A stretch of 49,172 bases of DNA, filler included, from Sphacelaria rigidula (taxonomy: Eukaryota), in the NCBI GenBank assembly GCA_964200075.2. It is 2 parts of 2 records of this genome, joined end to end, with 100 filler letters (N's around TTAATTAATTAA, not from the genome) between each part and the next. Parts side by side here need not be neighbours in the genome. Positions count along the whole stretch, not along the records: positions 1 to 24,540 come from CAXNAA020000199.1; 1 more part is not named here. One strand, written 5' to 3'. The position numbers were made by a program, and so were the translations under genes. Below the pieces are notes generated by a model. That model made no database searches, had not been told where the DNA came from, and worked only from the letters and a program-made list of their open reading frames with translations. Positions 1 to 49,172 of the stretch are shown piece by piece. Each line of letters starts with the position of its first letter. Positions within the stretch are counted from its first letter, which is position 1.

Positions 1-70
1 CTCTGTGACCACGGGTTCGAGAGATCGAGCTAATGTGATGGACGTAATAATAGTAATAATAATAATAACA
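1..70 (+). repeat. Probable 3' end of a non-LTR retroelement with (TAA)n tail
   Basis: Short unique segment followed by taataatagtaataataataataa; truncated by window start. Confidence 0.35.
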
Positions 71-801
71 CCCCCGAGCACTATGTGCTAGTGTAAATAA
101 GTACGTTTTACTATAGGATAGTGACCCAACAAAAGCTCGGGGCAGTGGGATCGGCCCTGTATAAAATGCAAGTGAACGATAAAAAAATCGGGAAAGCAAG
201 CCCCGACCACTTGGGCTTTCTTTTGCTTGGAAGGCTTTTTTGGGGGCCAGGGACAGGGTACACATACCAACTTAGCAGTGACATCACTCCCGACGACAGC
301 CCCCCCCCACTGGTCGTTCGGATGTGGTCGATAAATTCGCCTCGGTCTGATTGGGCAGGTCGCTCCCAGACTTTGTGTTTATTATTATTTTACTAATATA
401 TGGTGAAGCCCTTGTTACTGAGCTTCAGTCCCAAAAGGGTTAAGTATATTCGTGGCATTCTGAATCAGGTACACCTGATGAAATGGCAGAGACAGGTATC
501 CAAAGGAGGAAAAAACAGCGAGACGTTCAAGAGAAAATTGCGTTATAGGCTCAATGATCAATATTTTTCGATTCTTGAGTGATTCCTGACAACGACAACA
601 TCTACTTGGAATACATGGAGGAGGGATCGTTCACATCTACCCAGTGACTCAGTTATCCCCCCAAAATTGACCAAATTGCGTCCTCTGAAGGTCGAATGTC
701 GGAGCAGAAATGGGTTATATAATGCCAGTACCCCGGTTGATTGCAACTTCTACAACGTCCAAAACAAGGAAGGGATGGACAAAGACGACGACTCGTCTCA
801 C

Positions 802-895
802 TCGATTTCCTCCTCCATTTTGGCACACATTGCACTGGCTCCTTCCAGGTCTTGCTCCCGAGCCTCCAAAGATACTTTCAGCGCCGACAATGCTC
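802..895 (-). CDS. SMC exon (second coiled coil)
   Basis: aag|GA GCA...ATC GA|gtgaga; ALSALKVSLEAREQDLEGASAMCAKMEEEI. Confidence 0.82.
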
Positions 896-3800
896 CTTGC
901 GATTTCCCTTGTACACACCAACCCGTAAAATACGAGTTGAAGTTACGCGCGAGATCAAGAAAATAATACAAAAACACAGAACGAAAACGAGTAGAAAATG
1001 ATTTCAGGTTACCTCGCAAAATCTTTCTTGCCGTTTCAGACGATAACCGAATGATACAATTCTCTACCTGACGAAAGAAAACGAAAATATTATTCGAAAA
1101 GCTCGGTTTTGGATGGACAAAAATAGTGCAAGAGAAAATATCGTTACTTTTTGCTCCAGCGCAGTACTCGGTGGTCAATCTACGACTGCTGAACACGGTC
1201 CTGAGCCAGGGCAGGCTCGACGTTTCATCAAATGTACACACACAAAATGGTCAGCATGAACACCATTCGTCTTGCTAGTGACTGGTAATATGGAAACCGA
1301 AAACAGAGTCAAGAACCGGCAAGTACTTTCAAGAAAATCAAATGCGTGCAACACATATGTACATACATACATTACGCTCGGCATTGGAGTACATAATGTG
1401 CATACGGTCAGGCTTCACCTGTTGTTGTATGATGGACGTTCAGATTTCCAGTCACCAGTACATCGCAACGAGCTCTCTATGCACAAGAACACCACCTGTT
1501 TCTGTCGCGAAGCTGCCGGCAGCGGTGGCAGCTGTAGAGCCAGAAGACGCGGCCGTGTCGCTCTTCATCTCCCCTCCGTTGTTCGAAGCAAGGTGTTTCA
1601 TGTCGAGTCCCGCCCGCTCCGCGTCCACCCACCGTAGGTTTTCGCGCGCCGCAGCAACAATTCTCTCGCTTTCCGAGAGGCGCTGGGTGCACTGCATCAA
1701 CGGTTCATCGCAGCAGGAATATTTTCGTGTTTTCCCCCGAAAGCAATCTAAACGGTTGAACAACGCATGTTTTGACGACACCATCGATCGGACGAGAGGC
1801 AGCACAGGACACGCACACGCACCCCCACTTAGCGGGTACGATGCGAAAACGGAGAGAAGCGAAGGAAATCGACTAGACCAACAGGTGGCCGCAAGCACCC
1901 GTGTGGGTGTATTTGCGTGTTGTTTGGTTGTTAGGCGCGACGGTGCTGTGCTGAAGACCGAAGCAATTCTGCCCGTATATACAGACGGGTGTATTTTTGT
2001 TTCAGGTATTTTGTGTTATGCGTGTGTCCGGCAATACGGCGCTAAGGACAGAAGGGACCGACCGTCTCACATGTAAGGACACAACATCGATTATCCGCAC
2101 TTGAAAAAATATACTGATTCTAGAGTTGACCGAAAGGGGTACTCCCTTTAGTACGCATTGCAAACTTTCCCTCCACTGTGTACAGCGAATCGCTAAATAT
2201 CATCACGTTTTGCTTGTCGCACACGTACAAATGTGGAACATCGACACCATAGCGAAAAGAGAGAAAAAAATGTCCACCTCACCTTTGCTTCGCCGACAGA
2301 GGACCTGCTCGATCCTTCCGCTCTGAAGCTCAGTACCCAGCAAAGCGAATGAAACAAGAATATATGTGAACTGGTTGTTCCTCAAGTACATACCTCTTCA
2401 TGCTCTCGCTTCAGCCTGGCACGCCGTGCCTGCAGGCGTGCAAGCTCCGTTCCGGATTGAAGACGCCGCGTCAGGTCCCTGGTGCGAGCGCGCAGGAGGC
2501 AAAACACCCATGCCAGTGAGAGCAGCCAGGGATTCGGCCAGAATCGATCTGTAACGAAATCAGCATTACTGGGAAAGCTATTTTTCCATTAGCATTCCTC
2601 TGGCAAGTGGCCGTCCGCGCCCCAACCCCCCCCCCCGACCCCCCCTCGATCACGGGGTAAAATAGAATGCATGCGATCCTTTTGTATTCCGTCGCTTTTG
2701 ATTGATTTTACCGCGGACGACTTCGAGAGTATCGAGAACAGGGCAGCGCAGCACCGGGGATACGATGATGGTTTCACGAACCGGAACATCGTCACCAAGA
2801 TTGCTCGCATAACAAACCATGAAAAACTGTGACGCAAAGCTAATAGCATCAATGAAAAACAAAACAAAAATACAAGCGGCCGGGCAAAAACGGACCCCTT
2901 CCCGCACCCCCTTCTGTCTCGTGATGGTATCCTGTCTAGCACGACACGTCCGTGCCCTGCGAGCAAACTCCCTGGCTGAAACGCGACAGATAAGTGACTT
3001 TTATACCTGAATCTTCAAAACAATGGTGTACAGAGATGCAAGCTCCACATCTACTACCCTAACCGGTACAACCCAACCCTGCATAGACCTTCAACACCCC
3101 TTCGGGTACCGCAGTACGGGATTCGGGTTATCAAGGGAGGATCAAGAAGGTTACAGCACACCTCTTCCACATGAAATAGAAGGATCCAGTATTTTACGAA
3201 CATGGTGCACTTCGCATGGCTTGTGATAGGGTTAGGTTCTATTCATGCCTGGATCCCTCCGCGCATGCCTCAAGTGCTTCAGTCCGCTCCGTGTATGTGC
3301 GCACCGCAAGGTCGAACTCGGCCTTCGCCCGCAACTTGGCACCCTCTCCCCATGTCTCTCCACCGACCACTTCTCCTGGAGCGTGACGGACACAATGAAC
3401 TGTAATGCTACTCTGCCGGAGCTCTGACAAGAGCAACGCGCTCACCTCGTCGCTTTGAGTGAGGGGAGAGACGGTGAGAGAGGAAGGATGAGGGTTGAAG
3501 AACGTCTTTCCACGTACGCGGTACATCGTAGCATGCAGATGTGTAGGCGTACTCGGTTGTTGCATGGGAAAGGTAGCCGTATGTATTAGTCAACAAAACG
3601 AAAGTGCAACAAAAACCTCATGTGGGTTCAGCGGGAAGTGGCTTGGGACGAGGTTAGGCTGACAATACGTCAAGCCTACCACCTACTGCAGTGTGCTTTT
3701 ATCATTGTTTGGCCCATGCATGATACATGAAAAACGTTGGTAGGAGTCGTGTTACGATAGGAGTGCATAAATGTTTTCTGGGCCGGCGTACTGGAGTTAG

Positions 3801-6800
3801 ATATAGACTCTCGCGCACTCGCACTAGTGCTGTTTGGGTGCAGTTGCGTCTGAAGGTGAGGCGATCCCCTCGCAGGCAAACACCACAAATTGTGAAAAAT
3901 GTTTGTTCCACAACGTGAAAATACCTCAGACAAGTTTTGGCCAATAACGTGCACCCCTGCCATAGCACGACGCGTGGGCGAACAAAATGGCGATCGATCA
4001 CCGCCAGAATTGCCGCTAGAAAACTACTGTACCGCATGAAAAATCTCGGGAGCACTTTTTAAGAGTAGTGCGGAATGATCAAGGGCCGTCGTACTCCTTA
4101 TGCGTGCCGAAAAGCAGTGTTAGAAATGGTTTTTGCCCTTGCGTCTACTCCAAGTGTCTCACTCTGCAGCGATTACCCAGCCTCCTAGAGCCTTCCGCAT
4201 GGCGGCAGTGACGCTAGCGTCGGATGAATCCCACACCACCAACGACGCCGGGTCAATCACCTGACGCACACAATGACCATCGAGTACAACAACTGATTTT
4301 TTAGGGGCATGTAACGTGTTCACACACGCCAGGATCGCTCATTATCGCCCTGCCGGGGTTGTCGACTAAAGCGTACCCACGTATATCCTACAGGCTGCAA
4401 TACCGTGCGATAACAGCAGCTCCAAGTTTGATTTCACGGGTACTAGATACAAAGGCCCGTGTTAGCGGTATCCACACAACACAGTCCCATCGTCTCTGAA
4501 AGCTCTCCCCATTGTAATGTCTACGCAGTAGTTCTACTGTGTTTCTGCCGAACAGCAGAGCACAAAATCAGAACGACAACAGTACATAGAGAAGTCTCAG
4601 GCCTCGAAGTGAGTCGACCCATTTATCAAAGCCGAAAAAACGTATTCAAAGTGCTCTACCTTGACCTTGCCCGGCCATCTACGTCTCGCCCACTCCAGAG
4701 CTTTTGACACCTGCGTGCACCTTCGCTGCCATCCGTGCGCAGCACTCCTGAGGCGCTCGGCGGGCCTGAAGAGGGGAAGGGGGGATCACCGCAACCCGAG
4801 GAGTCTGCTCAGTGGACTCAGATCGCAGTCGAACTTGATGGACAATGTTCTTATTAGTGACGGGACAGGTGGTGAAGTGAAGAATCTGTGATAGATCACG
4901 CAACTGTGAATAGATTATTGCTCGTTTCTGTGACACGATGAAGGGGATAGGGCGGATTGTAGGGCTACAATGGCCGTACAAATTCAGTACTGAGCAAGCG
5001 ATGCTGCAAGTACTAGTTACTTGCGTGAGAAAGCTCGATAGAAGTGGTAGTGACTGTCATGTGAATCCCGATCTCCCAAAATGCAGAAAATATTAGTCAG
5101 TTATCGTTGTCGTCGTGGTCGTGGTGGTCGTCTACTAACACGCACTCATCCACCTACGAGGAAACGTTGTATACTAAAGCACACTACGAACTCCCCGTCG
5201 AAGCTATTTCGTGGGTTCAACGTACAGTACTGCAGTAAGTACGCTACAAGTAGTTGCAACGATGAGGATACTTCGCTTGAATTTCATGTCGACAAGCGTT
5301 ACCGTCGCACTTGCCATACTCTTAGACCAGCCCCATTGGCGTTGGCTAGATCAAGCGCTTCGTCGGCCTCCTTGGACGATGCACAAATCCACACCGTCAA
5401 AGAGCCCGCTGCGCCGCATGGCATCGAAAATTCAGGCGGGCAGACGTTACGGTCAAGTCTGAAATATGAAATCGGGGAGGTCCACAAGGGAATTGTAAAA
5501 ATATTGCATGGGCCGAGAACGTTATGCGGCTACTAGCGGAATACACGACGAGATAAACGTCTACGGTCGTAATTGAAAACGGTGGACACACTAGTGCCTC
5601 ATGTTACTTCGCCCATTGACTTTGTGCCGTGGGGAGAACGCGACGCCCCTCCTACCAGTCAGCAGCAAAACGCCGATAACGAAGCAAAACTCTCTTGATG
5701 CCCAACTCGGGTTTCTGCTCGGTGAACAGATGAGACACAAAAAACCCCACGAATATTCCATGGTTGAAAAGAAACATGTAAAAAAACAACGGCACATGAA
5801 ACAACACGACACTGACGCAAACAATCATAGTAAACTCCTGTCATCAATGAATGAGCAAATCCGCAACAAACACAGTCGGATACGACCCCTCTCCCCTTGC
5901 CTCTCCTCCTCTGGCGCCCCTCCCCGCCCGCTGGCCTATCACGTGCACTCACACAACAGCGATGCCAAACCCTGAAAGCACTTCTCCGCATTGCTATCCT
6001 GCTGCTTCAACTCGAACAGCTCGAACAAGAACCCTCGGTGACCCTGCTGCTGCGGCGAAGCTGCTCTGTTGGCATTCTCCCGCCCACCAATACCACCACC
6101 ACGGTCGTCATCGTGAATCACAGCAACATTGGAATCGTTTGCCACTGCGGCGGCGGGGGCGAGTAGTCGAGAGCACCATTCCGGGGTGCCCAGGCGCCGG
6201 CGGGCCTCACCACAAGCCTGTCTCGCTGCCTCGATATCGTTTGAAAGATGGAGGTGCCTCGATCGTTGGACACGACGTTGTTCCTGATGAATGCGAAATA
6301 CGTGATGCAATGATGCCAGAAGTGGGAGGTAGGTGAAGCACATATGTACTTTAACGGCAAGATTAAAACAACACTTGTGATGACACGAATGCAGGGATGT
6401 CCTACACTGATGCGCGGCTATCATGGCGGATTTGTTTCATGTCTACTGCAGTAGAGGCTGAACTCATTCCGTCCACAAGGTGGGGCTGCCCGCACTGCTG
6501 TCTCACAGTAACCGACAGTACAACAGCAGTGCAGTAGCCATGATCGCGCCAACAGTGACTGCCGTCGTACGTGAATGAGGTCAACACATGCAACTGAAGT
6601 CGAACTGTTCGTTGCTGAACAGTACAGTAGAGTCTGATTTAGCTCGCGCATAAGCGAGGGCCCGCCAGCTGCATTATTCCATGTTCGTTCCGAACAACCA
6701 GAATATTTTTCACATCGTTGTTCGAATGTTGCTGTGTCTGGATCCGCACAGCCTGGGCGTACGTAAACCGTACGCACACGCGTCTGAAGGGTTTCTTAGT

Positions 6801-9800
6801 ATTCTCCTCTTGGCAAAAACAATGAGTAGGAGACGCCCTTGTAGGGCATCCACCCACACGATGATGTCAAACAACTTTGAAGGACGCGAAATGAACAAAA
6901 CTCGGTTTGGAATTGCCATCCACGTGTTTGTGTGCCGTTTGATCGTCATAGCAAGAGATTTGAGTGAGACGTTGAACGAAACATTCGCAGCTTATGGAAG
7001 TGCGGGCACTTGCGGGGTAACGACTTTCATTCGTTGACATTTTCACCGTGGGAAGCGTGAGAACGTGAGTAAACAAAGTAGTTGACTGAGTTTGTTTGAC
7101 GTGAGTTAGCGCGGTGCGGGAGTGCTGACCCAATCCGCGAGACCAAAATGTAAGGCGTGTACCGGGGAGAGATAGGTTGATCCCTTGAGACCACGGACTC
7201 GTCCCGAGGAAGGGAGGGGTGCAAAGTGCGACAAATACAAAATAAATTAAGAAATAATGAATAATGAATAATGAATAATGAATAATGAATAATGAATAAT
7301 AAACAATATATAATATATAATATATAATACATAGTATATATTATATAATATATCATATATCATAAATCATAAATAATGAATAATGAATAATGAATAATGA
7401 ATAATGAATAATGAATAATAATTAACAATTAACAACTGATAATTAATAATTAATAACTAATAAATAATAAATGATAAATAATAAATAATAAATAGTAAAT
7501 AGTAAATAGTAAATAATGAACAATACATAATAAATCATACATAATAAATCATACATAATAAACAATACATAATACATAATACATAATACATAAGAAATAA
7601 TGAATAATGAATAATGAATAATGAATAATAAATAACAAATAATGAATAATATCAGCACGTGAGCACACCAATATATTCAGAACAATAGTCAACTGACCTG
7701 CAGCCCGTTGTCGTGAAAATTGACGTGAACGATCCTCACCTCTATCCCTCGAAGGTGCTTCTGAACGTCTTCGGTGCTGTGAAGCGGAGACCCAACCCGC
7801 TTCATGCTCTCCCAAACCTACCAGGAAGGAGGGTGGAGGGCGTGCCAGTTACACGAGTGTTTCGGCTGGCGCATTATCACGCACTTGCCGCCATTCGGCG
7901 CGCGGGTTCTGTCGACGTTCACATGCTAGCATCCATCCATCCCGCCCTATCCCAATAATCCACAGACACAACCTGCACATAAACGGGGAACGCTTCAGTT
8001 TTTGGATGAAGTCACACTGAATTGAATTCATCCTTTGAGCGTCCGTGCTGGTCGTTCCGTAAGCACTTCACGGCGGACAGCCCCCACGAATTTGAGGAGG
8101 TCGAGAGTGAACGTCAATCTTCGATATGGCGAATGGTCTGCAGCTTATGTGTTGATGAATACTAGTGGCACAGGAGCGCTCCAGGAAAATTCTCAAAAAT
8201 GACTTGAGAGTCAACGGGAATGGCTCTAGAATTCGTTGCCGGATTGGCAGGCGGCGAGTGTCGTAGCCGATCATTTCCAACTGTAATTTTTGCGGGCGCC
8301 CACTCGATGCCAGGCCACACACAGTGAATGGCGCGCCCGCCGGCGATGGCTATTTGGAAGGGTCCTCGTGAATGCATGACTTAGTGTATTGGCGCCATCG
8401 TCACCCACGATGGTCTCCACGCATCATGAGCAACGCGCTCAGGGCAGCTTTGGGTTCGTGGCTCAAACCCGAAGGATCATGACACACGGGAGCCCGCAAC
8501 AACGTTTGTCTACGCAGACCCTTGTAGGCGGGCATTTTAGAGGATCCTCGTGTACTTGCATTATATATTGTACAGGCGACATCGCCTCATACGATAGTCT
8601 CCACGCATCACAAGCAATACGTTCAGAGCAGCCATATGGGTTCGTGGCTCAAAGCCCAAAGCATCATAACACACGGCATCCCCCGACTCCGTTGTTTCCA
8701 TACAGACGCTGCCGCTCCACCACAAAACAGCGGTGTCCAACTGAAAGCCCAAGTACCCACTACGGCGCTCAAAGGGCCAAAAGATACGTCTATATATTCA
8801 AAGTTCATATCTTGACCTACGTCGTCCTGATACTTCGCGGAGGGGTGGTCAATTGAGCATCGTTTGTAATTGTCATGACTGGAGTACGGAAGCGTTTTCT
8901 CGAAAATCTAGAGAAAAATCGTACAGGTGAAGGGCTACGAGGAAGCGAGGTGACACCAAGGGGAAAATATCACCACGGGATGTCCGCAGCAGCTCATGAG
9001 GGTATCGGACATGGCAAGAAGTCAGATACTACAGGAGACTGCATGACAATGTCCGAGGTCGTCTTCATCAAGGATAGTCGTCGATACGTTTCTCTCTGGA
9101 CGGATGCGTTACTCTGGTGCCATTCAACCGCCGTCGAAGGGTTCATTTTGTACCTCGTCCAAATCCCCTGCTACCGCTGCTACCTCCGATCTCCGCGCCG
9201 ACACATCTGCTTCCGCGCGGGACGCGGCGGACGAGGCCGTGACGTGGCGCGCCTCAGCACTGGCAACGACCGCTTTGTGGTCATCGTCCAGTGATTGACG
9301 CACCGCCCTCAGGGCTTCCTCAGGGTTGCCTCGGCTGGGATCAAAAGGTGCCAAAAATGGCGCGAGCACACACATGGATACGGCAGTACACTTGATCTGT
9401 AGCGTGGCACGTTGTTGAGGTTCCGACGTTAGAGGAGCAGGGTTGACAGAGCTCAACCAAGACTGATTTTATGGCCTGTGCATCGCCCTTGTGTTTATTT
9501 GCACAGGACACACAGAGGACAACTATTCGATTGAACGAGCCAGCAGATAGTGAACAGCACATTCCTTCATCCTCCATGTGAAATTGAAGTACCCCGTAAC
9601 GAGTCTAAGCTGCAAAGCGAAAGACCGTCCAACGATTGCTACGGGAATTACCCCAGATCATTGCCTCTCGTCACGCAGCGCTCCGAGCACAAATACAACG
9701 CTAGCCGACGCAAAACAGTACCATTATGCAGGGATCACAATTCAACATTGCACGCACAGGCAGCTTCACCTGTCCTACTGTTGACAAACAAAACTTTGCG

Positions 9801-12800
9801 ACACACACAAAATATTCATAAAACAAAAGACAAACACACCTTCCTTCCGCAGCCATCAGCCTTGACCGCGTCCTACGAACCTCCTCCTCCAGCCGTCCTC
9901 TCCGCTCTCGAAGGCTCACAATCCTGTCCCTCAGCACGGTAGATTTCGCCTCGAGGCCCCGTCTTTCTCTTTCAGAGTCCTGAAGTATTCGCCCCCACTG
10001 AGCGTCGAGTCCTTCCTTCTCTCGGAGAGCGACGGTTTCCAGCTTAGCCTTTGCGTGTATGTAGTGGACATGGGGAGAGAAGACTACGAGGTGACGCGCA
10101 TGAAACTGGTTAATCGCACAACGTATTTCGCGATCGTCGAGCTAGTCGTCATGATCAGTCATATGGCAGCGTATTTGTAGTTTCACAGAATACAGGACGA
10201 GAAAATGTGGGCGCTCTGTATGCGTTAATATTGTAGAGGTTGATGCGCTGTGGGTGCGGTTGCACCGAGAGATTTGTTTATAGATATTCTGAGGCGGCTA
10301 TTGCAAGAGAAGAGAGAAGGCGTTTGTGTGTGTGAGGTCAGCGTGCTACACAGCTATTTGCTTTCGACGGTAGCGAAACTCGAGACGCATGGGGGAAGAA
10401 GTGTCTGCCAGCCTTAACGAGAGCCACACGTACCACTATTACACCGCACAAAAAATCGCAATGAAAACAGATACACAATACAGCGAATAATGCGCAAAAA
10501 GCAATCAATCGCGTCTACCTGGATGGTAATGGCATGCGCTCTGTTGCCACATCACCTCTGTCGAAGCTTGGACCAGGTCTGTTAGTACCCCCAAGAGCTT
10601 CTTTTGCAACGCTTCGCTGCCGTCCTGATCGTCCTGGCCGCTTCTTCTCTCGCCAAGCCGGGTCATCTCGCTCTGCAGTGCGCGAAATTGTTCCTCCAGC
10701 TCCTTTTTGTCGCTTTCTAGGGTCTATGCGTAATGTTGAAAGTGTTTCGCAAAGCGTTCATAGGCACCAATGGGGTATAGAGGCTGTACGTCATACCTCG
10801 TACTGTATTGCTGCCTCAGAGTTGGTCAAGAAAAAATGGTCCACCGAATGCGAAGGGAAATCTGTGTATCTTCAGTATTGGGAAACCTATTTCTTTTTAC
10901 ACTCGCTGTTTTTCCCATGGACAGCACCAACGAGGCGATGTGTCTTGGCTGACCTGATGCAACCTGACTGTCGAAACGATGAGACAAGACGCAACACGCG
11001 TCACTTCGAGCACAGCCCACATAGGCAACGACATTATCTCGCCATGTTTCTGATGGCCGGGCCACATCACGTTTACTTCGTATGAGATGAACAACCGGCT
11101 TCAAGCAAGGCGAGAAAAGGCGCGAGTCACGACAAAAAGAGGTGCGGGCAAATATAATCCTTCTTTCACCTCCAGTTTAGACGTAAGGCGTTCCACAAGC
11201 CCCGCTGCGGCTCTCTCTTCCGCCTTGGCTATGTCATGGTCGAGGATCTTCATTTTAGCCGGGATGGAATCTAGCTCTTCCTCAATCTGCGTATTACACG
11301 GTGGGAGTACGGGTACCGTGTGGACGAAATGACATCGATTGTACCCTGATGTCCTCGAAATACGTGAGTGTCTGCTCGAGCCCACATGGTACGCGATATC
11401 TTGTAAACGGTGGAGAAAAAACAGCGGGGCCGACTGACGATCCGTATGAAATTTCTCAGTATACATGAAACATATAGTGCACCAGGTCAGCATTTGCAGG
11501 CGACACTTCCTGTTGACTTGGGGCAGAATTTGGCCACATTGTATTCGAAAAAAAGACGACACGAATATTGCGCGCTGCGGACGTCTGCGACACATCACAG
11601 GTCGACAGCACAGACAGGACATTCCCGGATATATTTCTCGAAAGCGCGAAAACAACTAGGCAAGGAAAAAAACGATGGCAGCCGTGATCACCTCACGGAC
11701 TCTGTCCATGGCCTGAAGATGTGCTCCCTCCTTGCCCACCGTCTCTTCCAGTGCCTTCCGTTCATAGACCGAACAAGGGTCAAAATGAGGCACAAGACGC
11801 AACGAGGTTGATACAACCGACCAACAACACGGAAGCGAGAGAGGGCGCGGGGGGGGGGAGGGGTACTCATGATCATGCATGCCATAGTCATCAGACCATT
11901 GACCTCGCATCCCTACAAAGCCGGGACGACGCCGGGTTTTCATCGGACCAGGCTCGCACTCAATCACCAAGCGCGAAGCGCCGTGGTGTGTTCGGTGAGT
12001 CGCATGAAGGGTGAGCTACATCCTGCTAAGTAAAAATATTCGGCCCGAAGCTTACTGATTATCTTGCCTTCGGATGACAACCTACAATGAGCTGCTGCAT
12101 TCTCTGGTATCGCCGATTCCAGAGACAGCCACGGCTTAGACGCTGCCTCGTGGGTGTCTCATCATCATTTATACACTACGTTGTACGATCATCCCCATTG
12201 TACGGAGTTGAGATTCTCCCACGCCGCACAACATGATCTAGCTCCACTACGATCATGGTTACCGCAAAAAAAAAACGCATGCGCGCAAAACAAACGGTAA
12301 CCTGGGCACCTAGCTTACGCAGTGAGTGGCGTGAAATATAGCGTCACCGACAACCGACGCCAACCCCATCGGGGGTTCGCCCCTACAAAGCCGCGACGGA
12401 GCACGCCGGGTTCTCGCAGAACCAGGCTAAGGGGTGGGGGTGGGGGGGCGTACTCATTTGTTGCTTGCCTTAGTCGTGTGACCATTGACCACGCATCCCT
12501 TTCGACGCGGGGGGAAGGGGGGGGGGGAGACACACAGAGAGACACAGAGGGACAAAACACAACAAGAGTGAGGGTGGGATCGTGTGTATTGCACCCACGC
12601 TGTCGTCGCATATGCTGCGCAAGAAAGATCGGGTTTCACGCACACACCGCATGCATCGAAGCACACTGCAATCTGTGCCTGGGTGACGTTGGGCAGCAAT
12701 CTCTTTTACTTGATTGCCGCCGCTGCACCACACTTTACTCACACAGCTACGCATACCCTCTTCTCGCTAAGCGTACGACCCTACACAATCCGCCAGCACA

Positions 12801-15517
12801 CGCTGGCCAGATCCTGATCGCATGCAAAACGTTCGACTTACGACAATGTTCGACTGTATATCCGCGAGCGAACTCCTCCACCGCCTGAGTTGCCTGATAG
12901 CATTCGAGCGGTGCGCGTTTATAGCCTTGGTGCCAGATGCCTCGCACATGGAATCGTGGAGGGCATGCGGCGAAGCATTGAGCTACCGTCGATTATGTCG
13001 CAGACGCCGGCGGGACGATGCAAGACGATGTTGAGCAAGTGTGTATCCGGTGAAAGCGACGCCCCCCAGGAAGGAAGAGTGCGTTGCGGTCGTGAGGGAG
13101 CAAAATCACGAACGGCGTGCAAAGGTGGATGTTGTGTCAAGAGTCTCACAGTAACGTGGGCTGATGGTCTGAAGAGCAAAGTCCGAGGGATCAGACGGGC
13201 GAGGAACACCCTCAATCGTTGGCACCGAGCGCAAAATAAGGGGAACTCGACTCCCGTAGCTCAGTTCGGCTGAACCATGCCGACAAGGAGCACGTGCACT
13301 GCACCGCAGTGTCGACATATGAGATTTTTGTCGAGTTACGAGTGCGCGAAGGCGGTAGTTTGCAAGGTTAAAGGATTCACTGTGAGATGGCATGAAATAT
13401 TCGGGACAACAATAGATCTCACCAGCTGTCGAATCCCATCTTGGCTGACGCGCCAGAAGGGGTTGCCCGTAGCGATACCCAGTTGCACACGCAGTAGGTG
13501 GTCGAATCTGTGCCGCACAAACGGCGGAAGAGTCAACAAAGTGGACACGCGACCGAATGTAATCATCTGGGGCTTCTGTGTGACGACTTGTGCGTAGGCC
13601 CTAATTCTTTCGGGAGCATCTCTTCCGCAACTAGGAATGACGGTATCTTCCAGAACATGCAGATATGCTCAACATAAGCATAGATCAAATCCGATGGGAC
13701 ATCGCCAGTCTCATGGCAGGGGTACCCGCCCACCCCACCGCACACCGCAAAGCACAACGATTTGTTCTTGCTCTGCGCAGGGTGACATGGTCAAGGATTT
13801 TAGCATGTTTCTATTACGGAGTACGTAAACATGAATATGATACCTTGTGGGGCATATTTCTTATGGGCGCGGAAAGCTGCGACGGCAGACCTGTGTTTGG
13901 GGAGTTTCTGCCCGTTGAACGCAAACGTCCGTTGGCCATTAGCCCGAGACACGACTGACGAAACCTACATGCACAATAGACGCAACAAGCACAACAGCAG
14001 GAAGATCATACAGTGCAGTTTTATGTCACTCGATGTTGCTCTCAATTCTTGCTCGTTTCTTGGGTGTTTGCTGCCACACAGACTCACAAAAACGCCGGTC
14101 ACGAGTACTGGTGGGGATGCAAGTGCAGCACCAGGATTGCCCAGCAGACAACTGGAGGAACGCCAACAGAATCAATGGGCGTGTACCATTGCACCAAGAC
14201 ACGTCAGGGGGAAACACCGAAGAACAATATTTGCAACTGACGGAATCAACTCGGTTCCTTGGCACCGGATAACATGACGACCAGCCTACTTGTCAGACTG
14301 ACGCGTGTCGTGTGCTTGCTCATCTACGTGGGCTCTCCAGCCAACAGCAGCGCATCGTGGCGAGGGTGTAGTTCCCGTCGACAGGTTTACTGGACATCAT
14401 TGATACTGACCTTGACATCGCTGAGGTTGCGAGTAACGTCGCGGAACACAAGCTCTACCTCAGCATGCGCCGCCGATGTCAGGTCGGCGTTCTTTGTAGC
14501 CGTTCGTGTGTTTAATGCAGCGTGAGGTGGCGGGAAGGCAAGCAAAGCGGAGACGGAAGTGAAGATCGGCCTTGATGAGCGGTAGTGGCAGGTGCATATT
14601 GTGTGAGAGTGGATAAATAACGCGATCCGTTAAAGCCGTTCATGATGCTTTGCTGATCGAGTACCCCCACGATCAGCACCTCGTGAGCCCAACATCCGAG
14701 CCAAACACAAATACATGATCACTCGAAGATGGCTTGATTCATCGTATGTGTGTGTAGAGGAGAGGAGGGAGGCGGGGGGGGTCGGATACTGTCGTTATCC
14801 TATTGTGTGTGCTGTTGTGCCAAAAAGGTCGGGGAAAACATAGACGGTGTGCCATAGTTTTCAAGTAACCTAATGAACACCGAAATCTCCAGGAAAGATG
14901 TGTCAAACGACCGCACAAACCGTGCTGTGACGTCACCAATTTTTATCCCCACAAGACGATACCTTGGACCCTTGTTCTTTCACGGGTCTTGCAACCACCC
15001 CGTTTACGGTAACGGGGTTCTGCGCCCGACAGTGACTATACGCCAAGGGGTCAATGGATAAGAAAAGCACGGCGGCGCTGGTTGGGGCTCCTTAGTGTGA
15101 GGGTCGTTCGAACTGTATGATGCAATTGACGTTGATCACGTCTCCGCTTGGCTTACTTCAAGCATCGTGAGCAGAGACAGTACGGTAGAGGCAGGTATCT
15201 AAATATGAAGAAGTAGAGGACGGTTCTCGTATGTAGAGAAAGGATGCAGCGCCCGGCAAGGAGGATACAACCGCCAGCGGGAAGAATACATCACGGTACG
15301 CATACAGCAAAGGTACGGTGAATAGTATATAGTATTGCATCATTTCACGCAACTTTACCCGGTGAACTTCAGACTCTCTTTTCAGTGAGGCAGTGTACAG
15401 CATCACGCGAATGATGTCTAACCTGTCTGGCTCCTAGCTGGGTGGCACTTTCCCCGAGGCCGAACAAAATAGCGTTCAGCAACGTCGATTTCCCCGCACC
15501 GTTTGCACCAGTGATGC
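802..15517 (-). CDS. Divergent SMC-family (structural maintenance of chromosomes) ATPase, multi-exon; 5' end unresolved, 3' part beyond window start
   Basis: 19 exons join in consistent phase with AG acceptors and GT (possibly two GC) donors: 15423-15517, 14411-14491, 13891-13964, 13423-13507, 12842-12982, 11692-11754, 11170-11286, 10556-10672, 9840-10048, 9154-9334, 7740-7817, 5953-6283, 5315(or 5303)-5408, 4666-4765, 4163-4260, 3249-3452, 2394-2478, 1496-1691, 802-895. Motifs appear in SMC order: ITGANGAGKSTLLNAILFGLGE (Walker A), AEVELVFRD, RTFAFNG, NPFWRVSQDGI (Q-loop), MCEASGTK (EEAAGT-like), ~300 aa coiled coil, hinge (GFLFELFEL...GSLTVWIC...AMRKALGGWVIAAD...PGEVVGG), second coiled coil. 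Confidence 0.88.
1496..1691 (-). CDS. SMC exon (second coiled coil)
   Basis: cag|TGC...ACA G|gtggtg; CTQRLSESERIVAAARENLRWVDAERAGLDMKHL...ATET. Confidence 0.8.
2394..2478 (-). CDS. SMC exon (second coiled coil)
   Basis: cag|G GAC...GAG|gtatgt; DLTRRLQSGTELARLQARRARLKREHEE. Confidence 0.82.
3249..3452 (-). CDS. SMC exon (hinge end, GxxxGG)
   Basis: aag|C GAC...; DEVSALLLSELRQSSITVHCVRHAPGEVVGGETWGEGAKLRAKAEFDLAVRTYTERTEALEACAEGS; donor inferred as AG|gcatga. Confidence 0.8.
4163..4260 (-). CDS. SMC exon (hinge)
   Basis: cag|GTG...GCA GA|gtgaga; VIDPASLVVWDSSDASVTAAMRKALGGWVIAA(D). Confidence 0.88.
4666..4765 (-). CDS. SMC exon (hinge)
   Basis: polypyrimidine tract + cag|G CCC...AAG|gtcaag (alternative donor at 4660); PAERLRSAAHGWQRRCTQVSKALEWARRRWPGK. 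Confidence 0.78.
5315..5408 (-). CDS. SMC exon (hinge)
   Basis: cag|CG GGC...GTA TG|gcaagt (or ...CG|gtaacg ending at 5303); GSLTVWICASSKEADEALDLANANGAGLRVW. Confidence 0.82.
5953..6283 (-). CDS. SMC exon (end of arm, start of hinge)
   Basis: cag|GAA...TTG T|gtgagt; EQRRVQRSRH...GHRGFLFELFELKQQDSNAEKCFQGLASLL. Confidence 0.85.
7044..7245 (+). mobile_element. SINE family A, 5'-truncated copy
   Basis: ~200 bp highly similar to 17878-18075 (caccgtgggaagcgtga...gagaccacggactcgtcccgaggaaggg...gtgcaaagtgcga). Confidence 0.8.
7246..7650. repeat. AT-rich microsatellite array, mainly (AATAATG)n and variants
   Basis: Direct 7-mer repeats with ATAAT/ACATAAT variants, directly following the SINE 3' end. 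Confidence 0.95.
7740..7817 (-). CDS. SMC exon (coiled coil)
   Basis: tag|GTT...GAG|gtgagg (alternative donor after 7698); VWESMKRVGSPLHSTEDVQKHLRGIE. Confidence 0.7.
8393..8710. repeat. Diverged direct duplication, 185-bp spacing
   Basis: cgccatcg...gtctccacgcatca...gggttcgtggctcaaa...acacacgg at 8393-8520 and 8578-8710. Confidence 0.75.
9154..9334 (-). CDS. SMC exon (coiled coil)
   Basis: cag|C CGA...GAG|gtacaa; RGNPEEALRAVRQSLDDDHKAVVASAEARH...VAGDLDE. Confidence 0.85.
9840..10048 (-). CDS. SMC exon (coiled coil)
   Basis: aag|GCT...GGA AG|gtgtgt; AKLETVALREKEGLDAQWGRILQDSERERRGLEAKSTVLRDRIVSLRERRGRLEEEVRRTRSRLMAAEG. Confidence 0.85.
10556..10672 (-). CDS. SMC exon (coiled coil)
   Basis: cag|AGC...GAG|gtgatg; SEMTRLGERRSGQDDQDGSEALQKKLLGVLTDLVQASTE. 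Confidence 0.78.
11170..11286 (-). CDS. SMC exon (coiled coil)
   Basis: cag|ATT...GAG|gtgaaa; IEEELDSIPAKMKILDHDIAKAEERAAAGLVERLTSKLE. Confidence 0.85.
11692..11754 (-). CDS. SMC exon (coiled coil)
   Basis: aag|GCA...GAG|gtgatc; ALEETVGKEGAHLQAMDRVRE. Confidence 0.75.
11860..12375 (+). repeat. Interspersed repeat family E (unclassified), copy 1
   Basis: Colinear similarity to reverse complement of 47255-47750 (gtactcatgat...ccctacaaag...caatcaccaagcgcgaagcgccgtg...ttccagagacagccacg...catggttaccgcaaaa...acggtaacctgg). Confidence 0.8.
12842..12982 (-). CDS. SMC exon (head to coiled-coil junction)
   Basis: tag|CTC...GTC|gtaagt; LNASPHALHDSMCEASGTKAINAHRSNAIRQLRRWRSSLADIQSNIV. Confidence 0.88.
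13423..13507 (-). CDS. SMC exon with Q-loop
   Basis: cag|A TTC...CTG|gtgaga; FDHLLRVQLGIATGNPFWRVSQDGIRQL resembles the SMC2 motif VQLNVNNPHFLIMQGRI. Confidence 0.88.
13891..13964 (-). CDS. SMC exon (head)
   Basis: tag|GTT...CAC AG|gtctgc; VSSVVSRANGQRTFAFNGQKLPKH(R). Confidence 0.85.
14411..14491 (-). CDS. SMC exon (head)
   Basis: aag|AAC...AAG|gtcagt; NADLTSAAHAEVELVFRDVTRNLSDVK. Confidence 0.85.
15423..15517 (-). CDS. SMC exon with Walker A
   Basis: cag|GC ATC ACT GGT...AGA CAG|gttaga; ITGANGAGKSTLLNAILFGLGESATQLGARQ. Confidence 0.92.
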
Positions 15518-17779
15518 CTGCGGTGAGACAAAGGTGGGTGGAAGCTACATGTCAGTACGTGCGTGTGGCATTCGCGACTCTTTTCTACAGTGGAGCGGCT
15601 TAACGGTAGATGGCTGTACTGTACTGGATTGCAGCCTCGGCCACGGCATGCGATACTATACTGACGCGCTCCGTACTCTGTGTTGTGTAGCTTTTATTTG
15701 ACACTGGCAGTGATTTCCACGCCTCCTTGACGATGCGCTCGTGATCTGCGCACAATCATCCCGCCGAGTCTTTTCATAGCAGTCCAAGCTCCTGGGTTAT
15801 TCCGCCGACCTGTACGTGCCTGTCTGACCATTGCTACGCAGATAATTGCCATACCCGAGCTCACAGACACTAACAGAGACAGCTGATGGGTTATTGTCTG
15901 AAAACAGTGTAACGCTCGCGGCTTGTTTCTTTTTTCTACGCACTTCTGAACATGTCAGTATCTTTATGGGACATGACGAATATTGACTTCAAGAGATGGA
16001 CGCTGCATACTTGACCTCTACTTCACCAGGAAACCTTCACCACCCGGCAAGCAGAACCGATCTTGACTACGGGTGCACTATACATAGCATAGGTGAAGAG
16101 CAATCCCTGGTAGACCTTTCACATCAGAATGAGGTGATGCGGCATGAGAGCGGGAAGAGCTTGCCCCCACTTTGGTGTGTACAACCTCTCTGTCGGCCCT
16201 AGCGTTTGGTATAGCAAGGGCAAGAAACTGCATTTTCGTACTATATCGCTTCCCAGGGCACTGAGGCCACGCCCGTGCAAGCTGATTTGGTCGGAAAGCA
16301 CTTCGCTCCTTCACCGCAACTGTATTTTACTTGGAATGTACAAGATGTGGATACATGTACAGCATACCACATGCTGACTTGACGCTGAGAACCGGGTGAG
16401 TACAAAGCCGCGGCCCGAATCCCCCAGCGATCCCTTTTCTTCAACAATACCCGCATCCACGATGGCATAGAAACCGTCGAACAAGGGGCGGACATCGTTC
16501 ACATTATCTGCAGTTTATCTTACACGACATACAGAAGGCTCCGGCAACGACAAAGTATCTCCAGCACGAGCCCCTGAAAATACTGAGATGGTGTAGAAAC
16601 GAGTCTGAATGTCTATCCCCAGTCTCGAATCATTACACGACCCCTTGGATATCCGCGTTTTCCATACTTTCTGCAGCGTATGTTATGCTACTGCTTCGGC
16701 ACGAAGCTGTTCGCTTTTTTTCCCCCGCCCACATGTTGTTACCCGTTGTTACCTATAGTAACAACAACCTTCGTGCCCTCGAGTAGAGTCATTCAAACTT
16801 TAGTACGGAAATGAGCGATATAACACGTAATCCTTAAATACGGTATTTAGATTCCAGGGTGAAGTGTCAAAGCATGATTATTCGGAGATGTACCGTAGGC
16901 AACGAAGCACGGGCAGCAAATACTTTCAGGTCGCCACAATGCCAAAACTGGTGCATCATCGGCCAATTTGGGCGGGGTGGTGAGTTCGAATCCGGATGAA
17001 AATACTGGTTCACTTCACTCGTTTCTGTTGTGGAAAAGCGAAAGAACGTGGTTAAACAGAGGGTCGACGAGAGGAGACGCGAGAAATCACTCGACTCGTG
17101 TTCATGTAAGGCTTTGCCCGCTCTCTCTCAAATTTTGTCCGAGTATGGCTGACACAACGAGGAGTAACGTCATATTCATGTTGGGTGTCAGCGCCGTTGA
17201 CGTTCGAAAGTTGCTGAGAAAAAAAGAAAAAAATGTATGAACTCTTTTTGTCTTGCACTTCATTTTGTTTTTCATCTCCCATTCTCGCGTATCCTCCGGC
17301 GAATGTTTTCGCTACCGACACGCAGCATTGACGTCAGAGGTTGTCATCGGAGGATTCGAGAAAAAAGTATATCCCTTCCGGAAACAATGGTCGTTTGTAC
17401 TGAGAACGAGAAGGTTTGAAATGATCGGATATATTTCCTTCAATGGCTTGATTGTTGTTCGGACGGTCCAATATCGGGCTCCGATAGATTTCGGTTCTAT
17501 GGAGTAAGACCAATCAAGGACACGCGCTGAATGGCAACCTCTGAAAGTTCTACACTTTTCTACGAGTGTTGGTATGGTTGAAGGCGTCTGCCACGGCGAA
17601 GGGAGTGGAGAAGGTGTTCATGTCGCTACGCGCGAACGGTGGATTACGAGGTGAGGAAGTATGAACACGTGCGCGTTTCCGAGGCAGACTAGTCGAAGGA
17701 AAGGCCGCCCGTCAATTTTCCCGTGCCGTGTAAGTCGTGCGAGCAAGCAGAGTATGATGGAAGTATGATTCCGGTTTGC

Positions 17780-18093
17780 GCCCCGGTGGTGTAATGATCC
17801 GACTGTCACCACAATGGTGGGAAGAACGAGGGTTCGATTCCCGATGTGCAGGTTTTTTCTTCGTAGTATGTGATTTCCACCGTGGGAAGCGTGACAACGT
17901 GAGTAAACAAAGTAGTCGACTGAGTTCGTTTGACGTGAGTTGACTCGGTGCGGGAGTGCTGACCCAATCCACGACACCAAAAAGCATGGCGTGTACCGGG
18001 GAGAGATGGGCTGATCCCTTGAGACCACGGACTCGTCCCGAGGAAGGGGAGGGGTGCAAAGTGCGATAAATAAAAGAGTAAATAATATAAAAA
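17780..18093 (+). mobile_element. tRNA-derived SINE family A, full-length
   Basis: Pol III A-box-like ggtggtgtaatg and B-box ggttcgattcc (17831), shared body with two other copies, A-rich tail. Confidence 0.85.
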
Positions 18094-18632
18094 TGGTATG
18101 AGCCAGAGGGGGGAAACGGGGCCAGCGTGTCGGCGCACCGCGGACTTTCGGGGCTTTCTCTGAACGCAGCAAGGAAGATATTTCGGTTGATCGACGAATT
18201 TCCGCCTATTTCGGTTGAAGGCCACCGATCACAACATATCAGGGGTTGCAGTCGTTTATTTTGCGCAAAAAGGACTGTGTGACGCAGTCCGACAGCGGGT
18301 GAGATGTTGCATAACGGAGGAGCGGAGAGCCGAGAGGGTGAAGGCGGGGTCGCTCGAGAAATAGAGTAGACGCTATAGCGTCTTACATCAGCTCCTCGCG
18401 TCCTCCTGATAGATTTGGGCTTAGAGGTGTTCCGGGTTGGGGACATGAGGACTACCGTATTATGTAAAAATATCTCGTATAATTTAAATTGATCAAAGGC
18501 ACTTGTAAATGATCAAGGCGAGAGCATGTGTTGGGTGCATCACGTTTAGCTTCCCTCCATGAAATCCACAATCTCGAAAGACGTTACTGCGCCAGAATTG
18601 AAGGCGAAGGGACACATGATGACGTGTGACCC

Positions 18633-18907
18633 TCAATTGTTTTGCCTTCTGGCGACCCCTGCGGAGGGCTCGTTTCCGCAGACAGCGGCCGTCGAAAGGC
18701 TTTCAGCAGGGTCGGCGCGTAGGGACGATCTCGTTGAAGGCCTATTCACCATTCTGGTATGAATCGCCGCGTAGCTGCTGAACACGGCGACAGGTTCACC
18801 CTCCTCCTTAGCGACCACATGGCAAAGGTTTTTGTCCAGGTGCACACATTGCCAAAGTAGGAAAGGGACCTGGTACTCGCGGCTTTCGATACTCTTGGGA
18901 ACGCAGT
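18633..18907 (-). CDS. Candidate terminal exon of an unidentified gene
   Basis: Pyrimidine-rich ctcctcctccag acceptor, open frame CVPKSIESREYQVPFLLWQCVHLDKNLCHVVAKEEGEPVAVFSSYAAIH...RQNN*; no motif recognised. Confidence 0.35.
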
Positions 18908-21900
18908 CTGGAGGAGGAGGGGCAGGCCGTGTAAAATGGGACGCGACAAGGCGACGGGCACATGGATCGGAACCCCACAGAACGTGCCACGGCAGCCTGA
19001 GACAGAGGCTGGGAGGGTGGAACATCGTGCTGAGGATAGTAGTGAAGAGAGAAATGACTGGGGTAGTGGGCATAGCCAGGAAGTTAATTAGGGTAGTGAG
19101 GAGGAGGAGGAGGAGGAGGAGGAACCAGACGGAGTCGCGGCAGCACAGAGAGCCAGAGTGAACACAGCGAGTGGGGACGAGGTGGCGGTGAACCTACGCT
19201 AAGGGGAAAATGTCATCAACACCCCTTCTGACGAAAACAGAGTGGTCAGCGGAGAACACTTTCGTGCCTCCTATAAGCCAGCGCGGGCGTGCGAGGCAGT
19301 CGAAAAGGCTGTTCCCTCGTGATTCCTGAAGGCTTATTAGTGTAAGTACAATAGCGGGCCTGTTGTGACATACTACGTAGTAAGAACAAACCATGTACGA
19401 ATAGTGTAGGGTACCGCTCGCGAAGTAGTCTTTGTTCCTCAGCATCCACACACACGGGCACAGGACAGAACCCCCTAGCGCAAAAAGATTTACCAAGACT
19501 CGGACGGTTCATTCTCTGGCCGACCAGGCATGCGGTATCCGAATGTAACCGTGCGTCGGACAAGAGTGTTCCAGCTCGCAGTCACCGCAATGTCTCCTGC
19601 AGCGGTTGGTTTGCGCGTAAACATCACCATGCTTTGGGGGCACATTGATATGAGGTTCTACTGCTTACGGATCGAAGGGCGGAAAAACAGTGGAAAAGGG
19701 GTAGCAACAACGGACCGCGCAAGTATTTACGTGGCTTCGACCGTGTTTTTTCAAAGTGGCCGCGGGTCACATGGATGTCACCACCTGTACCCCCGCCCAC
19801 CTCCGTCACTACGCACACACATGTTTCCACTCCACACGTGTTGCATCGAAACGCAAGAGCTCGATTCGCGTGTAGAAAATGTGCCCCGCAACCCACGGGA
19901 CCAAGAAGGGAGACATGAGAATCAAAGGAGACACACCGGTAATGAAGTGTTTTTGTTCCATCCTCAAAAACGGTCAGGGAGGGGCGGGGGCCGGGGTGGG
20001 GGGTCGCAATACCCGATCCTGATATCCATGAGTACCCTTCTACATGCCGCAGGCGTGAGCTGGGCCATAAGGTGTACGACTTTACTTTGATATGCGCATC
20101 CCTTCTTCAGATTCACATTTTTGTTCATGGCATGCCGTCGAAGGCTCCTCTGTCTCTGCACGGACGATGCAATTGAAGACACGACCAACAGCATACACGA
20201 TGTTCGGTACGTGTCAGGGGAAGATAGGTTTGTCCGGGACTTCTGTAATCGCCAAGACCCACAATCACTTGCAGCAGGCGAGGGATGTCATGTGCAAACA
20301 CCCGAACGACTCGCCGCACGAGCAGCAATCATTTGATTCACGAAGGAAGCATCTCCGATCTTAACCCAAAATTGGCTGTTCAATGTAGCTGATGGTGCTG
20401 TGAGTGAAGGGGGAAAAGGCACAACATAGCCCTTTGCCACTCATTTGGATGTGACAAAATGCTGCCGCTTTTACAACAGAGCGTGCTTGGGGCGCTTTGC
20501 AAGCTCGTGGAGCGGGGCGCTTGCTCACATGACCACTCTTACCATTCATCGTGCATAGTACTACGGAACATTACATAACGAAGTTCTGCAAGTTTGCATT
20601 CCATTGTACATGGCGTGACTGTGCTACGCGGATCATATACAAACGTGATATGCTGTACTAGGGAACTAGCGTCATTGGAACCCACGACTTACAGTTTGGC
20701 GAAGCAGATTTTACCCTGGAACTGACGGCATTCCTACATGGATACAATTGAACACACTTCACCCGGAGAGTACTACTAGTGGACGAAGCTGACACGATCA
20801 CGGCGGGGTGAAGTTTTTGCACGAGCATCGCACAAGGTTGTTGTACATACTTTACTTTGTTCCACAACCATGGGCGCTTGTTACTAATGAGGCGTCTGAC
20901 CCGGAGATGGGAGACGATGGTTCGAGAGGGACTGCAAAAAAACTGTCAAGCACGGAGGAGATGATCACCGAAGGGGGTACACCAGCACGAACTAACCCCC
21001 CCTAAGGAAGAAACAGACAACAGAAGAAACGGTCGATATAATCAAGATAAATTATACTGACCTCATAAGATCAGGTGCCGCAGGCGACCGTTCGGTTTAC
21101 GGGAGACAGCCCAACGCTCCCACTTGACACGCGAAGCCAAACAAAAATAGAGTCAAACACAGGCACCAAAGATTACCAGCCATAAAATAATATCGCATGG
21201 TTATATCCTTGTACCTCCACCAGGCCGTGGTGCATTATCCGCCGGGCTTATGCCGAGTATGTCCTTTCCCCAATCATATTTGCGCATACCTGGGGGATCG
21301 AAGTGCACTTGCCTTTAATTACTTATTTTACCGATGCCCGTTTACACGAGGGCGTCCTTAGCATACATTTTGGGTACTACAGTCGAATTCATGGGTCACA
21401 AAATCCGGTAGAAGTGGACGGAGGACCACATGCCGGGCAAAAGGGCCGAATAATTGAACAAAAACAGCTGTAGAAGTTATCGTTCACAAGCTCCCAAGAC
21501 AGCAGGAGGCCGAAGAGGATCTCTTGGTTGTGCCGCAGGCAATAAAAAGGCCGCTCAAGGACGAAATGCTTCTTTCACTCTCCCAAATAATCGACTACTT
21601 ACGATTACTTCATTAAATTAACTAATATTCGATCAAATTGACCAATCAACCCTATCTGATTAATGATCGACAATCAACAGAAATAAGATATAATTATGGT
21701 TCCCTAGATCAAATCATAACCGCGTCATACTCAGACCCTTAATTTTGGGTTGATTCACAGCCCCAATCTGTTTGCAAACAAGTTCGTGCCCACAACGACC
21801 ACCTCCGGTCCTACTGAGAACGGTACGATTTGGTATAAATTGAAGGTTTGAACTGGCGGATGACGGATTATAACGGTTCTGCGTTGGCGAATGAAGAATA

Positions 21901-23004
21901 ATCGGAGACGCGAGAATGAAGCCACCCCTCACGTTCCCCCCACGTCCTCAGTTGTGTCCAGTTACCGAGTCAAAAGCACTCCAAATCTCCAAGTCTTGAG
22001 CAAGGCAATAAATCAGTTGCGTGCGCAAGACAGCCAGTGTCTTTCAGTGCTGGTCCTCGAACTTGTTCAGATCATATCACCCACCCGCAGCCCGATTACT
22101 CGAGAGAGGGTGGAACCGGGGTATGGTGAATGAATCATTCTTCTTTTTGTTCTGTTTCTCTTGAGTTGGTCTTGTGTGTTATGTTTTTTCGGGGGAGAAG
22201 CCTTCACTAGCCCCTCAAAAAGGAGGAGGGCAACGTTCAAGGACGGAAGTCACGGGTTAGCCCGATAGCTAGCGTCTTGTACCCTCTGCGACGAGGTCGC
22301 AGCTGGGCGGAGTCAGTCTCCTTCCTTTTGTCTTGTATCTTTTTGTTTTTTCCCCTGATTTCTCGAAGTCTTGGCTTGTCTTAATAACCCCGTAATTTTC
22401 GAGCAATAAGCAAGCACTTCGATCTGGCCAGATGCAAGCCAGACCTGCGCACAGGTTCAAAAATGTTCCAGCAGTGACCGTTCGTCCAACACCTCTGTGC
22501 TGGTACAGGAAAATAGGCGACAAGGAAGTACATCACCTACACACTAAGCCCCCGAGGAATACCAGGCGCTCAAGCCAGCTCTTGCCCATCTGCCCACAGC
22601 CATCTTTATTGGACGGGAATCTGTTCAATATTGGAGAAAAGCGTGGCCACGTGCGTGTCAATTTCAACCGACACCGTGTCGTTGCTGACCCGCATGAGTG
22701 GGTGTTTTTGGTGCGCGTGTGACACGCACTACGGTTTCTCGTTGAGCTCTGAACCAAGTTGATCAATGCAAAGCACAGCGTGCCCAGCTGATCAGCAGCT
22801 ACGGTTTGAGCTATGTATAATGTGTTCGCGAGGGGACTTGGGCTCTCAGTTTCACGTGTTGTTGTGTCGGCTTCTCTGTCGTACCCTTGCATGTGCCCCA
22901 TGTTTATGTTTCCCTTAAAGCGAATAGATTACCAGTCCGCACAACCAGATTTCGAAAATTAGCCTGAGATTCTTCGAAATCTACTTGCGGAGAGAGAATT
23001 TCCC

Positions 23005-23284
23005 CAAGTTTTGCGTTCTGAAGGGTGACATTTTTGTATACCCATGGTACTAAACCCGGGTATTACCCGTATCCGACACTTCTGCACGACCCCTAGGAAA
23101 TTTACCTCACCTGGGGTAAGGGTATACCTTGGTAAAAATACCCGGTTGCGGGTGAGGGTTACTGTACAACAAGGTTCTGTAAGTTCTGTAAGATTTGCAT
23201 ACCGGGACCCGACAGTCCCGTAATTTTTTTTTTTTTATTTCATGTCCTACCGAGCATGGCCATACCCTACAAAACAAAACCTTG
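23005..23284. mobile_element. MITE-like element with CAAG(G/T)TT termini and TACCCG/GTTCTGT internal motifs, copy 1
   Basis: caagttttgcgttctgaagggtg ... cataccctacaaaacaaaaccttg; shares internal motifs with 23409-23736. Confidence 0.55.
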
Positions 23285-23408
23285 GAAACGTCTTCCTCTT
23301 GAACCGTCCTCGGGGGAATCCTCGGTGGAACGAAATAGACTAACCTCAAACCCAAACCCAAGTATGCGCAAACACCATCATGTACCGAAGCATCATCTCC
23401 GAATATTT

Positions 23409-23736
23409 CAAGGTTATGTTGTTCTATAGGGTACGATTTTTGTAGCCGGGTATTACCCCTATCCGATAGGTTTTGCGAGTTCTGTGAGCTTCCCATGCAG
23501 GTACCCCGCAGTTCCGCACGACGTCTACGACAGGTTTATGCTTGCTCAGGGTATGGATATACCCTTGCAGAGGTACCCGGGTGCGGTTAAGGGTTCCTGT
23601 ACACCTTCCATACCGGTACCCGACGTGTTCTGTATGTTCTGTGAGACTTCTATACCGGGACCCGATAGTTCTGTACGTTCTGTAAGAAATGTCACGCCCT
23701 CCCGAATATACCCGTACCATACAGAACATAATCTTG
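23409..23736. mobile_element. MITE-like element (hAT-like), copy 2
   Basis: TIRs caaggttatgttgttctatagggtacg / cgtaccatacagaacataatcttg; many gggta/taccc and gttctgt motifs; no clear TSD. Confidence 0.65.
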
Positions 23737-23744
23737 TCATGTTC

Positions 23745-23910
23745 TACCGTCTTTTGAGGGGAGTGGTATTGCACCGACCAATCATCGGTGAACAGATTTG
23801 GGACAAACACATTTTTTCAAGGCCGATTCTTATCGGACACCAACACTTTTTGAAAAACGGCCTGCGATTGGTCGCTGCGAGAGCACCCCCCCCCCCCATA
23901 AAACAGTCGA
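23745..23910. mobile_element. Small MITE with imperfect ~38-bp TIRs
   Basis: accgtcttttgaggggagtggtattgcaccgaccaatc ... gattggtcgctgcgagagcacccccccccccataaaacagtcg. Confidence 0.55.
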
Positions 23911-23929
23911 TCTTCCAAAGCAGGTCAGG

Positions 23930-24240
23930 TGGGGTATTTACTTTTGAGTGCCCGAGTATAGTACTCGGGCATTTACTCCACCCAAGTTTTGAGTCAAGTG
24001 GGTACGATCTGATTACTCTACCCAAATATTGGGGACGTAATCTCAGCAAATACCCGGGTGAAGAGGATCACTTGGGTATGACCTCAATATTCTAACCATA
24101 TAGTGGGTAGAGTTAGGTATGATATCGATACTTTACCATGTTATTTGGTAGTGTGGGTATGATCTCAATCCTCTACCCAAATATTGGGTGAGTATCTCAG
24201 CAATACCTGTATATAGAACATCACTTGGGTATGATCTCAC
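23930..24240. repeat. Degenerate tandem repeat (gggtatgatctc / ctctacccaaatattggg; ~155-bp superperiod)
   Basis: ctctacccaaatattggg...atctcagcaa...atcacttgggtatga occurs twice, with additional subunits. Confidence 0.75.
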
Positions 24241-24540
24241 GAACACTGACCGTTGGTAACATCGTGAAAACACTTGACAGGCTACCTTGACTGTGAGGGC
24301 AAATGATGGCCGCCAATAACATCAAAGAACAGAGGATTCTATAAAATGAGATTCATCAATGAAATGAGGTTCGAGCTCAAAACAGTACTTTCTCCACGCT
24401 TTCAGCGATGGTGCCCGATGACTTTCTTGTCGGCCTGATGCCCCTCGATCGCGTAGATACTTCTTCAGCGCATTTTATCGACTCTGTGAGCTTACAACGC
24501 TGTCCGAAACCACCATTTCTACCTATTTTTTAGGGGGGGG

Positions 24541-24640
24541 NNNNNNNNNNNNNNNNNNNNNNNNNNNNNNNNNNNNNNNNNNNNTTAATTAATTAANNNN
24601 NNNNNNNNNNNNNNNNNNNNNNNNNNNNNNNNNNNNNNNN
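24541..24640. other. Assembly gap: N44 + TTAATTAATTAA + N44 (artificial linker)
   Basis: 100-nt block; the 12-mer has stop codons in all six frames and is flanked only by N. Confidence 0.95.
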
Positions 24641-26612
24641 ACACAACGACCGACACCCCACAAAAAAACAAAAAGAGGAAAAAGAAGGGGGGGGGGGGGG
24701 GGGGGGTATGCCTTCGCGTTTGTGAAATGGTACGAATATGAAAAGAAGTACAACACCGTACCTCGAATTCGACGTGTCCGGTATTTTCACCCCTTGACCA
24801 GGAGCATAAATCATGTGTTGGATAAACATCAATTTCATTTGAAAAAAATCGTAAGACCAGATGACCTGCCCTCGGGGTCATGCGGTCAACTGATCAAACT
24901 ACTGTATTTAGTTTTTATTCATGATAAGGGTCCCGCGATCGGGGTGTGGACGCTACCGAGACGACCGGAAATTTCCTTCACCAACCAGTTATTTTTTTCC
25001 GACACTTTTTTTTGCTCCCGAGGAAGGGGCGAAATAGGCCATTTTTGGGCCGACTGATTTTTATGCGGCCGCTGCTGCATAGTTCAACAGCGAGCTGCAA
25101 AAAAGAAAATATACATGTAACTATGCTTCAAATTGAAGAAAAAACGAGGGATCGAAAAACATCGAAAATCAGATTGGACACGGGTAACTGACCAGACTTG
25201 AGGGACAGGGGAAGTAAAAACTTCATCAACTCATGGCAACCAGGTGAGATAACTAACCTTTTGCGGTAAAGCTGATGTTGTCTGTCGTCTCCTCGGTCGA
25301 CAGATTGAGGTTTCATGGAGACATGTACGTACGGTAGAGTGAAACTCAAGCTTTCGTGTTCCGGCTATCGTGGTTCGTCGTGCCGAAGATTACGGATTGC
25401 CAAAAATTGCGCTTGTCACTTTTCTTCCGAATCTTCAACTGTAGGTTCTGCGTAAGTATCATTTATTCACCACTTTACTTTGCGTGTCTATATACGACTG
25501 GAAGCACTGCGACTGGAAACACAGCCTAGACCGCGGTAGCCCTCGTATGCGGTCGACATGGGGAAATAGGCTACAAATAGCCCTTGCAATCCGAATGACA
25601 CGATTTCTTCGTCTCAAATCACAATGGTATACATAATTTGGTGTCATCCGCCACCGTAAGATGAACGACCACTGATTGGCTCGCCCGCTAGCCCGCAACC
25701 GCTAAATACTAGTTGTTGCTGCACTACCTGCAGCGCAGTTTTGGGTGAGGGTACTTCTCGGGTTGGGCAGATGAATTTCCCTGTTCGAAGTTGTGTTTCA
25801 TCGCACTGATGTGACCGTAGTAGCATCACCATAAGAGGAGAAGTTGCTCCACGCACAGGAAGCTTGTGTGCGTGTGCGTGGTCGCAAGTCTAAAAAGAGT
25901 GAAAAAACGCCCTGCCACAAATGCCCCACTGTAAAATGCACTTGCGAAACAGGAAGTCACATTCTGAGTCGTGTTGTATACTGCTGTTGTACTGAACCGT
26001 TGTACTGCCGCTGAGTATGTATTCGTACCACTGCACTGCATTGCACTGGCTTCGTCACGGCCATGCACAGCTCATATGCTGAGATGTTCTCATCTACCAT
26101 CACGGTTGTACTGACCGTTGCTACCGTGCCGTATTGTGTACTCGTAGTGCTACACTGTACTGGTTGAGTCCCAGGCCTGCACTATTCAACAATACAGTAG
26201 TCAATTTTGTTTTATATTGGTGACTGCAGTAGGAAGTACGGATACACAATTTCAATACACAGCATGATTGTGCAGACCGACGAACTTGTTGTTCCAGCCT
26301 TCATAGCAAACCGCCTTACCCTCAGCCTCAGGGTCTTGACCTACCCCACGTGTCCGTGCGTTGACTTTTGCTTCCTTCAAGGAAGAAGAGGATCGCCCTT
26401 GTCTCGCGAGCCACTTGAGAAGTACATGTGCACTTTGATATCACAATTGAAAACATTATAGCGCGTCGTGAAGTGAAATCTGCGCCAACAGTCTTAAGGC
26501 GTATCAAGAAGTTTAGCAGATGCGCATGCTTGAGACCAACAAATCCCAATCCTATCCCGAACCCAAATCCTGATCCCAACGAGAGTAACTTTCTGAACCC
26601 CCACGAGCAAAC

Positions 26613-26967
26613 CTGGCTACGCTGATGGAGTATAGAAGGTGCGGTGTGCGCTGCGCAGAGCGCTGGGCCATGCGCTGAGAAGCCCAAAATGATCGCTCTC
26701 CTGCACTGAGGAAACCTCACACTCAATTGAAAGAAAGTTGAACGTCTCGCATGAGACAGCACCTCTGCCATGTGTCGTCTAGACTCGATTATACTCTGGT
26801 TTACGAGTTCCACCTGTTGTGGCTGGCATCCGCGCACTGCATGTACCAGAGTAGGAACCACAACACATGCTCACCTCCCGCGACGCCATATTCGCAGATA
26901 CTGCTGTGTTAATTTCGTACATCCACCCAAGCACGAAAGTCACTGCAGGAGTGCGTCGAATGTCTGT
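26613..26967 (-). CDS. Two candidate exons (26875-26967, 26613-26813) of an unidentified gene
   Basis: tag|ACA...GAG|gtgagc then cag|GTG GAA..., both phase 0: TDIRRTPAVTFVLGWMYEINTAVSANMASRE / VELVNQSIIESRRHMAEVLSHARR...; no motif recognised. Confidence 0.3.
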
Positions 26968-29570
26968 CTATAGAGCCACACAGACAGTGGAAAATAGAGA
27001 CCGTTCTGGTTGGATGCGGGAAGAGACTGAACACATGGAGAGAGGGGTGTGCTTGGGTGGTACGCGGGTTTTCATTTTCACTTTTCTTGTCTGCTATTTT
27101 TGATTGTATTCTTTTCGAAAATGCAGCAAGACAAATGATACTCCGGGCATCACATAAGACTACAGGGGTACGAAGCTCCCCTGGCGACTGGATGAGAAGC
27201 TACTCCCCACAGAAGGCAGGAATTTTCTGCGCGCGGCGGTGTCCTACTCCTACCGAAAGGGTTTTTCTTCTTTACTTTGCGTTTCCATGGCGAGGGATAC
27301 GGGCTGTTTTGGCATGATGTATGGACGTGTACCGACTATTATGATGTCTCACCACCCCATGACGGAGACCGTGTGTCAATTTGACTGAGCGCACAAAAAG
27401 GGATGCACACTAGGGGATTATTGTTCTCATCAAGTTAGTTGTGCCGTTGGGTCTTCTGAGGCACATAAAGGCAAGAGTGCCAAAACTCAGCTTTCAATTC
27501 ATCGCACGTGCCAGTAGTAGAGCGTCATCTCGACGACGTAGCGGCGGAACAATTGGTGGTGGTGAGGTCCTCCCAGATATCCCATGAAGTGACATTTCCC
27601 ATGAATGGCATTATAAAACTCACATCATAATGGCCTCTCGATCCTAAGCGCATCCAGTTTGGCGCGTCCCCCTGTAGAATCGGCATACATAATCTTGTTC
27701 TTCAAAAATTAACGTGTTCAGACTTTGAAAAAATTTCATCTGTCGGGCGTTCAAACACGGAACACCCGGCAAGCAATGCCTTTTCTCCACCCGAATAAAT
27801 GGAACATTGCCTTCGCTTCGCTACACGTGCTCTGCCTGTTTCCTGATTCACGTCTTCTGCGTATTGTGCACTGCTGCTATCTTTATCGAGGGAAGCACCA
27901 CAAACATTTGCAAGAGTAATCCTACAATTGCTGCTGTGTGTACTGCATTATCTGCACTGTTACGTGACGGATGGTACCTGAGAAACCTAATACGACCAGA
28001 GCAGTTGTACTCTACTGTACAGCACTGGACCGCACCGTATGACAACATTATGTCACCGCGAAGATTCATGAGGATACATGCGATGGTATCACTGTCGCGT
28101 TCCTGACCTAAACAGTACATGGCATCTAGTGCATACTAGAGTAAATATGCCGTGTCTTCGTTCAACTGTCGTCCATACCCCTTCTATCTTTATCTTGGGT
28201 ATTGTGACTGCCATATCCTGACTTCGCGCATTCCGACAAAATGAAAGATATATAAGAGTCGAAGTGTCGAAGTTATCGAAGTTATGGACAATATTAATAT
28301 GGAAAATATGGATATCGAACGTATGAACGACAACCCATAGGCCTGCCTGTGAAATATCTGTTGTGAATGCATGTGCATTTGGTTTTTCAAGTGTGTATGA
28401 GCCGACCGCTTTGGGGCACATGCACGAGATTCGCTCTCACGATTGAAAATTCGCACCTCGATAGCTCTGGGGAGAGAGGGTGAGAGGCGGGGGGAAAACG
28501 AGGGAAGACAGAAACAGCAGCACCATCAGAGAAATATCGTCGTGAAACTGAGTTTGCTGTATGTCAGCATCACAATCGGCCGGGTAATAAGCAGGTTCGC
28601 TTGACGCGATACCAACGTGCGGTGAGGAATGTCAGGTGGACGGAGCGGAGGGTCCCGAAGTTCTATTCGAACACCGACGGAGGAGGCGGCGGGGGGCTTT
28701 GGCAGAGGGACTGAAAACGTGGGGACGGGTCGATAACCCAACAAAACTCCCTATCCTGTTTGCAATCCGACGAAATTCAAATTGGGCAGGTATCAAACTG
28801 GACGGGCAGAAAGAAAATCGAAACCATCACTACTAGGAGAGATGGTCAACAGCCAGACCGTTCCTCTGATCGATACGACATCGAAATATCGAACAGAAGA
28901 AAGGAAATGTGTACATGCCCAAAAAATCAGCGGACATGTATATCTTGTGCTGGATCATTATAATCACGACTGTTTTATGGTACAGACAGGATCGCAGATT
29001 TGTGAAACAGTTCTTTACACAAACCGTCATTTTCCGCATGAGTGTGGTATTGTGTATTGTGTACTCGTGCATGCAGCTGAAGAGCACGCGGGCGGTGAAT
29101 AATCTTTCGAGCACAGTGTCGTACCTTGGTATCCTAGGTTAATACAGTGCAGGACACTCCATCAGTACATGATAATGCCGTGTGACAGTACATGATGGCA
29201 CAGTCGGTATTGCGAAGACAGTAAACAAACAGTGCGCGAAAAGAGTTCAGTAGTGCAGTGCCATACATCACCCTGCAAGTACAGCGACAACAGAGTAGGA
29301 GATTACAGTAGTGTTTGTTAGAGTAATATATATGGCAGCGCAGTGCAGCATAAAATATTGCCATCGCCGTGGGGTTTACGGCGTTAGCGCTTCTAATCCG
29401 CTTGTCCAACCATGTGCGATGCTGCTGTAGCGGCTGGCGCGGGCAGGCACGCCCTGCGCTGTCACAAGACTGTCTTCTGCTGCGGTTGCAAAAATATCGA
29501 ACGCCGCATACCATACCATTGTACGTCAATGCACGGACGTCACCTCAAAAAAACTGGGGAGCGTCATGAT

Positions 29571-29640
29571 CTCGGAAAGATTTCCCCCGATTTCTTTGGA
29601 AAATCGAAGGAAATCAAACATCGGGGGAAATCGTTCCGAG
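29571..29640. repeat. Inverted repeat, core of a degenerate MITE
   Basis: ctcggaaagatttcccccgat ... atcgggggaaatcgttccgag. Confidence 0.7.
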
Positions 29641-30526
29641 GTTGTGACTCCCTCCGATTTTTTCTCCCCCTATTTGTTCCAAATCGGTGTCCATAAAATG
29701 CCTTCCCTGATGCTTTTCCCTCGATGCTCGAAAAATCGAGATTGTTGACCGCCATAAAAGACTGGTGAAGACAACAGAGAAAAAGATGCAAGCAGAATAT
29801 TTTAGTACGGACCGCAATTCACTCAGCGTTGGTTCTTATTTACTGCACGGTTTCTATTTCCACTGTAGTGCTGCTACTCCTACTCCCGTGCAAACTAGTA
29901 CTACAGACACTTGCAATTGGATTTTTCATACATACACGAATTATCATTTTTTTAGCACTCTTTAACTCAGTGGTATCTGTGACATCTTCACACTCTGGAC
30001 GATGCTTCAGCAATAGACGCTGGGGAAAACCTATCGATGTATATATATATATATATATATTATCGGACACGAGAGATGGTGAAACACATCTATTGATATG
30101 TATTACAAGGGACAACATACATATGTTGCAATAGTCGATCGATAGCCTGTGGCAACTATAAAGATCTCTCGCCACCGACGGAAATCGTGTACCACAACGG
30201 ACTCTGGGATGTGTATATCGATAGCCATTGCCGTTATCAATAGGTTTGGTGAACCATCCATCGATAGTCATCGCCGTCATCATTAGATTGGGTGAGTCAT
30301 CTATCAATACCCATTACCGCCATCAATACATTAGATCCCGTCTATTGTCCAGGGTGTGGAAATCTTGACATTTTTTACACAAAACAGGACGCACTAATTT
30401 CTTCATATGGCTGCGACTTCTTTTGGACATCATACATCCCCTTTACTAACAGGGGCTCCGGGCATGTCGTATCACATCATTTTTTTATCGAGAAAGTGCT
30501 ATGGAAAACAATGAGGGCGGGTCTTA

Positions 30527-31050
30527 GGGCCTGTCTTAGCACATAGGTTTTGGATCGAAAAAGCGCGGTGAAAAACAAAAATCCCGATCTGATAGGTCAT
30601 AATTTCAACCATCTTCGAAATAAACGACGATGGTTGAAATTATGACCTATCAGATCAGTATTTTTGTCTTTTACCGCACTTTTTTCATCGAAAACTCATG
30701 TCCCAAGACAGGCCCACACGCGACCATTTGGCTACCTCCGAACTTCCTCCAGGTGGGTACACTTTCCGAGCCTCCGGAGGAATTGAACGCCTCCGGAGGG
30801 GTGCGCGGCCCTCCGAAGGAGATTTTTTGGTTCCATCTAGAGGGGTTGAACGCCTCCGGAGGCTTATTCTTACCTCTGAAGGGCCGCACATTCCCTCAAA
30901 TTCCTCCGGAAGGGTGCGCGGCCCTCCGGGTCGGTAGAGTTTGGTCTCCTCTAGAGGGGTTGAACGCCTCCGGAGGCTTGGTTTCTTCCTGGAGGGCCGC
31001 GCATCCCTCCGGAGACATTTTGGGGTGTAGCCAAATGGTCGCGCGTACCC
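30527..31050. mobile_element. Harbinger-like hairpin MITE with TTA TSD, interrupted by a CAC-ended element
   Basis: tta|gggcctgtctt ... aagacaggcc[insert]ccc|tta; body 30527-30714 is almost wholly palindromic. Confidence 0.8.
30715..31047. mobile_element. CAC-ended MITE (EnSpm/CACTA-like), copy 1
   Basis: ~21-bp TIR cacacgcgaccatttggctac / gtagccaaatggtcgcgcgta; repeated internal cctccggagg palindromes; probable 2-bp TSD CC. Confidence 0.8.
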
Positions 31051-32120
31051 TTAGCACTTTTTTTTCCGATCGAAAAAATGGGGCGGTGGAACCGATCTAA
31101 GCGTAATTTTCTCGTTTTGATGCAGTTGGGTCCAGATGGATTTTCAAGCTTTCAATCGAACAGAAAAAAGAGAGTGGAATTCGTGAAACGGTACATGGTC
31201 ACTCATTTACAGTACAGACAGTCTGTACTGTCTGCACTGCTTGCAGGCAGTATCTCGAGTGCGTGTGTGCATGTTTCGTACAGGAGGATGTAAAAGAAAA
31301 GCGAACAACTTGCATTGCAGACAGCCCAGGACTATCAGTGTTCTCTGCTTACAATGCGACGTGAAGAGGATCTCAGCAACGTGCAGCTTTGTACTGTCTG
31401 CACTGTCTATGGGCGTGCACGCTACTCGGTTGCCCACCGTACCACGCAGTTCCGTCGCTGATACCTACCATGAGAGAAGATGCGCAAGTTTTCGCCAACA
31501 AAAATCAATAAAGCACACCCAACTACTGCAGTGTAACTACCGGGCTCAACTCGTGCTCTATGCTGCAGAGTTGCCGTGGAGACTGAAAATGAGTTGGACG
31601 GAGTTTGCATGGTCCTATGACCAGGTGTTATCTGGCGTGATAATCTAAGAAACAAGAGTCGAGTGCCGCTTCGTGCCTTTTCGACCGCATGTTTTCGATC
31701 CGAAAATATTATTTTTCGACTCAAATGTTTCTCTCCGCGCGCCGCTTATTATAGTTTTGAGTTGAAGCCTTCGAGGAACACATATCCGGTGGGCCGTATC
31801 AGATCGGCAAAGGAAAATCGACCGCACTTTTCCGATCGAAAAAAAAAGTGCCAAGACAAGCCCTTACGCCGCTTATTATGCTACAAGAAATCAGTTCGAG
31901 AAAAGTTTTGAGATCATTTCTGGACAGATTTCTCAAACAAATTCGGACAGATTTCTTAAACACTACCGTTTCTTGAGGGACGTTTTCTCCGAGAAATTTG
32001 TTCGAAAAGTGGAAATTTCCTCAACGCAAGTCATCTCTCGAATAATCGTCTCAGAAACGCTCGCACTTTTTAAACTGGATCAGAGTTATTTCGGAAAGCG
32101 ATATAGCCGATCACCGCTAA

Positions 32121-32423
32121 CAACGTTTTCGTGAGATTGAGAGTAGAGCGCTGATTGAGAGTGCCTTTGATTCTTCGCTTTAACTGAGCTAGTTTCTCAT
32201 TCCGTGTGTGCTTTTATTTGCCTCCATCACTGGCGTGTGCTTACAGCTACACGTCGATAACCTACTCAGGGATATCAAGTAGGGCCTCAGTGGCAAGCTA
32301 TTTACTACAGAAAGCATATCGAGCCTCGTGGAGGGGCATTTCGGGACTGAAACGATTCAGTCACTCATTCAGCGCGTTTCACTCTCAATCATACCCTCTA
32401 CTCTCAATCTCACGAAAACATTG
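32121..32423 (+). mobile_element. MITE family D, copy 1
   Basis: TIR caacgttttcgtgagattgagagtag / ctactctcaatctcacgaaaacattg; two further copies in the window. Confidence 0.85.
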
Positions 32424-33332
32424 TTGCCTCCGTGCGCACGCAGCGAGCTAGAAGCTCCAAGCCGACGATAATACATCATGTTGATGGTGCGGAATCATCG
32501 GGGGTTGGCAGTGATGATCTTTCGACGAAATGCCTGTTACTTCGGCGCTGCCTCGCGATGCAGCTCCTGATAGCTGTGCCACAGTTTCTCTGCGCGACAC
32601 AATGTATAGATGATATACTATGCTGCATTTCTCAATTTTTGAGTGCAGTCTGAAAATCTTCAGTCCATGACCAAGGACAACCCAGACATAAAAAAAGTTC
32701 ACGCCTGTCAGCTGGCGTGTAAAACTTGAACTCCGTAGGAAGCACTTCTACTAAAAATTTCGCCGAGATTTTTTTTTTGAAAAAACACGACTTTTTTTTT
32801 CTCAACCGACTGCATTTGCCCATTTCTCATTTCTCAAACTCTACGAGAAGCGACCGCATCACTTTTGACCCTTCAGACTCTAGGGTTGGACACCTGAGGA
32901 CGTGTGTTGACCTTTTCGGGACCGGACACTCACTAACCACAGGTGTAATAACCCTTCGACTACGAACGGTGGTCCATTCGTGAATCGTCATCATCACTCG
33001 TTCGAGTGAAAATGATGCCGATTCACATTGGGCTCTCACCCCCTGGTTCGCGCGGACCCGTCCCGAAAACGTTTATGCGTATCATATATCATTTTTTATT
33101 GATCGAGGAAATGCGATGGAGAAGAAAAAATCAAATCTGATAAATAGTCATTTTCCACAGCAACGTATACTTTTCCACCGCTCTTTTCGATCCACAGGGT
33201 ACGGCGGCAAAGAAAAATTCCGATGAGATCGGTCAGGATAGGTCGTCATTTATGTCCAGCAGAAGGAGGTTATCCAGGTTGAAATAACGATTCATCAGAT
33301 GAGGAGATTTGTTTTCCACCACACATGCACTT

Positions 33333-33405
33333 TTAGATGTACAACATATCCACTGAGCTAACAGTCAGCTTGACTGTTAGCTCAGTGGATATTTTGTACA
33401 TCTAA
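33333..33405. repeat. Near-perfect hairpin, 35-bp arms and 3-nt loop
   Basis: ttagatgtacaacatatccactgagctaacagtca-gct-tgactgttagctcagtggatattttgtacatctaa, one mismatch. Confidence 0.95.
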
Positions 33406-34205
33406 CAGAAGTACAACCGGGGTCCGACAGTTGGTGAGACTGTTGAACTCCGGTTTTACCCGCGGGTTGTAATCCCTCTAATCAGCACTGCCCCAAGCGG
33501 TTCATCGGCTTACAGGCGGGAACATGTGTCTTCATCTTGGCTGGTGATGTATACCATGCCTTTCAGGTGTGTATCCCAGACTTTTTCTCAGATTGTTTCT
33601 TCAAGATCGCCCTCGGAGGGATCGAACCCCGGTTGTACTTTTGATTGATGACCTTGTATCATCAGAAGTGTATTTTTATAAGACACGGCCCGAGTCCTGC
33701 GGGCAATTATCGGGTGAAAATGATGCCGATTCAACAGATAACCCCGCCTGGCGGTCAGGCCGCTCAATGGATGAAACCACTCAGACACTCCGTCCGTGAC
33801 ATAAAGGACCGACCTTGTATCACTAGAGGTACCTCACACTCGAGGTTCCCGATGTATTCCACAGTGCATTACGGCGCAAATACACCGGGAACCTCGAGCT
33901 TGAGATATCCCTATGAGGGACGAAACACAGGAGAATATATATTTCGAACCGGTGGACCGGTTCGACCATTTAGCTCATGGATCCAACACCTCGGAACTAT
34001 AGCATCACCTAGCCTAATACCCTGGTCCAGGTTGTCCGATGCGTCGACCGAAATTCATGAGAGGCACGTTGAACGATTCAACCTGACGGCACCGTTGTTG
34101 CCAACCGACCTGCGCGCTCGGAAAATCCGACAACATGACATTGTAGTTCCGCAGATTGATGAATCCGGTTAGCATAAGATAAGCGTGTCCTGGACCGACT
34201 CTGCT

Positions 34206-34657
34206 GGGACCTGTTCAAAATGTTGTTAGAAACTGCATTTTTGGCCCTTCTCCGTCGTTTCACGCCTGCGAAGAGGGCTATTATAGGCGGATATTGACGC
34301 CTTGGAATGACTTGCTCTACTCATCGAGACCGTTCCAGGGCAACTTTGCATTTCCCGCGGGCTGCACTTATATTTTTGGTCAGACACGGGTGTTGAATAA
34401 AAAACGGTCATGCGACAAAAAAGCAGGGAGAAACTTTGATCATCTGACTGTTTTCTACTGAAAATCCGCGTTTGGCCTGGTTTGGCCAAAAACAAAAGTG
34501 CGGCCAGCAGGAAAAGCAAAGTTGCCCTGGAACGGTCCCAACGAGTAGAGCAAGTAATTCCAAGGGGTCAACATCCACCTATAGCCCTCTTGTCGGGCGT
34601 AAATCGACGGAGAAGGGCCCAAAAGGCAGTTCTCAACAGGACTTTTGAACGGCTCCC
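34206..34657. mobile_element. Foldback element with ~170-bp inverted arms
   Basis: gggacctgttcaaaa...ggcccttctccgtcg...gaccgttccagggcaactttgc mirrored by gcaaagttgccctggaacggtc...cgacggagaagggcc...ttttgaacggctccc. Confidence 0.8.
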
Positions 34658-34666
34658 ATTGGAGTT

Positions 34667-34847
34667 GGCCTCAGCACATTATTCTTTTTCGATCGAAAAT
34701 GTGCGGTGGGAGAAAAACTCCAATCTGATAGGTCGTGATTTCAACTGTTGTATTACATCAAGGTGATCGGAATCATGACTTATCAGGTCGGAATATTCGT
34801 TGTCCACCGCACTTTTTCGATCGGAAAATGATGTGCTAGACGCGGCC
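34667..34847. mobile_element. Harbinger-like hairpin MITE, diverged copy of 30527-30714
   Basis: gcacat...gatcgaaaatgtgcggtg...atctgataggtcgtgatttcaac...ccaccgcactttttcgatcggaaaatgatgtgctag...ggcc|taa. Confidence 0.7.
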
Positions 34848-34871
34848 TAATAAGCACCGGCCTGAAGTTAA

Positions 34872-35164
34872 CAACGTTTTCGTGAGATTGAGAGTAGACG
34901 CTGATTGAGAGTGGCTTTGGTCATTCGATTCCAGCTGGCCATTTTTTTATTCCATGTGTGCTTTTCTTTGCCTCCATCACTAAGAGTAGCATGTGCCTAC
35001 AGCTACACGTCGACATCCTACCCAGAGATATTAAGGGCCTCAGTGGCAGGCTATCACAGTAAGCGTATTGGGCCTCGTGGAGGGGTATTTCGGAACTGAA
35101 ACGATTGATTCACTAATTGACCACTTTTCACTCTCAATCGTATCTCAATCTCACGAAACCATTG
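34872..35164 (+). mobile_element. MITE family D, copy 2
   Basis: Colinear with 32121-32423, same TIRs. Confidence 0.85.
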
Positions 35165-35288
35165 GTACAAAAGAGATCTACCTTTCGTTTGAGCGACGAT
35201 GAGGAAATGCCAGCAAATATCACATTCATTTTTTTCATGTCCTCTTGGCTTTTTTTATGTTGCGATGCACTTGCGAGAAGACCTTAGA

Positions 35289-35585
35289 CATGTGCTTTCG
35301 TGAAATTGAGAGTACAGGATACCATTGAGAGTGAAAAGCGGTCAATTAGTGAATTAATCGTTTCAGTTCCGAAACGCCCCTCCACGAGGCCCAACCTGAT
35401 TTCTGCAGTAGCTTGCCACTAAGGCCCTTGATATCCCTGAGTAGGATATCGATGTGTAGCTGTGAACTCACGCAAGTGATAAAGGCAAGGAAAAGCACAC
35501 ACGGAATGAAGAACTGGCTAAGTTAAAGCGAGTGATCAAAGCCACTCTCAATCAGCGCTTCACTCTCAAGCTCACGAAAACGCTG
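35289..35585 (-). mobile_element. MITE family D, copy 3 (inverted)
   Basis: Reverse complement of copies 1 and 2. Confidence 0.85.
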
Positions 35586-36265
35586 TTCTTGGAGCCTAGC
35601 GAGTCGGGAAAGTGGTTTTGTATCATGTCGAACATTACCTCCAGACTATATTTGGCTCAAAAACCACGTCGAGTGTACTTCCCCCCAACTCCACGGAGGA
35701 GAATATCATTTTTGTGCGAAACCTCACCGTATCCATGCCCACTTCATCTGTTGCGATCCAGACACTACTTCACTGTAACGCAGGGCAGGGTAGCCAGTGT
35801 CATGCATGTAAGCTGAAGGCGCACGGTACCATGCCAAGAGACGCACGCATCATATACATCAATCGAGATATTTAACCCTTGGACAGCGATAGTAGGCCAT
35901 GGGTGGAATCGGCATCAACTTGACTTGAAAAAAAAAATCATGATCCAGACAGACTACCCTCGCGGTCTAAAGGTCAAGAGCGCGGGTTTGAGTGCCCCAA
36001 AAGTGTATTTTCCCCCCTCCGGCGGGGGAGGGTTACATGACTTCACTTATTCCAGTCCACGCGTACCCTTGCCAAAACACGCGCACGTGAACAATGGTGA
36101 GGGCCGTTGTGTGTATATGTATGTACAGTATGTTTCCAGTTGAAAAAAATTGCATCTCTGTGTGAAATGACCTAGACCACTTGACCGCCAGAGGGTGGGT
36201 CATTTGATCTCTCCATCCATTCTTGAAGCAATTACTGTGTAGATTGAAGACATGGCTCGACCCTG

Positions 36266-36610
36266 CACACGCGACCATTTGGCTACCCCCCCAATGCCTC
36301 CGGAGAGATGCGCGTGTCAGGATTAAACTGTGCGGCCCTCCAGAGGCAAAACAAGCCTCCGGGGGCCTTCAATCCCTCCGGAGGAAACCAAACACTACCG
36401 ACCTGGAGGGACGCGCACCCCTCCGGAGGAATTTGGGGGTATGAAAATGCCATCGGAGAGATGCGTGGCCCTCCAGAGGCAAAAACAAGCCTCCAGAGGC
36501 GTTTAATCTCTCTGTTGAAAACCAAAAAATCTCCTCTGGAGGGCCGCGCACCCCTCCGGAGGCGTTTAATTCCTCTGGAGGAATTCTGAGTAGCCAAATG
36601 GCCGCGTGTG
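36266..36610. mobile_element. CAC-ended MITE, copy 2 (opposite orientation to copy 1)
   Basis: cacacgcgaccatttggctac ... gtagccaaatggccgcgtgtg; same cctccggagg repeats. Confidence 0.85.
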
Positions 36611-38686
36611 GGGGGGTCAAAAGATCAATGCCTAGCACCGGTATCCGATATCCGCATTTCATAGCGTCCGCAGGTTATAATAGTGAGAAATTGAACAGCG
36701 TACATACAGCGTGAATAGGGGTGCAACGCAGATGTCTACGCTTCAGGCGAGATTGCAATAGTCACACAACGCCACAGCGCATGCGCACACAGCCTGATTC
36801 ACGATGTACGCACGTCGTTCAACTCGTGTACAACGCACCATAACCTAGGGACATCATGTACTGAGGATAACATGTATGCACCTGTGGCCGCCCATATGAC
36901 TTTTCACATTACAAACGGGGCTCAGTTCAGGTATCTCAAACTCGTTCCCGGTGTATTCAACAGATTTTACTGTTTCAGTTGAATACCCCGGCCAAACCAC
37001 AAATTTGAGGTACCCCAAGTTGAAGGCCGCGGGGCAATTCATTCCTGCATGATGACGTAGCGGGAAACGATTCGCTGAATTCCATCGTCCGTTATGAAAT
37101 AGCGAGCGGGGTCTATTGTAGAGGCACTCAGCCTCGAGGTTTCCGGTGTATTTCAACAGTACTACACGAACGAGCGACGAAGTCAAGATTGTGATGCTCC
37201 ATCAAAAGGTCTTACATGTAGTGATCGTAATTATCGTCCATTCCTCGGCCTATTTCTCGTGGCGAAGGGCGTGAAACGGGTGAGATTGTGAGGGTTCTCG
37301 TTTTCTCCGAAGGACATGGCGCTTGCAAGCGAAGTTTTGGTTGGTGGTCGGCTGCATGAGAGCTGTGGAAGGTTACGTATCCACCGACACACGCTGCTAT
37401 GCACTTGGAGATTGATTTGAAGATCTAGAGGTTAATTAATTACCTAGACCCGTGTGATTTCCTGGGCAACTAATTACTGCAACCTCACGGTCCAAGCAAG
37501 ATTCGGACGACAGATCACCCCCGTGATTAGCGGACTAATCGCGGTATAGCGCACGACAAAATTCCGCTATACGGACATGTCATCACGTACTGCGTCATCT
37601 ATAGCGCAGAACTTGAAGGCCAGCACTTTGAATACATACACTGGCTGTGCTGTACCCTGTACTTCACTGCCCGTGTTGCCGGTGGCACTGTGGGGTCTTT
37701 TCAAGCCGGCATCAATGCAACCAATCATCATGCACAGCCACACTGGTGGCCGCTGGCGCACGATCCGCATTTTGGGGCGTCCATGGGTCATCGACGAAAA
37801 GTTGAGCATGTGTACAGCGTAAACTGGGTTGCAAAACGGACGCCAGAGGATGTAGGCGGGTTCACAACTATTACACAACGCGACAACGTGTGCGATCCCA
37901 GGTCGATTCGCGGTGTGGAGACGTCTTCTAACTGATCCATAACGTACCATAACCTTGGAGGATGTGCTCTGAAATGCGGATAGCAAAACAAGTGTACCAG
38001 CGACCACCAGTGCAAGCTCGATACAGAAGCGATCATTATCTATAATAGCACAGGAATTTGCACGAACCCATCGGCAACGAAGCATGGTTGTAACACACTT
38101 GGTCATACAGGTGATTCTTGGATTCGGATCTGCAGGGGGCCAATAGTCCCAAATGCTCTCGGGATGCTGCGGTGCCGGTTTTGAAATCCTCCTACACACA
38201 CGCGTTGCCCATTGGACCCTTTACTGCATGGTTCTCAGTCTGCCCTGAGTGTGGGCGAGTCTTGCTATAGGCATACTTCAACCGCTGAGTTCCGGCCACG
38301 GGTTTGCGTCCAACATTTGACCGCGTTGCTACACCGGCGGCCAAACGGTTAAACCATCACTCCGCATGAGATATTTCCATTCCATAACGGTTTTCAAGGC
38401 ACCGCGTACTAGTAGGGCTGAAAGTCGGGTCACATGAAAAAAATCGAAGTAGTGGAGAAACAATTGGCTGTTGCTGCTACTGGACGGTGTCCGACACAGT
38501 ACTCTGTTGTGTTACACCGCATCTACTGTATGCACTGCTGCATACCCACCGCATTTGAAAAAATTAAGATCGGCATACTTGTACTCCGATGTCAACGAGA
38601 ATGGGCAATGAGCAAAGCACTCAGAAAGACGCTGCTAGTCCCAAAGATGATCGACGAACAAAAACTACAAGACACTCACCGTCGAA

Positions 38687-38746
38687 TTTCGAGTATGCAA
38701 ATACCATTTTGAGTATGCAAATACTATTTTGAGTGTGCAAATACCA
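38687..38746. repeat. 20-bp minisatellite x3
   Basis: (ttt[c/t]gagt[a/g]tgcaaatac[c/t]a)x3. Confidence 0.9.
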
Positions 38747-38853
38747 GCCGAACCTCTCACCCTTGCCTGCCCCATGGGCGTCATCTCCATGACCCATCTC
38801 ATTTGCGCATGCATTCATACATATGCATGCGCATACATAATAACTATATGCAC

Positions 38854-38895
38854 CTGATCCAAGATTCCAGGTGTGGGTCCATCTGCTGGACAGTC
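38854..38895 (-). CDS. Candidate downstream exon of the CAP-domain gene
   Basis: tttattttatccag|GAC...CAG|gtgcat, phase 0, DCPADGPTPGILDQ. Confidence 0.45.
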
Positions 38896-39202
38896 CTGGA
38901 TAAAATAAAGTCAAGTACAAAGTTCTTTACTGCACTGAACTGTACAAAACTCGACACAGACAGTATAACGGAATCGAACGGAAACCCCCTTCAAGAGCCT
39001 GATGCTAATCATATAAGAATGACGGGGCCCAAACAGCAGCAACAGGCGATTTAACAGTCGACATGTGGGGTATGGCACCCCGAATGTCGGGAGCAGTAGT
39101 TGCAAACCTCCCCCCTGCCCCTATTAATAGGTATTGTATGTATTCTGTATCAACGTCCCATTACAGATCCTCTCCATTCCCGATTGCTTTCAAAACACTC
39201 AC

Positions 39203-39412
39203 CACTCGAGCAGGCCACACGTTGCGCAACCATGCTTGTGAATCCACCGCAGTAATGTTTCCGTCAAACACCGCTGCAACAACGTAGCACCCGTTGACGC
39301 GGTTACCCACCCCAAAACCGACGTGGGTCATGGATCGCCACACGTTGGCGGCGAACTGCCGGCTTGCGCAGTTGTAGCCAGGGTTGGCGAAGTCGTAGCG
39401 CAGTTGCTCTTC
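39203..39412 (-). CDS. CAP/SCP/PR-1 domain protein, C-terminal-half exon
   Basis: cag|GAA GAG...GTG|gtgagt (or read-through to stop at 39161); EEQLRYDFANPGYNCASRQFAANVWRSMTHVGFGVGNRVNGCYVVAAVFDGNI...WLRNVWP matches CAP pattern E..YDF..PG.....HFTQVVW.ST..VG.G...YVV..Y..GN...NV.P. Confidence 0.85.
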
Positions 39413-39815
39413 CTGTTTGGTTGTATAATTGTACACTTGTGTGGAGGATGTGTCGTCTTGGGGATATTGGTTCTGTCGACAACGAAAGAGTATCCTATGC
39501 TCCACAGTACAGCACGTTTGGCATCATGTATCATATTCACTACTGTGTACGATGAAATGTTCAGATGTTCCTCCATGGAAAAGTGCAAGTTCACGTCAAC
39601 GTGCAGCAAGCAGCAGACGAGGGCGCCGCTCCATCTACTACCCCCAAGATACGAGCAGTAGACGGGGGGGAAAGTTCAGGAAAACGCAGACTGGCACATC
39701 AGCATGGAACGAATGCAGCTAGCTGAGCGATCAAGTACCGAGTACTTTGCCAGGAATACCACGGAATGACAACAACGAGCTGCTTTCGACTTTCATCAAC
39801 CAACCCTTGACCAAC

Positions 39816-40108
39816 CTGCCAAATGTCGATCGCCCCAACACAGGCACCTGCCGGCGAGGTGGCTTCCACTCCGATTGCCATGTTCTGCCCGAAACATGTC
39901 AAGCCATTGTCGTTCATCATATCGCTGGTCACCGACCCGGGGTATGCAATCTCGTGATTGACCAAATACTGTGCGCGCCGGGCGCAGTCGTGACTCCAAG
40001 CAAGGGCCCCCGCGCTGTGGTTTTCTCTGTGTAAGTTGACACGTCTCAAAACCATGAAGATTCCAGCTACGTCCACCATAACTGAGGCTGCTGTGACTGG
40101 GCGAGATA
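39816..40108 (-). CDS. CAP/SCP/PR-1 domain protein, N-terminal-half exon
   Basis: cag|TA TCT...TGG CAG|gttggt; VLRRVNLHRENHSAGALAWSHDCARRAQ...FGQNMAI...AIDIWQ matches L..HN..R..H.A..L.W...LA..AQ...GENLA...AV..WY; upstream exons not resolved. Confidence 0.85.
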
Positions 40109-43093
40109 CTGGATGTACAGCATGTGATTTAATAAGCAGAAGGGGGTATTGGGGGGCAGTTTGGCTTAGACGACTGGTGAAGGTGGTGGATAGCAATTGC
40201 CGCAGGAAGCTTCACCAACAAGCGCGGCGCAGGTCTAGCCTCTTAAGAACAAGCCCGTGCATGTGCCTACGATAGCATCTTGTGTTTTTTTGCATTGCGG
40301 AGTTATTCTGGACTCTTACCCTCGCAATAACGCAGCAAATAGCTGCGAAAACGCATCGTGCCGCGACCGATGATTAAGCAGAGCGTAAATCGGTGATACA
40401 CGGACGACCGCATCAAATAAAGACACATGACGACCGAGGATAACATGATCTCGCGGTCGAGCATTACTTTAGTAGAGTGCTCACCGTCTGGGTCTTGATC
40501 TCGCGCCGAGGAGATAGGTGCACGCAGTTGTGTCTTGTAGTTGATACAATCTCAAGAAGGGTGCTGATTGTCTGTTGGGGAAGAGACGTTCGTGTTTTCT
40601 CGCAGGCGAAATCCGCTTTTGACTGGGGAGGGTGCAAATCACGTTTTTGGTTCTTCTTTCAAGCGCATGTCATCAAACAAGAGTCATTGTAGATTTACCC
40701 CATGCCTCTAACAATGGTTACATGTTTTCGTGTTTTCCATACTATACAGTGTACGCCGCCAAGGTAAGGGAGCCCCTCGTCCCCATGCTTACATCGTCAT
40801 ACGTCGAATTTACTGTATTGCATAGACAACAGTAGAACACTAGACACACCTTTGGGGAATCATATCGACATGAAAATCAGATGATTGCGGACAGAAACAT
40901 TCAACATTCATTGAGACAGGTGCAGAGAAAGTATCGAACACATCGCGCGTAGAAAAGAGTTGAAATGCAGAGTTTGAATGGGTCAACAAAGGGCTGTCTG
41001 TGACAAAGTGGTGGTCTCATCTTTCTTTCGTGCGAAAACGCGAAAACTCTTCTTTCCTATATCATGTACATCTTTTCATACGCTTGTTTGGGCGAGCGCC
41101 GATTGGAGCTGCATGATGTATGCGCGCACACTTCCATTTTCAGTGATGTGTATCGATCAGCATCGCCCTCCAGTACAGGGGCGGCTGCACGCTGCTGCTG
41201 AAACTTTGCACATGCTTGCATGTTGGTACTATAATACTATATTGGTGGCTTGCAATCCGCATCAGCTGCTGTCCAGCTGCAGGGCGGGTTTACTACTCTG
41301 TTATTGTAAAACATGCCAAGCGTAAACTGCACTGACTGTCAAGTTCTGGCATTACTGGGATTACTCGAGCACCACCAAATCTAACTGTAGTATAAATCAA
41401 ACAGTCGAGATTGAAAGGCTGCTCGGCGAGTTGGTAGGGTGCCCGCATCCAAATTCTGCCACTGGAGGCGTGTAGCCCCTTTCCCCTGCTCGTTATCATG
41501 GACGGTGTTCCATATGCGGATCTTCGCCCGGTGGACCCAACCCATTCAAGTCCTGATCGTGACCCCAGCGACGGCACATCGCGAACCCGCGGGCAAAAAC
41601 AAGGTTTTTCAACACTGCAATGGTAAATCCCACCTGGAATGGTAACGCGGGGTAGACTACGCCAGTAAGCATGGCGCTCTACAGCTTGCCTTGTACCACC
41701 CACGAATCCAAAAAGTACAACGATAGTCCCGTCTGTATGGAAAAGGACTTGTGAAGCTATACAACATATGGGAAGGGAGATTGAGATATCTCAGATATCT
41801 CAAGACGTCAACACGTGACGTTCGACGCGGGTTATTATTACGCCTCTTGTTTGGTGAAATTAACCGGCTACCCCACCGTCACAACACACTGATAGTATTG
41901 AATTCGCCGAAAAATGTTATTCCGCTGCTTGTCGCCGTCGATAGAACAAACGACTGCAAATTAACGGGGACCACCGAACTATAACAACAGTATAATTCGT
42001 GAAAGTGAAAATTGGCAAGATCTGTTGTGTGTTATCCGGCCGTAAATGCTGAGTGTATAGTTGTTAGCACGTGTTTAGATCATCGAGCAGTCTTCAAAGG
42101 CCAAGTACACGTACCGCAGCGGCGAGTCTTGAAAACAAGCCTCGGTGAAGATAGAGATTTGTCTGTCCACTTTTCCCACTTTTTCACAGTGGAAGAGTAG
42201 TGCTATAATGCTGTAGTAAACACACCCATGTCTTGACACAAATTGCTTTGACGGAGGGTGTGCGGGGCATCATACCAGACCTTCTAGCAGCGGGTATTCT
42301 TTGTGTTTCAGGATCTGCCACATGCCACGCAGTAGTGAACTATATATCCGCTTGTATCGTGACTGCCAATTTGTTGCGATGATGAATCTGACATGGCCGG
42401 GAACAATTAGTGTGGGCTACACAATCATCTAGGAGGGAGGTCTAGATTTTGAACCCAACGGAGGTCACCTCAACCGTAGATAGGATGGCAGTAGACAGGC
42501 ACGACAGCGCAATCGTTTTATAGACACGCCCGTCTTGAAGTGCAAAGGGCGTCCTTTCATTGTCGATGCAGGTGACAAACGTCTCGTCCTACAACCACCA
42601 CCCCACCCGGGGAACACCAGCAAGTAGAGACAAAATCCGCACACTTATAAATAACATTTCCTGGGCTGTCCAAGGTGTGCACTGTTTCCTACTCCAATTT
42701 ACCATACTTGACGTGTTTTTTTTCTTCGCACTTTCCACCACTCATCACAAGCTTGCCCTTGTGAACCACGATATCGGTGTTGTACATTGTACATCGTTCG
42801 TCTACTGGCTCGGGCATTTTGCACATGGGTGCGTGTGCCCATCCCAACACCACTCTCCCGTACGTATGCATGGCGTGGAGTGGCAAAACGTCAAATAAAC
42901 CGTGCAGACGAAATACCAAGATTCTCCACTGGTGCAAACGACTGTCACGTCGACACGATCGCATGCACGCCAGCTCACCAGTCTTCGTACGGTCAACACT
43001 TTCGAAAAAGAAGGATATTCATAAGTAACCGTCGCTCCGCACAAGCTGACACCTCACGCCAGAAGGACGTAACAACGTCCAAGTGAACTAGAT

Positions 43094-43450
43094 CTACTCG
43101 CGGGCGACCGAATCCGCGAGTCGTTCGGCCGCCAGGTACGCGTAGTCCTCATGAGCGCTCCAAACTTCCTTACCCTCCTCATCGTGCCCAATAGCAGCAC
43201 CCCCTTCGCCTACCCTATTGTCGTGATCCACTACCTTAGCCACTACGCCCGCCGACTGCCCCAGCATCCCCAAAACCTCCCCCGTTCCCCTTGCAAAAGC
43301 AGTAGAGTTTTCTTCGCCCACCACTGCCGCTGCCACGCCAAGCTTGTGTCCTTGCAGGCGCAGCACTCTTTGCTCGACTGACTCAGCTGCTATGAGACGG
43401 TATACGTTGACTGCCTTGCGTTGTCCGAGCCGGTGGGCGCGGTCCATTGC
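43094..43450 (-). CDS. BTAF1: Last exon of a SNF2-family ATPase, BTAF1/Mot1-like
   Basis: ctatag|GCA ATG GAC; AMDRAHRLGQRKAVNVYRLIAAESVEQRVLRLQGHKLGVAAAVVGEEN = helicase motif VI plus Mot1-type tail (LQ.FK..IA..VV..EN); stop at 43094. Confidence 0.8.
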   Translation of the reverse strand, partial: AMDRAHRLGQRKAVNVYRLIAAESVEQRVLRLQGHKLGVAAAVVGEENSTAFARGTGEVLGMLGQSAGVVAKVVDHDNRVGEGGAAIGHDEEGKEVWSAHEDYAYLAAERLADSVARE

Positions 43451-44432
43451 CTATAGAGAATAGGCAAACGAACAGGGATTGTGGGGGGATATGGTATGTG
43501 AACTTGGAGACATGAACGGGGGGCATGAAGTGAGACTTGAGGTTTATTCAGCTTTCAGTTGAAAGTCTGCACAGGTTTATCCGACGTTTGAAAACACCAG
43601 GGCTATCCTCGGTGACGGTTATTGGAGAATAACTCACGGCACAGGCTTTGATCTTCGTGGTATCACCGCATTTCTTTACGCAGTAACTTTCAATTCTATT
43701 GCACCTTTTGACCCTATGTTGCCCGGAAATAGTTCCAATAGGCCTGTACTTTACGCAGTGCATCTTATTTACATTGCAATTATTCACCATATATTGTCCG
43801 GGGTATGAAATATTTTGTTTGCGAAAGTAATCGGAAACCTGGGCACTGTACTCGTACTCGTACCCTCGCATGGCGATCGTTTTTCGGCACAGGGCCCACA
43901 GATAAGGGGCAAAAAATATAAGTTGTAACAGTTTTGGACCTATTTGAGCTGTGCAAGGCACGAAAATGCAGGGATCTTCCACCAATCACATGAGAGTTGG
44001 CACAGGACACATACATGGATATTGTTTTGGACCTATCAGAGCTGTTCTCGAAAAATGCGAGGACTTTCCACTTATCATATGAGAGCTTGCACAGGACCCA
44101 TGCATGGGGGTGATTTTGTAGTAAATGAAAATTATTTGGGCGAAGCGCCATTATGATCGAGCGCTCAAGATTGGCACCCAGCAAACACTGAGGACCCGTT
44201 TATAATCAGCCGGAGAACTAAAACATGGGATATGTCCTGTTTCGCCGTGCTGCAGCACGAACACACTCACGTCCGGTCTAATATGTGCTGTAGCTCATCA
44301 CTGTTCTGTGTCGTGTTTAGAACCTGCGAAGGCGGTTCTGTCTCCGCTGAGATTGCTTGAGGGGCTGTACGGTTATGCTCGTCTCGCTTTGTAAAATATA
44401 GTACTGTATCAATCGGGACGCAGTGCGATATA

Positions 44433-45488
44433 CTTCCTCTGTCCCATAAGTAAAGTCCGTTATGGGGGAAAGATCGTATATCGCCAATGGAGTTGCCCAC
44501 GATGCTATGGATAGGTTTTTTTAAAAGCTGTTGACATGGTGATACTCGTTGAACAAAAAATATATATGAATCGAAATTACTGAGAATTAGTGGGTCAAAA
44601 AGTGGGCATTTTGGCGGGAATTTGAGATTTTTTTTAGATTTGTTTTTGAGAACATTATATTGAGAATTTCTGCTTTTCTGGACAATTGAACGCCCATTAC
44701 CCCCACAACCACGATGGAGACCCCCCCCCCAAACGTAAGCGGGGCGCAGATGTGTCGTTGGGCCGCCGGTATGCAATGGCGGTGGAGATAGCGATGGCCA
44801 TTCCCCCAGGAAATTCGAGGGTGCCCAAGGGCGTTCTAGGCTCCATGGCGGAGCGTTACGGCGTTGGTGCTGGTTGGATGGTATAGCTAGTCACGCAGCC
44901 TGCACAGTCGCCTGACTTGAACGTCAACGACTTGGGCTTCTTCGCATCTCTTAAGTCGAGGGTATGGGGGATGAATGCAAGTTCGATAGACGAGTTGGTG
45001 GAGACTATCTTCAAGCAGTACGAGGAGTACGACGGTGACACGTTGGAGCGGGTTTGGCAGAGCCTCTTTAAGGTTTACAACCAAACACTACGTGAGATGG
45101 GCGACAACGACTTTAGTGTGGAACATTCCGGGGTGAGGGTGCGGCAGAGGGCAGGAACGTTAGAAAGGGTGGTAAAATACGATAAGGATGCCTTCACGAA
45201 GGCCTGGGACTACCTAGCGGCAAGCCCTAGCGACGACGAGGGCGGGTAACATTTTATTTATTTTTACACTTTTTTGCCCCTGCAAAAGGGCCTAAATGTG
45301 GCCTTTTTTGGGCCGACTACTTTTTTTTCGGACGGTCGCGTGACCCGGGGAGTGCGTAGAAAAACAAGACAAAAACGGGGTTCAACCCAAAAAACATCAA
45401 AGATTTCAGAAAAATTATCGCCAGCGACATCGGACACGGCTAAGGGTCCGTGTGATCATAACGGACTTTACTTATGGGACAGAGAAAG
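44433..45488 (+). mobile_element. Internally deleted Tc1/mariner element of plant-mariner (DD39D/Stowaway-like) type
   Basis: 32-bp TIRs cttcctctgtcccataagtaaagtccgttatg with one mismatch, TA at both flanks (44431-32, 45489-90), transposase remnant inside. Confidence 0.95.
44714..45249 (+). pseudogene. Mariner transposase remnant
   Basis: N-terminal HTH-like segment (...GSMAERYGV) fused in frame to GWMV*LVTQPAQSPDLNVNDLGFFASLKS...GDNDF; internal TAG at 44884; probable ATG at 44714 offset by a C10 run. Confidence 0.9.
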
Positions 45489-45593
45489 TACAACCTGTAG
45501 GACCTGCTGCAATGGCTAGATCACCTACTTTGGGGCATATAGTGGAAACCGATCTTACATTTCCAGACAGACGGAGTATATATTTTCAATTGC

Positions 45594-45892
45594 CGCACTT
45601 TGAATCCCTCTCCTTCCTCGGGACGAGTCCGTGGTCTCAAGGGATCAACTCATCTCTCTCTCTCCCCGGTACACGTCTTGCATTTCGGTCTCGCGGATTG
45701 GGCCATGACTATCAGCACTGCCGCACCGCGTCAACTCTCGTCACACAAAGTCAGTTACCTACCTCTTGTTTGCTTACGTGCTGACGCTTTCGATGGTGTA
45801 AATCAGATACTTCCAAGGACAAACCCAACGCATTGGGATTCGAACCGGCATTTTATCCGCGCTCATGCTGACAGTCGGACCAACATGAAACC
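45594..45892 (-). mobile_element. tRNA-derived SINE family A, copy 3
   Basis: Reverse complement of family A body; B-box ggttcgaatcc on the minus strand near 45833-45845. Confidence 0.8.
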
Positions 45893-45916
45893 TCAATGAA
45901 AAAAAAAGATCACTCA

Positions 45917-46692
45917 GCCGGTCGTCCCGGTGGTTCAGTTGATAATCTCGATAATCTAAAAACAATCTTAGGGTTGGGATGTGGGTTCGAATCTCGGTGA
46001 AGTGACACCATCTGAATTTTCTCACACCATGCCCAGTAGCGGAGAGCGACTATGTGTGTTGTTGTGTTACCATCCCATCTATTCTGGGCGCCGGGTCAGC
46101 ATCTTTCGGTATATGTGGGCGCACCAGCCGGGGTCACACAGGAGGAAGGTCAACACAGGAGCTTTTTCTTTTTTGTTTGTTTCTAGTACCCCACCTTCCT
46201 TCTGCGGTCCGTGCCTTTATTTTTTATCGCGGGAGGGGTTCAGCAATCCCTTTCCCACGTCGACCGTTAAGTCGAAGTTTGTGTACCCACGACATAGTCG
46301 CTCTCCACTATTGGGCATGGTGTGAGCAAATATCCCAGATCGCTCCGAGAATTGAACCGACGACCCAACCGTCAGCAGGTTTCGAGATCACCAAATGAGC
46401 CACCGGGGCGACCGGGGCGACAGGCTAGACTATGTCGTGGGAACACAAAATTTGACATGACGGTCGACGAGGGAACAGGACCGCTGAATCCTTCTCCAGA
46501 ATAAAGGTGAGTCAAGCACCGCAGAAAGAAGCTGGAGTACCAAGACAAAGGAAGATCTAAAAACTCCCGTGTAGACCTTCCCCTTGTGTGGCCCCGGCTG
46601 ATGCGCCCACAGCCCACATGTGCCGAAATATGTTGACTGGCGTTCATAATAGATGGGATGGCAACACACACACACACACACACACACACACA
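45917..46692 (+). mobile_element. tRNA-derived SINE family B, host copy split by an insertion (45917-46055 + 46428-46692), (CA)n tail
   Basis: Head gccggtcgtcccggtggttcagttg, B-box ggttcgaatctc; body resumes after the insertion and ends atagatgggatggcaa(ca)n. Confidence 0.8.
46056..46427 (-). mobile_element. SINE family B, full-length antisense copy inserted in the host copy
   Basis: Reverse complement has head ccggtcgccccggtggctcatttgg, B-box-like ggttcaattctc, same body and tail; flanked by direct repeat gactatgt. Confidence 0.85.
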
Positions 46693-46745
46693 TCAGTTCA
46701 CGAGGGTATGGATCGCAGTTGGCTGTGCGTGCAATGTACGCTCAC

Positions 46746-46882
46746 CGAGATAAGGCTCTTCAAAGGTCTCGTGATCCTTCTTGGGCGGCATCCTGGTGCG
46801 AAGGTGTTCCAGGTACTGTATGTAGGGCAGGTAGCCGCTAGCGTGGTGTGATCGGCCCTTCACCACGAACTGCACCTTTTGC
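46746..46882 (-). CDS. PRMT5: Isolated exon resembling protein arginine methyltransferase 5 (end of TIM barrel / linker)
   Basis: gaacag|G CAA...CTC G|gtgagc; QKVQFVVKGRSHHASGYLPYIQYLEHLRTRMPPKKDHETFEEPYL aligns with PRMT5 VQFIITG..HH.....SYLQYLEYL....PP...YE.F...Y.DYLQ; final G fits the next Asp codon. Confidence 0.75.
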
Positions 46883-47254
46883 CTGTTCATGAATAAATTC
46901 GCCACGGCACATGCGGCGGATAATTCCGTTGAAAATTGGAGTACAAGGCTTCCACACGTTCGTCATCAAATCATCAAGGTTGAAATATCCTACTTCTAGT
47001 GTGGGACCACCAGATTCATGTTGAAGAGCCGACAGTTCTGAGTGCTCCTATCGTGTGCAGCTGGCATGAGCTCTGTCAACTCACTCGTTGCCTGCAACAT
47101 AACATGCATATCTCTCACCCGAGGGTTATCCATACGCCTTGGAAGGAGGTTAGAGTCAGGGTTTTTTTTTCTCCCCTCACAGTGTCGACCCCCCCCTCCA
47201 CGATGACGAGTCCTTGATGTCAAGGGATCCAACAAACTCTTCCCCGATACACAC

Positions 47255-47750
47255 CTCCTCAGATTGAGGGTTGGCATCGGTTGGCAACGACGCTGTAAAA
47301 TACGCCACCCACTGCGCAAGCTAGGCAACCAGGTTACCGTTAATTTCTTGCCCACGTGATTTTGCGGTTACCATGCTGGTGGTCGAGTAAGCATCATGTT
47401 GTGCGAGGTGCAGAACCTCCACACCGCGCTAAGGGATGATCGTACTACGCAGTGTTTTAATGGTGCGGCACCCATGGGGCAGTGTGTATTGTACGTCGTG
47501 GCTGTCTCTGGAAGTGGTGATACCAGGAAATGAAGCAACTCATTCCAGGCTGTCATCCACATGCGAGATAATCAGCACGCTTCGGGCCGAACAATCTTGG
47601 TAGGATGCAGGCCACACGGCGCTTCGCGCTTGGTGATTGCGAGCCTGGTCCGGCAAAAAGCCGGCGCGCTTCGTCCCGACTTTGTAGGGACGCAAGGCCA
47701 ATGGTCTTGAGACTACGAGTACGGCATGCAACATCATGAGTACACCACTC
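47255..47750 (-). repeat. Interspersed repeat family E, copy 2
   Basis: Reverse complement of 11860-12375. Confidence 0.8.
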
Positions 47751-48511
47751 CCGGTACACCCATCGCATCCATTTAATCTCGCGGGTTCGGACAGCACCCC
47801 CGACCGCGTCGAGTGTTAGCAAACATAACAGACTCAGTCTAGATGCTTTGCTATTCATGACCTCGCGCATCCAACGACCGAAAATAGATATTCGTAGCTG
47901 GAAGGGAAGACCCCAACGTATTTTGCGGGAATCGTATCGAACCCGCCTTGCTTCCACCTCAAGGGCGTCAGTCGTACCATTTAAATCTACACCACCTGGG
48001 CGCGGCGGCCGATCGGTTGGGTTACATACCCAGAACTCATCAACCATGATGATTTGACGACGAAAACTTGCCTAAACCCACATCGAAAAAATATTAAAGG
48101 GGAAAGACGGCTCACAACATATGTAAAACGCATGACGGGCAGCCCAGTTGAAAATAGCGGTGTAGCGCATACAGCACACACAACGGGTAGCCCGATTGCA
48201 GATGACGGTGTTGCTCGTACTGTACATACAACGCAGCGAGTGGTCCAGCTGAGGATAACAGTGCGCGCGGGAACGATGGGCACTTGTTAGAGGCTGTAGA
48301 TATTGGAACATGGCAATTTGTTTTACGCCGCCGATGAACTCGGGTGAAGCTATTTCTCATCTATTTTTTCGACGTCTCTCTTTTTATTTATATTTGGTGT
48401 TATTTTGCTTGTTTCGTTTTTGTTCGTAGTCTGGAGTCATGAAAAAGGAACGATGAGAACTCCATGTCGTGTAAGAGCTGGGCCAGCCGAGAAGCGATTC
48501 TGCAGTTTGCA

Positions 48512-48781
48512 GGCCCACTATACGGACAATACTTGGAGCTGGATCCTGAAATATGGTATGGACAATGAGTAGGGCATAATAATACAAATTACTGGCGTAC
48601 ACAAGGGTTTTTTTTTTCATGAGTTTGGGGCATTTTATCGATATCTGAAAACTGATTATTGCTCTTAACTCATGGAAAAAAAAAAACTTGTGTACGCCAG
48701 TAATTTCTTTTATTGTGCCCTACTCATTGTCCATACCAAAATTTCAGGGCCCAACTCCAAGTATTGGCCGTAAAATCGGCC
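48512..48781. mobile_element. Foldback MITE with ~115-bp arms and GGCC ends
   Basis: caatacttggag...ggtatggacaatgagtagggca...aaattactggcgtacacaag...catgagtt mirrored by aactcatg...cttgtgtacgccagtaattt...tgccctactcattgtccatacc...ctccaagtattg. Confidence 0.85.
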
Positions 48782-49172
48782 GTTTAGTGACAGGGTCATA
48801 AGAAATTCGGAACAGTATTTTGCAGGTCATTTACCGGCCCACGTCTGGTGTTTGTGTATTGAAACCTTGTGTGGGGCGTGGCTAGGGCATAATCAACAAA
48901 ACAAAGGGGTTCAGGTTGATTTTTTTCAATTTTTTCCACTGGTTTAGGGCGTTCTTCTATGGTAAAGACCATATTTCACGAGAACGCCCTATTCTCTATG
49001 AAAAAAAAAATGAAGGCCCATTTTTCTATTTTATTCGGCACTCTTTCGTGGTTCTCCACACCAAAATTCGTCGCCATCCGCGAAATGCATCGATTGGGAG
49101 TTTCATAGAGATTTCAGTATTGGCGCTATCTCCCTTAGGTATAGGAATTACTAGACATGGAGTTAAATCAAC

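Follow-up and report, generated by a model that had tools for sequence, protein, structure and literature searches.

Does the SMC-like gene scattered over small exons in Sphacelaria rigidula belong to the known eukaryotic set of SMC proteins, or to something beyond it? In the textbook view, three or four SMC complexes assembled from SMC1-6 organise eukaryotic chromosomes, and two recent surveys restate this set (PMC8665677; bioRxiv 10.1101/2024.01.07.573240). The gene was studied in a window of 49,172 nucleotides (the whole stretch of DNA analysed, filler included), where a first-pass annotation had proposed an extra, fast-evolving SMC that fits none of SMC1-4 well, with an SMC2-like flavour and a segment aligning ungapped to SMC1. 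Our best explanation, which we consider probable, is that there is a distinct and old subfamily of eukaryotic SMC ATPases, separate from both SMC1-6 and prokaryotic Smc, and that this brown-algal nuclear gene encodes a full-architecture member of it. About 60% of the gene would then lie in the window, reaching from the exon with Walker A into the first part of arm 2, with the 5' exon or exons and the 3' 40% out of sight.

The exon chain

Nineteen minus-strand exons (15517..802; Table 1) join in frame into 2512 nt, or 836 codons, free of stops and frameshifts, with AG acceptors and GT or GC donors at all joints. The end points are exactly those of the first-pass annotation, which had estimated about 815 codons, and its three minus-strand frames with head motifs are present where it had placed them (GANGAGKST at 15509-15483, FWRVSQDG at 13458-13435 and CEASGT at 12946-12929). 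The 18 introns measure 383-1456 nt; 16 are GT-AG and two GC-AG, and the family motif RVWPAERL arises only with the GCAAGT joint of exon 13. Exon 12 carries the first part of the hinge (GHRGFLFELFEL at 6043-6008). An (AATAAAT)n array occupies 7241-7651, inside the intron after exon 11.

Exon borders were set by a splice-site search guided by the Scytosiphon ortholog P0004 (1397 aa), and the last two joints by reading the sequence; the predicted junctions are drawn from homology and splice consensus alone. With P0004 as query, tblastn returned 19 colinear minus-strand matches running from 15515 to 816 (query residues 57-851; E-values from 0.39 down to 9e-19), and the window model is colinear with residues 57-855 of this ortholog, with 58.5% identity over 781 aligned residues. 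Furthermore, the ORF P0001, from a contig of a related species, has a Walker A exon identical to that of the window, and 13 of its 27 flanking "intron" residues differ, a pattern that fits the exon borders 15517 and 15423.

Table 1. Exons of the window model (T, tblastn match to P0004; S, P0004-guided splice-site search).
Feature	Coordinates	Strand	Content	Basis
Exon 1 (first in the model, though not in the gene)	15423..15517	-	Walker A; acceptor CCGCAG|GC; starts in codon phase 1	T
Exon 2	14411..14491	-	N-head beta strands	T, S
Exon 3	13891..13964	-	N-head	T, S
Exon 4	13423..13507	-	Q-loop, FWRVSQDG	T, S
Exon 5	12842..12982	-	CEASGT, arm 1 start	T, S
Exon 6	11692..11754	-	Arm 1	T, S
Exon 7	11170..11286	-	Arm 1	T, S
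Exon 8	10556..10723	-	Arm 1	T, S
Exon 9	9840..10048	-	Arm 1	T, S
Exon 10	9154..9334	-	Arm 1	T, S
Exon 11	7740..7817	-	Arm 1	T, S
Exon 12	5953..6283	-	Arm 1 end, low-complexity insert, hinge start	T, S
Exon 13	5315..5408	-	Hinge; GC-AG intron, donor GCAAGT	S
Exon 14	4660..4765	-	Hinge	T, S
Exon 15	4163..4260	-	Hinge, VIDPASL	T, S
Exon 16	3249..3452	-	Final hinge strands (…HAPGEVVGG), arm 2 start; GC-AG intron, donor GCATGA	T, S
Exon 17	2394..2478	-	Arm 2	T, S
Exon 18	1496..1691	-	Arm 2; Ser/Ala/Thr/Gly-rich insert; donor is the least certain joint	T, S
Exon 19	802..907	-	Arm 2; ends at donor GTGAGA	T

A search of 1-801 yielded no exon after exon 19; the gene therefore extends past the window edge, which leaves the latter half of arm 2 and the whole C-terminal half-head outside. 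Of the head, ~300-aa arm, hinge and second arm previously annotated, an SMC hinge is present and arm 1 is predicted, the head is part of the N-terminal half-head only, and arm 2 is cut at the window edge after about 156 aa.

Head, hinge and arms

On sequence grounds, the window gene encodes an SMC: Walker A and the Q-loop are both there, and its hinge is of the SMC type. Pfam assigns the ORF enclosing the Walker A exon to AAA_23 (33 bits; cutoff 27), with SMC_N at 30.6 bits. SMC_N scores are higher for P0004 (132.6 bits) and P0002 (100.2 bits), and NCBIfam SMC_prok_B aligned over residues 81-1141 of P0002. The Q-loop Gln is found in the window (FWRVSQDG) and in 18 of 18 family rows. The Pfam SMC_hinge cutoff (22.5 bits) is passed by the Willaertia member (25.4 bits) and missed by the orthologs from brown algae, which score 15.3 and 16.9 bits. 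When the family hinge, window model included, was aligned by hhalign to a profile of SMC1-4 and prokaryotic hinges, the probability was 99.5% (E 3e-22, 156 columns). The stretches 151-470 and 681-836 of the window model, the latter an incomplete arm 2, align with the arms of relatives and are richer in A/E/L/K/R/Q (fraction 0.58-0.60) than head and hinge (0.44-0.47).

Only one structure prediction shows long helices, the AlphaFold2 model of P0032, a complete member from Pythium (mean pLDDT 75.9, heads ~90), where two helical arms (165-476, 651-1004) are predicted on either side of an alpha/beta hinge (490-642) that matches the human condensin hinge 4u4p_A (TMt 0.62). Its best Foldseek matches were full-length yeast Smc4 (E 2.5e-33), Smc5/6 chains and yeast Smc2. 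The C-terminal half-head is described from orthologs and relatives, not from the window copy: SGG, the Walker B D-E and the D-loop D are each conserved in 18/18 rows, and the signature, Walker B, D-loop and H-loop motifs are intact in complete orthologs. The predicted family proteins carry no targeting extension, and 11 of the 15 listed N-termini begin 2-7 residues ahead of the first SMC strand.

When paired with itself in modelling, the hinge scored 0.36 (best of three controls, 0.00), the runs agreeing on at least 93% of contacts with a partner pLDDT of at least 76. This mark was reached by 21/30 proteins with solved one-chain pairs and 0/23 with solved single chains among microbes, and by 17/29 and 0/30, respectively, among eukaryotes. 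The modelled interface comprises residues 606-611 (GLRVWP) and 705-711 (PGEVVGG); since SMC hinge dimers have been solved, the pass may reflect likeness to known structures rather than binding.

A family across distant eukaryotes and its deep position

Family members occur in brown algae, oomycetes, a chrysophyte, Cyanophora, Taxus, a fern, Willaertia, Anaeramoeba and a diplonemid. Among 20 relatives looked up, 11 carried organism names; all 11 are eukaryotic, with no animal, fungus or flowering plant among them. No published description of the family was found in the literature. An all-against-all comparison gave reciprocal best scores within the family (~100-220 bits within it, ~75-121 bits to SMC2). 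The fast-evolving extra copy first envisaged is not supported in that form: the gene represents brown algae in a family that spans distant eukaryotic groups and has conserved motifs of its own. These include a hinge Trp (17/18 family rows vs 0/25 others) and a residue other than Gly after the Q-loop Gln in most members (Gly in 2/18 vs 25/25). Neither the hinge Trp, nor the C-x-S-H-H H-loop (His in 18/18), nor D-E-x-N-Q after the D-loop (Q in 15/18) occurs in any of the six SMC2 rows.

A maximum-likelihood (ML) tree was built from 44 rows and 495 head and hinge columns under a site-heterogeneous model (C20 PMSF); its sample held one SMC1, one SMC3 and one SMC4, no SMC5/6 or Rad50, and no SMC2 from a family-carrying species. 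In this tree, which covers part of the phylogeny proposed in the first-pass annotation, the family is monophyletic (100/100; stem 1.14) and lies outside the canonical clades, the stramenopile members forming one clade (97/94), as vertical descent predicts. SMC2 forms a clade excluding the family (100/98), SMC1 groups with SMC4 (100/99) and SMC3 stands on a separate branch; the family joins SMC2 and SMC3 (99/98), and within that group SMC2 (89/66). Removal of five long family rows gave the same result (family 100, family with SMC2 90).

Known identities were rejected in turn. The claim that the gene fits none of SMC1-4 holds: P0004 scores at most 80 bits against solved SMC structures (best, yeast SMC2), whereas the SMC3 and SMC4 controls reached 609 and 900 bits against their solved orthologs; SMC2 is set aside by this and by its clade, and SMC1, SMC3 and SMC4, with one sequence each, by their placement in the tree. 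No SMC5/6 chain appeared in the best 60 of 71 and of 78 matches (E <=0.01) of the ortholog profile and P0004, respectively. The prokaryotic Smc equivalogs TIGR02168 (119.3 bits; cutoff 567.35) and TIGR02169 (74 bits; cutoff 729.4) fall short, and Rad50/SbcC, which has a zinc-hook CxxC at the hinge position and a Rad50-type head, is rejected by the SMC hinge and by solved Rad50 chains that match the last ~90 residues only, at <=42 bits.

The ML tree sets the family beside SMC2/SMC3, although its deep position is unsettled: AU tests, on groups chosen after the tree had been seen, did not reject canonical SMC1-4 together without the family (p 0.081), the family with bacteria (p 0.070) or the family with SMC1/4 (p 0.090). 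Because of the tree and the SGGQ signature (16/18 family rows), descent from the SMC2/SMC3 (nu) lineage is suggested, possibly before the last eukaryotic common ancestor. The SMC2-like flavour noted at first agrees weakly with this, and a special relation to SMC1 is not borne out. More tentatively, with somewhat less than an even chance, the family may be a seventh SMC subfamily inherited from that ancestor and building an unrecognised SMC complex, combining the nu-like SGGQ with a prokaryote-like H-loop His and a W-P-L-D-R-L hinge strand, and kept in stramenopiles, glaucophytes, non-flowering plants, heteroloboseans, Anaeramoeba and diplonemids.

That H-loop His (18/18 family, 8/8 bacterial and 4/8 archaeal rows, 0/9 SMC1-4 rows) would fit an origin outside SMC2/3 equally well, and is one argument for an unlikely alternative, a bacterial or archaeal Smc that an early eukaryote took up separately from the SMC1-4 radiation and that works as a Smc-like homodimer. 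SMC_prok_B is also the best NCBIfam model, the best solved match of the Taxus member is Pyrococcus Smc (91 bits), the grouping with bacteria survived the AU test, and the hinge passed self-pairing, perhaps through likeness to solved structures. Yet in the ML tree the family falls with SMC2/SMC3 while bacteria (100/100) and archaea (97/94) form clades of their own, all 16 prokaryotic rows read SGGE where the family shares SGGQ with SMC2/3, and SMC_prok_B stays far under its cutoff. Besides, an exhaustive search included no prokaryotic protein among the close relatives, and its bacterial Smc rows matched mainly in the C-terminal head (E ~1e-10 to 1e-11).

As for the window copy itself, no 5' exon for the first beta strands (~55 codons in P0004) was found within 12 kb upstream (best profile gain 6.7 bits, at a site 11 kb away), so that a decaying or unexpressed 5'-truncated relic of the family gene has to be weighed; the exon 18 low-complexity insert, absent from orthologs, would also fit such a relic. 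We give this little credence, in view of the unbroken 19-exon frame with proper acceptors and donors, the conserved motif residues and the Walker A exon kept identical in a related species beside diverged flanks. Brown-algal gene models are incomplete: that of Undaria misses the Q-loop exons and likewise the first exon, which indicates that a short divergent 5' exon is easily missed. Marginally less credible still are separate SMC2 duplications in each group, their fast copies united by long-branch attraction: the long stem and ends (up to 2.1), the letter make-up skewed in many rows, missing same-species SMC2 and within-family scores not far above those to SMC2 would allow it, but the derived characters absent from SMC2, the family support retained without the five longest rows and the site-heterogeneous model speak against it.

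Proposed assembly and comparison with known SMC systems

For the old eukaryotic subfamily preferred here, the two half-heads would fold back along an antiparallel coiled coil of ~300 aa per arm, as in other SMCs, and the hinge may dimerise, as modelled, through the strand with the family-specific RVWP and the strand ending in VVGG. ATP binding would then engage two heads, and a kleisin-type partner would close a ring holding or extruding DNA in the nucleus. One more conserved SMC of full architecture, its ATPase motifs intact, would imply an extra DNA-handling machine, maybe missing from model organisms, in groups of ecological and economic importance, among them kelps, oomycete pathogens, conifers and free-living amoebae. 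The family also provides a handle for phylogenetic profiling toward the partner kleisin, and bears on the growth of the SMC set that preceded the last eukaryotic common ancestor. Paramecium SMC4-2 is an example of a lineage-specific specialised SMC paralog (PMC10700549).

Among known systems, SMC2, the nu-SMC of condensin (yeast condensin 6yvd/6yvu), has the head-arm-hinge-arm-head layout predicted for the family, is the best match of P0004 among solved sequences (the alignment spanning N-head to hinge), shares the LSGGQ signature and is the ML sister group. It differs in its Q-loop (QG; QD, QN or QS in the family), its hinge strand ((V/T)(F/L/I)(V/I)(Y/I)P(N/L)(N/S) in three displayed rows; RIWPLDRL in the family) and its H-loop (SLK; SHH in the family). 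SMC3, the nu-SMC of cohesin, shares the wider clade and SGGQ; the ortholog reaches at most ~58 bits against solved SMC3, and the single SMC3 row differs from the family in its H-loop (TTFR) and its Q-loop (QG). Prokaryotic Smc (Smc-ScpAB; TIGR02168/TIGR02169) resembles most members in length (~1060-1250 aa) and the family in the H-loop histidine, a homologous hinge profile and a hinge that can be modelled as a homodimer, and differs in its sub-cutoff profile match, its signature E in place of Q and its separate clade. C. elegans DPY-27, another lineage-specific specialised paralog, and SMC4-2 are likewise additional SMCs beside the standard set, presumably in specialised complexes; by their descriptions, both are recent SMC4 duplicates of a single lineage, whereas the present family spans several supergroups and is nested in no canonical clade here.

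The predicted gene and its surroundings

The window has a G+C content of about 50%, and the three motifs by which a first-pass annotation had recognized a divergent SMC paralog (GANGAGKST, FWRVSQDG and CEASGT) were found in stop-to-stop frames of its minus strand. With the Scytosiphon promiscuus ortholog (P0004, 1397 aa) as tblastn query, 19 colinear matches were obtained, covering query residues 57-851. Exon joints were chosen by donor/acceptor pairs, keeping the frame, avoiding stops and seeking the best fit to P0004; the last two joints were settled by direct reading of the sequence. The resulting predicted gene comprises 19 exons and 836 stop-free codons (see table), which confirms the spliced, stop-free chain of SMC exons noticed in the first-pass annotation and reproduces its end points exactly. 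Of the 18 introns, 16 have GT-AG borders and two have GC-AG borders, both GC-AG joints being needed for a gap-free alignment to the orthologs; the least certain joint is that of exons 18 and 19, where a Ser/Ala/Thr/Gly-rich insert of the window sits. Across 781 residues the model shares 58.5% identity with P0004. Its Walker-A exon is identical to the corresponding part of a contig ORF from a related species (P0001) whereas the flanking residues differ at 13 of 27 positions, a contrast that fits the putative borders of this exon.

Positions of the features discussed (window numbering)
Feature	Position	Strand	Remarks
SMC gene model	15517-802	minus	19 exons, first to last
tblastn matches of P0004	15515-816	minus	19 matches, colinear
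Walker-A exon	15517-15423	minus	borders in agreement with P0001
GC donor GCAAGT, after exon 13	5313-5314	minus	sole option yielding the family hinge motif …RVWPAERL
GC donor GCATGA, after exon 16	3247-3248	minus	ungapped match to P0004
(AATAAAT)n array	7241-7651		58.6 copies, 85% matches; inside the 1456-nt intron of exons 11/12
ORF with PHD_pln match	12301-12885	plus	opposite exon 5 and the next intron
Rejected first exon	17491-17450		tblastn, P0004 N-terminus, E 2.8
N runs	24541-24584; 24597-24640		44 bases each

The model opens with an exon that begins in codon phase 1, following a strong acceptor, and therefore at least one upstream exon, carrying the first beta strands, must exist. The tblastn candidate for this exon was rejected, as it has no listed donor with the phase required by the Walker-A exon. 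A search of all window ORFs with an HMM of the family N-terminus gave scores of 6.6 bits at most, and the in silico joining of 540 phase-compatible GT donors from the 12 kb upstream to the Walker-A exon gained no more than 6.7 bits over baseline. At the other end, the last exon terminates at a GTGAGA donor and no further 3' exon was found in window 1-801, which places about 500 codons (the remaining arm 2 and the C-terminal half-head) outside the window.

Regarding the rest of the window, the region 15600-49172 (~33 kb) has 96 stop-to-stop ORFs of 95 aa or more, none of which matched a Pfam family at E <=0.001, and whatever genes it holds would have small exons or belong to unknown families. 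The 50 ORFs of at least 95 aa on both strands of 1-15600 gave no other domain beyond one sub-threshold PHD_pln match (18.9 bits vs a cutoff of 29.8), which is probably due to chance. Minus-strand 'YYSLFIIHY' pseudo-ORFs arise from the (AATAAAT)n array.

SMC identity and extent of the family

Judged by its predicted protein, the gene is a non-canonical SMC. Of the two domains that the first-pass annotation named for checking, Pfam SMC_N was recovered in the brown-algal orthologs (132.6 bits in P0004; 100.2 bits in P0002, from Undaria pinnatifida) and Pfam SMC_hinge stayed below threshold. The NCBIfam bacterial Smc model spans almost the entire Undaria protein, with 119 bits vs a cutoff of 567. 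When profiles taken from a single joint alignment were compared, the hinge of the family (the window gene and its non-canonical relatives, window model included) matched that of SMC1-4, archaeal and bacterial Smc with 99.5% probability (E 3e-22, 156 columns); the arms are enriched in A/E/L/K/R/Q. The AlphaFold2 model of a relative's protein, the complete Pythium member, has a mean pLDDT of 75.9 (heads near 90) and consists of a pair of half-heads, two long but interrupted helical arms and an alpha/beta hinge. In Foldseek, this model best matched full-length yeast Smc4, chains of Smc5/6 and yeast Smc2.

When the 60-aa Walker-A frame was used as query, a word search gave three matches, two of them close relatives (P0001, a 122-aa ORF with 82% identity, and the 1164-aa Undaria protein). 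The latter retrieved 12 proteins at E <=0.001, itself included: strong matches (E 0 to 1e-214) came from S. promiscuus (P0004), Pylaiella littoralis and Ectocarpus sp., and the other eight had E 2.7e-5 or weaker. These matches mark the window as brown-algal. An exhaustive search with the same query gave 3778 proteins at E <=0.001, 125 at <=1e-10 and eight at <=1e-30; among the matches listed were many short brown-alga-like fragments together with full-length proteins of ~1060-1350 aa, which align end to end or across some 240 C-terminal residues. Organisms were looked up for 20 of the 150 listed matches, 11 of which had organism names: the oomycetes Pythium oligandrum and Achlya hypogyna, Mallomonas annulata, Cyanophora paradoxa, the plants Taxus chinensis and Ceratopteris richardii (a fragment), Willaertia magna, Anaeramoeba ignava and A. 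flamelloides, Rhynchopus euleeides and 'Eukaryota sp. TZLM3-RCL'. When all were compared with one another, the family proteins proved to be mutual best matches, ahead of SMC1, SMC2 and bacterial Smc, by a moderate margin (~100-220 bits inside the family vs ~75-121 bits to SMC2). As a lead only, the nearest cluster of a protein atlas is eukaryotic, Chlorophyta being commonest. No new family member appeared in the best 120 listed matches of a profile word-index search, mostly prokaryotic Smc and SMC2. The family profile hit three loci in viral contigs; the longest ORFs at two of them, on IMG/VR contigs filed as viral (L001, 3001-6438, 560 bits to a bacterial Smc; L002, 2068-2604), are ordinary bacterial-type Smc genes, and the third is without SMC match.

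Some public gene models of the family and its neighbors deserve mention. The Undaria model is devoid of the first beta strands and the Q-loop segment (window exons 3-4; alignment columns 115-167 vs P0004), and those of Pylaiella and Ectocarpus of the entire N-terminal half-head; the Q-loop exons being present in the window, these absences are probably annotation gaps. Furthermore, P0132 (1289 aa; an ABC-transporter-like N-terminal half plus pieces of an oomycete-type member) and P0178 (Malassezia SMC2, 1588 aa, in which a mitochondrial-carrier domain follows SMC2) appear to be merged gene models.

In public databases the family proteins go by 'hypothetical', 'RecF/RecN/SMC N-terminal domain-containing' or 'structural maintenance of chromosomes protein', and full-text searches of the literature gave no description of the family. 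In its relevant passages, one survey expects SMC1-4 in all eukaryotes, reporting them as complete in Naegleria fowleri and found in diplonemids, with a partial SMC2 in Cyanophora (PMC8665677). Since canonical SMCs are thus reported in these groups, the family is likely additional to SMC1-4 there, a statement that holds at the level of these groups. The abstract, section 9 and further passages of a 2025 survey deal with SMC1-6 only (bioRxiv 10.1101/2024.01.07.573240); the supplements of both surveys may bear on the family.

Phylogenetic position and origin

Phylogenetic analysis was based on a 44-row MAFFT alignment (18 family members plus the window model, six SMC2, one each of SMC1, SMC3 and SMC4, eight archaeal and eight bacterial Smc), with 495 well-filled head and hinge columns kept and rows labeled from source names, solved-structure matches of controls, or best matches. 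In the main tree (IQ-TREE, LG+C20+F+G4 by PMSF; UFBoot/SH-aLRT supports), the family forms a clade (100/100) on a stem of 1.14, next to clades of SMC2 (100/98), SMC1+SMC4 (100/99) and archaeal Smc (97/94). It groups with SMC2 (89/66) and, at a deeper level, with SMC2 and SMC3 (99/98). Inside it, the stramenopile members hold together (97/94; oomycetes, Mallomonas with one further row, brown algae with two further rows), and the window model pairs with Scytosiphon (100/99). Earlier quick trees were concordant, and dropping five long family rows left a quick tree essentially unchanged (family 100, with SMC2 90, with SMC3 98). AU tests on groups named only after the tree was seen did not reject a grouping of SMC1-4 that excludes the family (p 0.081), the family with bacteria (p 0.070) or the family with SMC1/4 (p 0.090). 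From these supports and AU outcomes, the monophyly and distinctness of the family are well supported, and its placement in the nu lineage (SMC2/SMC3) is a best estimate, not settled. The first-pass idea of an extra, fast-evolving SMC is partly supported: the gene is a non-canonical SMC, but as a member of an old, widespread family instead of a private, fast-evolving copy.

Diagnostic residues in the family and in the other aligned rows
Residue	Family	Others
Q-loop Gln	18/18	25/25
Gly following Q-loop Gln	2/18	25/25
Hinge-strand Trp (IWPLDRL; window RVWPAERL)	17/18	0/25
Signature SGGQ	16/18	SMC2/3 yes (7/9 SMC1-4 rows); SGGE in SMC1/4 and 16/16 prokaryotes
Walker B D-E and D-loop D	18/18	intact where residue present, except D-loop Glu in 3/8 bacterial rows
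H-loop His	18/18	SMC1-4 0/9; bacteria 8/8; archaea 4/8

The ATPase machinery looks intact in complete relatives. As read from the alignment, the characters of the family are a mosaic of a nu-like signature and a prokaryote-like H-loop; because of this mosaic, a prokaryotic origin is kept as the main rival to the nu-lineage placement, the H-loop speaking for it. An organellar role, as a plastid or mitochondrial Smc, was set aside: 11 of the 15 family N-termini listed start 2-7 residues ahead of the first SMC strand, without N-terminal extensions, and non-photosynthetic lineages also carry the family. For these reasons the sequences favor a nuclear role.

Proposed working and comparison with known SMC types

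By homology, the protein chain would fold back on itself and dimerise at the hinge, ATP would bring the heads into engagement, and a kleisin would bridge the SMC. When two copies of the Scytosiphon hinge (residues 540-730) were modelled together, the score was 0.36, against 0.00 for the best of three controls. This mark was reached by 21/30 microbial proteins solved as one-chain pairs and 0/23 single chains, and by 17/29 and 0/30, respectively, in eukaryotes. Contact agreement between runs was at least 93% and partner pLDDT at least 76, the predicted interface consisting of GLRVWP (606-611) and PGEVVGG (705-711). Since SMC hinge dimers are solved, this pass may stem from resemblance to those structures; as a prediction, it fits a homodimer and a heterodimer with another SMC alike and cannot separate them.

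Two systems with similar names are set apart: Chlamydomonas 'SMC7' is an unrelated pyrenoid protein with no more than a coiled coil in common, and the 'hinge-less' marine actinobacterial SMC variants (PMC12153180) are of another kind. With regard to solved structures, the best match of P0004 is yeast SMC2, at only 80 bits, together with Pyrococcus Smc (73 bits), SMC1A (67 bits) and SMC3 (58 bits); SMC5/SMC6 chains are absent among the matches listed. A search with the ortholog profile agreed with this, and for the Taxus relative the scores were 91 bits with Pyrococcus Smc and 86 bits with SMC2. Control proteins scored 900 bits (yeast SMC4) and 609 bits (human SMC3) against their solved orthologs, vs <=80 for P0004; true orthologs therefore score an order of magnitude better.
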